This document shows positions 1-64,000 of a stretch of 64,000 nucleotides of DNA, piece after piece (position 1 is the first letter of the stretch; every line of letters begins with the position of its first letter). The stretch comes from Convolutriloba macropyga (Eukaryota). Under the pieces are notes generated by a model. The model was not told the origin of the DNA. It did not search any database and worked only from the letters and a program-made list of their open reading frames with translations. Location: contig NC_134472.1 in the NCBI RefSeq assembly GCF_964194025.1, positions 57,474,001-57,538,000 on the forward strand. Direction: 5' to 3'. The translations under genes were made by a program, and so were the position numbers.

Positions 1-89
1 ACACTCCAGCCTCACTGCAGTTCAGCACTGCAATCTCCCTTTGTCCATTACACAGGTCCGCAAAGTGAGGCACCTCCAGGATCACAGTG
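1..89 (-). CDS. Ank: Ankyrin exon, ZU5 continued (truncated by window edge)
   Basis: [22 protein letters not shown] matches PVIVEIPHFAAL...ERELVVL; ttattgtag acceptor, phase 2. Confidence 0.88.
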
Positions 90-3000
90 CTACAATAACA
101 TACACATATGCATTCCAGCCAAAGCTGGCCGCCGCTTCATACAAGAGAAACATAGGGCCTATTTCTCCATATGCAGATATCCAAAAATTTCAGTTTCAGG
201 GAACTCTAAATACTGTGATTGACAGAATGTGGGGATAAACAAGATTTATTTAATACCAAGTTCTTGGAATGACATCCATTATTTTCAAAACTACATAGCA
301 ACCATTATATTAGGCGTCAACATAAACAATGCACAAAGTGATCCTAAAAACTATACTTATGCAGGCAATTTTTACTAATTTACCCGTTGAATTTCAAATG
401 AGGTGGGTCCATTTCCAGAGGTCTAGCGGCAAAAGCTTCTCCTTCGGCTTTTGGGTACTTCTTAACCATCTTCTCGGGTCGAATGTACCTGCACTTAATT
501 CTAGTGGGCTCGTCCACTCTTCTCGGCGGAATTATAATTCGGATTCCCGAGTGACGTGCTCCTCGCTGAGTGACTCCTTTGGCAGTCACCACGAAGGACA
601 CGAAGAACCTGAAAACCATAATCACTAATTACAAATGTTCAAAACCCTAATTTCTTCATTTCTACACATTGAGTGTAAAATATGTCTTAATGGTGCTCGA
701 CAAGAAAATATGCCAATGTCAGCTCAAATCCCTACCCACGATTCAACTTTAAACTCGGAGAGAGTGGAGTAAGCAGATGACTGTAACCAAAGGAAAGAAA
801 TACGCGTACATCAAGGGGGGGGGGGGGCATTTTGGCAAAGCTAGTTTTATTGAGAGCTTAATGAGTTGCCATGGAAATAATTTGCTCAGCATCAACTCGT
901 ACTTGACTTAAACGATAGCTTTTGGGCAAATTCAAGAAATCATCCCTACTCACGCGTTCTCATTTACACACTATGTTAAACGTTTATTGTTTCATTTCCA
1001 GTCGGTAACGGTTGCATAATTATAAGTGCGGAAAGGAGTATATCTGAAATTCTGTAAGCGTTTCACTATCCAGAATCGCAGGCGTTCTTTTGTTTTATTT
1101 CATTGCAGAACACAATCCGATTATGCAAATGAGAGACTCGTGTGCCACTTTAATATTGCTTTGAAAGATCTTTATGATGTCTCCTGAAAAAGTGGACACA
1201 ATCCGAAAAATGACAAGCTAATCTGCAACTTAAATTCCCACAACCAAGAAAGTTGACATTGACCCCACCTAAGATTTAAAGAACAGAATGAAGGAGAAAT
1301 GAAACAAAAAGCAGGTGTTTTAGGGATTCGAAAATGAATCTAGGTAGAATCTAACAGATAATATACCTTGTTCTGTCAAAGGAAAAATGATCACACAATC
1401 AGACAGTACTCAATCATGCAGTCGAGTTTAAAGAACACTGAAAACATAACCCACGCAAGAGGTAAACATTGCTCTCAATCAAGTAGCACGGACTGGATTT
1501 AATAGTAGCTAAAATAAGCGTGAGTAGGTTAGCCTCAATAGTGAAGGGGCGCTGGCAAAAAGGATTAATCCAAGCGTTAAAAAAATTACTGCACCTTTAG
1601 AAAAACCAGTGAATGGTATTCCTAGAGACTATTGCTCCTATACCTCTTATTGCTTTTGGGCTTTGCCAGTTTATACCGTTTCTGAGGACCAAAAGTCAAA
1701 TCGGCTTAAAAATCTTACTTAAAAAGATTAGAAGGACAAAAATAATTGCTACAAATTTGGTTTGAGAGCAATGAAAGAGTTAACGTGACAAGCCCAATTT
1801 GTACACAGATAATTGGAAAGACAGTATCACAATTAGACCAATTATTTTAAATGGTCAGATTGATTACACATTCATTAACATCCCAAGTTACGTCCAGCTA
1901 ATGCTCCAGGTTTAATATCGCCACTAGATCATAATTTTCAGAATACGATGGCATGAGAACCCACAGTGTCAAATCAAAGAATCTTTTGAAATAAATTAGA
2001 CCTACCCAGCCCTTCGTGATCTGGCCAAGTCAATACCGTCATCTCCCTCGTCACTAGATAAGGTTCCACTTTTCATCCTGTTCAGATCTGTCACTGAAAG
2101 ACGGTTCCAGGTATCGTACCTCTCCCTAGAACAGCAGATGATGAAAGTTCCCTTCTTAACAATGACCGACTTTTAATGATAAGAGAAGAGGAAGCGATAT
2201 CATGTGAATGTATAAAACAAGCATCGTTAATCAGTTAAGAAGTAGCGCTATTTTATGCATTATAAATTACAAAAGCTTAAAGATTATATCTTCAATTTAA
2301 ATTGTCCATCTGTCTCGCCAAATAAGGTTATGACTAAAACAATTGTATGGTATTGTGACAGTTTTATCTTGGAATGTTTGATACTTAAAGGAGTTAAAAA
2401 TATATCAAAGCAAATGAAGCTCATAATAGATTTATGATCCTTGTTTTCTAATATTTGCTAATTTCCACCATTTCATTACAGTTCATCTTTTTCGTTTAAT
2501 ATTAAAATTAAAATATTAAAATTACACAAACCTTTCGCTGTAAAAAGTTATTTCTTCAGGAGATTTCCGTAAAATCGGGTCTTAAATTTTAATTGCCTGC
2601 ATCGCACATTCAATTTTTCTAATAATTTTTAGCAGCAAATATTGTACCGATAAGAGAGATAAACTAAAGTAATTCGATATATACTGACTGCCATCCCTAT
2701 CGACAGAAGCGCAATTGACCATTTTAGTATTTAAATAGCTCTCGTGCACATACTTAGTTTCCGTTCTAAATGTCATTTATTTTATTGGAATTGCAACCAG
2801 CTCTCTTCTTGAGTTTAAATACTTCTGTTGAGAAACATTGAGGAGACAGCTAACAAGGAGCCGGTGACCATCATTACATCCAATGCTTGATTTCAAAAAT
2901 ACAATATGTAAACTAACTTGTAAGAGGTAATAGTCAGTCCAGAGATATTTGAGGTTCCACTGGTCGGTCGACTGGAGAAGCCTCCAATTATGTCTCCACT

Positions 3001-6000
3001 AGTCGGCCTCGAGTCCTGAAAGAGCACATCATAACCACTACAAACCATATTTTATTCAGGTTGAGGAAAAAGAGGAAAAATTGATAACAGAAACATAGCT
3101 AGATGCACACAGATTGGGCCACTGAGGGGTTTATCCGAAGCTAGAGTAAACTAGTGTACTTTTGACAACTTCAGCGCAAAAAATGAACAAAATTAAAATT
3201 GGATATAGACCACTGGAAATGGCGGTAAACGATGGTTGAACGGTGAGCTCAATATAATCCACAACTAAGTGAACAGGATAATGAAAAGGCTTAATTGCGT
3301 GGAGAAAACAACAGAAATTTTCGACGATTTTTTCCACCTCGGAAACAATTTAAATCAACTTTTTGAGCAATGAGAATATCAGACATTTATTTACGCAGAC
3401 ACAACTGACTTTTTCTTAATAGTTGGCACGATTATCCGGAAATCATTGTATACAATACAAGGGAAGATTGGCACCAGCTTTGCTCCGCAAAAGAAGTGAT
3501 CCAACCTATAAAAACACAGCCGCCATATTGCCGGAAAAAAGCCGCCGTTGACGCGCTCGATGAACTTTGATAACCTAATTCTCAAAGACTTTATGACCGG
3601 GCTTTATCGGTTTATCCCGTCTCTTTTGGTTTTGCTCTTTTGACCGTGACTGTATTCACTAACTTGTGTAATTCATTGAGTTAACGGATTTAAAAACCAT
3701 TCAGTTGAAACAGTGAGTGAGGTAAGTCAGAAGTCAAACGTGAAAGTCGTGACTTATGTAAAACAAAAAACGTGATCAAACGGTAAAGAGAGTTAAAAAA
3801 ACATAGCAGGACAAGTCCTGACGAAAGAATTCAAAGAATTTCAAAGAATTCTAAAGAATTCTTAGAAAAAAATTCAAAGATTTTCCATTGACTTAACAAA
3901 AAACTAGACCTAAAACGGACTATGAGTGAATTGGTAAAACCATTTCTAAAAAAATCAGACAAAGAACAAAAAAAATCAGAAAATCAATGTAAAAATGCCG
4001 CATGTGAACAAAAAACCACTAGCGAGAAATGGAAATCTGGTTCAAACAAAAAACTAGGCCTAGAATTAGCTATGAATGGATTGGTAAAACCATTTAGAAA
4101 ATCAGATCCAAAAAATTGAAAAAACAGTAAAAATCAAAGTGAAATTGCCACATGTGAACAAAAACCCACTAGCGAGAAAGCGAATTTTTGTTCAAACACC
4201 GTTTTCTCACTCTACTTTAAAAATAGAGCGAAAAAATGTCACGCCGCAAAACCACTCGCTTTTTCGCTCCATTTCTTGTTCCGGCGTGACCAAAATCACT
4301 ACTCCAATTTGACTTCAAAAATCAAGAAAATGTGCGAACAGATCTTAAAAAAAAGACAGCGCTCCAATACAATTCAAATTCTTTGAACTGTAAAAAGATA
4401 GCGCCTAAATAATAGCCGTTTGAGAGGCTGACGGCGGCTACTAATAACAACCTTTTCCATGAGATAAAAGCAGACAAGAATAATGAGTGATAATTTGCAG
4501 TCCAAATGTGAATAGAGAAGTTAAAACTTTTCTAATAATTTTCTAAAAACATTCAAACTGAAGGTTCTTCTTTTAGGATTAGAGGGCCATGCAGAACAGT
4601 ATCCCAATTTTTAATAGCTGTTTTAAGGTTGTTTTTTTTGAAGCTCAATCAATATAAGACAAAAATATGAAAAATCAAAATAAGCTGAATCAAATTGTTA
4701 GTTTCTGTGGCCTCTAAAACGTTTTAAAGATCAATCAATAAACAACTCTTCGTTACCAATACGATGAGTGAACTGGGGAAAATTAGCTGGATCGACTGAC
4801 GGCGAGAACTTCTTAATGAACTTCTAAAAAAACAAGAACAATTTTTGTTAAAGTGAGCTTCGTGAAAACAAAATTAATCTCAATTTCTACAGTGAAAGAA
4901 GGTATATCCTTGTCAATTAATACCGCCGTCATCTTTCCAGTCGGCTATTATTCCGCTTATACCTTTTACGATTCAAAGAATTAAGTTGTGATCACATTTT
5001 TCCGACGACTAAGAGCGTCCAAAACGTGTCCCACAGCTGGTTGGAGAAGTCTTCCAAGATCTTAGTGTGCTTGAAGGTGCTGGAAAGACCTTTATTTAAA
5101 AAACTGAGAATGATACTTTTAAAAAACTTTTCACCAAGAAGGCATGAACAGAAAACACTCTCAACACGTGCCGTTTTTAAGTGCGGCATCGACTTTAAAA
5201 TCCTGTTTTAAACATAGCCGGCAAATTGCAGGAAAATAGCCGCCGTGGAGCCCTTTGACGCACATGAAACAGAAAATAAGAAAAAATTGCCAGAATTTTT
5301 ATAAGTGTCAACGTGTTCTTATTTGGTGTGTAAATGCTGCATTTTCAGTTACACTAAATTCAGCTTCTAAACTGAAGGCTTTAAGCATAATACTAATGCA
5401 AGCTAGCAATCGCTTTAATGACCTTTGATAACCTACCTAATGCATTAGGACTTAATGACCGGGCTTTATATGTTTATCCCGTTTCTTTTGACTTTGACCA
5501 TATTCAATATATTACTTAATTCAATACGTGAAAGAATTTAAAATCCATTTAGTTGAAACATTGACTGAAGTAAATCAGAAGTCAAGCGTGAAAATCGTCA
5601 CTTATGTAAAACGTGAAAACGTGATCAGGAGGTATAGCGGATTAAAAAACGGAGAGCGCCTAAATAATAGCCGCTGAGAGGCTGACGGCGGCTATTAAAC
5701 ACATTCTGAAAACTTTCACTCGAAAAACGCTAAACCAATACTCCTCTTCGAGTCGTAAAAAGGAGAGCGCCTGAATAATAGCCGTTGAGAGGCTGACGGT
5801 GGTGACTTAACATGTCAAAAATATTTGCTCTCGAATTACAAAGAAGGTAGCTCACGATTAAGTACATAGCTTGTGATTAAGCTTAGGATCCCGTTTCTTT
5901 TGAGAAAGTGAAAGAACTTTCTCAAACAAAAAATGTGAAAGTTTTGCGAAAAAAAGATGCGAACACGACTGCAACAACTGCTTCAAACTACGATTGAGAG

Positions 6001-9000
6001 TAAATAACAGCTTTCAACTTATACTGCGTTTAGAAACATAAACATAACCAACTAACGTCGAGCGAATTGCTCTCAAACAATCGGCGAGCGTTTGACTTCG
6101 TCAGTAGCAAGCCACGGTATAATGAGGTTAGCTTTAGCTTGATTCGACTCTGCAACTTAGTTTTCTAGCCGTGTAAGTAAATAAATAAAAACTGATATTT
6201 TAAAAATTTAAAAGAAAAGCTTCCAGATTTCGCAGTGAAAATGTTCAAAACTAAATTTTGTCTCTGGAGTTAAGTCAAGTAACCTATCTGCAAGGCTTGA
6301 AAAACTTCTTTGGCCAGTTATGATCGATAAACACAGAAAAGTACAAAAATATTCAAAAATTGTGAAAACAATAGCAAATTTCAACAAAATTCAAGATATC
6401 AAAATCTCCAAAACCATTTAATCATCTTAAGAGACTATCCAGAATCCCTATTTTAAGCTTTAAATAGATTCACTGGCTCATAAAGATCCTTTAACTTGGA
6501 ACAAGATAATAATTTTCCGGAAAATTGAAAAAAATCCAAATTTATAAAAAGATTGCTAAAGAAATTTTTTGCAATCAAATTTATAAAAAGATTGCTAAAA
6601 AGATTTACTAAAGCTGGAGTCATTAAAATATTGATAACCATTCCATTAACTCCATTTACTATGCTACAGTTTATCATCAAATCTTGGAGGAGGTCCTTAG
6701 GACCCTGGTGCCGGAAAAAATGATTAAAAACTTCAAAAAGATTAAAAAAAAACATAAAAAATTGCAAATAATTTTAAAAAATTTCTGATATCAAAATCTT
6801 GAAGAATATTCCCTTACATCTAGAAGCTATTCAGTAGCCTACAATCAAACCCTAGAGGAGGTTATGTGGCCCTTGAGGCTGGAAAAACCTAAAAATTATA
6901 AATTAAAAAATCTAATAATTTGCTAAAATGACAAAAAACAGCTAAAATTGGTGATAATAAAAGTTGAAACCTAATCCATGGCTATAAAACATTTTCCATT
7001 AACTTATTATCAAAACCTAACGGAGATTTTCTGTTAGGCTAAAAAACCTTAATAATGACAATAAATGTCAAAAATTGAAAAAAAAAAATAGCAAAATTTG
7101 TAAAAATGCTAAAATTCGCGATGTTAAAATGCTGTGCTGAAACCATTCCACTACCACTAGAAACTATGCAGTAACCCATTATAAAACACTAGAGGAGGCT
7201 CCTTGACACCTAGGGCTGCAAAACTCAAAAAATGACAAATTTTCAAAAAGCTTGAAAAAAATTGTGAAAATTAGTATGAAATTGTGTGTTTTTAGCGATC
7301 GGTTGTTCAAGCGAAGCCAGGGGGGGCAACAATGGGGTGGGGGTCAACACCGCAGTGGGGGGGGGGGGGTAGGGGCACTAGTGGGGGGGGGGGGTCAACA
7401 ATTGGGGTGTCTTCGAACTCTAAGAATCGCCCTTCACACCATTCACACCTTTACCTATTATCGAACCCTAGAGGAGGTTCTTTGACACCCAGTGCAGATA
7501 AAAATAAAAAAATGTCAAAAATTTTCAAAAAGCTTGAAAAAATTGCAAAATAGTAAAAAATTTTGTTTTTAGCAAGCGAATGTTCGTCAGCGCAAGCGGT
7601 GTTGTGGGGGTCACCGGGGCTTGATTGGGGGGCACCGGGGGTGGGGGGCATCAGTGCGGTGGGGGGCATCAGTGCGGTGGGGGGGGGGGGCAATAGGGGG
7701 AGGGGGGGGGGGGTCAAGAACCGCCCTTCACACCATAAGTATAAGTCTCCAAAACAGTTTGCGCTGAAACAGAGTTGAAAGGCTCTAAGAGCACTTAATG
7801 CCCGCTGGGTGCTACCTGTTTATCCCGTTTTTGAGGACCAAAAGTCAAAAGCGTCAGACGAAAAATCGGTCAAGCGAAAAATCGCATAAAAAAGACCGAC
7901 AAGACTAATATAATTGCTACAAATTTCGTTTGAGAGCAATTAATATAACTAAGAAATAGAAAAACAATAGGTTCAATTACAAGAGTTTAAATAAATTTAC
8001 TAACTGGGTTGAGGAAGGAGTTGTTGTTGAAAGTGTTGAGTCGGTTGGCGACTGTAGGGTTGAAAATGATGTCGTCCTGGTTGAGCCACTCCTCATCGTC
8101 ATTGGTTACGAAAGGCGTGTTGATATCATCAACTAAACACAAAGTCAAGCTCATCAACAATCGCAATTCATTTGAAACCAAAAACTCGATAAGATAGCGA
8201 GAATTCATATCATTTAAATTGAATTGGGTGAGTGCTGGGTTAAGACTTGAAGTTAATCATATCGACTTTATAAAGACAAACGGCATGTTAGCATGTGTCA
8301 CAACAGTTTCATGCAACTGAGCTAGTGGCTTATTTTTCTCCTTCATTTAGGACCTAATAAAGATCAACCAAAAACAGAGTCAGCAGAAATTACTGATGGA
8401 ATTTTGAACCATTTCCAAGTAGGGCTAGGTAGCAGTCCCGAAAATAACGTTATGTTCGCATCTTTCCAACTTTTCATTTTGATACTATTTTGGTGATAAG
8501 TAAATTAAGGGAAAATTATCGAAGGTGATACGTGATACAGTTGCGGACACATTAACTAGAAGACTTAACTCAGATAGTGGACACTGAACCTTATACATAG
8601 TGCGTAATACATAAACCCTTGACCACTCAAATGTCCTTCTAGCATCAAAGGGCTGAGAGCCAGCAATCACAAACAAACTCTTTTCAAACAAGCGGAAAGC
8701 TACAAAAATAATTTACACTCGGTGGTTTTTTTTCCTGAGTTCAAAAAAGAGACGTGATAAAAGATACATTATGTTGAAACCCTGTTACTTTTAAAAATGC
8801 ACAAGTTTTAACAAGCTAGAAATTTTATAAGACCATCTTATATTACTTAGTCAATTAAATGAGCCTACAAAGATCGTAAATATGATATATTAACAGAATC
8901 GACCCTCTCCTTTTATGTGATCTCAAACTTCTCCATGATCAAGCCCTGGACACGGTACACTGTATCTCCTATACAATCCTATGGATCTAGTCAGGTTTGA

Positions 9001-12000
9001 AATAACAGCGGGCCTCATAACAAATATCAGTTTACAATGTTAGATGTCACCCGTGATTGATGCTTTCAACTCTTTAGTTGGGCTTCTGATCAATAGTTAC
9101 TACATTAGTACATTAAACATTGACAATGTATATTGCACAGTATTACTAACCTAGCATATACTCGGCTGAAAATCAGTAAAACTTTAGTTGATCAGAACTA
9201 AAATGTCCACCAGTACACGCAAAGCTGCAGTGAAGCTGAGTCCTCAAACCTGACTAAATCATTCGATCAAAATATTCACTTATTAAACGTAAAATTTGAA
9301 ACAAAAAAATGGTCACAGCGGAAATGGCCAAGTAGGCTATACACCTTGTGGAACAAACTCTCAAAGCTCACACGACCTGATGACCGGTCATTCCGATCAG
9401 TAAACAGGATCGAGACGACAACCATAATTAGTAGACAATAATAACTTCACTCCATTAGTCTTGTACAATCCTCAGTTCGCTAATACTCCTAAGCTTAAAT
9501 TTCAAGTGATCAAATGAGCCAAGTGATGGCAAATTCAATGATCTATGATCAAACAGTGCTACTACATAAAACAGTTAACTCAGTGGAAGGTGCTTTTATC
9601 AACGGAAGTAAATGTTCAGATAGCAAATTGCACATGACGAATGACTCGTTTTGTCTTTAGTATTCTTAAAGCAAGCAAATTTTAGTTTCTCTGCTGTAGT
9701 CTGTAAATCCCAAGTGACTATTATCATCAATTTGACTAACGAAGATCCAAAAGAGGGCTCTTTAGTTTACACGAATTCAACTTAGATGAATTTGTCTCTT
9801 TATTCGAAATTTATCCGTAAAAACAACTAACGTCAGGCGAATTGCTCTCAAACGACCGTCCAGCGGTTGACTTTGGTAGTAGCCAGCTGGGGCTTAGGGA
9901 TGCTAGCATGGGGGCGCTGAGGCGACTGAGGGGGAGATTTTGAGGTTAGGGAACCTAATCTAAAACTTTAAGATTAGGGAACCGCCTTTCACGCCATGAA
10001 ATTGTCTCCTCAAAACAGTTTTGTTGAATCCCATTCTTTGAGACTGGCAAGGCTCTAAGAGAAGTTGATGCCCTCCGGGCGTTGCCTTTTCATCGTGTTT
10101 TTGAGAACGAAAAGCCAAATGCGTCAGACGAAAAATCGTTCACGCGAAAAATCGTATAACCAAGACCACAAGACTAATACAATTGTTACAAACTTCGCTT
10201 GAGAGCAATTCAAGTTCAAAAATATCGGTGATGTTTTAAGTTTGAAAAATAAGGAAAGTAATATTGAGCTTCTTTTCTTTGTCGGAAGGAAAAAAAATAT
10301 AATATTTTAATAATCGCAACTCTCCAAGCATTTGTGGAACTCTCGAGGGAACGAGTAACAATTTTTGTCAGAACTGAAAAATCTTTCAGCAAAATTTTAT
10401 TTTTTAATTTTCTATCTACGGAAGAGCGGTAACCATTATTTGAACACTGAACGTAGCAATTTTACAGTTAACTACAGAGGATAAAAGAATTAGGGTCTTT
10501 TTTACCTCGGTAAAAAGCTATCATTCAAATTTCAAAAACTTAATAAAATATAGAACCTCAGCATGATGCAGAAAAAATTGAAAAAAAAAGTGCACATCAA
10601 AACGCTTTTTAAACATCAACTATTGAATATGAAATAATAATCAACTTTCCATACGTGTCTTGGTCTTAACCATTGCGGGGTCAAAGGTAGATAGAAACTA
10701 TTGGGGCACGGGCAAATGTATTATTTTGTTTTCAAGAAAAAAACTTCATTTGGAAGCTGAGTTGAAAAGCATTTTCATTTAGCTTCCACGGTTCGAAATC
10801 AACAATCTGCTCTGATTAATTAAATAACAACACCAAAACAATTCAAAAACAAAATACTCACACATTTTTCGAGTTGTAACCTCTTTAATAGACATTAAAA
10901 TTCCAAAATAAAGCCGGCAGATTACCGGAAAAAAGCCCTGATAGACGCTTGTGGCCGTCCAAGGAATTGAAAAAAAAACTAAAGAAATAAGATAGACAGA
11001 TTGACCATCAGTAGTTTAATAGATCACTAGACTTTTTGGTGTTAGATTCGGAATCTCATTTTCATGAGACACATACCCTTTCAAAGCAGAAAGCCCTAAG
11101 AGATTTTTCAAAATTAACTTACTCAAAATAAAGAATTAGGGCATATACCTTTAGCACTACTTAGATGCACACAATTGATTTTTAACTAGCAAGCGCTCAT
11201 AAAATTTAAAGTTCATTAAAAGAGTTCAGAAGTCACATTTTGAGTGAGTAAGTTACGTAATAGACCTAAAAGCAGAACAAATGATGTCACGCACACAGAT
11301 TGTGACTGCAAAGCAGTAGAAGGCACTGAAATTGAAAAGGTCAATGGCAGATCTCGATGGAGACGACGATCTAAAAAAACATAACAGGACAAGTCCTGAA
11401 ATACAACTCAAAAATTGTATTAAATTATGACCTGAAAAATATAAACTCTGCTTTAAAAGGCTGATGAGAGCTGTTAGTAATGAGACTATGCATAGAAACA
11501 ACACCAAAACAACAAAAACAAGCAAGACTAAAAATTCAACATTAATTTTTTGAAAAGACTGGATTACCATCAAAAAACAACTGCTATAAACTCAAACTAA
11601 CAACTATAATCCTCTATCTCTCATTAGCAACCTGTCATTAAATGTCGATAAGTCCTCTCATTAATAATATCAAATAAGACAAAAACAACAAAAAATCGCA
11701 ATAAAACTCGCTGAAACTTTTTGAAACATCTTGGTATAAAAGTCACAACACGCAACTACTAATAAAGGATACAATTACATCAACTATTTGAGTCCTCAAT
11801 GACCACCGTCGAGATCTGTCATCAATGAGATTAAGTGATAAGACAGCATCAAGTACAACAAATACTAGCAAAACCAAAAAAAATCAAAGATTTAAAAATA
11901 AAACGAACAAGCGTACAAGTCACAAAAAGTAACAGCTATGAACAGGAATTACGTGCCTCACTTGAAGCCTTTTGAGCAACCAATGAGATCAGTCAATAAT

Positions 12001-15000
12001 CAGACTAAGCTAAGACGACAAAGTTCAAAAGAAAAACTTGGAAAACTCGATTATTATTGAAACAATTAGTGTCAAAGTCATAGAAAGCACTAGCTTTGAA
12101 CAAAAACGATTAAATCGATAACTTTAACCCCAATTAGCAGCATCAGAGATCAATCCCCAATGCGATTAAACGATAACACATCAAAAAGTACAATAATACT
12201 TGCATAACTCAAAAATTCACTCCAAAGTTCTGAGAAAAAGTAGTGTCGAAGTCTTGAAAACCACTAGCTATTCACCAGAGTCATTAATTAGGTTCTTTAT
12301 GCCTCATTAACAACCAATCACACCCAATGACACTAAGTGATAAGACATGATATAATGTAAAAAAGCCAAAAACTAAAGATTAAAAATAGATGCAAAGTCT
12401 TTTTAGCTGCCCTCAAATGAATTCAAGCAAAGGCAAATAGGAATAATTAGAACACATATTTACCGTCTTAAAAGCACTGACGGAGAGGAAACTCTGAGAA
12501 AAGATTTCGAATTGATGTACTTAAAAAATCCCTCTCAACTACCGCGAAATTAATCAAACACCAATTTCTCACTCGACTTTAAAGGTATTTTGAAAAAAGT
12601 CTCGCCTCAATCCTACTCCACCTTTCGCTCCCTTTAGTTTTTCAGAGTAAACAAAATCACCACTCTAATTTGAGTTCTCACTGACGCAAAAAAGCCAAAA
12701 ATAGCGTGAACAGATCTTAAAGAAAAAGAAAGCGCACCAGTACAATTCAAATTCTTGAATTGTAAAAAACCAAGATGTCTCCAATTACAGCCACTATCGC
12801 TTCGCAGCTATTAAAACCTTTAAACCTCCAAAATGATGATTTTGGTTGGCAATGAGGAGTCACAAAAATTTTTAGGCAACGGTTTCAAAACGTTTCAAGC
12901 AACGTTAAACGCTATACAATCAACAAAAAATTACAATATTCTACATAACCTTTTTCGAAAAAATACATTCCAAGCAGATATCCGATTGGTATTTAAAAAA
13001 CAGAAAAACATGGGAAAAGACATGATTCATGTAGGAACTTTTTAAAGTGTGAACTATTTAAATATCAATTTGTTGCAACACATTCTTCTGCCATCTAATG
13101 AGCGGATACAGGGCCTAATATCAACGCCAAATAGCATTAGAGATGGCAACTAAGACTTTTAAGGACAAACTTTAAGTAGCGGCATCTAAAATTGGGCTTT
13201 ATCCGGTTTCAATTTTTAATTCCGTGTTGTGATACTGGTTCCGTTCATTTTAGATTGCTTTGCAGAGCAACTGCTGTCTGATAACATTTTTAGCAGAAGA
13301 GTGAAACTAGCCTAGAAAAGTCAAAAAGATTTCACGCAATAAGTTGAGCAAGCTGTAAACTAAGGTTTAGCAAAAAAAAGTTTATCGAAGAAGTAAAAAA
13401 ATATAGCCAAGAAAATTTTGGAAACGAGTCCAAGAGCGGTCCTCATGAAAAAATAAACTTTCAAATCATCTGGTTCCTACTAAAGTGACTAAAAACAAAA
13501 TATGACGATAGCCCATAAAACCAACTGAACTAAAATACATAACACCTACGTACAAAGAGAGCCAAATTTCTTGTACGCTATTGAAAATATCAAAGTACGC
13601 GAGCAACAAAAGTCAAGCGACGTTAGGCTCCCAGAACTTTATTTTGGAAAAAAAATTGAATACTGCAAGAAACTGACAAAAATTATTACAAAATTTATCA
13701 ATTTCCGTAAATTCTCTCAATCGAACCACTATATCACAATACAAAAACAGTATTCAATTGCTAGCTAGATAAACTTTATCGCCTCCACTATAAACATTAG
13801 TTGTCGCTTCAAATCACAATGAACGCAGAAAACTAAACGGCCAAAAAATTAATCAAATCAAAATTAATCATGAGAAAGAACACTATTAAAATGCAGAGTT
13901 TCGTATGTTACCAAAGCAAGCCCTAAGTATATTCAGAGGAATGAGTTGTTCAAAATATGTAAAAGTGAATCTAGCAAAACCTCAGTGCCATATTATGTTA
14001 AATAAAATCAATTCAAATAAAAACTTGAAAATTCAAACAAAAAAGAAAAAACTATGCATTCAAATCAACAAATTTCAATTTAATAAAGACAAGACGAATA
14101 AAACTATAGGTCTCAGAATGTTAGAAAGAAATGCGCTAGGCTGTGGATTATACATTTATTGTGAAAACGATTCGCAATTTCGGAAAAAACTGGAAACTCT
14201 AAATAAAATCAAAATGAAACTTTGAGGTCAAAAAGCATGGATTTTTTGTTATCAAGCAATTGAGATTTGAGAGCATTACATAGCCATCTTCCTGTCCTTT
14301 TGGAATAAAAAAGAGCTCAATTGGGAACAGAAACAATTTGAAGAAATATGGTAAACAAATTTTACTGAATTTTAAAGATATCGCCAAAACCAATTCAATT
14401 AGCAACAAAACAAAACAAAAAAACACAGATGATGCACCAAAAGGTTTTTTATGGTAAAAAACCTTCACAGTACAAACAAAAAGGCTTAGAAAACTTTGAC
14501 AAAAACCGCCAAAATTGGATTAGCATGTGCACAATTTTATAAAAACAAAAACAACTCACTTCAAAAAGGCATCCAATTCAGGAATTATCAAAAATGCGTG
14601 GACATATTTAATAACTAATTTGGTTTGAAAAAAGTCCGCCCAAAAGAGTAAAAAAACGTAGAAATTAATAATAAATAGCCAAAAACTGAAAAAAAAATGC
14701 GAATTATGGACCAATTTTGCACTTGAAACGCATTATTAAGCTCTCAGAAATATTGTGGAATCGATTTCAGAATTGTTGTCGATCAAAATTAACTTCTACA
14801 AAAAACCAAACATACCCGGCAAATTGCCGGAAAATAGCCGCCGTTGATTCCAATGAGCATGATTGGGATTGAAAGAATAGAAGATATTGAAAAAAAATTT
14901 TTGTACAAAAACATTTTTTAAGTCCGATTTATTTGATGGCATTTCGTACTTGAACATAACGTACTTCTGTTTCTTAGAGAGAGGCTACAGGTGCTATTAT

Positions 15001-18000
15001 TAATACCAATAAGCATTAGAGATGGTAAATAAGACTTATAGGAACGACGTTCAAATAGCGGGCATCTAAAATTGGGCTTTATGGGTTTATCCCGTTTCTA
15101 CTTCTGACTTCAATTTTTTATACTGACTCTGTTCATTTTGAATTGCTTTGCTGAGCAACTGATAATCAAAATCACTTTTAGCAGAATGAGAGAAGAGAGA
15201 AACTAGCCTAGAGAAGTCCAAAAGATATCACGCAAAATGTTGAAAAAGCGGCAAAATGAGGTAAGGCGAAACATTTTTTTATTCCACGAAGTAAAAAACA
15301 TAGCAGGACAAGTACTGACGTACAATTCAAAGAATTTTCATTGACTAAACAAAAAAACTAGACCTAGAATGGACTATGAGTGAATTGAGAAAACCATTTT
15401 AAAAAAATCAGATCAAAAAATAAGAGAAAAAAACAAAAAATCAATGTCAAAAGGCCGCATGTGAACAAAAAAACCACTAGCGAGAAATGAAAATTTAATT
15501 CAAACAAAAAACTAGGCCTAGAATGAGCTGTGAATGGATTGGGAAAACCATTTAGAAAAAATCCTATCCAAAAAATCGAAAAAACAGTAAAAATCAGAGT
15601 GAAATTGCCGCATGTGAACAAAAAACCACTACCGAGAAACCGAATTTTTGTTCAAACACCATTTTTGCACTCTACTTTAAAATTAGAGCGAAAAAAATTC
15701 ACGCCGCAAAACCACTCGCTTTTTCGCTCCATTTCCTGTTTCGGCGTGACCAAAATCACTACTCCAATTTGACTTCAAAAATCATGAAAATGTGTGAACA
15801 GATCATAAAAAAAAAACATAGCCGGAAGAATTCCGGAAACGACTCGAAGTAAAAATCTGAATCTGACGAAGAAAAAATTCTCACTAATCAGATGCATCAC
15901 CAGCATATTACCAATCACCAATCGACAGATAGCGTAACCAATTCACAAAGAAAATACTGGAGAACTGGAAACTTGACAAAGGAGAAAATAAAAAAAAAAA
16001 TTATTCTCTAAAAGCCCAAATAAAATTCTCTACAAAAAGATAACATGCAGTTTCCCATCTATAACTAATAGAAATCAATTAGTTATATATTTGGCTAGAT
16101 CAATCGCCCACCTAGTACTTGCAGAGAAATGTTAAACAAAAAACTAAAAAAGACTATTAAATCTTGAACGAATTAGAAATTTGTATAATTTGTTTAAATG
16201 AAAACTGCCCTCCTGCTAAGCCTTCAAGTGCAAATTCATAGTATCCACACCTACAAAATGCTCCTTATTGAGAAAAAGTTGCCAACAAAAAACATTAAAT
16301 TGGAAGAAGTAGGGAAAAAAACTTAAGAAAAAAGACAAAAATTGGCCAAAATTTGCTCTGATTTACTCGAATTTCTTTAACAAAAACAACTCGAAACTAA
16401 TATCAATCAAAATGAAAAACATCCAAAAGAACTAAAACAGCTGACTTCCACTATAAAACTCCCCAAATGATATCAAAGGTTGAAAAAGAATAGAAAGGAC
16501 ATTTAAAACCAAATTGAACAAAAAAAACGAGAAAAAGTAAGGTGTTTTTTTAAATTTTACAAGAAAAAAGCCAAATAAAATTATTTTGATCAAATAGAGC
16601 AATGAATTGATCGCGAAATAATGGACAAGTAATGGACAAGCTAAGAAAATGTCTACGATTGAAAAAAAAAGCGAAAAAGCAAACAAATTTCAAAAAATGG
16701 TTGAAAAATTTTCAATTTTTCTGTCATTTTTCTTCAGAAAAAAAGTTTTATACCAGCAAAATTGTAATCAATTTGTATCCCTGATATTCCTTGAGTAACG
16801 AGCTTCTATGCAAATTGCACTTAAAGCAGTAAAACAAAACAAAAGGCCGAAATACAATAAATTTCGTCGAAAAATCAGCAAAACTGATCAAAAACCTCCA
16901 AATTTGCATAAAACTCAAATTAACTACTTGAAACCTTTCATTCCTATCAGAACGAGCCCAAATCCAATACAAAATCATAATCAAACCTCAAAAACAAGAA
17001 AAGTTTCAAAAAAACTGCTTTTAAAAGCCGCAGGTAAACAAAAAAATTTCGCTCGCTCAGAGAAAATTTTTTCACACATCAATTTCTCGCTCTCTCAAAA
17101 ACAGCGGTATGAACAAAAAACCACTCTCGTTTCGCTCCGCTCTTCACTTTTGTTCAGCAACCAAATCACTCGAAATTTTTTCACGCGTTTCATTTCCCGC
17201 TTCAAAATTCACTCCAATAAAATTGATTAAAAAAAAAAGGACTTCTCCAATACTCCTCTTCGAGTCGTAAAAAAGACAGCGCCCCAATACAATTCAAATT
17301 CTTTGAATTGTAAAAAATAGGAGCGCTATAATAGCCGGCTGAGAAGATGAGGGCGGCTATTAATTACAATAAAAAAATTGGGCCAAATGGACGAAAACTC
17401 GGCTAAAAACTGTCATCTATATGCGCCAATCTATCAAAAACTCTTCAAAGTCGAAAAGTCATTCACTGAACGCAGCGCATGAACAAAAAACTTCTCTCGC
17501 TCGGAAAAAAATAGTTAACACGGCAATTTTACACACTTTCACTATTAGGTCAAAACGCCGCCTGAACAAATACACTTCCGGTAAAAAAAACAAATACTCC
17601 TCTTCGTAAAAACAATTGTAGCGCTATAATAGTGGGCTGAGAAACTGAGGCGGCTATTAAACAACTAACCTGTGTTTTTCGTGAATAAATCAATCAAAAA
17701 GCGACATTAAAAAAAAGCGAATTTGCTCTAACATAGCTGAGGAAAAAAACATAGCTGAGGCCTATTATAAACTCGCAATAATATAACATTCATTTGTAAC
17801 TTCTTCTTTGAGACGCGTAATCGAGAGGACTTGGATAAATTAAAACAGGACAAAACAGTTAGTTCACTCGCAATTCCACGAGGTCAATTTTAAAGTCCAG
17901 AATGTAATATCATTTCTGATACTTACTATCATCTTCTTCGATGTCGTCGACGTTGAATGGTTCAATGGTTTCTGGCTTGTGCTCTTGGGCTATGTCATTC

Positions 18001-21000
18001 TCCATGTCCTAAAACACCAATACAATGTGAACAAATGGTATCAGTAATCAATTACTTTCGGCGGGACGAAAATATTGATGAAAGAAAGAATAAATGAACT
18101 TTTGAACCTGGTATGATAAGTCAGCATCAAATGGCTGCAACAAAATACCAACAACTAGTATCCATAATCATATCGTACTTAAAAATAGATTCCGAAAAAC
18201 AGCCTTCAAAAGCATCCTATGAAAGCTAAACAAAAGATGACATGAAACAAAACAAACATGACGCAATATGAAGAGTATCCAAATATTCAGGTACATGACT
18301 GCGCCTAAAAAATCTCATCATTAGGTCAATTTGAGTTTGTTCATTGGAACAGACATCGCAAGGTTTTATTTTTATTGACGATTTACATTAGCAGGGATAA
18401 ATTCATACTTCGAAGAATGCCGGGAGACAAATCTACTTCATTCACACTCATATCTTGCAAATTTAATTAGCATCAGTCTGAAAATTCATCCCACTCATTG
18501 GGTCTATCCGCCGGCTTTTAATGGCCCACGTATATAAAACACTGAAAAATTTATGAGCTCAGTACATGCGCACTGTCGATGGTTTGAAGGTACGCATGAA
18601 ACAGATTGAGGCTGCATTAAATGCACATGCCGTTGAAAACGAAAGGGTGCACTGCAGCCTTTACCTTTCAGGTAGATCAAAGCCTCCTATTTATTATTAT
18701 TTACTTCCAGTTCCCAATAGAAACGCACACCGTATACCTTTATGCGTTGCCTCTTTCACAGTTGCACTGTAGGACTGATTGTCATTAGGGCTATATTGAA
18801 AATAGTCCGGCCTTCAACAAAAATCACTCTCGCTTCTTTCAAACGGAAATAGGCCAAAGAAACCAGCGAGCTTGAAAACAAAAATGGTAAAAATGAGAGC
18901 TAGCTGCTTCACGTTGCAAGTATGATTAATTGTCCTTGGGCATAATATCGATTGCTCAATAAATGTTCATATTCATTAGCATGAAAGTACATTAATTCAA
19001 ACTCTCGCCAACGGCGCCTATTTATGCTATTTTACACATTTCAACGGACCATTTCGGTTTTAATACAAACTACAATAATATTTGGCCGGCGCAAACTTAT
19101 TCCTGCAAAATATTTCGCAGGGTTCATATAAATGTAGTATTCATAGGTTGGGTAGAAGCTTAAGCGGTGTAGGTCGCTCCTTATTATGGTATTAGGGAGC
19201 GCATGAACATGTATTTTGAATCAAAATTCCGCGGAACCATAATCGTGTTTCTAATTCTGGGCGTAATATTACTGTTCCACTTCAGCTGAGCGCAGAGAAT
19301 ACTTTGTTCATGGGTTTGTGAGCTAGTAGCTGTTCGTACCAAATGTTGGTTATAGACAGTCTGGTGCAAAATTCTGACCGTTACTGAAGGACTGCAGCGA
19401 ATAGAGATGGAACTATTTTGATTGTTTTAGCAGATTAGAGGGAGCCCCGATTCAAAACCCACTGTTTAATCACTCAACACACAATACAATCACTTGAAAG
19501 AGCCACAATTGTAAAATGACAAAGCCATGTTATTAGATAACACCCTTCAAAATCATCTGTTCACAGGAGCAATTTTGTGACTGTTTTTCAAACATTGAAA
19601 ATTTCATATCTATGCTTTTAAGCTGAGCTACTTAGAGAAGACCAATCAGCCTCTGATCAAATAAATGCAATCTGGCAAATGTATACCAAAAACTGTAGAG
19701 AATTTTGAAATTCCAAAAAACCAACAATTAATAACCACTGCCAAAGAAGGGAAGGACACCGCATTTCTTTCCAGTAAACTAAATACGTTTACCTTAACAG
19801 TTAAAATAAGTTTAACCGAGTTTCACTCAACCTGAATGCTCATTTAAAACAGAATTAGCCTAACGATGCGCAACTCAATTTACAAATTTCAAATTCAGAA
19901 GCAATAAACGACAGCGGGCCACAAACTTCCCAAGCCAAAATTGATACGCAGAATGCAATCACGCCGGAAAAACTAAAATAAGTAAAACCAAGCCCAAAAA
20001 ACATCCGGATGGGTCCAGAACTGGCCGCAGAAAGTATACAAAACTAATTTGAAAACACCAGCATCTCACCTTCCTTTCACCTTCCTAGAAAAACAAGGGA
20101 AAAAGAACAAATTTAAATAACAATTTAGATTATTTAAAAAAAATTGATGTCAAAATTTTTAAGACGAACAACAAAAGCCGTATGCATCATCATGCCAAAG
20201 CATATAAAAACGGTACACAATGCGACTAAGGCACAAAGTCTCAAAAAGAAACAACCGACAAACGTCGGGAAAATTGATCGAAAACGACCGCCGAGCAGTT
20301 TGCTGTCGGTAGTAGCCACCCAAGGCTTAGGGATATTAGCATTAGGGCGTATCAGGGGACAAGAGAAATGGGGGTCTACGCCGCCAGGTGCAGGCGGGCG
20401 GATGGGGAGAGTGGCGGGCTATGAGTGAGTGGGTGTTACCGGGATGGGTGGTGACTGAGGGGAGATGGGGGTGTGACTGAAGGTGGCACTCTTAGGATTC
20501 AGAGCCATCCTTCGCACTGTGAATTTATGTCTCCTCAAAGAAGTTTCTGTGAATTGCATCTCAAGGCTTTATGTTTATCCCATCCCGTTTTTGAGGACAA
20601 AAAAATTAAAGCGTCGGACGAAAAAATGGTCCAGCGAAAAATCGCATGAAGATCGCGGGAATAATTACAAATTCTTCTTAAAAACATGACATAGGACACA
20701 TGTATTAAATTATAAGTAATGGTGAAAAGATAAACAACACCGAACACAGAAGTCCAAACGCAGCACGTTGACAATAACTTTCTCGAAAATTTGCTTTTTA
20801 AGTGATTCTGAAACAACTTCAGGCAACTTTTCCCTCCCTTTAAAGCTTCAAAGTTTTGAGCACCCGTGGAACAACTTTGAAAGTTTTTTTCCCAGTTTAG
20901 GTAATTTTTTTTAAAAAATTCGCAAAGCAGGCTTAAGTGATTTTTGACGTATTCAAAAAACGCCAAAAAATGCCTTAAAAAGATAGCCAACATTTCCGTA

Positions 21001-24000
21001 AAATAGCTGCCATTGAATCCCATAAATCCTTTTAAGTTAAATAATCAAAAAAATGACGCTACTTCGATTAGATCTCGCAGTTAGGCACGCTGGTCTCTTT
21101 ATGAGAGGACAGATGGATTAGCATCATTAGAAATAAGCATTAGACTTTGTAACTAAAACCAATTAGAATAAAGTTCAAAAACAGGGCAGATAAAATTGGG
21201 CTCAATGCAAAATGTTCAAAAAGTAGAATTAGGTGAAGCAAGACAAATCTTTGTTCGACAATAAAAAAGGCTAGCAATAATGGCCAGCTGAGGGCGGCTA
21301 TCAATTAATATTCAGGCCCAAAAAGGGAAGGATACCACAGTTATTTCCAGTAAACTAAACATCCTTAGCTGCGACGCTCATCAATGTCATATTGATGCAT
21401 GACACCAGTCCTTTATTCAATTCAAACGATATTAGATTTCCTTTTCCTGTTCTAACATGGTGTTCAGCACTTCAAAATGTGCCCCTATTAACAGCAACAA
21501 AATTATTTTATGAGGCCAAAAAAGTTGCATACCAAGAGATAGCAGAAAAACCTTACGACTGCAACTAAAAATAGGCAAAAATTCACAAGATTAGGCCTAT
21601 TAAAATTAGCAAATGGCTCGAACCCCAGCAACAACAATTGACCAACTTTGTCTTCATTTGGGTTGAAATAGCCGAAGAAATAGCATAGCTGGCAAATTGT
21701 CAGAAAAAAGTAGCCACAGCTTCGTAGATCTGTAGTCTCAAAAAGATAAAAGAAACAACCAAAAAAGAAACTTTTCACTAAATGCGAGGTTAATTTTTGA
21801 TAAAGAACTGTTTAACTCATTGCTGTTACTATTAGCTGTCCTAATTACCCTTCAATTAGAGTGACAAGCTCTCACTTACCCTTATCTCTTTGAATTAAAG
21901 GGAAGGAAAGTCAATTTCAGAGTAAATAATTCATTTTAGAGAGTGAGATAAGGATAAGTCACGTGTGACTAAAAACTTGTTCAAGCGAATTCTCTCTCCA
22001 TTAAGAGTAAAAACTGAGGTCGCGCACGCAATTCATTTGAAAATTCATGAACAAACGAACGAAAAGCATTTGAAGTGATTCATATGGTCATAAAAAATCT
22101 TGACAAAATAAAAAAGTATAGCAGGACAAGTCCTGACACAATTCAAATAAATTTTTATTGACTAAACGAAAAATGACCCAGAATATACTATAGATGGATT
22201 GGGAAAACCATTTAAAAATAATTAAATAAAATTCGAAAAAATAGTAAAAAAATGAATGTCCCAACGCCGCATGTGAACAAAAAACCACTAGGGAAAAGCT
22301 TTTTGTTCCGACACCATTTCCTGGCCCCGCTTTAAAATTAGAGCGAAAAATTTCATGTCGCATAGCCACTCGCTTTTTCGCTCCAATTCCTGTTTGCAGC
22401 GTGACCAAAATCATCACTCCAATTTGACTTCAAAAATCATTAAAATGTGTGAACAGATCTTTTAAAAAAGACAGCGCCCCAATACAAAACATAGAGATAG
22501 AGAGCAGATTGCCGGAAGAGTTGCCGTTGACGCACTTGCCGCACATCGGGATTGAAACGGAAAAGAAGAGAAATTGGCAGAATTTTTTCTGTGTTCTAAT
22601 TCGGTGTGCAGCTTCAATTAAATTCTAAAACGATACTAAATTATCTTCTTAACTGACAGCTATTAAGCTAAACGTCAACTAGAAGCGCTCTAATGCAATT
22701 TGATAACCTAACGGAGTATGACTTTATGACCAAGCTTTATCCCGTTTCTTTTGTTTATCCTTCTGACTTTGACTGCATTCACTACATTGCGTAATTCAAT
22801 GCGTGAAAGAATTCAAAATCCATTCAGTTGAAACAGCGAGTGAGATCAGTCACAAGTCAAGCGGGAAAATTGTGACTTATGTAAAACGAAAAACGTGATC
22901 AAAGGCTATTGCGAATTTTAAAAAAGAGTAATTTTTACAATTCTTTGAATTGTAAAAAAAAACCAAGAGAAGACCAATAATAGCCTCTGCTAAAAATGAC
23001 CATTGGTCTACTAAAAATGACCATTGCCTCGACTTTTTTGAAGATTAGACTTTGTATTGAGTGATCATTTTTTAAAACATAACTTACCAACGTCGGCCGA
23101 ATTGCTCACAAACTATTAACGAGCGGTTGGGTGTCCTTAGCTCGCTGCGGCTTAGGGAGGCTAGTGTTGGTTTAAATGAGGGAGGAGCATGGGGAGAAAA
23201 CAACAACTGAAACAATCACACTAGGCGCAAAAATTTGAAAAACATCAGGTTAACCGCAGAAAAGACAAACTGAAATTCCATTTCAAGAATTTTGTTACAA
23301 AGCACATCCTATAGATCTTGTAGAGCTTCATGAGCTGGAATTTATTCAGTTTCAAAATCACACAATTTATGAACACAACCAAGACAGCACAGTGCAATTT
23401 GTTTCCTAAGAACTGCAATGAAGTTCTATAAAAGCAGCACAAAAATATGCCAGAATATTGCAATAATTGAACATAGACTGAGCGTTTTTTGGCGAGGTGA
23501 GGCAAACAATTTAGAAGGGGACATAGGCTGGAGAAACTTCATTGGTGCAAAAACTTCTAACCAGGGAGTGGGGGTTCGAACGTAGGTTCATCGCTCACAA
23601 TCCATTTTACTTTAGAAACAGACTTAATTTCTGAATTTCTGCAATTCATGAAAACAAAGCGTAAGTTCAAAACACACCCGGCAGATTGCCGGAAAATAGC
23701 CGCCGTTGATTCCAATAAGAATGATTGGGATTGAAAGAAGAGATATTGAAAAAAAAAGATTTTTGTACAAAAACATTTTTTAAGTCCGATTTATTTGATG
23801 GCATTTCGTACTTGAACATAACGTACTTCTGTTTCTTAGAGAGAGGCTACAGGGGCTATTATTAATACCAATAAGCATTAGAGATGGTAAATAAGACTTA
23901 TAGGAACGAGGTTCAAATAGCGGGCATCTAAAATTGGGCTTTATGGGTTTATCCCGTTTCTACTTCTGACTTCAATTTTTTTATACTGACTCTGTTCATT

Positions 24001-27000
24001 TTGAATTGCTTTGCTGAGCAACTGATGTTCAAAATCACATTTAGCAGAATGAGAGAAGAGAGAAACTAGCCTAGAGAAGTCAAAAAGATATCACGCAAAA
24101 TGTTGAAAAAGCGGCAAAATGAGGTAAAGCGAAACATTTTTTTATTCGACGAAGTAAAAAAACATAGCAGGACAAGTCCTGACGTACAATTCAAAGAATT
24201 TTCATTGACTTAACAGAAAACTACACCAAAAACGGACTATGAATGGATTGGAAAAACCATTTAGAAAAAAAAATCGATACAAAAAATCGAAAAAAAACAG
24301 TAAAAATCAGAAAGAAATTGCCGCATGTGAACAAAAAACACCGTTTTCTCACTCTACTTTAAATTTAGAGCGAAAAAATTTCACGTCGCAAAACCACTCG
24401 CTTTTTCGCTCCAATTCCTGTTTCGGCGTGACCAAAATCACTACTCCAATTTGACTTCAAAAATCATGAAAATGCGTGAACAGATCTTAAAAAAGACAGC
24501 GCCCCAATACAATTCAAATTCTTTGAATTGTTAAAAAATAGGAGCGCTATAATAGCCGGCTGAGAAGATGAGGGCGGCTATTAATCAATCAAAATCTAAA
24601 AGTCAAGCGAAGTGAAATCAAAAGAATCTTCAAGAAAAAGTCAAGCAAAAATTTTGCATAAAAAGACACAGACACGCGAAAATTTGGCATCCAAAAGTAT
24701 TTCATGGAATTGATTTTTAGGTACAGAGAGCTGTAAAATTATACAGTCACTCTAAAAACACAGTCATTCACCTTCTTTAAAAAACCGGAAATTGCATTAG
24801 CTTTGCTCAGTCGTGACAATGTTGTCGTGAGAAACTCATTCTGACGCAGCGAGATTCAGAATTGCCATCAAAATTCAAAATTTACTGAGTTTCCATGATA
24901 GTTCTAGAGGAACTTTATGCAGCTAACGAGTACAATGCTAAAACTGTTACAACAAACACTTACTGACCCTAGTCAAGTTATATCTTGGTGCAAGAAATTA
25001 TTTACGGATCAGCCGACTGCTAATTACAATGGCTTTTTAATATACTGTAATGCGTTGAAAAGTGAGACAAAGAACAGACAGGACTAACCGACTGGCTCTA
25101 AAACGTGTTCATGTAGGATGTTTTTATGAGCAACCACGTCCTATATGCATAATGTCAAATATTGTCATGCTATCGCTCACTTAATAGCGCAGGTTAAGAG
25201 GATATCAACTATCACGTTAATACTCACGATATCTTTATCCTGAAATCAGTCTGTAATAGACATCAATCCCTCATGATGACTTACATATGTCCCATTTTGA
25301 GCAGACCCAATATGAGGTGATAATTTGTCATCGGACCACACTACCAATCAGGTAAGGCAGAATGGATAATTTAAAAAGGAAATGTTTCCTCCTCCCGTCA
25401 ACATTGTTTCAACTTCCTGGTGGAGAAATGATATGCAACGGATAGTTCTATATATTAGCAGATTATAATGTCTTACCAAGTCGAAATGATCTATTAATTG
25501 GTTCAATTTAAAATTCAGAAAATTCTGTCCCTTAGGATGCCAAAAACTGAACTCACGGGGAAGGAACACCCGCAAAAACCAATCGAATTATTTCTTCAAC
25601 TAATTGGATCTAAATTTGGATTAAAATTTGCGAATATGAGGCATACTACTTCTAACTCTAAACTTAGGAAGCAGCTTAGAGGATAAATGTTCTGAAGGTA
25701 AAGATATCCACAATTTTTATAAGCAGAATTTGAAAACTTTACGACAATAATAATCATACAAAGATGGGGAAAGTGGACACAATGCGGATAACTCTTTAAC
25801 TCCCTTCAGCACACATACTGTGTATGAAGAAAAGCAGGGCGAAGGGAGGGCTCATTTTATGCGCAAGGGTACTAAGACCATGAGGATACCCACCATGGTG
25901 ATATTTCCTGTGACTTGGGTCACTGGCTTCAGCACATTAATGACAGCCACGTATCTCTTCTTTTGCGCAATCATGAGCGGCGTCGCCCCCGTAAGGGTCT
26001 TGGCGTTGGGGTTGGCACCCTCCCTCAGCAACAGGTCAACCATGGCTGTGTTGCCCTGGTGTGCCGCTATGTGCAATGCAGAGTGCCCTGCTTCGTTCGT
26101 GTCGTGTACGGAACAGCCCACTCGCAACAGGTATTTCACAACGTCCATGTTGTCTAAACACAACAAAGTTTCAACAGGTCAGAATTAAAAGCCCTACTTT
26201 CAGTACCTTAAGACGCAGAGTCATAGTTTTCCTATTCTACTTTACTGATCCAGAAGGTCACAAATTTTATTACTGTGACCAATATAGTTGGTTAATTTTT
26301 AGTTCTAAATAGTAAACATTTTACTTTGGAATTTTTCAATTAAATGCTTAGAAAGACCACACAACCCACACGGTTCATCAGAAAGCGTATGCCGGGATAA
26401 AAACAAAATGAAGTCTTTAAAATTATACATCAAGTTAGCATGACCACTGAGTCATGCAAATAACGATTATTGCAAGAATCCTGATTGTCTCAACTATTTT
26501 AACATCACAGCAATCCGTCCAAAAACTCTTTTTAAAGGCAACCTGTCACATCTAATTCACTCGAACTTCCAATTGACCTCTGAAATTTACAGCAGCCTCA
26601 AGCAATTAATGTGGAACCACTTTTGCACGGTTTCGTCGCAGCCGACTAAACGCAAATTGTAGTACATGGAAACTAAGCTACAAAACTCGCAAATTTGATC
26701 AAAATATTTCCACACATGATAATTCAAATTGCACATTACCATCAAAGCGCATGAAATAATTTATTTCACTTTGAAGACTTCAAATTGTATCATAACTTCT
26801 CAACTCGACCAAAATAGAGTAGAAATAGAAGTTAGTTAGTAGAAATTATAACCCGGGAGACTTATTCTACCAACACACGACAACTCAATAGCAACTAACT
26901 GAGCTTAGAACCTCCGATCTAGCACTAGATTAATACCACCACACAACTCACTTTTCTCTTTCTTGCATTTCACAACTTAAACGCATTTGTAGCTAGCACC

Positions 27001-28714
27001 CTGGCAAAAGAGTTGTGCCTAAACCAACTGTATCGGGACTATGAATTCGAACCATCAAAAGTTAAATATACTCAACTAACTCGCAATAGAGGCTTAATTC
27101 TTTTCGTAAACACTACAATTATCCACAATTTAGAACTCTAAGAAGAAACTATCAAACATTTACGTTAGCTATAACCGGGTCCTCATTTGAACCGGGTTCC
27201 TCACTCAAACATTGTATCATTCCTCGGCAAAACTTTCTTACACGCAACTTGCGTCTTTAAAACTTGTTCACGTGGTTAAGGACCAAGTGCCTCTTAAGCC
27301 GTCTGCATTTTATTTGATATTAAGTTAGACCAACTAGAGTCACTTAAACACAGCATGGCATTCTGAATGCTCTTCTAGGAGATAATCGCAGGTTTATCAA
27401 TGAAAGCGGGGAAAGGAACAAACTCCAACTAGTTTGCTAAGTAAAGTGAATATGAAAAGAGTGAACTAAAGGCTGAGTTAGAAGACAAAACCAATAAAAC
27501 CTTTGTGAACTTTTCTGCCATGACTTCAAACATGGTTGTGACAATCACTCTTCGATGGTACTGTACACAGAAAGCAAAGTGGCGCTAATCCTACTATTGG
27601 AATACACATTAAAGCATTAAAAGACCAGTTTAGATCAGAACAATCCGAGAGGAGCTCTCCCAAATCTACTTCAACAAATCAGACGTCATGACATCGAACT
27701 TAAAAACAAAAGGTATTCAATTCAATCCACGTAGCTGTCAACATTAAGAAAGGATAATTAGGGTAGCCTTAGCCTTCTCAGCCTCATAACTTTAAACATA
27801 CATTAATACATTCGCCATATTCCTTTGCTCCCTACATGAACTAAACGGAATACCGATTGTCGCACAATTTGGTTATATCATCGAACAAACAGAAAACGAT
27901 GACAAACTGGTAGACAAATAGGCCCATTTCAACTCAACGGTTATAGAGATCAATGTTTGAAAGAATGCAATAAATCCATTCGACTCAACCTTGTGACTTT
28001 CACCTGACTGAACTTTTATCCAGCAACATTTGAAAGATTTTGGGATAGGCACGAAACAAAGTCAAGCACAATGTTGCTATTGGATGGTTTATAGGAGACC
28101 AAAAGGCTATCTATCAAAGCGCTATAGCGGACCAAGGGTCACGTTCGTGCCTCGAATGCTCTGTCAGTTGTAATGGACGCACGCCCCATTGGTCTGCCAG
28201 TTGGGTTTTTCATTAGTTCTGTATATTGCCTTTCGGAAAAATTTCATACCAAGTTATTGCCTTGTAGTGCATGTAGAGATTAATTGAAAGAACACAAAAC
28301 TATTTGAATTACATTTTGAAATTTGCCAGAATGTTAAAATATCACTACTATATCACCAAAAACAAACATAACCGACTGAAGTCGGGCGAATTTCTCTCAA
28401 ACGACAGGCGAGCCGTTGGCTTCGACAACAGCTAGCCACGGTTTAGTGACCTCAGGGCACTACCTCTTTATCCCGTTTCTGAAGACGAAAGTCAAATGGG
28501 CCAGACGAAAAATCTGCCAAGCGAAAAACTGCATAAAAGACAAACAGGATTAATATATTTGCTACAATTTGCTTTTGAGAGCAATTAACAATGGTTTCCT
28601 AAAAAGTGCCTGTTAGATCATTTATGATAAAAAATATTTCAACTATAACTCATTGATAATGACTCAGGGATGATCACATTACGCTACATAACAGCAGCTG
28701 AAGTGCGGCATCAA

Positions 28715-28754
<40 letters not shown>

Positions 28755-31700
28755 TAAAAACGTGAACGAGAAAGAGAAGGAAAGGAACCCTAACAGAAAG
28801 AGAGAAAGAGACAGGAATATCTTCCATGATTGGACTCGACACTAACTTCTAGTTTTTTAACCATGTTAATAAATAAATCATATAGAAAATAACTGAAGGA
28901 AATAAAAAGTTTTCAACGCCGCAATACAAAAAAATTAAAAAAATTTTTTGTCTCGAAAGTTCTGTCAAGTATCCCATCTGCGAGACTTTTGTTGGTCAGT
29001 AATGGTCGATAAACTCAGAAAAGGACAAAAAATATTGATAAATATTGGAAAAATTTGCAAATTTTAACAAAACCTTGCTAAAACTCAAGACATTAATATT
29101 TTAAGAACCGATTCAAGGTCTCAAGAGACTATCCGGTATCCCTGTTTCAAGTCTGAAATAGTTTCACAGGCTTAAAGATCCAACAAAAATTTTCCAAAAC
29201 TTTGAGAAGTTTAAAATTTATCCAAAAATTACTAAAACTGGAGTCATAAAAAATGTTGATCACCATCCCATTAACTCTAGAAACTATACAGTAGCTTATT
29301 ATCAAACCTTGGAGGAGGTGCCAGGGCCTCTGTTGCCGGAAAAAATTGAAAACATGAAAAAATTGCAAATATTTTAAAAAAATAGCTTAAATTAGTGATA
29401 TTTAAATCTATTTAAATCTAAAACATTCCATTACATCTTTAAGCTATGCAGTATCATATCAAACCCTAGAGGACGTTCGGTAGCCCTTCAGGCCAGAGAA
29501 ACCTAAAAAAATGAAAAAATTCAAAAAACTTTTAAAAAATTGCAAGTTTAACAAAAAAAATTGCTAAAACTTGTAATATTAAAAAGTTGAAAATTAATCC
29601 ATGATAAACAAAAAATGTCTAGTAACTTATTATCGAAGCCTAACGGAGGTTTTCTGACCCTTGAGGCTCAAAAAATCTGAATAATCACTATAAATGTCAA
29701 AAAATTGGAAAATGGCGAAAAATATCAAAAATATGCTAAAATTCGTGATGTTAAAACCTTACAAGAAATTCCATTTAATGTAGAAAATAATCAATAACCA
29801 ATTTTAAAACCCTAGAGGTGGTTCCTTGGCTCTTGAGGCTGAAAAATTCTAAAAAACTACAAAATATTTCAAAAAAAAACTTGAAAAGCAAGTTTTATCA
29901 AAAAAATTGCTAAAATTTGTGACATTAAAAAGTTGAAAAACTATTCCATGGCCATTAAAAATTTGTCAATAACTTATTATCAAACCCCTTAGGATGTTTC
30001 CTGGCCCCTGAAAAAATTGCAAAATAGTAAAAAATTTTGTTTTTAGCAAGCGAATGTTCGTCAGTAGCTAGCCACGGGTGGGGGTCACCGGGGGTTGATT
30101 GGGGGGCACCGGGGGTGGGGGCATCAGTGCGGTGGGGGGGGGGGGGGTGTTGGCAATAGGGGGGCGGGGGTCAACAGTGGGGGTGTCTTCAAGAACCGCC
30201 CTTCACACCATACGTATAAGTCTCCAAAACAGTTTGAGCTGAAACAGAGTTGAAAGGCTCAAAGAGCACTAAATGCCCGCTGAACGCTACCTGATGATCC
30301 CGTTTTTGAGGACGATAAGTCAAAAGCGTCAGACGAAAAATCGGTCAAGCAAAAAATCGCATAAAAAAGACCGACAGGACTAATATAATTGCTACAAACT
30401 TCGTTTGAGCAATTATTTAACAAAAATCGGAGAACACAAGAAATTCTGAACCATCTCTTTGTGTGTGTATGTGTCAAAAATTACTTGAAAAAAAAACAGT
30501 TTCAAAAATTTACTGAAAAAGACTGATTTTTGTTCAGAGCGCAAAAGTTAACCCAAGAAGAGTCGACCGCGCAATGGTGAAGGATGGCCGAAATATCTGT
30601 GTGATTTTTTAAATGTTAAATAACAATTGATTATTTTTAAAACATTGTTGATTTGATGTTCTTTTTACAGCTATGTAAACCAATACACAGACTACGAAAA
30701 ATTCACCGATATTCAACTAATATAATTTTTAAAAAAACAGGCAAAAAATCAACTTTAGGATAGAAGTCCCACAAAGGCGGTGGCCGAAAGATAAATTTTG
30801 CAAAATTAAGCCAAGAGAATGCGATGATAAGCAGAAAGAGTGCCTAGCCCCTCTGAGAATCAATCAACACTGCAGGTAGACAGTGACCAGAAAACACTTC
30901 TCATTGGGCTCAAACTTGAAACATACCCGGCAGATTGCCGGAAAATAGCCGCCGTTGATTCCAATAAGCATGACTGGTATTGAAAGAATAGAAGATATTG
31001 AAAAAAAAAAGATTTTTGTACAAAAACATTTTTTAAGTCCGATTTATTTTGATGGCATTTCGTAGTTGAACATAACGTACTTCTGTTTCTTAGAGAGAGG
31101 CTACAGGGGCTAATATCAATACCAATAAGCATTAGAGATGGTAACTAAGACTTATAGGAACGACGTTCAAATAGCGGGCATCTAAAATTGGGCTTTATGG
31201 GTTTATCCCGTTTCTACTTCTGACTTCAATTTTTATACTGACTCCGTTCATTTTGAATTGCTTTGCTGAGCAACTGATGTTCAAAATCACTTTTAGAAGA
31301 GTGAGAGAAGAGAGAAACTAGCCTCGAGAAGTGAAAAAGATATCACGCAAAATGTTGAAAAAGCGGCAAAATGAGGTAAAGCGAAACATTTTTTTATTCA
31401 ACGAAGTAAAAAAAAACATAGCAGGACATGTCCTGACACACAATTCAAAGAATTTTCATTGACTGAACAGAAAACTAGACCAAGAACGGACTATGAATGG
31501 ATTGGGAAAACCAATTCGATAAAAATCCGAAAAAATCGAAAACACTGTAAAAATCAAAGTGAAATTGCCGCATGTGAACAAAAAACCACTAGCGAGAAAG
31601 CGAATTTTTGTTCAAACACCGTTCTCTCACTCTACTTTAAATTTAGAGCGAAAAAATTTCACGCCGCAAAACCACTCGCTTTTTCGCTCCACTTCCTTTT

Positions 31701-34700
31701 TCGGCGTGACCAAAATCACTACTCCAATTTGACTTCAAAAAATCATGAAAATGTGTGAACAGAACTTAAAAAACATAGCAGGACAAGTCCTGACACACAA
31801 TTCAAAGAATTTTCATTGACTAAACAGAAAACTAGACCATGAACGGACTATGAATAGATTGGGACAATCATTTAGAAAAAAATCCGATCCAAAAATTCGA
31901 AAAAACAGTAAAAATCAAAGTGAAATTGCCGCATGTGAACAAAAAACCACTAGCGAGATAGCGAATTTTTGTTCAAACACCGTTTTCTCACTCTACTTTA
32001 AAATTAGAGCGAAAAAAATTCACGCCGCAAAACCACTCGCTTTTTCGCTCCACTTCCTGTTTCGGCGTGACCAAAATCACTACTCCAGACTTCAAAAATC
32101 ATGAAAATGTGTGAACAGATCTTAAAAAAAAACATAGCAGGACAAGTCCTAACGTACAATTCAAAGAACTTTCATTGACTAAACAGAAAAACTAGACCTG
32201 AAATGGACTATGAGTGAATTGAGAAAACCATTTCAAAAAAATCAGATCAAAAAATAAGAAAAAAAACAAAAAAATCAATGTCAAAATGCCGCATGTGAAC
32301 AAAAAACCACTAGCGAGCAATGAAAATTTAATTCAAACAAAAAACTAGGCCTAACATGAGCTGTGAATGGATTGGGAAAACCATTTAGAAAAAATCCTAT
32401 CCAAAAAATCGAAAAAACAGTAAAAATCAGAGTGAAATTGCCGCATGTGAACAAAAAACCACTACCGAGAAACCGAATTTTTGTTCAAACACCATTTTTG
32501 CACTCTACTTTAAAATTAGAGCGAAAAAAATTCACGCCGCAAAACCACTCGCTTTTTCGCTCCATTTCCTGTTTCGGCGTGACCAAAATCAATTCTCCAA
32601 TTTGACTTCAAAAATCATGAAAATGTGTGAACAGATCTTAAAAAAAAGACAGCGCCCCAATACAATTCAAATTCTTTGAATTGTAAAAAGACAGCGCCCC
32701 AATACAATTCAAATTCTTTGAATTGTAAAAAAATAGGAGCGCTATAATAGCCGGCTGAGAAGATGAGGGCGGCTAATAAAAACGACCAAACTTAATGGCC
32801 ATGACCAAATTTGCAGCGAGAAGACCGAATGATAATATCTCAGTGGCGCGAATTATATGATGAAAGCTCCATCTGTCAAAATTTAGCTCATTTGAAACCG
32901 AACGTTAATGTATTTGCTCGCCTTTTGGTTACTGCGCATTGTTTCTGCAAATATCCAAAACTAACGCTTCAGAGAATGCACTGAAAATTAAATACAGTAA
33001 ACCAATCTTAGCGTCCTTGTGCAACTATTTTTTTAAAATGCGTATTAACGTACTCTGATCCACAGTTTACCAAAGCGTTTTATTGCGCTTGACGCGACAA
33101 GCATTAAAAAATCATTTTGGAAATTTACTATTACAACAGAGCAAAGAGGGGAATACGCCAAAATATAAAACAGTCCTAGCTTTATCTCACGCTAAAATTG
33201 GAAAGAAAACAGGGAGCTAGCAGGCAGGCTAGGCAGCAATCGCAGCGAAACTGAAGAGCGGAGAGGAGAGGAAATGTCCAGACGTTTTTCACGGATGCGC
33301 TTTATTTCAGTTCAGCATTATTCCATTCCTACATAATAGCCACATACTCATGCAAACACACCGTAGTATCACTACAAAAACTACCACCACTACCACAACT
33401 AACATCACTACTATTCCTAACCAGACAATTGATAAATTAGTACCACACACACAACAGGGAGCAAATAGGAGCATACTGCAATATTTAGCGCGCAATATAG
33501 GCGAGCCACCGCAAAGGAACTTTAACCAAGCAACACAAAGGCAGCGATTTAGATCGCTTAGTGCCGTTCCAGTTTGGATATTCAAAGACAAATAGATGAA
33601 AAGCGGTAACATTTCACTTCCCCAGTTTATTTAGGGTATAAAGAATGAATGGACTGGATTTCACTACGGAGGCTCCACATGAAAAGAAAACTATGGCTCT
33701 AGTGAAAATTTAATGTACTTCAGCCTCATTGCTTTTCCATCCTTCAGTGATGGAACAATAAACTATTAATCTCTCTCAAATTTGGAGTAATAACGCGCCG
33801 CAATTCATGATATCTCTCTTACTAAGGAAGCGTCACATGGTACAATGAGATCAAATCCTAACCAGAACAAACGGAAACTAATTACACAACAATAGAAATG
33901 GAGCCTTCAATCCTTGCCACAAAAGCTGCATCCAAAACACGTAAAAATTCTCATATCCCTTTTTATAATTCCTCCATTATGGTACAAAGTGACTCTGTAA
34001 GGTTGATCACAGGGAATGAGACAGACTATACTACAACGATCGTTAATTCCCTGACCTACATGTACTTCAGTGAGAACGCAAATTTTAAGCACGTTTTCCG
34101 TGCTGCCATCATTTCATCGAGCTAAGCAAACAAATTTACCCAATTTTGGGCCACACAAATAGAAGAGCTTATTTTTGACCTGAAATGGTCCCTAAATTCC
34201 TGCCTCAGGGAGTACTGACCTGAATAGACCAATTCCAATAACTCTCACGGATACAAATGACTTAGTGTTCTAGATTCATTCCCAAAGAATGTGAAGTTTT
34301 AGCGTGCTTTGATTACGTCACACTTGTACTAAAAAATTTGGGTTCTGAACCACGTTAAAAATCAGAAAGTCTTAAGAAAGTAAAGAACAAAGCCAGCAGA
34401 TTTCTTGAACGGCTCGGAAACAGACTCGCGAGCCGTAGAATAGATTTAGAAACAGATACAGAACAATTGGAATCGCCGATGTGTGCTGTAATGTGTGCTG
34501 GAGGCAATCTTAATACTACAACTATAGTTGAATTTTTACTCACTGTGATGTATGGCAGTGAGAAGTGGAGTGAATCCTGCCTTCGTCCTGGTGTCCTTAG
34601 CCACTCCGAACTGCTCCACTAGACACGCACAACAGTCCACACTGTCTGCCTCTGCCGCCAGGTGAAGAGGAGTCACCAGATACTACAAAAATACACTCAT

Positions 34701-37700
34701 ACACAATACATGAAATCAATTCATTACAGAGAGGAAACATAACATTTGAAAGGACACTCTCCGCTACTTTAAGATGCAATTTTAAGTGAGCAAAAACAAA
34801 TTTCGCAGAGAATTTTCCGATGCGATGTGATTTTTAACCGAATCTCTTTATGTTGTATCTAGTACTGCTGCATTTTTTCAGCTATTCTGCTTCAAGGAAT
34901 CTATTACAATCACTATTAAAGTTCACTGCGGACAACGAGCCAAAAAGCAGGAAAACATATTGCTGGTCTCAACGACATCTGCAGCATCTCAACTAACCGC
35001 AGTAGCGATTTGAGGATCTCCTTTGGAGTTGACCAGTAACTGAATCATGTTCAGATGCTTCTCTCTAGCCGCCAAGTGCAGAGGTGCAGTGCCATTATCG
35101 TTAGTGGCGTTCACATTCGCCCCGTACGTGATCAAATTGTGCGCATCTTTCCTGTTGTCCCTCTTGGCCGCAATGTGAAGGGGCGTGTAGCCATTGCTAG
35201 CAACGCAGTGAGGCGACGCTTTGCATTGCAGCAGAATGTTTGTAACATCGTGGTGCAAGTAATGTACAGATACGTGCAGAGGAGTTAACATGAGTTTTCC
35301 AGCCAAGTCTGGATTCGCGCCGCTTTGTAGTAACACTTGGGCTACTTGAGGCTTGTCGTACTTGGCTGCCAGGTGTAGAGGTGAAAGCTGCTTCTTCGTG
35401 AGACAGTTGGGCTCTGCTTTGTTCTGCAGCAGATACTCCACGACAGCTGGATGACCTGAGACATAAATATCACTTCAAGAGTTAAACAGCACTCAAAAGA
35501 GGTTAAATGCGGCAAAAAGTTGCTGACTCGAACTTCCCGACAGAGATATCTGAGAATACCAGTATCTTTTTCTTAACAGAAAGGTTAAAGAAAAAATAGT
35601 TTCAAATCAAAAATTAAAGAAGTAGTCCAATTTTTTATTGAAATTCGACCCGAACTTGACAATCATTATCATGTAAAATCTGAATATCCATGATAATATA
35701 GAAAAATTTGGGGTGCTCTACGGCAGATATAGGATCTCTCTCAACCTTTTTTTTTTTTTATATCCAATCATAAATTTAAGGTGTGCTTGGTTGTGGAAAT
35801 CATGGTTTAAATCATTTCTAAGTTCAGTCAATTCTCAGAAAGTTTTCTTGCGATCAACCTTGTGCCCACAAATCACCATGGCGCCCACGCAATTGAGTAT
35901 TTGCCTTTTATTTGTTCCCACAAACCCTCACAATCGGGTCTTCAAAATTTCTTCAAAATCAACCCACACAATCGGGTTGAACAGAAGAAATGAGCATTGT
36001 CCCCGCTCATTGGGTGACAAACAAGTTCGCGCACAGCAATAACTGGGCAACTAAAATTGGGTGAGTCAACACTGTAAATTAACTATTGTGGGGCTGAAGG
36101 TGTTGTCGCAGGAATGAGTCTCATAACAGGGGATCTCTGGCGATCAGCATTGTGGCTGAACCTCTCATTAAAGTCACTGAGACTCCTTGAGATAACCGAT
36201 TGTAGGCAACTGATAAACCAGCTGGTTGAAAGTTTCGGTTATCGGCAAGCAAGGCTATACGTTTCAAAGTTTTCCGGACCAAATCTGAGAAGCCCCCGAA
36301 AGATTCAAACGCGAGTGGTACAAACTGGATACCTATTTCGGCACATTTTTGGGCATATTGTTCATATTTCCTATCTTCAGCATTTGTCAGAGCAAAACCA
36401 CACCTCCTCGCCGCATCTGAAATTAGACTGGGCTGCAGTGGGGAAGTTATGGTCACGTCTAACGCAGATGGTTGTCCCGCTGACCAGCTTGGCAAGTATA
36501 TGTCTCCTGGCCTTGAGTTATTATCTGGAATCAAATTTTTCTGTTCGCAGACGGGTGATAAGTTTGCGGTCGAGCAAGCAGCAAATATTCTATCCCTCAC
36601 TCTATCGTGCCGCGATATCATATCCCCCCGACCATGACAGCTTAAAGCGTGATCACCCAGCTTGTCCAGTCTGCCGTTTTGACAGTAAGGGCACTTTCGT
36701 TCCTCAATGTATAACGGAACACCAATCCGATACTTCAATGCGGCTCTGAATTCATTTGGCTGAAGGTGAAGGCCCAGACTAGGGATTGGAGGTGCGGAAA
36801 GCCAGGCACCAGATTGAGGCAACGTTAGTGAAAGCAAACGAGCTTTCTCCCGATTTGAAGTCTGATTACCAAGAAGGTCAGAAAAAGCAGCATCGTCAAG
36901 TGCCTCCTGAATCTTGTGTTGCGTATATTGGCTAATTTCTAGATTCTTCAGTTCTTCCACTGTTTCTTTGAAAATTTGATTGTCTGTAATTTTCTCACCG
37001 GTTATTTGTTCCACTAAAGCGTCTGCCTGCGATACTGACCCAACAAACGCCGCTTTCAATTGGTCAATTGCTTGTCTAATTCCAACGCCAGTTTTGCTTA
37101 TTGGTAGACAAGCCTGCTTCCAAGCGTTGTCACTTATAAGGGTGCCTAACATATTCTCAAATGTTGTTCTCTGAAGCTTGTCAAAATCCTGCAAAATAAC
37201 AGAGGATTCGTCAGATGGAGTGTTACATCGCAGGGAATATACCATCTTTGGGGCACCAAGACAGCTTCGAAGAATTCCAAGCGCACAATGTGGGTCGTCT
37301 AGGTACGCCAAGTTGTCGAGCAGTTTTTCTATTTTGTTGACTCTTTTCCTCAAAGATGCAGCAACAAAACTGGGATTGCCGATGGCAGCGCCCAAGATCT
37401 CAAGTCCTTCTTTGCTATTTCTTTTTACTCTGTTATCTATAGCGTTCAGATCAACGGGTGACCAAAGCTCACATTTTTCTATTCTGAGCTCTAAGCCGCA
37501 TCCTTCACCCAAATTTGTCAACAAATTCAATGCTGTGCAAAGTTGTTGGTGGGTACCAGCAAGGATGCCATCATCCAAATACCAATTATGCTGTACTAGA
37601 TTTGGTAACTTTGTTTCAATTTCTTTAATGATTGGCCACAGAGCTAGTGAAAACAAAAGCGGCCCCAAAGGATCCCCTTGTTGCACTCCCGATTGGCTAC

Positions 37701-40700
37701 TTAAGTATGTGTTGTTAAAATGCAAATGACTGTGTTGTGAGTAGCAAAAAGTCGCAAAAGGGGCAACACTAGGTAAGAATTTTGCGACTGCTTCCAAAAC
37801 CTTGCTTCTTTTTACCGAATTGAAGGCATTTTTGAAATCAATCTGCAATATTCCGGAATTTTTTGACCTTTGCAGTTTTTCAAAGGAAACTCTTGTTGCA
37901 TGTACTATGCCCTCAGCACCACCCTTGACTGCTACCCCCAATTGTTTTGTGTTAAAAAGATCAGCAGCATCTGAATTCGCTTCACGAGCTATGCATTTAG
38001 CAATAAGACGTCGAATGACTTCCCCAACAGCGATAGGACGGACCCCACCTTTCAATTTTTTCAATGCAGTTATTGTTGCACTGCATAGTATAGGAGCAAC
38101 AAATTCGGGAAGCTGACCCCTGCTAGCTAAGTTGACAAATTTTGTTAAACTAGTGATTGCTCGCTTTGATTGATCAGGGGCACCGCAGTTTACTGCATGC
38201 AGCAGATGCTCGGGATACATTTTTGACGGCCCAGCTGCAGTAAATTTGGAGAACGACTCGATTTGGAAGAATACTGATGCCTCGTCAAATTGATATGCGT
38301 TCGTGTTAGCATCTTGATCAAATTGGTGGTCAGGTTGCTTTTCTTTAGGGTGGAGCTTTTTAAGTTCATTCAACGTTGCAGCATTGTCAGGTGCAACGCC
38401 GTCAGAAGACAGAACTTTCGCTGCCCTCCCAAACTGCCCCTGCAGACAAAGAGATTTCGCGCGGCTTGCTAAGGCGTCTATTGACTCATTGCTAGTTTTA
38501 TTTGACTGCTTCATTGAGGCCGCCTCGTACCACAGTGCAGCATAATCACCTGATTTCCATCGCTCAAGTCTGCTCAACAACTGTTTCTCTTGCTGCTGCT
38601 TGTGTTTCTTACCGCCACGATTAGACGCGCGTAGAACACATTTGCTAATTGCAAAGAGCTTTTTCCAATTCTCTAACGATTGCGCGTGTGAAATGCAAGC
38701 ATCGATAACGGATGTTAGTAATTCTGACCATCTCACCCGAAACTTTACAGGAATGAACCTTAGGGTAGGGATGTGCTTACTGCTGATGGTTTCGAGATCT
38801 GGGAGTTCATTTAGATTTATATCTGTTGTAGCTAGATTTGGTGAACTCGCGGATTGCACAATCTCATCTATTCGCTTAGCTAAATCACGTGGTATCTTTT
38901 TCACTTTAGACAGTAAAGGCGTAAATTGCGAGTAGGCCCATATTGATTTGGAGCACACCATCTCATCGAAGTTCGGTCCCCACTGGTCATATCTAATTTT
39001 AGTTTTTCCAAGATGATGTTCGATAACAGATATCTGGTACAGTTTATCCTTTTTGTCGGGGTAGAAAAGTGTTGTTTTGGGGGGCACTTGAAAGCGGGAA
39101 GTGTTGTCATCAATTATTAAATTATTCATTTGCTGAGTCAGTCCCGAAGATAAATTGCATTGTTTTGCCCCCTGACTAAGCTCTGTAGTATTGTTAGTCT
39201 CAGCTAACGAAACCTTCTTGCTTTCTCTAGTTTTCATAACTGTTAACATTGAATGCGCAATTGCCTATCAAGTTTTTTTTTATCCAACCAGATAAAAAAA
39301 AACAAGGGCGGGGGTCGTTTTGGTTAGATCTCACCGGTTTGAGGTCCACAAAAGCTGCTGAAGAACCACTACATAATTGATTTGCTCACGTGCACATTGC
39401 TTCTGATATGATAACAGTAAAAAAAAAAGTTGGTGGGGGATCAATCTAGGGTGCTCAAGATTCGGTGTAAAATTTGTTTCTATTTTCGTCTTGCTTGTTG
39501 AAATCAAGAGAGCAACTTGAACGCACGTGGATTTACAGAATCTTCAAAACTTTCAAATTCTCACCTAATTCTTCCCAATAAGTGCCGGGATCCTTTTTTC
39601 TGAAAACCCCAATTTCCCGTACACATAACTCGCAACAAACTTTTATGGCATTTCATCTCGTTCAGATTTTTCTAGAGTTAATTTCTAGCTCAACTAACCT
39701 TCCCGGGTGGCCATATGTATTGGCCGGTAGTTGTCTAGAGCTTCATGTTCCACATCAGCCTCTCTCTTCACCAGTAACTTCGTCATATCCAGATCTCCAT
39801 TCCTCGCAGCTATGTGCAGTGGTGTCAATTTTTCAAGAGCTTCTGCGTTCACGTCTGCGCCTAAAACAGTTCTCAATTCATGAACACCAGAGAAGACTTT
39901 GGATTTTTTCTTTTTTTATAAGACGACTGAGGAAAGAAAGTCTTTTTATTTCAACAAGAAGGCCGACAAATAGGAAACTAACAACATTTGAATCCTCGTC
40001 AAACTATCCAAATTGCTCAAAGATCACCTGTAACGACGTTAACACTAAAGCAGATATCATTAATTTCAAATGATGCATACAAAACCTTTGTCAAGCAGAA
40101 GCTGTGCTAAGTTGTAGTGTCCACCCCTGACTGCGAAATGCAAGGGTGACTCGTAATAGTTCTTTGTCTGTACATTAGGCCTTGCCTTGCAGTCCAGAAG
40201 TGGCTTTGCACACTGAAAATAAACCATCATTCAAATTATAAAACGTATTTAATAACTTGTTATATTATTACCTAAACGCAATTATTACCTTGTTATAAAA
40301 CGCTATTATTACCTCGCAATTACGTTTTTAATACCTTCAATCTAAGCGCACTTGAAAGAAACTTACATCGTCAAATCCGAAGAAACAGGCAACATGCAAG
40401 GGTGTCATTCCACTCTCATTGGGGATGTTTGGATCCGCATTGTATTCTCTCAACAGAAGCAGAATAATTCTGATTCGTCTCTTCTTTACTGCGATATGCA
40501 AAGCTGCATAGCCATTCTAAACAACGAGTTTTCAGTAAATTCAGCATGGAACAATTATTTATTTCTTAAAACTGGACCAGCCTATGAAGCTTCTAAAAAA
40601 TGGTACAAGTACATACAGTAAAACATAGCTGACAGATTGCCAGAAAATAGCCGCAATAGCTTCGTAGATCTGCAGTCTCAAAAAACAGTACAAAAGACGG

Positions 40701-43700
40701 ACCAAAAAATTTCGTCTTATCATTGAAGGCTGATATGTTAAATTTTGATTAAAAATCTGTATTACTTTTTGCTGCCTCTATTAGCTGCTCTATAATAACC
40801 TTCATTTAGATTGACACACACCCATTTGACCTTATCTCTTTGAATTAAAGTAAATAAAAATCAATTTCAAAGTGAGGAAGTCATTTTTGTGAGTGAGGTA
40901 AGTCAAGTGTTACCAAAAATTTAATCACGCAAATGAACAAAAAAACTCGCTCCACTAAGAGCGAAAAATGACGTCACACATGCACTTCAGTGGAAATGGC
41001 ATGAACAAATGAACAAAAAGCAGATTTGAAGTGGTTGTGACGTCATATGGTCGTAACAAAAATCGCGACGACGAAATAAAAAAAACATAGCCGGAAGAAT
41101 TCCGGAAGCGACTCGAAGCGTCAAAACTTCACAAAAAACCGTAACTGCAGCTGAAGCCATTATCTTTTGCATTAAACCATTAACTCATTACCTCCCCAGG
41201 CCTGATCTAAAAATTGGTGAAATTTTAACCACCAAGAGTCACCAAGAGAAACAAAACGCAGCAAATTCTTTTTTATTCAAAACGTTTGGTAGCGTTCAAA
41301 AAGTCTGAAATAATTAGTATGATCAAAATGCTGATAGGCTGAAAAAGCCGACAGGGCTATCAATTGGGCTCAAATAATTCATGAATAATTCATTAATCTA
41401 AAAAAAACGCGAAAGCAAACGGCAGATAATGATCTTAGAAAATGAGTTAAATTTTTCAAAGAATGATCAAATTTAAGAATCAGAAAACCACTACAAAAAA
41501 AATTTCTAATCACTACAATAAAGAAAAAAACAAGGCACACTTCTTCCTTGTTGTATATATGCTCGACAACATGATTTCATACTTACTCAAAACTTAAATT
41601 AATCATAGAAAAGACATAAGCAACAATAATATTCAAAGGCAAGAAGTTGTTAAAAAACAATATCAAGGCCGGAGAAAAGAAATGCAAAAAATACTAATAA
41701 GTGTTGTCTAGCAAACTCGCATTACTGCCTTATGTTGAATGAAGCCAATTGCAAATCAAAGAAATGACAAAAAATCTAATAAAAAGCTAAAAACAATCAA
41801 TTTTCTAACAACTGAAAAAATCAATATAACGAATATAAATGTAGGTGCAACGACAAAGCTAGAATGATACAAACTAGAATGTGAGGAATATGGACACAAT
41901 GTAAGGAACACCGGAACAAAAGACTAATTCTTGATTTTTGAAATTCAAAATCACATTGAAAATTCAAGAAAAACCAATACATTCCATTGTTCAGCATTCG
42001 AGACATAGAAAAGACAACGAGTCATCCGAGACAAAAATCCGCCCTCCTGAACAGAACGAAAAAGAAAAAGCAGAAATCAAAAATACAAAACATTGAAACA
42101 TTTCGCAAAAACAATGGTCGAAGAACTTTTAAGACTGCATTTATGAAATTAATTTTAACTGGTTTTCAAAAATTAACGCCAGAAAATGATTGGATTGAAA
42201 CAAAATTAAAGTCCCTCATGTTGCACAAAAAGACTATTTCTAGTAATTAAAACCAAAATACCAACAAAAAAGACAAAAATTCGAAAAACTACCAAAATCG
42301 GATTAGCATATGTTCAATTCTATAAAAACAAAATTACATCGAGGTAAAAAGAGGCGTTGAGTAGATGAACTATCAAAGGGTAGCTGCCATATTAACTGAT
42401 TTATGACAAATAAACGGCTGAAAGATCCAGAAATGAAGAAAATAGCATATGTACAATTTTATAAAAACAAAATTACATCGAGGTAAAAAGAGGCGTTGAG
42501 TATATGAATTATCAAAGGGTAGTTGCCATATTATCTGATTTATGACAAATAGACGGTTGAAAGATCCAGAACTGAAGAAATTAATAGGAAAAATCCTAAA
42601 ATTAACTTTAAAAAACGGACAAAAAACAAAAGTATGTGCCAATTTTGAACTTGAAACGCATTTTCAGGCTCTGCAAAACACTGTGGTATCAATTGCCGAG
42701 GTTTACATTTCAATATAGCATCAAATAAAAATCATTTCTACAAAAAACCAAATTACAAGCAAAAACAATGGGCCACTTAGACGAAAAAGCGGCTAAAAAC
42801 GGTTATCTATATGTGCCATTCAGTCAAAAACTACTTTTCAAAGTCAAAAAGTCATTCACTCAAAAAGTCATTCACTAAACGTAGCGCATGATCAAAGAAA
42901 CTTCTCACACTCAGAAAAAATTAGTTCACACGGCAATTTTACTCACTTTCGCTTTTAGGTTAAAACAGCGTCTGAACGAATAGTACTTCCGGTTAAAAAA
43001 AACCTTAAGAAAATCTTCGAGTCGTAAAAACCAAGAGAAGGCCAATAATAGCCCCAGCTATCGCTATGCGGCTATTAATAAGAGATCCATTTTCACCAGA
43101 TCCTCTTAGACTTTATTTTTTATTAATTAAAAGACAATTATTTCGCATTCAACCTTAACAGTTAGGGCATCACATTCTAATTCTAACATTTTAAAAATTC
43201 CGTCGAAACTTTCCATTTCAAAATTTGCACTGATTTGCACAAGGAACCTGGGAACTACTATTCGGTATCCGATATGACCAAGCGGATATTGTTGTAACGC
43301 CCTTGTTAAACCTCATACTTGTTAAAAGCAAATATGAGCCTTCTACACATAGAGATTTAATATCCTAAATTCTTACCAGTGCCTTGGCATCTGGTGATGC
43401 TCCTCTCTCCAGAACAAACTTGCAGGTCTCGAAGTGTCCGCAGTGGGCTGTGATGTGTAGAGGAGTCAACAAGTCTTTCGTTACGTCATCAACTGGAATC
43501 CCGTGATGCAACAATAGACGGGCACATGACTCATTGTTGCCTTGTGCTGCCATGTGCAGAGCTGAGAGACCACTCTGAACAAAAAACATGTGATGGTTCC
43601 AGAGAAACATTTTTTCAGTTCAAATTCTATTTTCAATTTCAACTTATTCGATTCGTTCCACTCGTGTTAGAGACAACGACACCGCACTGTACTGATAAGG

Positions 43701-46700
43701 GATCGCAAAAATCTGACCTTTTCTACGAAAGCCTTTCAAATGATTCCTACCTACATTGACTGCACAATCTCTTCGTAATACACGCATTTTAGTTTCGCTA
43801 GTTACAGTTTCATCTAATTATTGTCCGGACCACATAATTCTGATTGCTCTTGTTGGAAGATTTACCTTAGTTTTGATTTTATGATCTGCTCCCTTGACCA
43901 ACAGTTTATCCACTACTTCATCATGTCCATTCCTGCTAGCACAGTGGAGACCCGTCAGGCCATCCTTTGTTTTATAATCAATCTTCGCATTCGAATTCAC
44001 AAACAACTCCACCAAATCCACCTTGCCCCATTTAGAGGCCACATGTAGAGGCACTATGCTGTTCTTAGCAGCCTGGTCAATGTTAGCACCGAAGTTAATT
44101 AAATGATTAGCTATCTTGTAATGACCGTATCTGGCTGCAACGTGCAAGGGTGTGAAGTTAGTGGATGACATAATGTTAGGGTCGTATTTCTTCGTCAGAA
44201 GGAGCAACGTTGATTTCTCGTCGTTCTTTCGTACTGCTACATGTAGGGCGGGCAGTTTATACCCCTTCTTGGAGTGCTCTGCTTCTAAGAGGGTGGCTAC
44301 GATCTTTGCATGCTGTTGTTGAAGAGCAACTGCTAAGGGAGTAAATCCTTCCTAAAAACACAGTTTTACCAATATATCTTTGCAGTTCAGGTAAAATTTA
44401 AACACTTATTTATTGATTTCGACAACAATCTGTTTTCTTGTAGCGGATTTTCAGAAAAAAAAACTGCTCAGAAAGTAGCGTAAACTTCAGTTAAATTCAT
44501 TAAACTTTTCCCGTATTTAAACACGACTGCTGAACTGTTCCCGGGTTGGAGTCCCATAGAATCCCATCGATGGGTCATAGTTATTTCATAGTAGCTTTTA
44601 GATCCATCGATGGATCAGTGTAATTTCATAAAACCTAACTTCCCATCGATGGATCAGTGTAATTTCATAAAACCTAACTTCCCATCGATGGATCATAGTA
44701 AATCCATGAAAATGAAAATTTCGAAAATCTCACATGTTAATCAATTTTCTTAAATAAAATGCAGTTACGTGCCCCTAAATGCCTCGTTTTTAGTAACGTG
44801 TCACCAAAAAGAGACCAAAAAAGAGCTGTCGTGGGGGGGGGGGGGCATTGCTTCAATTGGTTCAATTGTTATACCGGGCATTGGTTCAATTGGTTCAATT
44901 GTTATCAGATACTTTTCGCAGGTCATGTCTCAATAGTCTTTTTTTTTCAGATATACTGATTGATTGCGGCAGAAGTCAGATGTCATTATCCACACAAAGG
45001 AAAGAACGAATCGTGAGTTGGAAACGTTATTTATACCCAGCATATTTATTTTATTTACCCAGCTTAGTAGGTGCATAGTATTTGACGCACGGGCTCTACA
45101 TAATGATTTATTATGTAATGGCACGTGCTCTGTAACTGGGGGGGGGGGGGGGCATAACGTACTGGAGGGGGGGGGGCATAACGTACTGGGGGCATAACGT
45201 ACTGGGGGCATAACGTACTGGGGGCATAACGTACTGGGGGCATAACGTACTTCTATTATATCTAATAGATTAGATATATTAGATCTAATCTATTAGATAG
45301 ATTAGATCTAATATATCTAATCTATCTAATATATCAAATCTATCTAAATTATCTATTCTATCTAATATATCTAATCTAATCTATCTAATATAACTAATCT
45401 ATCTAATACATCTAATCTATCTAATATATCTAATCTATCGAATATATCAAATCAATCTAAATTATCTAATCTATCTAATATTTCTAATCTATCTAATCTA
45501 TCTAGTACAAGAGAGAAAATGTTTTTTCTCTTTCAAAAAGCAATGGCTAGCAGTTCTGAAGTTGTCATGATCCAGAGGAATTCATGGTAAGTACATAAAA
45601 AGTTTCTATGAATCAGAGGAACTCATGCTTAAATCATAAAAGTTGCTATGATCCAGTGAAAATCATAGTAAGTACATAATAACTAATCTATGATCCAGAA
45701 AAAATCATAATAGTATCATGAAAGTTTTTTTATGAACCAGAGGAAATCATTACAATTTCATAAAGTTTTCTATGATTTTTCCATGCCCAGCGTTAAATGG
45801 TAATGGGACATTCAATGATCCATCGATGGATTTCTCTGAAATTCCCATGATCCATCGATGGGATTCTATGGGACCCCAACCCGGGTTTCCAATTGTTCCA
45901 ATCAAAGCATTGACGTGGAAATTTAATGGAAATCTCATCACCTTATACATGGGCACTGTTACCTTTTAAAATTAAAACTAAAATACCCGCTATGTCTGCC
46001 CAGTAAAAATTTGCCAATAAAGCGACATCTGCTTTTGGAATTCAACCGCTCAGTTATTGACCACTTAAAAGCATGTATTTAGACCGAACACATGAATAGC
46101 ATTTACAATGGCAAGTAGTCTTTTGTTTTCAGCATTAGTTCAAGTATTAGCGGCTTTGCTAGCCACCTTAATCGCACTTCATAAACATACGAACAAAAAT
46201 TGTTTAAAACACAGTCCCAACTCTGCACAAAAATCAATCACTTTTACTTCTCACATCTGCTACAGTTCAATAAAAGCAACCAATCGAATTTTGATCATTT
46301 AATGTAAATTCTTAATCAACTACGAGAGTAAAATAGAAACTGAAAAGTCTAGACAAAATGTGCCACTACTTCAATGCGCTTTGTCTATTAATCAACTACG
46401 AGAGTAAAATAGAAACTGAAAAGTCTAGACAAAATGTGCCACTACTTCAATGCGCTTTGTCTATTTATCAGCTGTTGAGAGCACGCGCAATTATTTTAAC
46501 GCCAAGAGCGTCATATACTGCATAAACGACACGAAATGCACCGTAGCGGCGCGTAATTCAAAAAAATTCCAATAGCAGAAAAATTAAAATCAGATATAAC
46601 TGATTCAGCTAGACTGTACGTTTCCGTTTGTATTGCATCATAATCAGTAATTCTAAAAGTTAACATATACAACACAAATTACAATACAAACAGGAAGACA

Positions 46701-49700
46701 GTGCAAACCTAGGTATTCACGGAAACGTTTAGTGACTCTGGTACGTTAAACGTCAAAATGTTGGAAAATTAATACCGCAAATCTTTTGCGAGTTTTTCTA
46801 CGAGTAGTGAGACTGTATGAAATGGTTGCTAAAAATTGGTCAAACATATCTTTCCGGGTCATAAGATATCCTCGATCAAAACTGATTACAGCAAAAACTA
46901 ACTACAATTGAACATCAAAGCATTCATAAATTTCGATTTTTCGCTGAGCAACTGATAATCAAATTCACTTTTAGCAGAATGAGAGAAGAGAGAAACTAGC
47001 CTAGAGAAGTCAAAAAGATTTCACGCAAAATGCTGAAAAAGCGGCAAAATGGTAAAGCGAAAAAAAGTTCGACGAAGTAAAAAAAAACATAGCAGGACAA
47101 GTCCTGACGTACAATTCAAAGGATACAAAAAATCGAAAAAACAGTAAAAATCAGAGTGAAATTGCCGCATGTGAACAAAAAACACCGTTTTCACACTCTA
47201 CTTTAAATTTAGAGCGAAAAAATTTCACGCCGCAAAACCACTCGCTTTTTCGCTCCATTTCCTTTTCCGGCGTGACCAAAATCACTACTCCAATTTGACT
47301 TCAAAAATCATGAAAATGTGTGAACAGATCTTAAAAAAAAAACAGGCGGAAGAATTCCGGAAACGAATCGAAGTGAAAATCCATTTAAACGCCATTCAAC
47401 TACTCATCAAACCAAACGTGCCTTCAATAATTTATGATTATCTTGAAACAAAGTCATGAAACGAAAAAGTAAAAACAATAAAATCAAATCTGTTAAAATA
47501 TGATAAAAAATCTGATCAAATTTTGTTATAAATTGAGATCCCGAAAAAACTATCTCTACCAAAATAATTTCATCAAAACAACTAGTACTTATAAAAACCA
47601 CTTATGTGAATTTTGAAAATACTTTAGGCTAAATTATGAAAAAAAGCTCTTAAAAACAACTTTCACTGAAAAACTGGAAGAAAAACTGGAAGAAGAAGTT
47701 ACTAAATTTTTTAGTATTTCAAAAAACATATAAATCCCAGAAACATTCCCTTCCTCCAATAGGGTATCCAGATGCTCGCAAAACAATAGGCAAGTCATAA
47801 TAGGCAAAGAAACTTAGCTAAAAACAAAAAAAAACGAAAAACTGCAAAAAAAAATTAAGAAAAATAGTTCCAATTTGCGCCATTTTTGTCGTATTTCTCA
47901 ACAAAAAATGAATTATCATAAAATTTATATGAATTTCTAGAAACCTTCAAACCATTACTGAAACCAGCCAAAAATTAAAACAAAATCATAACCAAACCTC
48001 TGAACGAAAATAAATAAAAAAAAACTGCTTTAAAATGCCGCACGTGAAAAAAATTTCGCTCGCTTAGAAAATTTTTTCACACATCAATTTCTCGCTCTCT
48101 CAAAAACAGCGGTATGAACAAAAACCACTCTCTTTTCGCTCCGCTCTTCACTTTTTTGTTCAGCACCAAAATCACTCCAAATTTTTTCACGCGTTTCATT
48201 TCCCGCTTCAAAAATCACTCCAATAAAATTGATTTAAAAAAAGAAAAGGACTTCTCCAATACTCCTCTTCGAGTCGTAAAAAAGACAGCGCCCCAATACA
48301 ATTCAAATTCTTTGAATTGTAATAAAAAATTAGGAGCGCTATAATAGCCGGCTGAGAAGATGAGGGCGGCTATTAAAAACAATCAGTTGCCTTTTGACGT
48401 GCTTAAACAATTTCAATGCACTTGTACCGCACTTGCAAGTTTTCGTGCAGAGGCCCAAGTGCAAAATATAACCGACAAACGTCGGAAGAAGTACTCTCGA
48501 ACAACTAGTGGGAGCTAAAACCTATTGCAGCCTGCTTCAGTGTTTTAAAAAATCACTTCAAATGACTGTTTTCAGAGGCTACTATATACCACTTGAGTTC
48601 AGATACTGACACTTGTCAAAGAGAGAAATTTAGATCACGCAGAACGAAAAAATTAAAGGCGTAAAAGTAACTCGAAAAGTCGAAACAGTTTGCAAAACCT
48701 TTATGGCTTAACAGTACTCGCTTTTCGCTCTTTTTAAAATAAAACTCCAGCGTGACTTAACTCAATACTCCAATTCATTTTTTTTAATCGACGACATACA
48801 GTGAAAAGTGGGGACAGATTTTGCAGAGAAAAGAGGACAGTACCACCAATACAACTCAAATTTTTTGAATCTTTAAAAGGCTCGCAATGATAGGCCACGG
48901 TTAAGATGAGGACGACTATTAACATTTAAAAAGTATTTGAAAAATTATCAGCAAGAAAAAACATTGAAAGTAGTAGAAATAAATTGATAAAATAGAAAAT
49001 CAAGTTAGGAAAATCATTCAAAGTTAGGCGGTTAAAATTCGAGTTAAAAGTATTCATATGGTACCACGTTTATTTTTCTAGCATGCGTATAAAATGTAGC
49101 TTGGTCAGGAGAAAAAAGCCAGACTCGCGTGCGTGGACATTCCACCTTTTCTAAAGAAATGTTGAACAAAAAAGTTCAAATTAGTCGTAAAGTAGGCGCC
49201 AAATGTCATAGCAATTTGATGTTAGGGGCTTAACAAAATACTTTCTCAGAATTCTATCATTGTTTTTATTCCTATACTTTTCAATGGAAAAGGCTTAGGT
49301 TGGAATAGTTGTTGTCACTGTCAACGTCCACGAATAGAGGAAAGGCGTTTTAAAAACAGCTCAAACAAATCCACACAACTTCATTTGGCCATTAGCAAAT
49401 CGGAAACTTTGCAGCATTAGAGATTTGCTTACCTCAGTAGTAATTGTTTCATCTGCTCCTTTGTGCAGAAGATACTTGAGCACTTCCAAATGGTTTTCCT
49501 GCGCTGCCATGTATAGTGGAGTGAAGGAGCCTTGGGCTTTTGAGTTGATGTCACACTTCCGTTCTACTAGTAATTTCACTACTGTCAAATGTCCCGCCAA
49601 AGACGCAATGTGGAGGGCTGTGTTGCCTCTCTGAAATCCACATCCCGAATGAGACTACTTCATTTCTACTTTCTAATTTTTGAGCTGAGAAATCAATCCC

Positions 49701-51673
49701 GTTGCGAGAACACGGAACATTTAATTGCCACCTGAGACTCAAACTAATAGAAATTGATATTTTACAGCGCCATAGGACAATTTTTGGTACTCAACTCCAC
49801 TCTATTTACGCGGCATATAGCTGATATAAATCCCAGATGTTAAGATGTAAAACGTCAATCATGTCAAGAGGGCACCCATTCAGAAAACTGGACACAATAA
49901 TATAGGCGTGATTGATCAAGCGTTGCTTAAGCTGAGAGATAGTCACCGAATAATCGTGGACAGTTAATTTTTACTGAGAATATCATGCTGATGAAAGAGC
50001 ATTGATTAAAATCACCTAATTCTCATTAGTATTGACCTCATTCCCTTAAAAAGTAGTTAATCAATTTTTTAACACGAATGACCAAGTTTTAGCCAGGACA
50101 GACTTCGAGGGTATTGGTGTGATTGACAATTACTTACATTTGACCGACAACTGGGGTCAGCTCCCTTGTCCAATAGGAAGGCGCACATTTCAGGCAGGTT
50201 CTTTCTAGCAGCCAAATGGAGAGACGTGAGGCCACCCTGCAAAAGGCATCACAGATCACACCCTTATTATTACAGAAAACTTAATTAAAAAGCGTCACAA
50301 AACCAACCAACCAACTCATTACGACACACACAGTTTGAAGTAGAAGCTCGTTGGTGAGGACAATAAAGTTAACTTGAAAGATACAGAAGAAAGAACTGCT
50401 TATTTCCTCGTCATTTTCAAGCAGCCGTACTTTATTACAAATTGAACTTTTCGTTCGAGAATGGTGCACTTCATCAATTCACATTAACAATAGTTTGTGA
50501 CAAATGATAGGTTTGAGATAAACAACAGCTTTCCAAAAACAACACTTTTGATATTGACGAAATAAACAGTTCCTGATAATATGCATAATAGTTTTAATTT
50601 ATCTGCCTCTTTTGAACGTGATTAGGAAAAAGATCATTAACCAGACAGAAGGCATAACGATAGAACCCAATCAAATTCATCAATATGACCCAACAGAAAT
50701 TTGAAACAGCTTTCACTTATAACTCATTTATATTTATATATTCCTCAACAGACCTAAAAGATATTCAAAGGAGGCTTTAATCAGGTCAGATATAATTCAT
50801 ATTTTATAATTATTAGCAATACTGATGATACAAAGTGCTCCTAACTGAAGACATTGAACTGGGATAGTTCTACCTGCAGTTAAGAAACACTAGGCAAACA
50901 GTTTGCGAGGTGCAAAGAAAGATTTCATAACTTAAATTGTGAAAATGTCGATAACAACAGCTGCAGTTTATAACAACCATATGTTTCACTGCCAATTCAG
51001 TTTTGTAAGCTGTTTAATCAGTTCAACCGGATTTATTTCTTTAAAAATTACCGTTGATTAAATAGTTGAAACTTTTGTGCGACATTACCTTTGCGGCCTG
51101 TAAATAACACCAACTCAAAACACCTTCTGACGTTATATGAAAAGACCCAAGTCACATTTTTTCGTTAAATACCTCTTCACGAGAACGTTTTTCCGAACTC
51201 ATTTATAAAGCATAATATAATAGTGTTGTAATAGGAAAAGGTGGTATATTATATGTCGGTCACTTCATGAAAGGAAAACACGGAAAAGATTTTTTTATCT
51301 AAGCGAATAACGAAGAGCAATTGTCCAGAATTTGAGACAAAACAATATGGGAGACAAAATAAAACCGAGTTCTTAGTAAATTGTGTCGCCTGAACACGCA
51401 TTCTAGGTAAGGTTTTATCTGCTTGCGTTTCGCATATGAAAATTGATTAAAACCAATCTCAAGTTTCGTATTTTGTTATTGCTACATATGTTCTCAAGTT
51501 AGAAATGTCATTTGTTTGTGATGTGTCTGCAAGAATGGAGCTTGTAGGAGTGCACTTACACTGTTGGCCAAGTTGACGTGGATTCCATTCTCCGGATTGG
51601 CCAATAGTTCCTCCACTCTGTCAATGTTGCCAGACTGTGCTGCTCTCAACAATTGATGAGCCGGGTCTTGGTT
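1..51673 (-). CDS. Ank: Ankyrin (24 ANK repeats + linker + ZU5), multi-exon gene span; 5' ATG exon not found, 3' end beyond window
   Basis: 17 exons joined by GT-AG introns with consistent phases give one open frame. The repeats follow canonical ankyrin order (e.g. [55 protein letters not shown]) and are followed by PET..DDIEEDD and a ZU5 start ([21 protein letters not shown]). Confidence 0.95.
384..608 (-). CDS. Ank: Ankyrin exon, ZU5-A domain
   Basis: [40 protein letters not shown]...[19 protein letters not shown] aligns with ankyrin ZU5 (FLVSFMVDARGG.MRG.RH.GLRIIIPP); ttttcag / gtaaat. Confidence 0.93.
736..780 (-). CDS. Ank: Candidate 45-nt cassette exon of ankyrin ([14 protein letters not shown])
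   Basis: Strong acceptor tttctttcctttggttacag, donor gtaggg; phase 2-2, stop-free and frame-preserving. Confidence 0.5.
1441..1771 (-). mobile_element. Diverged family B element
   Basis: aaaacataacc..attgctctcaa ... aattgctacaaatttggtttgagagcaat. Confidence 0.6.
2006..2125 (-). CDS. Ank: Ankyrin linker exon ([40 protein letters not shown])
   Basis: gttctag / gtaggt; 120 nt, phase 2-2; its last codon supplies the Gly of GFFVSF. Confidence 0.75.
2918..3015 (-). CDS. Ank: Ankyrin linker exon ([32 protein letters not shown])
   Basis: ctttcag / gttagt; phase 0-2 is compatible with its neighbours. Confidence 0.72.
3511..4443 (-). mobile_element. HINE/Helentron-like non-autonomous element, family A
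   Basis: Left end on +: aaacacagcc, degenerate hairpin, agccgccgttg. Right end: taatagccg...cggcggcta. Internal caggacaagtcctg hairpin end at ~3800. Confidence 0.7.
5210..5697 (-). mobile_element. HINE-like element, family A (short)
   Basis: aaacatagccggcaaattgcagg-aatagccgcc ... taatagccg..ggcggctatt; an extra 5'-end copy follows at ~5735-5808. Confidence 0.7.
6040..7941 (-). mobile_element. HINE-like element, family B (long, with central repeats and G-runs)
   Basis: aaacataacc end; perfect 14-bp subTIR aattgctctcaaac (6065-6078) / gtttgagagcaatt (7928-7941); terminal palindrome aattgct..agcaatt; recurring aaaccctagaggaggtt-like units. Confidence 0.75.
8005..8132 (-). CDS. Ank: Ankyrin linker exon ([42 protein letters not shown])
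   Basis: tgtttag / gttagt; open frame; phase 1-0 bridges the neighbouring exons; no motif-level homology recognised. Confidence 0.7.
9819..10210 (-). mobile_element. HINE-like element, family B (short)
   Basis: aattgctctcaaacg ... cgcttgagagcaatt termini. Confidence 0.7.
10906..12813 (-). mobile_element. HINE-like element, family A variant with ~170-bp diverged central tandem repeats
   Basis: ccggcagattaccgg hairpin end, internal caggacaagtcctg end at ~11380, about six diverged units at 11430-12360, degenerate 5' hairpin at ~12785-12813. Confidence 0.55.
14808..17361 (-). mobile_element. Composite HINE-like element (family A) nested in an older related element (~13080-17660)
   Basis: Intact termini; internal 3'-type ends at ~15297 and ~15815; the empty-site paralog is at 42738-42757. 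Confidence 0.75.
17927..18008 (-). CDS. Ank: Ankyrin linker exon ([27 protein letters not shown])
   Basis: ttttag / gtaagt; resembles the conserved PETM..E..D.SDEEG segment after the repeats; phase 0-1. Confidence 0.85.
20249..20675 (-). mobile_element. Diverged family B element
   Basis: ccgacaaacgtcgg hairpin, G-rich interior, atcccgtttttgaggac core. Confidence 0.6.
21680..22990 (-). mobile_element. Diverged composite HINE-like element, family A
   Basis: Homologous to 40620-41080 and to other family A modules; degenerate termini. Confidence 0.55.
23669..24582 (-). mobile_element. HINE-like element, family A (young, near-reference copy)
   Basis: Stem-loop ccggca-gat-tgccgg at 23678-23692; subTIR aatagccgcc (23695-23704) / ggcggctatt (24573-24582); 5' palindrome taatagcc...ggctatta; near-identical to the copies at 14808 and 30919. 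Confidence 0.8.
25894..26153 (-). CDS. Ank: Ankyrin exon, ANK repeats 22-24
   Basis: NMDVVKYLL...[12 protein letters not shown]...[24 protein letters not shown]; tgtttag acceptor. The gtgggt donor gives phase 0; an alternative gtatcc donor 4 nt further is possible. Confidence 0.88.
28364..28586 (-). mobile_element. HINE-like element, family B (minimal ~220 bp)
   Basis: aaacataa-ccgac(tgaa)gtcgg hairpin, subTIR, ttatcccgttt core, tttgagagcaatt end. Confidence 0.72.
28718..28751. repeat. (AG)n microsatellite
   Basis: Direct reading. Confidence 0.95.
28820..30414 (-). mobile_element. HINE-like element, family B (long copy, one end lost)
   Basis: Colinear with 6140-7941, including the G-rich block and terminal palindrome. 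Confidence 0.7.
30919..32777 (-). mobile_element. HINE-like element, family A, with three tandem internal modules
   Basis: Same termini as the 23669 copy; the module aaacatagcaggac...gaacaga recurs at ~31411, ~31771 and ~32129. Confidence 0.8.
34544..34682 (-). CDS. Ank: Ankyrin exon, ANK repeats 21-22 (not in ORF track)
   Basis: [46 protein letters not shown]; ttttgtag / gtgagt; phase 0-1. Confidence 0.92.
34998..35455 (-). CDS. Ank: Ankyrin exon, ANK repeats 16-20
   Basis: HPAVVEYLL...[10 protein letters not shown]...[11 protein letters not shown]...PLHLAARE...ATA; ctcag / gttagt; phase 1-0. Confidence 0.95.
35747..39530 (-). mobile_element. Full-length CRE-like (RLE-type) non-LTR retrotransposon in an ankyrin intron, co-oriented with the host
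   Basis: Single intact ORF; A13 tail on the minus strand at 35747-35759; ~360-nt 3' UTR; 5' end approximate; no TSD found. Confidence 0.85.
36121..39249 (-). CDS. Retrotransposon polyprotein: N-terminal chromo-barrel/Tudor-like motif, reverse transcriptase, CCHC finger, restriction-like endonuclease
   Basis: RT motifs [35 protein letters not shown] and YLDD (37570-37581); CPYC..DHALSC, RHD and RPGD..ALDVTI form the RLE signature. The motif style matches the CRE clade. Confidence 0.93.
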   Translation of the reverse strand: MLTVMKTRESKKVSLAETNNTTELSQGAKQCNLSSGLTQQMNNLIIDDNTSRFQVPPKTTLFYPDKKDKLYQISVIEHHLGKTKIRYDQWGPNFDEMVCSKSIWAYSQFTPLLSKVKKIPRDLAKRIDEIVQSASSPNLATTDINLNELPDLETISSKHIPTLRFIPVKFRVRWSELLTSVIDACISHAQSLENWKKLFAISKCVLRASNRGGKKHKQQQEKQLLSRLERWKSGDYAALWYEAASMKQSNKTSNESIDALASRAKSLCLQGQFGRAAKVLSSDGVAPDNAATLNELKKLHPKEKQPDHQFDQDANTNAYQFDEASVFFQIESFSKFTAAGPSKMYPEHLLHAVNCGAPDQSKRAITSLTKFVNLASRGQLPEFVAPILCSATITALKKLKGGVRPIAVGEVIRRLIAKCIAREANSDAADLFNTKQLGVAVKGGAEGIVHATRVSFEKLQRSKNSGILQIDFKNAFNSVKRSKVLEAVAKFLPSVAPFATFCYSQHSHLHFNNTYLSSQSGVQQGDPLGPLLFSLALWPIIKEIETKLPNLVQHNWYLDDGILAGTHQQLCTALNLLTNLGEGCGLELRIEKCELWSPVDLNAIDNRVKRNSKEGLEILGAAIGNPSFVAASLRKRVNKIEKLLDNLAYLDDPHCALGILRSCLGAPKMVYSLRCNTPSDESSVILQDFDKLQRTTFENMLGTLISDNAWKQACLPISKTGVGIRQAIDQLKAAFVGSVSQADALVEQITGEKITDNQIFKETVEELKNLEISQYTQHKIQEALDDAAFSDLLGNQTSNREKARLLSLTLPQSGAWLSAPPIPSLGLHLQPNEFRAALKYRIGVPLYIEERKCPYCQNGRLDKLGDHALSCHGRGDMISRHDRVRDRIFAACSTANLSPVCEQKNLIPDNNSRPGDIYLPSWSAGQPSALDVTITSPLQPSLISDAARRCGFALTNAEDRKYEQYAQKCAEIGIQFVPLAFESFGGFSDLVRKTLKRIALLADNRNFQPAGLSVAYNRLSQGVSVTLMRGSATMLIARDPLL
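39699..39860 (-). CDS. Ank: Ankyrin exon, ANK repeats 14-16
   Basis: [22 protein letters not shown]...[11 protein letters not shown]; ttttag / gttagt; phase 1-1. Confidence 0.92.
40086..40212 (-). CDS. Ank: Ankyrin exon, ANK repeats 13-14
   Basis: [42 protein letters not shown]; ttttcag acceptor, weaker gttttg donor; the phase-1 end matches the next exon. Confidence 0.88.
40367..40516 (-). CDS. Ank: Ankyrin exon, ANK repeat 12 and first half of 13
   Basis: [15 protein letters not shown]...[17 protein letters not shown]; tgtttag / gtaagt; 150 nt. Confidence 0.92.
40620..43077 (-). mobile_element. Composite HINE-like element, family A variant
   Basis: aaacatagctgacagattgccag end, internal ccggaagaattccgg end at ~41085, 5' palindrome taatagcc..ggctatta at ~43047-43078; internal ~138-bp duplication at 42305-42580. 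Confidence 0.65.
43377..43574 (-). CDS. Ank: Ankyrin exon, ANK repeats 10-11
   Basis: [12 protein letters not shown]...[12 protein letters not shown]...AKAL; gttcag / gtaaga; 198 nt. Confidence 0.95.
43866..44351 (-). CDS. Ank: Ankyrin exon, ANK repeats 5-9
   Basis: [12 protein letters not shown]...LPALHVA...[14 protein letters not shown]...KTK; tttttag / gtaaat; 486 nt. Confidence 0.95.
45138..45251. repeat. 16-bp minisatellite (GGGGGCATAACGTACT) x6
   Basis: Direct reading; the first two units have longer G-runs. Confidence 0.9.
45255..45505. repeat. Degenerate (ATCT/ATCTA)n low-complexity repeat
   Basis: Direct reading. Confidence 0.85.
46312..46463. repeat. Perfect 76-bp tandem duplication
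   Basis: ttaatcaactacgagag...gcgctttgtcta occurs twice. Confidence 0.92.
46943..48374 (-). mobile_element. Truncated composite HINE-like element, family A
   Basis: Matches the 15150-17361 modules; internal hairpin ends at ~47086 and ~47340; intact ggcggctatt end. Confidence 0.7.
49433..49630 (-). CDS. Ank: Ankyrin exon, ANK repeats 3-4
   Basis: [14 protein letters not shown]...[21 protein letters not shown]...TTE; tttcag / gtaagc; 198 nt. Confidence 0.95.
50138..50236 (-). CDS. Ank: Ankyrin exon, ANK repeat 2 ([33 protein letters not shown])
   Basis: ttttgcag acceptor, gtaagt donor, 99 nt = one repeat. Confidence 0.92.
51560..51673 (-). CDS. Ank: Ankyrin exon, ANK repeat 1 ([38 protein letters not shown])
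   Basis: tttag acceptor, gtaagt donor, 114 nt, phase 0-0; resembles the first repeat of ankyrins (FLRAARAGNLDKV). Confidence 0.9.
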
Positions 51674-52029
51674 CTAAAGACAGGATATTTAAAATCATTT
51701 TGAGGACGAGAATTGATACTTGTGACCTTCTTACGAGTTAAAAATAGCCCTTAGCCTCCATACGTATAAACACTCAGTTACAACACGCCAATTTTCTCTT
51801 ATACATCCATTGCTACAGAGGTAACAATGGCCGAGTACTGCTTAAGCTAATATCGGAGGAATTCTTCTTCAGCATGAGAGTCGCGAAGCCAGATTGCAGT
51901 CTGCAAAAGACAAGGGGCTCTACATTATGCACAACAATTACAGATGCAATTTACTAGCACAATTTAAATAGTCAAATCAGGCTAAATGAGCACAAACCAT
52001 GCTCTCCGTTTCATTTGAGACTGCACAAA

Positions 52030-55000
52030 AGCTTGCAAGCTAGATCACACTTTTCGAGCTTTTGAAAAAGTACAGTGCGTTTTGCTCAAAATTTTACACA
52101 TATATTCAGATTTTTCAAAAACTGAATTCAAAAGCGCGCGGAAAATTCAGCAAAAGGCAGCGAATTTCATGGGCGAACCATTGGACGCCTTCATGCAAGT
52201 TTCCTGGAAAATTACAACTTAAGCGTTCTCTTTTGAAAAACCAAAGCTCAAGAAGACCAAACACCAAGGAGCTCAGCTCCTATTCTCTAAACTATTATTG
52301 CCTTGAGCTTCTCAGAACTATAGGCTGACGCAAACTTGGTACCATAATACATTAGCCAGCCAGCTCACTCCTCATCGCAGTCTCTAAACTATATTAAAAA
52401 CAAATTGCTTTATTTGAAATGTTCTCTTCTCTGCTAGTTCTATTGCTTCATTTGAAATTTAGTACGAAACTTCAGAATTTATCAAATTTAGCAAATTGAT
52501 GTCTTGGAATAAGACTACCTGTCAAATCAAACTGATGTCTTGGATTAGGACTACTTGTCAAGCCAAATAGCGGGGTCACTCGGTTTGCTAGCGAGCTTCA
52601 GATAACGTTTGGTGAGCTTCTATTGGCCACCAGCGAGGTTCAAAGTGAAAAAAATTTGGTGCGCTTTTTAATCGACTTTTAAAAGGCAACTTCCGAAAAT
52701 GAGTTCAGCTGTTTAAATATCAAAAGAAGAGAGCGAGCCACGCCTTACATCACGCAAGGAGCAAGTGAAACGCAATGCAAAGTCACCCAGAAAGTCTACA
52801 CGGTCAATCAAAGAATTCAAAAACAAGATGACACGAGTACAGTTATTGCCTGAAACTTTGTTTAAAAATAATTTATAAAAAGGATTGACTGTCTTTACAG
52901 AAAATGCTGTTGGAGCAAAATTGCGGAAAACTTTCGGAAAAACACAGCTAAATTCTTGGGAAAACCATTAGACGTATTATTGCAACCTTCATGGAAAAAT
53001 TCTTTGAAGCCCAATTACAACCTTCTCTTTTGAAAAACCAGAGCTCAAGAAGACCTAAAAACCAGGGAGATCGGCTCCTATTCTCTGACCCCTTATTGCC
53101 TTAGGCTTCTCAAAATTAAATTCAAACGTAAATTTGGTACCGTAGTACATTAGCACGACTTCTCAATCCGTCGCAGTGAAGGAAACCTTCAAACAGATTA
53201 TTATACTTATCACTAACTGCTTTACTGGAATTGTTTCTTCTTGTGAATCTTCTTTGATAGTTCTATTGCTTCATAGAAAACAACACCGAGCCATCTCGAA
53301 TGAATTGCTCCACTCTCGAACCAACTGATGTTGACTCAATTCCATTGTAACCTGTTTGACCATGCCGCTAGTAGAGCTAACATTTTCTAAGAGCTAACAA
53401 TGACCACTAGGATTCAACTGAAAAAAATTTTGGCAAGCTTTTTAATTGACATTTAGTAGGAAACTTTGACAAATGAGTTCAGTTGTTGAAATATATGCAG
53501 AAGAGAGCGAGCGAGTTGGATCACGCAAAGAGCAAAGGAAACGCAATTGCCGCTTGATCTAGCTGCGGTTCTCCGATTTCAGCATGGACAGCAAATGAAA
53601 GCATTAGAAATCCTGAATGATCAAACGAACAAGTCGAGAAAAGAAACCATATTCGGTTTTATTTTAGTTTGCGTTCTCGCACATGCGCTTTACCGCCAAC
53701 AACCGTACTTCTGAACAACTCGCTGTGTTTAGATCACTCAAATTCACGAATTAAAAGTCTCCAAAAGATAAAGTCAAACCAAAAATACAGTGACAACAAG
53801 CATGCAATCATCAAACTCCCATAGAGAGCAAATCATCGACTCACTTTTCCAGGCAAACATCACATTGATCATCTCTTATTATTCGGACTTAACTTGAGAT
53901 GAGAATCACTATCGTAGCAAAGAGCATCAAACGTCGAAAAAATCAAAAGCAGCTTCAATAACAATGAAATATGCAGTAAAGCTGCACAGCCATACAGCAT
54001 TTTAACGTAGGGTACACTACGTGCATAGATCTCATCCAGCTTTCTGATCACGTCAAAGTCAATTTCGATTCCGAGCTCACTTTAATGAATTTCCTAAACA
54101 CGTGCAACTCTTCCAGTGAGATTTTGTAATTGTTAGTACTTTCGCTATAGCCATATCATGTGCTTATTTGTTATCTATAATTAAAATTTTGAAGTTTTTC
54201 GGCTCCACGTTAACACAGGCAGAGTCTTTTTAAGGGATAATAGAAGATTGTTCACACCTAAATCTAATTTAACAAATTAATGTCTTGGAATAATTTCTTA
54301 GAACTGGTGATTAGGACTACCTGTCAATTCAAATAGCGGGGTCACTAGGTTTTCTAGCGAGTTTCAAATAATGTTTGGTGAGCTTCGATTCGCCAACAGC
54401 GAGATTCAAAGTAAAAAAAAATCGGTGCGCTTGAATTTGACTTTTGGTAGGAAATTTCCGAAAATGAGTTCAGCTTTTTAAATATCTGCAGAAGAGCGAG
54501 CAAGTTAGATTACGTAAAGAGCCAGAGAAACGTAATGCAAAGCCACTCGGAAACTCTACATGGTCAGGCAAGGAATTTGAAAATAAAATGACACGATAAA
54601 AGCAATTGCATGAAATTTCCTTTGAAATTATTTTAGAAAAAAGATTGCCTTCCCAGAATTTGCTCTCTAAGACAAAATGCGGAAAATGTGCAAAATCGGC
54701 AATCTTAATGGGAAAACTATTAGACGCCTTTAAGCAAGCTTGCTGGAAAAATTATTACAAGCCCAATTACAACTTGACTTTCTTTTGAAAAACAACAGCT
54801 CAAGTCAACCTAAAACCAGGGAGCTCAGCACCTATTCTCTGAACTCTCATTGTGTTAGGCTTCTCAGAATTAAATTATAATGCAAACTTGGTACCATCGA
54901 ACAAAAGCACGCCAGCTCACTCCCTGGCAGTGAACGCAACTTTCTACCAGACTTCTATATTTATAACCAATTGCTTTATTGGAATTGTTTCACCTCCGCT

Positions 55001-58000
55001 AGTTCTATTGCCTGATAATTTAACATGACCCAAAAATTTTGCAAGAAATGTTCCGCTGCTGAACTACTGATGTGGACTCGATTACATTGTTGCCTGCTTG
55101 ATCATGACATTAGTAGCGGAACAGCACGTTTTCTAAGGAGCTTCAAAAGATGTTTATGAAATTGTGCATGTTTTGCTTAAATTCTCACACATGTATTCAA
55201 ATTCTTCAGAAACCGAGTTCAAGAGTGCTAAAAAATCAGTAAAATACAGCAAATTTTCTGGTGAACTTTTAGACGCCTGCAAGCTTCATTTTTTCAAAAA
55301 CTTAGTTCAAAAAGGCTGTAAAAAATCAGCAAAACACAGCAAATTTCCCGGGGAAACCATTAGACGCCTTCATGCAAGCTTCCGGGATAATTTTTGGGAA
55401 GCCCAATAACTTCAAAATTTCTCTTTTGAAAAAAACCAAAGCTCAAGAAGATCTCAGAACCAGGGATGTCAGCTCCACTTCTGTGAACTCTTATTGCCTT
55501 CTCAAAACTATAGATTGACACAGACTTGATACTATAATACATTAACACGACAGCTCAATCTCCATCGCTGTAAAAAGCAGAACATTCCATCAGTATTCTA
55601 GGTTTGAAACTGACTGCTTTATTGTTAATTTTTCTCTGCTAATTCTATTGCTTCACAAGTAAACATTACCCACATGTCGCATGAATTGCTCCATTTTTGA
55701 ACCACTGAAGTGGACTCCATTCCATTGCAGCCTGGTTGACCATGGCACTAGTAGCGGGGACAATAGTTTTTTAAGGGCCTTCAAATCATGGTGAGCAAAC
55801 AATGACCACTCGAAGGATTTAACTGAAAAAAAATTGCAAGCTTTTCAAATTTAGTAGGAAACTTCCGACAAATGAGTTCAGCTGTTTAAATATCTGCAGA
55901 AGAGAGGGAGCCACTAAGATCACGCAAGGAGCGAGTGAAACGCAATGCAAAGTCACCCAGAAAGTCTACAACGTCAATCAAAGATTTCGGAATTAAAATG
56001 ATAAGAGTATAGTTATTGCCTGAAATTTTATTTAAAAATAATTTATAAAAAGGATTAACTCATGTCTCGCAGAAAATGCTGTTAGAGCAAAAGTGCGGAA
56101 AAAATTGGGCAAACTACAGCTAAATTCCTGGGAAAACAATCAGACGTATTATTGCAAACTTCCTGGAAAATTTCTCGGGAGCCCAATTACAAATTTCACT
56201 TTTGAAAAACCAAAACTCAAGAGGACCAAAACACCAGAGAGCTCGGCTCCTATTCCCTAACTGTTGTTGCCATATTCTGCTGAGAACTATATGTTAACGC
56301 ATACTAGGTACCATAATACGTAATCACGCCAGCTCACTCCCCATCACCGGAAAACGCAGAAATTTCTCCAGGCTTTTATATTTATATCCTTTATTGGAAA
56401 TATTTCATCTCTGTTTTCTTTGCTTCAAAAATAAGCATTACTGACACATGCCGATTAAAACTCTCCGCTGTCGAACAATGGACCTGGACTTGATTACACT
56501 GTCACCTGCTGAACCATGGAGCAAATCGATGGCACAATAGATTTTCTAAGGGGCTTCAAACCATTTTGTAGTATAATTTCGCCAATTGAGATCAGCTGCT
56601 TTAAATATAAACAAAGGATAGATCACGATAAAGCAGGAGAAACGTACAAAGTCAATCTGAAACTCTACACGATCAGATGCGCTTTATCGCCAATAACCGT
56701 ACGTTGTAATTACTCGCTCTGTTTAAATCACTCAAATTCATGTATAAACAGTCTCCAAAAGATGAAGTCACCAAAATTTCGTAACAGACATCCAGCCTAG
56801 TAACAAATTTCGATAGAGAGCAATTCATCGACACACTTGTTTAGGGAAAAATCACTTTGAGCATCTCTTATTAATCGGACCCAACTTGACATGAGAATCA
56901 CTATCGTAGCAAAGAGCAAACAACTTTAAAACCAAAAGCAGCGTCAATTACAATTAAATACGCAGTTAAGCTGCACAGCCCTACAGAATTGTAGCGTAGG
57001 GTACACTGCGTGTATAGATTCCACACAACTTTCTAATCACGTCAATTTCGATTCCGAGCTCATTTTCACCAACACGTCCAAAACTTCCAGTGAGATTTTG
57101 TAATTGTTAGCACGTTCGCTATAGCCACATCATGTGCCTATTTTCTATCCATTGTGGAATTTTGAGGTTTTTGTGGGTCCACTGCAGCACAGGCAAAATC
57201 TATTTAGGTGATAACAGAAGATTGTTCACATTTAAATCTAATTTAGCAAACTGATGTCTTCGAATAACTTTTTAGAACCCGGAATTTAGACTAGGTCACT
57301 AGGTTTTCTAGCGAGTTTCAAATAATGGTTGGTGAGCTTCGATTCGCCAACAGCAAGATTCAAAGTGAAAAAAATCGGTGCGCTTTATTTGACTTTAAGT
57401 AGGAAACTTCCGAAAAATGAGTTCAGCTGTTGAAATATCTTAAGAGCGAGCGAGTTAGATCACGCAAAGAGCAAGGGAAACGCAATGCAAAGTCACTCGG
57501 AAAGTCTACACGGTCAGGCGAACATTTAAAACTTTAATGGCACAACTACATTTATTGCCTGCAACTTGTTCACAGAAGTAACTTAAGAATTGATTGATTT
57601 ATATCTTTGGATCATGTGTTCTCTGATCAAAATTGAGATGCAAAGGCAGATTGCAGCTTGCTCTAGCTTAGGATCTCCGATTTCACAACGGACAGCAAAC
57701 GAAAGCATTAAAAATCCTTAATGATCACACGATTTACTTGAGTAAAAAACTATATTCGGTTTTATTTTAAGTTTGGATTCTGGCACATGCGCTTTAATTT
57801 TTAACTTGCTCTGTTTATATCACTCAAATTCAAGAATTTAAAGTCTCCAAAAGATAAAGTGAAAACAAAAATACACTGACAAACATCCAGTCAGGCAACA
57901 AATTTCGATAGAGAGCATTTCATCGACTCACTTTTTTCAGGCAAAAATGACATAAAAAGCGAGAAACGTCAAAAAATCCAAAGCAAATTCAATTTTAAAA

Positions 58001-60750
58001 ATGCAGTAAAGCTGCACAGCCCTACAGCATTGTAGCGTGGGGTACAGTGCATGTATAGATTTCAAACAGCTTTCTGATCACGTCCGCGTCAATTTCGGTT
58101 CCTAGCTCAATTTCATGAGTTTCTCAAACACGTCCGATACTTACAGTGAGCTTTTGTAAATGTTAGCACTTTCGCTATAGCCGTATCAAGTGCCTATTTC
58201 CTATCTATTTTACAACTTTAAGGTTTTTGACTCCAATTTAAACGTACAGGCACAGTATTTAGGGGACAATATAAGATTGTCAACACCTAAATCTTATTCA
58301 GCTAATTGATATCTTGGAATAAGTTCTTCTTACAACTGGTGATTAGGACTCTCTGTCAAATCAAATAGCGGTACAGTATGTTTTCTATGGGGCTTCAAAT
58401 AATGATTAGTGAGCTTACATTGGTCACCAGCAAGGTTCAAAGTGAAAAAACAATTTCGGCGCGCTTTGATCTCTAGTAGGAAACCCTAGTAGGAGTAAGT
58501 TAGATCACACAAAGTGCAAGAGAAACGTAATGGAAAGACACTCGGAAAAGCTACACGGTCAAGCAGATTTTTAAAAAACGACACAAGAATAGAAACAGCT
58601 TGTAAATTCTTTTGAAAATAATTTTAGAAAGCTTGACCTAACTCTGCAGAATTCGCTCTCAAAGCCAAAATGAAAAAATTCAGCAATACAGCAAAATTCT
58701 TGGGAAAACAATTAGACTCTTTAATGGCAGCTTCCGCCAAAAACTTGTTCAAGCCCAATTACAACATAATTATCTCTTCTGAAAAACAACAACTCAGGAC
58801 GACCTAAACACCAGGGATCTCAGCTCCTATTCTCTGAACTCTCATTGCCTTCGGCTTTGCAGAACTAAATTCAAATGCAAACTTGATACCATAGTACCAA
58901 AAGCAAGCAAGCTCCGTCGCAGTGAATGCAACTTTCTACCGAAATTCTATATTGCGAACTAATTGCTTTATTGGTAACTGTTTCATATTTTCTGCTGGTT
59001 CTATTGCTTTACAACTAAACATTACCCACAATTCGCATGGATTACTCCACTCTTGAACCACTGACAGGGACTCAATTCCACTTTAGCCTTCTTAATCTAT
59101 GAGCTAGTAGCGGGCAACAGGTTTTCTAAGGGACTTCAAAAGATGTTAATTGAGCTTTCTCATTTGGAGGTTTTAAAGAAAACCGGAGCACGTTTTGCTC
59201 AACTTTTTTGTCTTCAGATTTTCCAAAATATGAGTTCAAAAGCGTGGAACATAATTTGGCAAAAAAGCAACTTTAAGTGCCATTTTTATTTCAACTTTTG
59301 TAAAAATTCGCCAATTGAGGTCCGCTGTTTAAACATCTGCACAAGACAGCAATCAAGTTAGATCACAAAAAATTAGAAGCATAATTCAAAGTCGGTCTGA
59401 AAATCTACACGATCAGAAGATAAAATTTTAACGGAAAGACTACAAAAATTGCCTAAAACTTAGATTGACTTTTATCTTCGCAGCATGTGCTCTCAGATCA
59501 GAAGTGCCATAGGAAGGCAGATTGCAGTTTGCTCTAGCTGAGGGTCTGATTTCATCATGGACAACAAACGAACGTAATAAATATACTAAATGATAAGAAT
59601 TATTTGAGTACAGAAACTATAATCGGTTTTAGTTTGGATTCTCGGACATTGACTTAATCGCCGATAAGCGTACTTCATAATAAATCGTTCTGTTTAGATC
59701 AGCCAAATTCCACTGAAAAGCATCCAGTCCAGCAACAGACTTCGAGAGCAATCCATAAACTCACTTGTTCAGGGAAATAACATTTTGATCATCTCTTATT
59801 AAGAGGACACAACTTGAGATGTAATCACTATCGTACCAAATATCAAAAACTCAAAGCGAAACAAATTACAATTAAAAACCAGTAAAACTGCACAGTTCTA
59901 TAGCAGTGTAGCGCGTGGCAGACTGTTTGTATAGATTTAAAAGAGCTTTCTGATCACGTCCGAGTTAAATTCGATTCCCAGCTCTTATTTCATAAGTTTC
60001 CCAAACACTACCTATACTTCGAGGGAGATTTTTTAATTGATAGCACTTTCGTTATAGCCACATCATATGCTTATCTTCTATCTAACTAATTCAAAATTTT
60101 GAGGTTTTTGGCTCAACTTTAACATACAAACACAGTCTATTTAGGGGACAATAGAAGATTGTTGACAGCTAAATCTAATTTAGCAAATTGGTGACTTGGA
60201 AAATTTTCTTAGAACTGGTGATTAGGACTCCCTGTAAAATCAAATAGCGGGACAGTAGGTTTTCTATGGGGCTTCAAATAGTGTTTAGCGAACTTAGATT
60301 GGCCACCAGCAAGATTTAAAGTGAAAAAAATTCTGGTGCTCATTTTATTTGACCTTTAATAGGAAACCTCCAATAAATGATTTTATCTGTTTAAAAATCT
60401 GCAGAGAGCGAGCAAGTTAGTTGCAAAATCACTAGGAAAATCAACCTTCACAGTCAAGCAAACAATTTGAAAATAAGATGACACGAGTATACCATAGTAC
60501 AAAAGCACGCCATCTCACTCCGACTCCACCCCAGTGAATGCAACTTTTTAATATTTATAACTAATAACTTTATTGGAAACGTTTCACCTTCTCTGCTAGT
60601 TCTTTTGCCCAAAAATTAAACATTATCCAAACATAAATTGTTCCGCTCTTGAACCACTGACGTGGACTCATTACATTGTAGTCTGCTTGATCATGGCATT
60701 AAGAGCGGGGACAGTAGGTTTTCTAAGGGGCTTCAAATGATGTTTATGAA
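52030..60750. repeat. Diverged head-to-tail complex tandem array with higher-order structure
   Basis: Marker gaaaaac(c)a..gctcaag at 52235, 53032, 54787, 55428, 56204 and 58781; marker ctgcacag..tac/tagcagc at 53982, 56971, 58013 and 59888; no conserved ORF. Confidence 0.85.
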
Positions 60751-60849
60751 ACTTACTTACTTCGCCTGATTTTTGTGATAATTTTATTTAATAGTTTCAG
60801 AGAAGGACAATGTCATTAACCACTAGCATTGATGCATGCGTTGAAGTGG

Positions 60850-63800
60850 ATATGCCACCATATTGATCTGGGTCAGAACTCAACTCCAAAAAGCAATAAC
60901 AAAAGCTCCTGCCTTAAGTCCCAGAGGCCAAAACCTGTTACCCGAAAGCACCATATCGCAAATTGAAGTGTCTATCAAAGAAGCAATTACAGGTGCTATT
61001 CCCCATATAACTGATTAAAGTATATCTGAATTGAAGGAAACCATCCAAAGAAACGTGGAAGATGCTATACCATCAATGAAGATCCAACTTGAGAAGGAGA
61101 TAAAACCAAAACTGACAAATATAACGGACCAAAGTGCTCTGCAAGCGCAATCTTAAGCCAAAAAAGCAGAAAGCTACAACCGACGAGACAACATAAAATT
61201 AGTTGCAATGCCAGAAGACAGAAAAATTGATTCCAACGGACGCAAAATGCCTGAAGGCTATGATGTGAATATGAAGAAAGTGATGGAAATTGCGGATGTG
61301 CTTAAATCTCTTAAAACGACATATCCATTGCCCATCGTCTACCATCAAGACGGAAAAACGAAAGGCCTATCATTGTGAAGTTTGCTAGAAGAGTTGCAAA
61401 GATCGAAATGTGGAAGAAGAGGAAAAAGCTCTCAGTGAACAGTTTCGCAGTCTCAAGATAATTGAAGTCATCACTCAAACTCATGAAGAATAACTCACGA
61501 ATTGAAAGTGCCTGGACCAAAGAGAGATATACCCACTACATTTGGAAAAACAAAAGGTTATACAAAGTAAATGGGCTATACGAAGCGGGGCTGTTCCTTG
61601 AACACCCGTTCGCGGACGTCTGGAACTGCTTCAACAGCGCTTCTATTGTTTTTGGTGCAAACCAAGAGTCTTAAAAGTTCAAACAAAAAATCCAATACTT
61701 CATTCTCAAGTGCTTGCATTTCGTTTTTGAATGTTAACGTGAGATCTCTTAAGAAGCACTCGACTTGGAAGCACTTGTGTATAGCCTTGGGTTTCCACCA
61801 TGTATGCTAGGATTAACTGAATAGTGGTCAGGTGATAATGATGACTGTCTACCTTTTCTTATCAAGGGCTACAGTAGATTTATATCAAAAAATCGTAAAG
61901 CTTATGGTAGAGGAATTATGCTGCAATTAAGACAGTATTGTAATGTTATTGAAGAAATTTCCAGTCCCTTTGATGAGGCAAAAAATGGCGAAATTGAAAA
62001 GAAAGGATTTCATTCCGCGTTACAATACATAGGACCTTACAGAGAAGGTAGATGAATTTTTGGTGAAATAGCATCAAAAAATAAACCAATAGTTTTATGC
62101 GGGGACATAAACATCAATCTACTAGGCAGCAATCTTATGTCAAATAGTTATCTAACTGCAATCGAATCAAATGCCTTTCTAATAGCCCCCTCAAAGCCAC
62201 TTGTGTAGATATTAACTCCACCAGCATTGACCATTTCATACACCTAAAACTGAACTCACCTGTAGTTGAGGTCATGGAATTTCAGAACTTCAGCGACCAT
62301 CACCCTGTTGTACTAAAATGGAAAAAACAATACAAGGGTGTAAGCTCTAAAATATTTCGTAATACAACAAACATCCTAAAATCTGAATCTCAAGTAAATT
62401 GCTTTCAAATCTCTTAAGAAAATCTTATTTAACCTGGTCATTCAATACAAGGTAGCATTGGTATTAAACAACCATTCAAAACGTTTGAAGGTGTGCTCAC
62501 TGACGTTACTGATCGCTTCGCGCCGCTTGTAAAGTCAAAAACCATTCCTTCGAATGAACCCAAATGATTCACAAACTATTTACAGATGTCGGAAGAATTG
62601 CTCTTGAACGATAGTCAAGGCAATTTAATTCATGGTCTTTAGTCTAGATCGATTTCTCTTTATGGGTGCAAAAAATTATTGACCCCACCGGGATTCGAAC
62701 TACTGACCTCTCGATCCATGGCGACCCACACTGCGGTACGAGTCACTTAATTTTGCTATGCTGCAACCGATTTTATATTAGAAACATCGGAGCACTAGGA
62801 GATCACTGCGGTACGAGTCACTTAATTTTGCTATGCTGCAATCGATTTTATATTAGCAACATTGGAGCACTAGATATCACTCAAGAAGATGCACGAAAGC
62901 GTGAAAAAGTCACCTGAGAAGTCAAAGAATGTTCTAGAAGAAAAGCGCAATATAGTCAAACGCAAAATTTGCATAAAAAAGACACACGTTTACAATAATT
63001 GCTATGAACTTCGTTCAAGAGCAATCAAAAGCTTACTAACCGTCACTGTCTAAGTTCTGTTCTCTTGGGGGAAGATTTGAAAACGAAGTTAAGCTTTCCA
63101 AAAAGAAATATAAAAATAGGTTAAGGTTAACTCAAGGAGACTCAAGGCAAACTTATAAGTTATTAAGTGAACGAAGAGGTAAAATTTTAAGGAACAGATC
63201 ATGCCGAGATCGTTCGATGAGTGTTGTCAGATGGTGTTACTGCAGTAACAGTTTGAAACAAATTCAACAAATTTTTCTCAACCATTGGTGAGGAACTTTA
63301 GGCTGAAATACCTCAATGTCCGTCATAAGCTTGCATGAAGCAAATTGGTCAATGCCTTTTCGTGAAACATCGGCTCTGAAGGTGATAAAAATAAAAAGCT
63401 AGAATTAAAATCGTCATGTGGGGACGATCACATCTCTAACCGGATAGTTCGAGCCTCTGCTCCTATAGTAGCTACATATTCGAAGGATCTCATCAATTTG
63501 TTTTTCCCCAAGGTAAGTTTCCCAAGAGCTTATCAAGGGCTAAAGTCTTTCCGCTGCATAAAGGAAACTCAACAACAGATGGAAACAATAATCGGCCAAT
63601 ATCCCTATTAAAAGTTTGCAGGAAAGTTTTCGAAAGAGTAATGTACAGCCAACTCTGAGTATTTTGAGATCAATGATTTCTTCCATTGTAGACAGTTTGG
63701 GTTCAGAAAAAAGCATAGTACAACTGATGCACTGGCAGATTTAACAGAACAAATGCGCCTTAGTAATCGGAAAACAATTAGCTTCTTTCTTGATCTAGAG

Positions 63801-64000
63801 AAAGCATTTGACATATTTGATCATAGTATTTTGCAGGACAAGTTAGAAAAGTATGGAGTGCGCTATAACACCTCAAGTTAGTTAACGAGCTACTAGAGCG
63901 ATCGAATGCAATGGGTTGAAGTAGGGAATAATGCCTCTGACTGGAATTGCTTTAGCTGTGGGATAACGCAGGGGTCCATCCTCGGAGCCCTTCTGTTTTT
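60850..64000 (+). mobile_element. Degenerate CR1/L2-group LINE (ORF1 + APE-RT ORF2 remnants), antisense to ankyrin
   Basis: ORF1 remnants YNRRDNIKL and DISIAHRLP..RPIIVKFARR. APE remnants FLNVNVRSL, LCGDINI and FSDHHPV. RT remnants [25 protein letters not shown] and QGSILG. Many stops and frameshifts; 5' boundary approximate. Confidence 0.88.
62573..63025 (-). mobile_element. Family B-related HINE-like element inserted in the CR1-like LINE; carries a tRNA-like segment and a 75-bp duplication
   Basis: Perfect 15-bp subTIR attgctcttgaacga (62597-62611) / tcgttcaagagcaat (63011-63025); interrupts LINE ORF2. Confidence 0.65.

Follow-up and report, generated by a model that had tools for sequence, protein, structure and literature searches.

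We report a young non-LTR retrotransposon of the acoel Convolutriloba macropyga, of the kind that encodes a restriction-like endonuclease (RLE), whose single open reading frame (ORF) carries ahead of the reverse transcriptase (RT) a module that very probably folds as a Royal-family (Tudor/chromo-barrel-like) barrel. The module keeps aromatic residues at the canonical positions of a Royal pocket and may serve the element as a chromatin tether; to this account, taken as a whole, we give a probability of about 0.5. RLE elements, with their N-terminal zinc-finger or Myb modules, are the classic example of sequence-specific insertion, and efforts to engineer one of them, R2, for inserting genes are now under way. 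If the account is true, RLE elements can change their targeting logic by exchanging one N-terminal module, and retroelements have recruited a Royal-family domain independently for a second time, after the chromoviruses.

The window is a stretch of 64,000 nucleotides (contig NC_134472.1, positions 57,474,001 to 57,538,000, forward strand), and the features of the element and its surroundings are, in window positions:

35747..39538, minus strand: the whole element, 3792 bp, with 5' UTR, single ORF, 3' UTR and poly(A), delimited by the joins of the empty-site allele and the edges of inter-copy similarity.
39250..39538, minus strand: 5' UTR, about 289 nt, from an alignment of more than 20 copies.
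36121..39249, minus strand: intact ORF of 1042 aa, stop codon included, from the open reading frame list.
39106..39144, minus strand: GLTQQ..L.IDD motif (aa 36-48), conserved in all subfamilies and lying immediately ahead of the barrel domain.
38848..39096, minus strand: module assigned with high probability to the Royal family (Tudor/chromo-barrel-like), aa 52-134, from alignments A1 and A3, the AF2 model, and fold, profile and hhalign searches.
38968..39039, minus strand: putative aromatic pocket Y71, Y87, W90 and F94, followed by D95 and E96, from hhalign to a host MRG15-type chromo-barrel.
39037-39039, 38989-38991, 38980-38982 and 38968-38970, minus strand: codons of Y71, Y87, W90 and F94, respectively, from the translated ORF.
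37390..38061, minus strand: RT core, aa 397-620 (Pfam RVT_1, E 3.5e-17).
36187..36696, minus strand: CCHC knuckle (C853, C856, H867, C871) and restriction-like endonuclease (RHD, RPGD, LDVT), from the A4 profile against R2 proteins.
35760..36120, minus strand: 3' UTR, with 94-100% identity to 39 other sampled genomic copies, up to ...GATTGGATAT.
35747..35759, minus strand: poly(A) tail of 13 A in the orientation of the element, read directly.
34992..35474, minus strand: host exon region encoding ankyrin repeats, on the downstream side of the element in the gene direction, from a six-frame ANK motif scan; the limits are those of the open frame, not splice sites.
40340..40516, minus strand: host exon region encoding ankyrin repeats, on the upstream side of the element in the gene direction, from the same kind of scan, with approximate limits.

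The element is a single-ORF non-LTR retrotransposon of the early-branching RLE (R2-type) kind. The sole Pfam family in the 1042-aa ORF is RVT_1, at residues 397-620, and the best PDB sequence matches of the RT are R2 proteins (E 4e-9 to 1.6e-7). A profile of the C-terminal knuckle/RLE region built from 18 relatives (A4) matches the PDB chains 9nl3_A (E 4.8e-10), 9dou_A (6.2e-10) and R2Bm 8gh6_A (0.0078), and aligns CxxC...H...C, RH(D/N), (R/K)P(G)D and DVT(V/I) with the C-terminal 165 residues of R2 proteins; R2 was reached by the family profile alone, the window C-terminus having no match in the PDB as a single sequence. The ORF has no Pfam match to C2H2 or Myb, in agreement with a first-pass annotation of this DNA that had seen neither at the N-terminus of what it took for an RLE-type element. 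The same annotation held that RLE elements usually carry N-terminal DNA-binding modules, and the more distant relatives P0087, P0095 and P0102 indeed give C2H2 matches, all but one of which lie below the Pfam curated cut-offs. The single ORF with a central RT, a C-terminal CCHC knuckle and a PD-(D/E)xK-type endonuclease is the layout of the R2/RLE elements (R2, R4, NeSL/Utopia, CRE, HERO), which the element also resembles in its poly(A) tail, its 5' truncation and the removal of 8 bp of target without clear duplication; it differs from them in having a Royal-family barrel, as we read it, in place of the N-terminal zinc finger or Myb.

The hallmarks of target-primed reverse transcription (TPRT) are present. 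The poly(A) varies in length between copies, the 5' ends differ by a few bases among the more than 20 aligned copies, around ...CACGTGCGTTCAAG, and the summed read depth is 5- to 20-fold greater at the 3' end of the element than at the 5' end, an excess expected from 5' truncation. The same alignment of copies holds no upstream ORF1 in the 5' UTR, and the full open frame is also kept in several other genomic copies. No LTRs and no integrase are found in the element, which ends in poly(A) and encodes RT and RLE only, and it is thus not a chromovirus.

Contigs from three of the four public DNA runs (X1, X3, X4) join 35746 to 39539 via eight other letters (CAGTCTTA) at single-copy depth. They represent the empty-site allele, whose occurrence in public DNA runs shows the insertion to be recent; comparison with it reveals that an 8-bp target deletion accompanied the insertion, and no convincing target-site duplication was found in three copies that have both flanks. 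All four runs that contain the element behave as genomic DNA, with the flanks at a depth of 30-60 and the element in the thousands, and no run of RNA was found. Similarity between copies stops at about 39529-39538 at one edge and about 35747-35766 at the other. Copies are 97-99% identical. The family, with its near-identical copies and a polymorphic insertion, has been recently active, and it is young, since the window copy is still polymorphic.

The copies are dispersed; more than 35 copy ends each have a different flank, with no target sequence in common. The window copy lies in sense orientation in a unique intron of an ankyrin gene, with same-strand ankyrin-repeat exons on both sides, and the first-pass annotation was right to place it in an intron and not in a multicopy target repeat. 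The first-pass annotation called the element CRE-like. Members of the CRE clade (CRE1/2, SLACS, CZAR) insert site-specifically into multicopy targets such as the spliced-leader genes (PMC4640811), a behaviour that the flanks of the copy ends do not display here. Unlike CRE, R2, R4 and NeSL, which are mostly target-specific, the family of the window is dispersed and has no repeated target, while HERO includes many non-specific families (Kojima and Jurka 2015, PMC4640811). The lineage with the reader-type barrel is a dispersed family of hundreds of copies.

The barrel was originally proposed for residues 53-105 of the 1042-aa ORF, at 38935-39093, and translation of the minus strand returns exactly these residues. 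The Royal-type resemblance then claimed is recovered by profile, hhalign and fold searches, but the span was too short: the conserved module extends over about residues 52-134 (38848-39096), a barrel and then helices, between a short variable N-terminus and the RT, and is conserved across at least five subfamilies in the C. macropyga genome. Synonymous sites are saturated between subfamilies, so that dN alone was compared between regions; dN is 0.23 in aa 53-134, 0.28 in the RT and 0.83 in aa 1-52, and the barrel segment is, by this measure, as constrained as the RT. The possibility that the barrel is a host exon fused to the element by mis-annotation was rejected, the domain being in frame in more than 150 copies and in several subfamilies. 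The pocket had also been read correctly as Y71, Y87, W90 and F94 followed by DE, the latter being D95 and E96 in the ORF. Together with this D-E, the pocket aromatics are the best-conserved residues of the module, and over 44 sequences, decayed copies included, an aromatic stands at these positions in 41 (Y71), 41 (Y87), 40 (W90) and 38 (F94).

Several kinds of search bear on the family to which the module belongs. Profiles of the family (A1, A3) searched against the PDB gave Royal-family chains as 13 of 14 and 26 of 27 matches, respectively, amongst them MRG15, EAF3, PHF20, L3MBTL and ARID4A. In a library of 1.84 billion proteins the family profile reached multi-MBT, Tudor-knot and Agenet proteins at E 1e-7 to 1e-4, and in the matches that are not transposable elements (TEs) the matched stretches coincide with those Pfam domains; one match at E 2e-6 is a TPR protein aligned through the helical part, which indicates that the E-values are inflated for repeat proteins. 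An hhalign comparison with the host's own chromo-barrels, which were chosen independently with Pfam models, gave a probability of 88% (P = 3.2e-6). Identity to Royal-family readers is about 12-23%, and the beta2-beta3 hairpin is, by hhalign, 4-6 residues shorter than that of MRG15. Recent capture from the host MRG15 gene was rejected on these grounds, identity to it being only about 23% and the hairpin lengths different.

The Pfam comparison that the first-pass annotation had in view gave a divided result: no family at E up to 10 for the window's domain and two sister subfamilies, but a match above the Tudor-knot cut-off for the domain of the relative P0203 (22.6 vs 20.8 bits). Other subfamilies gave sub-threshold Pfam matches to MBT, MSL3 and PWWP, and the domain of P0073 an MSL3_chromo-like match (E 2e-4). 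Searched against the whole genome, the Pfam Tudor-knot and MSL3_chromo-like models found the host chromo-barrel genes and missed the TE copies; a word-indexed protein search restricted to the domain gave no matches for the window ORF or P0203, and an ESM Atlas feature search gave no usable match.

An AF2 model based on the 44-sequence alignment (md67d84004609; pLDDT 86.8, pTM 0.76) predicts strands at aa 60-64, 69-79, 82-87 and 96-99 and helices at aa 100-107, 110-113 and 121-132. Royal domains are its top structural matches in three libraries, led by the MRG701 chromodomain (Z 6.9) and MRG15 (Z 6.4, 72 of 83 residues aligned) and including the SETDB1, SMN and PHF20L1 Tudors and MSL3; the structural comparison foreseen in the first-pass annotation thus returns MRG/MSL3 chromo-barrels and Tudors first. 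In MRG-type chromo-barrels a C-terminal helix packs on the barrel (PMC1747190). The helices of the model follow directly after its last strand and the VIA alignment covers 72 of 83 residues with 2f5k_A and 66 of 71 with 5in1_B, with the plain Tudors (SMN, PHF20L1, SETDB1) within one Z unit. The model suggests an SH3-like barrel of the Royal family with helices after it, the closest counterparts of the module being MRG/MSL3 chromo-barrels and PHF20-type Tudors.

It might be argued that the resemblance is superficial, and that the segment is a lineage-specific structural spacer, or extends the RT at its N-terminus, and has its 'Y..W...DE' by chance, with no reader-type function. The window copy has no Pfam match; the fold-search scores, with Foldseek E-values of 0.009-0.1 and Z of 6-7, are middling taken alone; and only one of the five AF2 models is confident (86.8), the remaining four scoring 55-67. 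An earlier AF2 model (21 sequences, pLDDT 75), set aside for the one from the deeper alignment, had a helix in place of the last strand, and its structural matches were confined to generic small barrels (ATPase N-terminal domains, SlyD), a result that weakens the structural line. Nevertheless, four independent kinds of search reach the same superfamily, the domain of P0203 passes a curated Pfam cut-off and the segment is constrained in dN like the RT, and we regard a chance resemblance as most improbable and a Royal-family fold for aa 52-134 as very probable.

The pocket residues align with those of known readers. By hhalign, LY, RY and W in the domain are matched with LY, HY and GW in the MRG15-type chromo-barrel of the host, and Y71, Y87 and W90 correspond to Tyr26, Tyr46 and Trp49 of human MRG15, which form a pocket in that protein that is partly occluded (PMC1747190). 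On the evidence of these alignments the aromatics of the putative pocket are retained at canonical Royal positions. As modelled, the module shares with the MRG15/EAF3/MSL3 chromo-barrels, the PHF20/PHF20L1 Tudor and MBT domains a barrel topology followed by helices, and its W-x3-(F/Y)-D-E-(W/M)-V motif aligns with that of MRG15/PHF20-type readers, the window subfamily having Met97 where most other lineages carry the Trp of 'DEW'. Unlike these readers it is only about 12-23% identical to them and, in the window copy, falls under all Pfam cut-offs, and it is part of a retrotransposon ORF where MRG-type readers are subunits of chromatin complexes. We judge the chances that the barrel reads a methyl mark to be about even, and that the mark is specifically H3K36me to be slight.

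RNA or DNA can be a ligand of chromo-barrels and Tudor-knots as well, and the ligand of SMN-type Tudors is methyl-arginine, contacted in SMN by the Asn of VY-xx-YG-N. The RY-xx-WG-P-N of the module resembles this motif in our own reading of the sequence, and the SMN Tudor scores within one Z unit of the best MRG match in the fold search (1g5v at Z 6.2, with an rmsd of 1.8 across 53 residues; 4qq6 at Z 5.9), as does TDRD3 (Z 5.4). The barrel might be a reader of the SMN/TDRD type, one that docks the element's protein on host proteins bearing dimethyl-arginine, whether Sm proteins, members of the PIWI pathway or other RNP components, and so helps the RNP to assemble or to enter the nucleus, or interferes with silencing. 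The Asn in question, N93, is however retained in only 27 of the 44 sequences and replaced in several lineages; the profiles rank MRG15, EAF3, PHF20, MBT and ARID4A, and the matches listed in the PDB searches include neither SMN nor TDRD chains; and DEW-V is a motif characteristic of chromo-barrel, MBT and PHF20 domains. A methyl-arginine reader is, in our estimation, quite improbable.

The nucleic-acid-binding Tudor-knots, like the SMN-type Tudors, lie within one Z unit of the MRG matches, and the barrel could instead hold the element RNA or the target DNA during TPRT and read no histone mark, in the manner of the Esa1/MOF Tudor-knot/chromo-barrel or of a general DNA binder. The Tudor-knot model that P0203 passes is titled 'RNA binding activity-knot of a chromodomain' in Pfam, the structural matches include the barrels of Esa1 and MOF (ranks 29 and 40), the module is basic in most lineages (pI about 9.1-9.3), and the DNA-binding C2H2 and SAP occupy the same N-terminal position in related elements. 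Conservation, on the other hand, is highest on the pocket aromatics and D-E, not on basic surface residues; the module of one subfamily is neutral (pI 7.0); and the nearest matches, MRG15, MRG701, PHF20L1, L3MBTL and SETDB1, are methyl-lysine readers. We consider nucleic-acid binding unlikely, though a domain that bound RNA, DNA or methyl-arginine would still be an undescribed accessory module of non-LTR elements.

In the reading we prefer, the barrel would be a chromatin tether that recognises a histone tail through a methylated lysine, or else binds the nucleosome, and brings the retrotransposon RNP onto chromatin; an endonuclease without long sequence specificity would then nick the DNA and TPRT would follow, the chromatin reader having taken over from a sequence-specific DNA-binding module. 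The barrel suggests, without proving, that insertion sites are chosen by reading chromatin, and an actual effect of the reader on that choice is conceivable, if on balance doubtful. The nearest concept is that of the chromoviruses (Ty3/gypsy LTR elements), also mobile elements bearing a histone-reader-type domain of the Royal superfamily, in which the chromodomain of the integrase guides integration to marked chromatin (bioRxiv 10.64898/2026.05.21.726589). The parallel is an analogy only, for RLE and TPRT here stand against an integrase there, a chromo-barrel/Tudor-like domain against a classical HP1-like chromodomain, and the N-terminus of the RT protein against the C-terminus of the integrase. 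The family being young and polymorphic, its insertion-site preference with respect to histone marks is directly testable in Convolutriloba, and a domain of 80 residues is small enough for peptide-array and structural work.

Related elements with a Royal-type domain occur in two other assemblies (ERZ25878734, ERZ25071281); neither the N-terminus of P0073 nor a neighbouring host gene has a match in the C. macropyga genome. In an RT-RLE tree made up of relatives of this element, all six Royal-bearing ORFs fall in one clade with support 100/100, and the Royal module thus characterises one well-supported clade of RLE elements; our search of the literature found no published report of an RLE element with a Royal-family barrel. 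The relatives bearing C2H2, SAP and Ulp1 fall outside this clade, with their modules at the same N-terminal end. Since these outgroup relatives include C2H2 N-terminal modules, replacement of a zinc-finger-type module by the Royal barrel is the parsimonious reading of the tree. The fullest version of this history, in which the clade exchanged an ancestral zinc-finger module for a histone-mark reader that steers TPRT to one chromatin state, as the first non-LTR counterpart of chromovirus-type guided integration, with a single origin at the base of the clade and retention in several host genomes, is tentative and rather unlikely to hold in every part. The GLTQQ..L.IDD motif lies downstream of the Royal domain in the relatives P0073 and P0203, unlike in the element of the window.

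The retrotransposon copy, in the genome of the acoel Convolutriloba macropyga, lies on the minus strand, among exons of a large host gene:

35747-39538, minus strand: the element, 3792 bp
36121..39249, minus strand: intact ORF of 1042 aa (ORF listing and direct reading)
38935-39093, minus strand: stretch translated as ORF residues 53-105
25855-26178, minus strand: ankyrin-repeat exon (ANK motif), one large gene
34992-35474, minus strand: ankyrin-repeat exon, same gene
40340-40516, minus strand: ankyrin-repeat exon, same gene
43818-44207, minus strand: ankyrin-repeat exon, same gene
49364-49654, minus strand: ankyrin-repeat exon, same gene
36114-36749, plus strand: antisense ORF
37178-37729, plus strand: antisense ORF
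37802-38116, plus strand: antisense ORF
38600-38935, plus strand: antisense ORF

The antisense ORFs, of 100-210 aa and opposite the retrotransposon ORF, seem to arise as a side effect of the long open frame on the sense strand.

A Pfam scan of the ORF at E up to 10 gives RVT_1 as the sole match (residues 397-620, E 3.5e-17), with models for zinc fingers, Myb and the Royal family all silent, which bears out the first-pass annotation's statement that N-terminal fingers and Myb domains are absent. R2 retrotransposon proteins are the top sequence matches of the ORF among solved structures (E 4e-9). The C-terminal 200 residues find no match in the PDB as a single sequence, and a profile of this region built on 18 relatives matches the C-terminus of R2 proteins (E 4.8e-10), with its zinc knuckle and its restriction-like endonuclease (RLE), aligning the motifs CxxC..H..C, RH(D/N), (R/K)P(G)D and DVT(V/I). 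From these matches and its anatomy, the element is a single-ORF, RLE-type non-LTR retrotransposon.

Other genomic copies resemble the element as far as about 39529-39538 at the 5' boundary and about 35747-35766 at the 3' boundary. Here the element reads ...GATTGGATAT followed by 13 A, a poly(A) tract that came into the ankyrin-gene intron with it. Empty-site contigs from three public runs on DNA of this organism (X1, X3, X4) join 35746 to 39539; the element is missing from them, eight other letters (CAGTCTTA) stand between the flanks, and the junction has the same single-copy depth as the flanking sequence. The joined flanks thus fix the limits of the element exactly, CAGTCTTA represents 8 bp of target lost on insertion, and the persisting empty allele implies that the insertion is recent, polymorphic or heterozygous. 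Summed read depth within the element is hundreds of times that of the flanks and increases several-fold from the 5' to the 3' end, consistent with a family of hundreds of copies that are often truncated at 5'.

With the first 150 residues of the ORF as query, more than 150 genomic places are recovered at 44-100% identity, comprising at least five subfamilies, and their alignments (A1, A3) define a conserved block at residues ~52-134 whose pattern starts LFYPD-KD-LY--V------K-(I/V)RY--WGPN(F/Y)DE(W/M). Comparison with L031, an intact ORF of another subfamily that is 65% identical, is confined to dN, synonymous sites being saturated, and gives 0.23 for this module (residues 53-134), 0.28 for the RT, 0.30 for the endonuclease and 0.83 for residues 1-52; judged by these substitutions, constraint on the module equals that on the catalytic domains.

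Five concordant lines of evidence agree in making the module a member of the Royal family (Tudor, chromo-barrel and MBT domains). Searched against PDB sequences, the A1 and A3 profiles give matches at E 0.01-2 of which 13 of 14 and 26 of 27, respectively, are MRG15, EAF3, PHF20, L3MBTL1/3 or ARID4A, and HMMER places a 13-residue stretch of the module on KYFIHYSGWNKNWDEWV of MRG15. Among 1.84 billion representative proteins A1 finds, besides retrotransposon fragments, proteins that contain multiple domains of the MBT, Tudor-knot, MSL3-chromo-like or Agenet type (E 1e-7 to 1e-4), values inflated for repeat proteins, as the match to a TPR protein (P0043) through the helical part of the module indicates. 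The matched stretches of the multi-domain proteins coincide with their Pfam domains: residues 1194-1247 of P0036 with Tudor_4 (1203-1255), 135-178 of P0040 with MBT (145-183) and 173-201 of P0046 with MBT (169-206). When the chromo-barrel genes of the host, recovered independently with the Pfam Tudor-knot and MSL3_chromo-like models as a control set, were aligned (A2) and compared by hhalign, A2 scored 71% (P 3.8e-5) against A1 and 88% (P 3.2e-6) against A3, pairing D-LY...RY--WG-N-DE-V of the module with DQLYEAKV...HYNGWGNRHDEW of a host MRG15-type gene.

AlphaFold, supplied with 44 sequences, returned one confident model (pLDDT 86.8, pTM 0.76) and four poor ones; an earlier model from a shallower alignment had generic barrels as its sole structural matches. 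The confident model has strands at aa 60-64, 69-79, 82-87 and 96-99, then helices. Foldseek lists first, in the PDB, MSL3, PHF20L1 Tudor1 (rmsd 1.5 over 48 columns), MRG15, MBTD1 and L3MBTL; the Swiss-Prot part of AlphaFold DB yields MSL3, MRG15/EAF3, ARID4B and PHF20L1. When structures were aligned all against all, the MRG701 chromodomain came top (Z 6.9, 66 aligned), ahead of MRG15 (Z 6.4, with 72 of 83 residues aligned) and then the SETDB1, SMN and PHF20L1 Tudors. By themselves the structural scores of this predicted model are middling. The Tudor/chromo-barrel-like fold originally proposed is supported by profiles and predicted structure together; in Pfam the window's own copy has no match, and it is a related element of another assembly, P0203, whose N-terminal domain passes the Tudor-knot cut-off (22.6 vs 20.8 bits), falling just short of those for MBT and MSL3_chromo-like. 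This domain and A3 give an ungapped alignment of 49 columns (P 8.5e-5), and P0073, from a further assembly, matches MSL3_chromo-like at E 2e-4.

Human MRG15 has a long helix after its barrel, and its pocket is formed by Tyr26, Tyr46 and Trp49 (PMC1747190), which the hhalign alignment equates with Y71, Y87 and W90 of the element, and F94 stands where the NWDEW motif has its next Trp. Counted over 44 sequences, decayed copies included, position 71 is aromatic in 41, position 87 is Y, F or H in 41, position 90 is W in 39, position 94 is F, Y or H in 38 and D95 is kept in 41; the residues of the putative aromatic cage first noted in a single ORF are therefore conserved across the family. Position 97 is Met in the window's subfamily and, among the 44, Trp in 26 and Met in 9.

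The element is a dispersed, recently active RLE element in which a constrained Royal-family barrel is the sole recognisable non-catalytic module, located where relatives have DNA-binding modules. Such a barrel may anchor the RNP on chromatin by binding a methylated residue of a histone, and this tethering would replace sequence-specific DNA recognition, a replacement by histone-mark reading that the first-pass annotation had suggested. H3K36me, the mark which that annotation gave as an example, gains no particular support from these results. Methyl-arginine Tudors and RNA-binding Tudor-knots are also structural neighbours of the module model, at most 1 Z unit below the MRG matches, which makes methyl-arginine and RNA candidate ligands as well. 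Less probable rival roles are binding of RNA or DNA, docking on methyl-arginine of host proteins and a purely structural one.

The ankyrin exons on the minus strand to both sides place the element in an intron of that gene, in sense orientation, confirming the intronic position first reported, though one copy in an intron does not speak for a site preference. Flanks sampled at more than 35 ends of other copies, 5' and 3', have no sequence in common, so the family is dispersed without a repeated target; target specificity, the one CRE feature on which the 'CRE-like' label of the first-pass annotation was tested, is absent from this family. RLE elements have N-terminal zinc fingers and sometimes Ulp1; CRE, R2, R4 and NeSL are mostly target-specific, and HERO is often non-specific (Kojima and Jurka, PMC4640811). 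In the full-text literature we found no paper on a Tudor, chromo-barrel or chromodomain inside a non-LTR ORF, an architecture that may already be catalogued in Repbase or Dfam, and chromodomain-guided integration was discussed for LTR chromoviruses only.

All full-length relatives at 45-65% identity possess the module. Those sharing no more than 35% identity, which belong to dinoflagellates, a sponge, other protists and metagenomes, have in its place Cys/His-rich or C2H2 fingers (C2H2 in P0087, P0095 and P0102; such matches mostly lie under Pfam cut-offs), SAP (P0117, P0121) or the Ulp1 protease, peptidase C48 (P0119), and the N-terminal end of this RT-RLE family appears to be a hot spot of module exchange. 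In a maximum-likelihood tree built on the RT-RLE part, all six Royal-bearing ORFs form one clade (support 100/100) with the zinc-finger and SAP groups outside it, for which a single gain at the base of the clade is the simplest reading. The order is GLTQQ motif, Royal module, TxRxxP motif in the acoel families and 2A-like peptide, Royal module, GLTQQ motif, TxRxxP motif in P0203 and P0073, a difference implying that the module either moved inside the ORF or was acquired a second time. The 2A-like 'ribosome-skipping' motif, LLLLCAGDIE(R/S)NPGP, lies directly upstream of the Royal-type domain (P0073 residues 60-78, P0203 residues 65-82; L063, L075) and is absent from the acoel families. Neither the P0073 N-terminus nor the host gene adjoining P0203 has a match in the C. 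macropyga genome, so both elements come from other organisms. A Ty3/gypsy-type pol gene (RVT_1, RNase H, rve; L075 1-912, minus strand) adjoins the P0203 element, making that locus TE-rich. Within C. macropyga itself, C11:22797274-22807381 (L066-L068, L071-L073) holds three tandem gene-fragment copies about 5 kb apart, each encoding an identical Tudor-knot/MSL3-like chromo-barrel (…GKIYPAKILKID…YYIHYKNWNARHDQWISEDMI).
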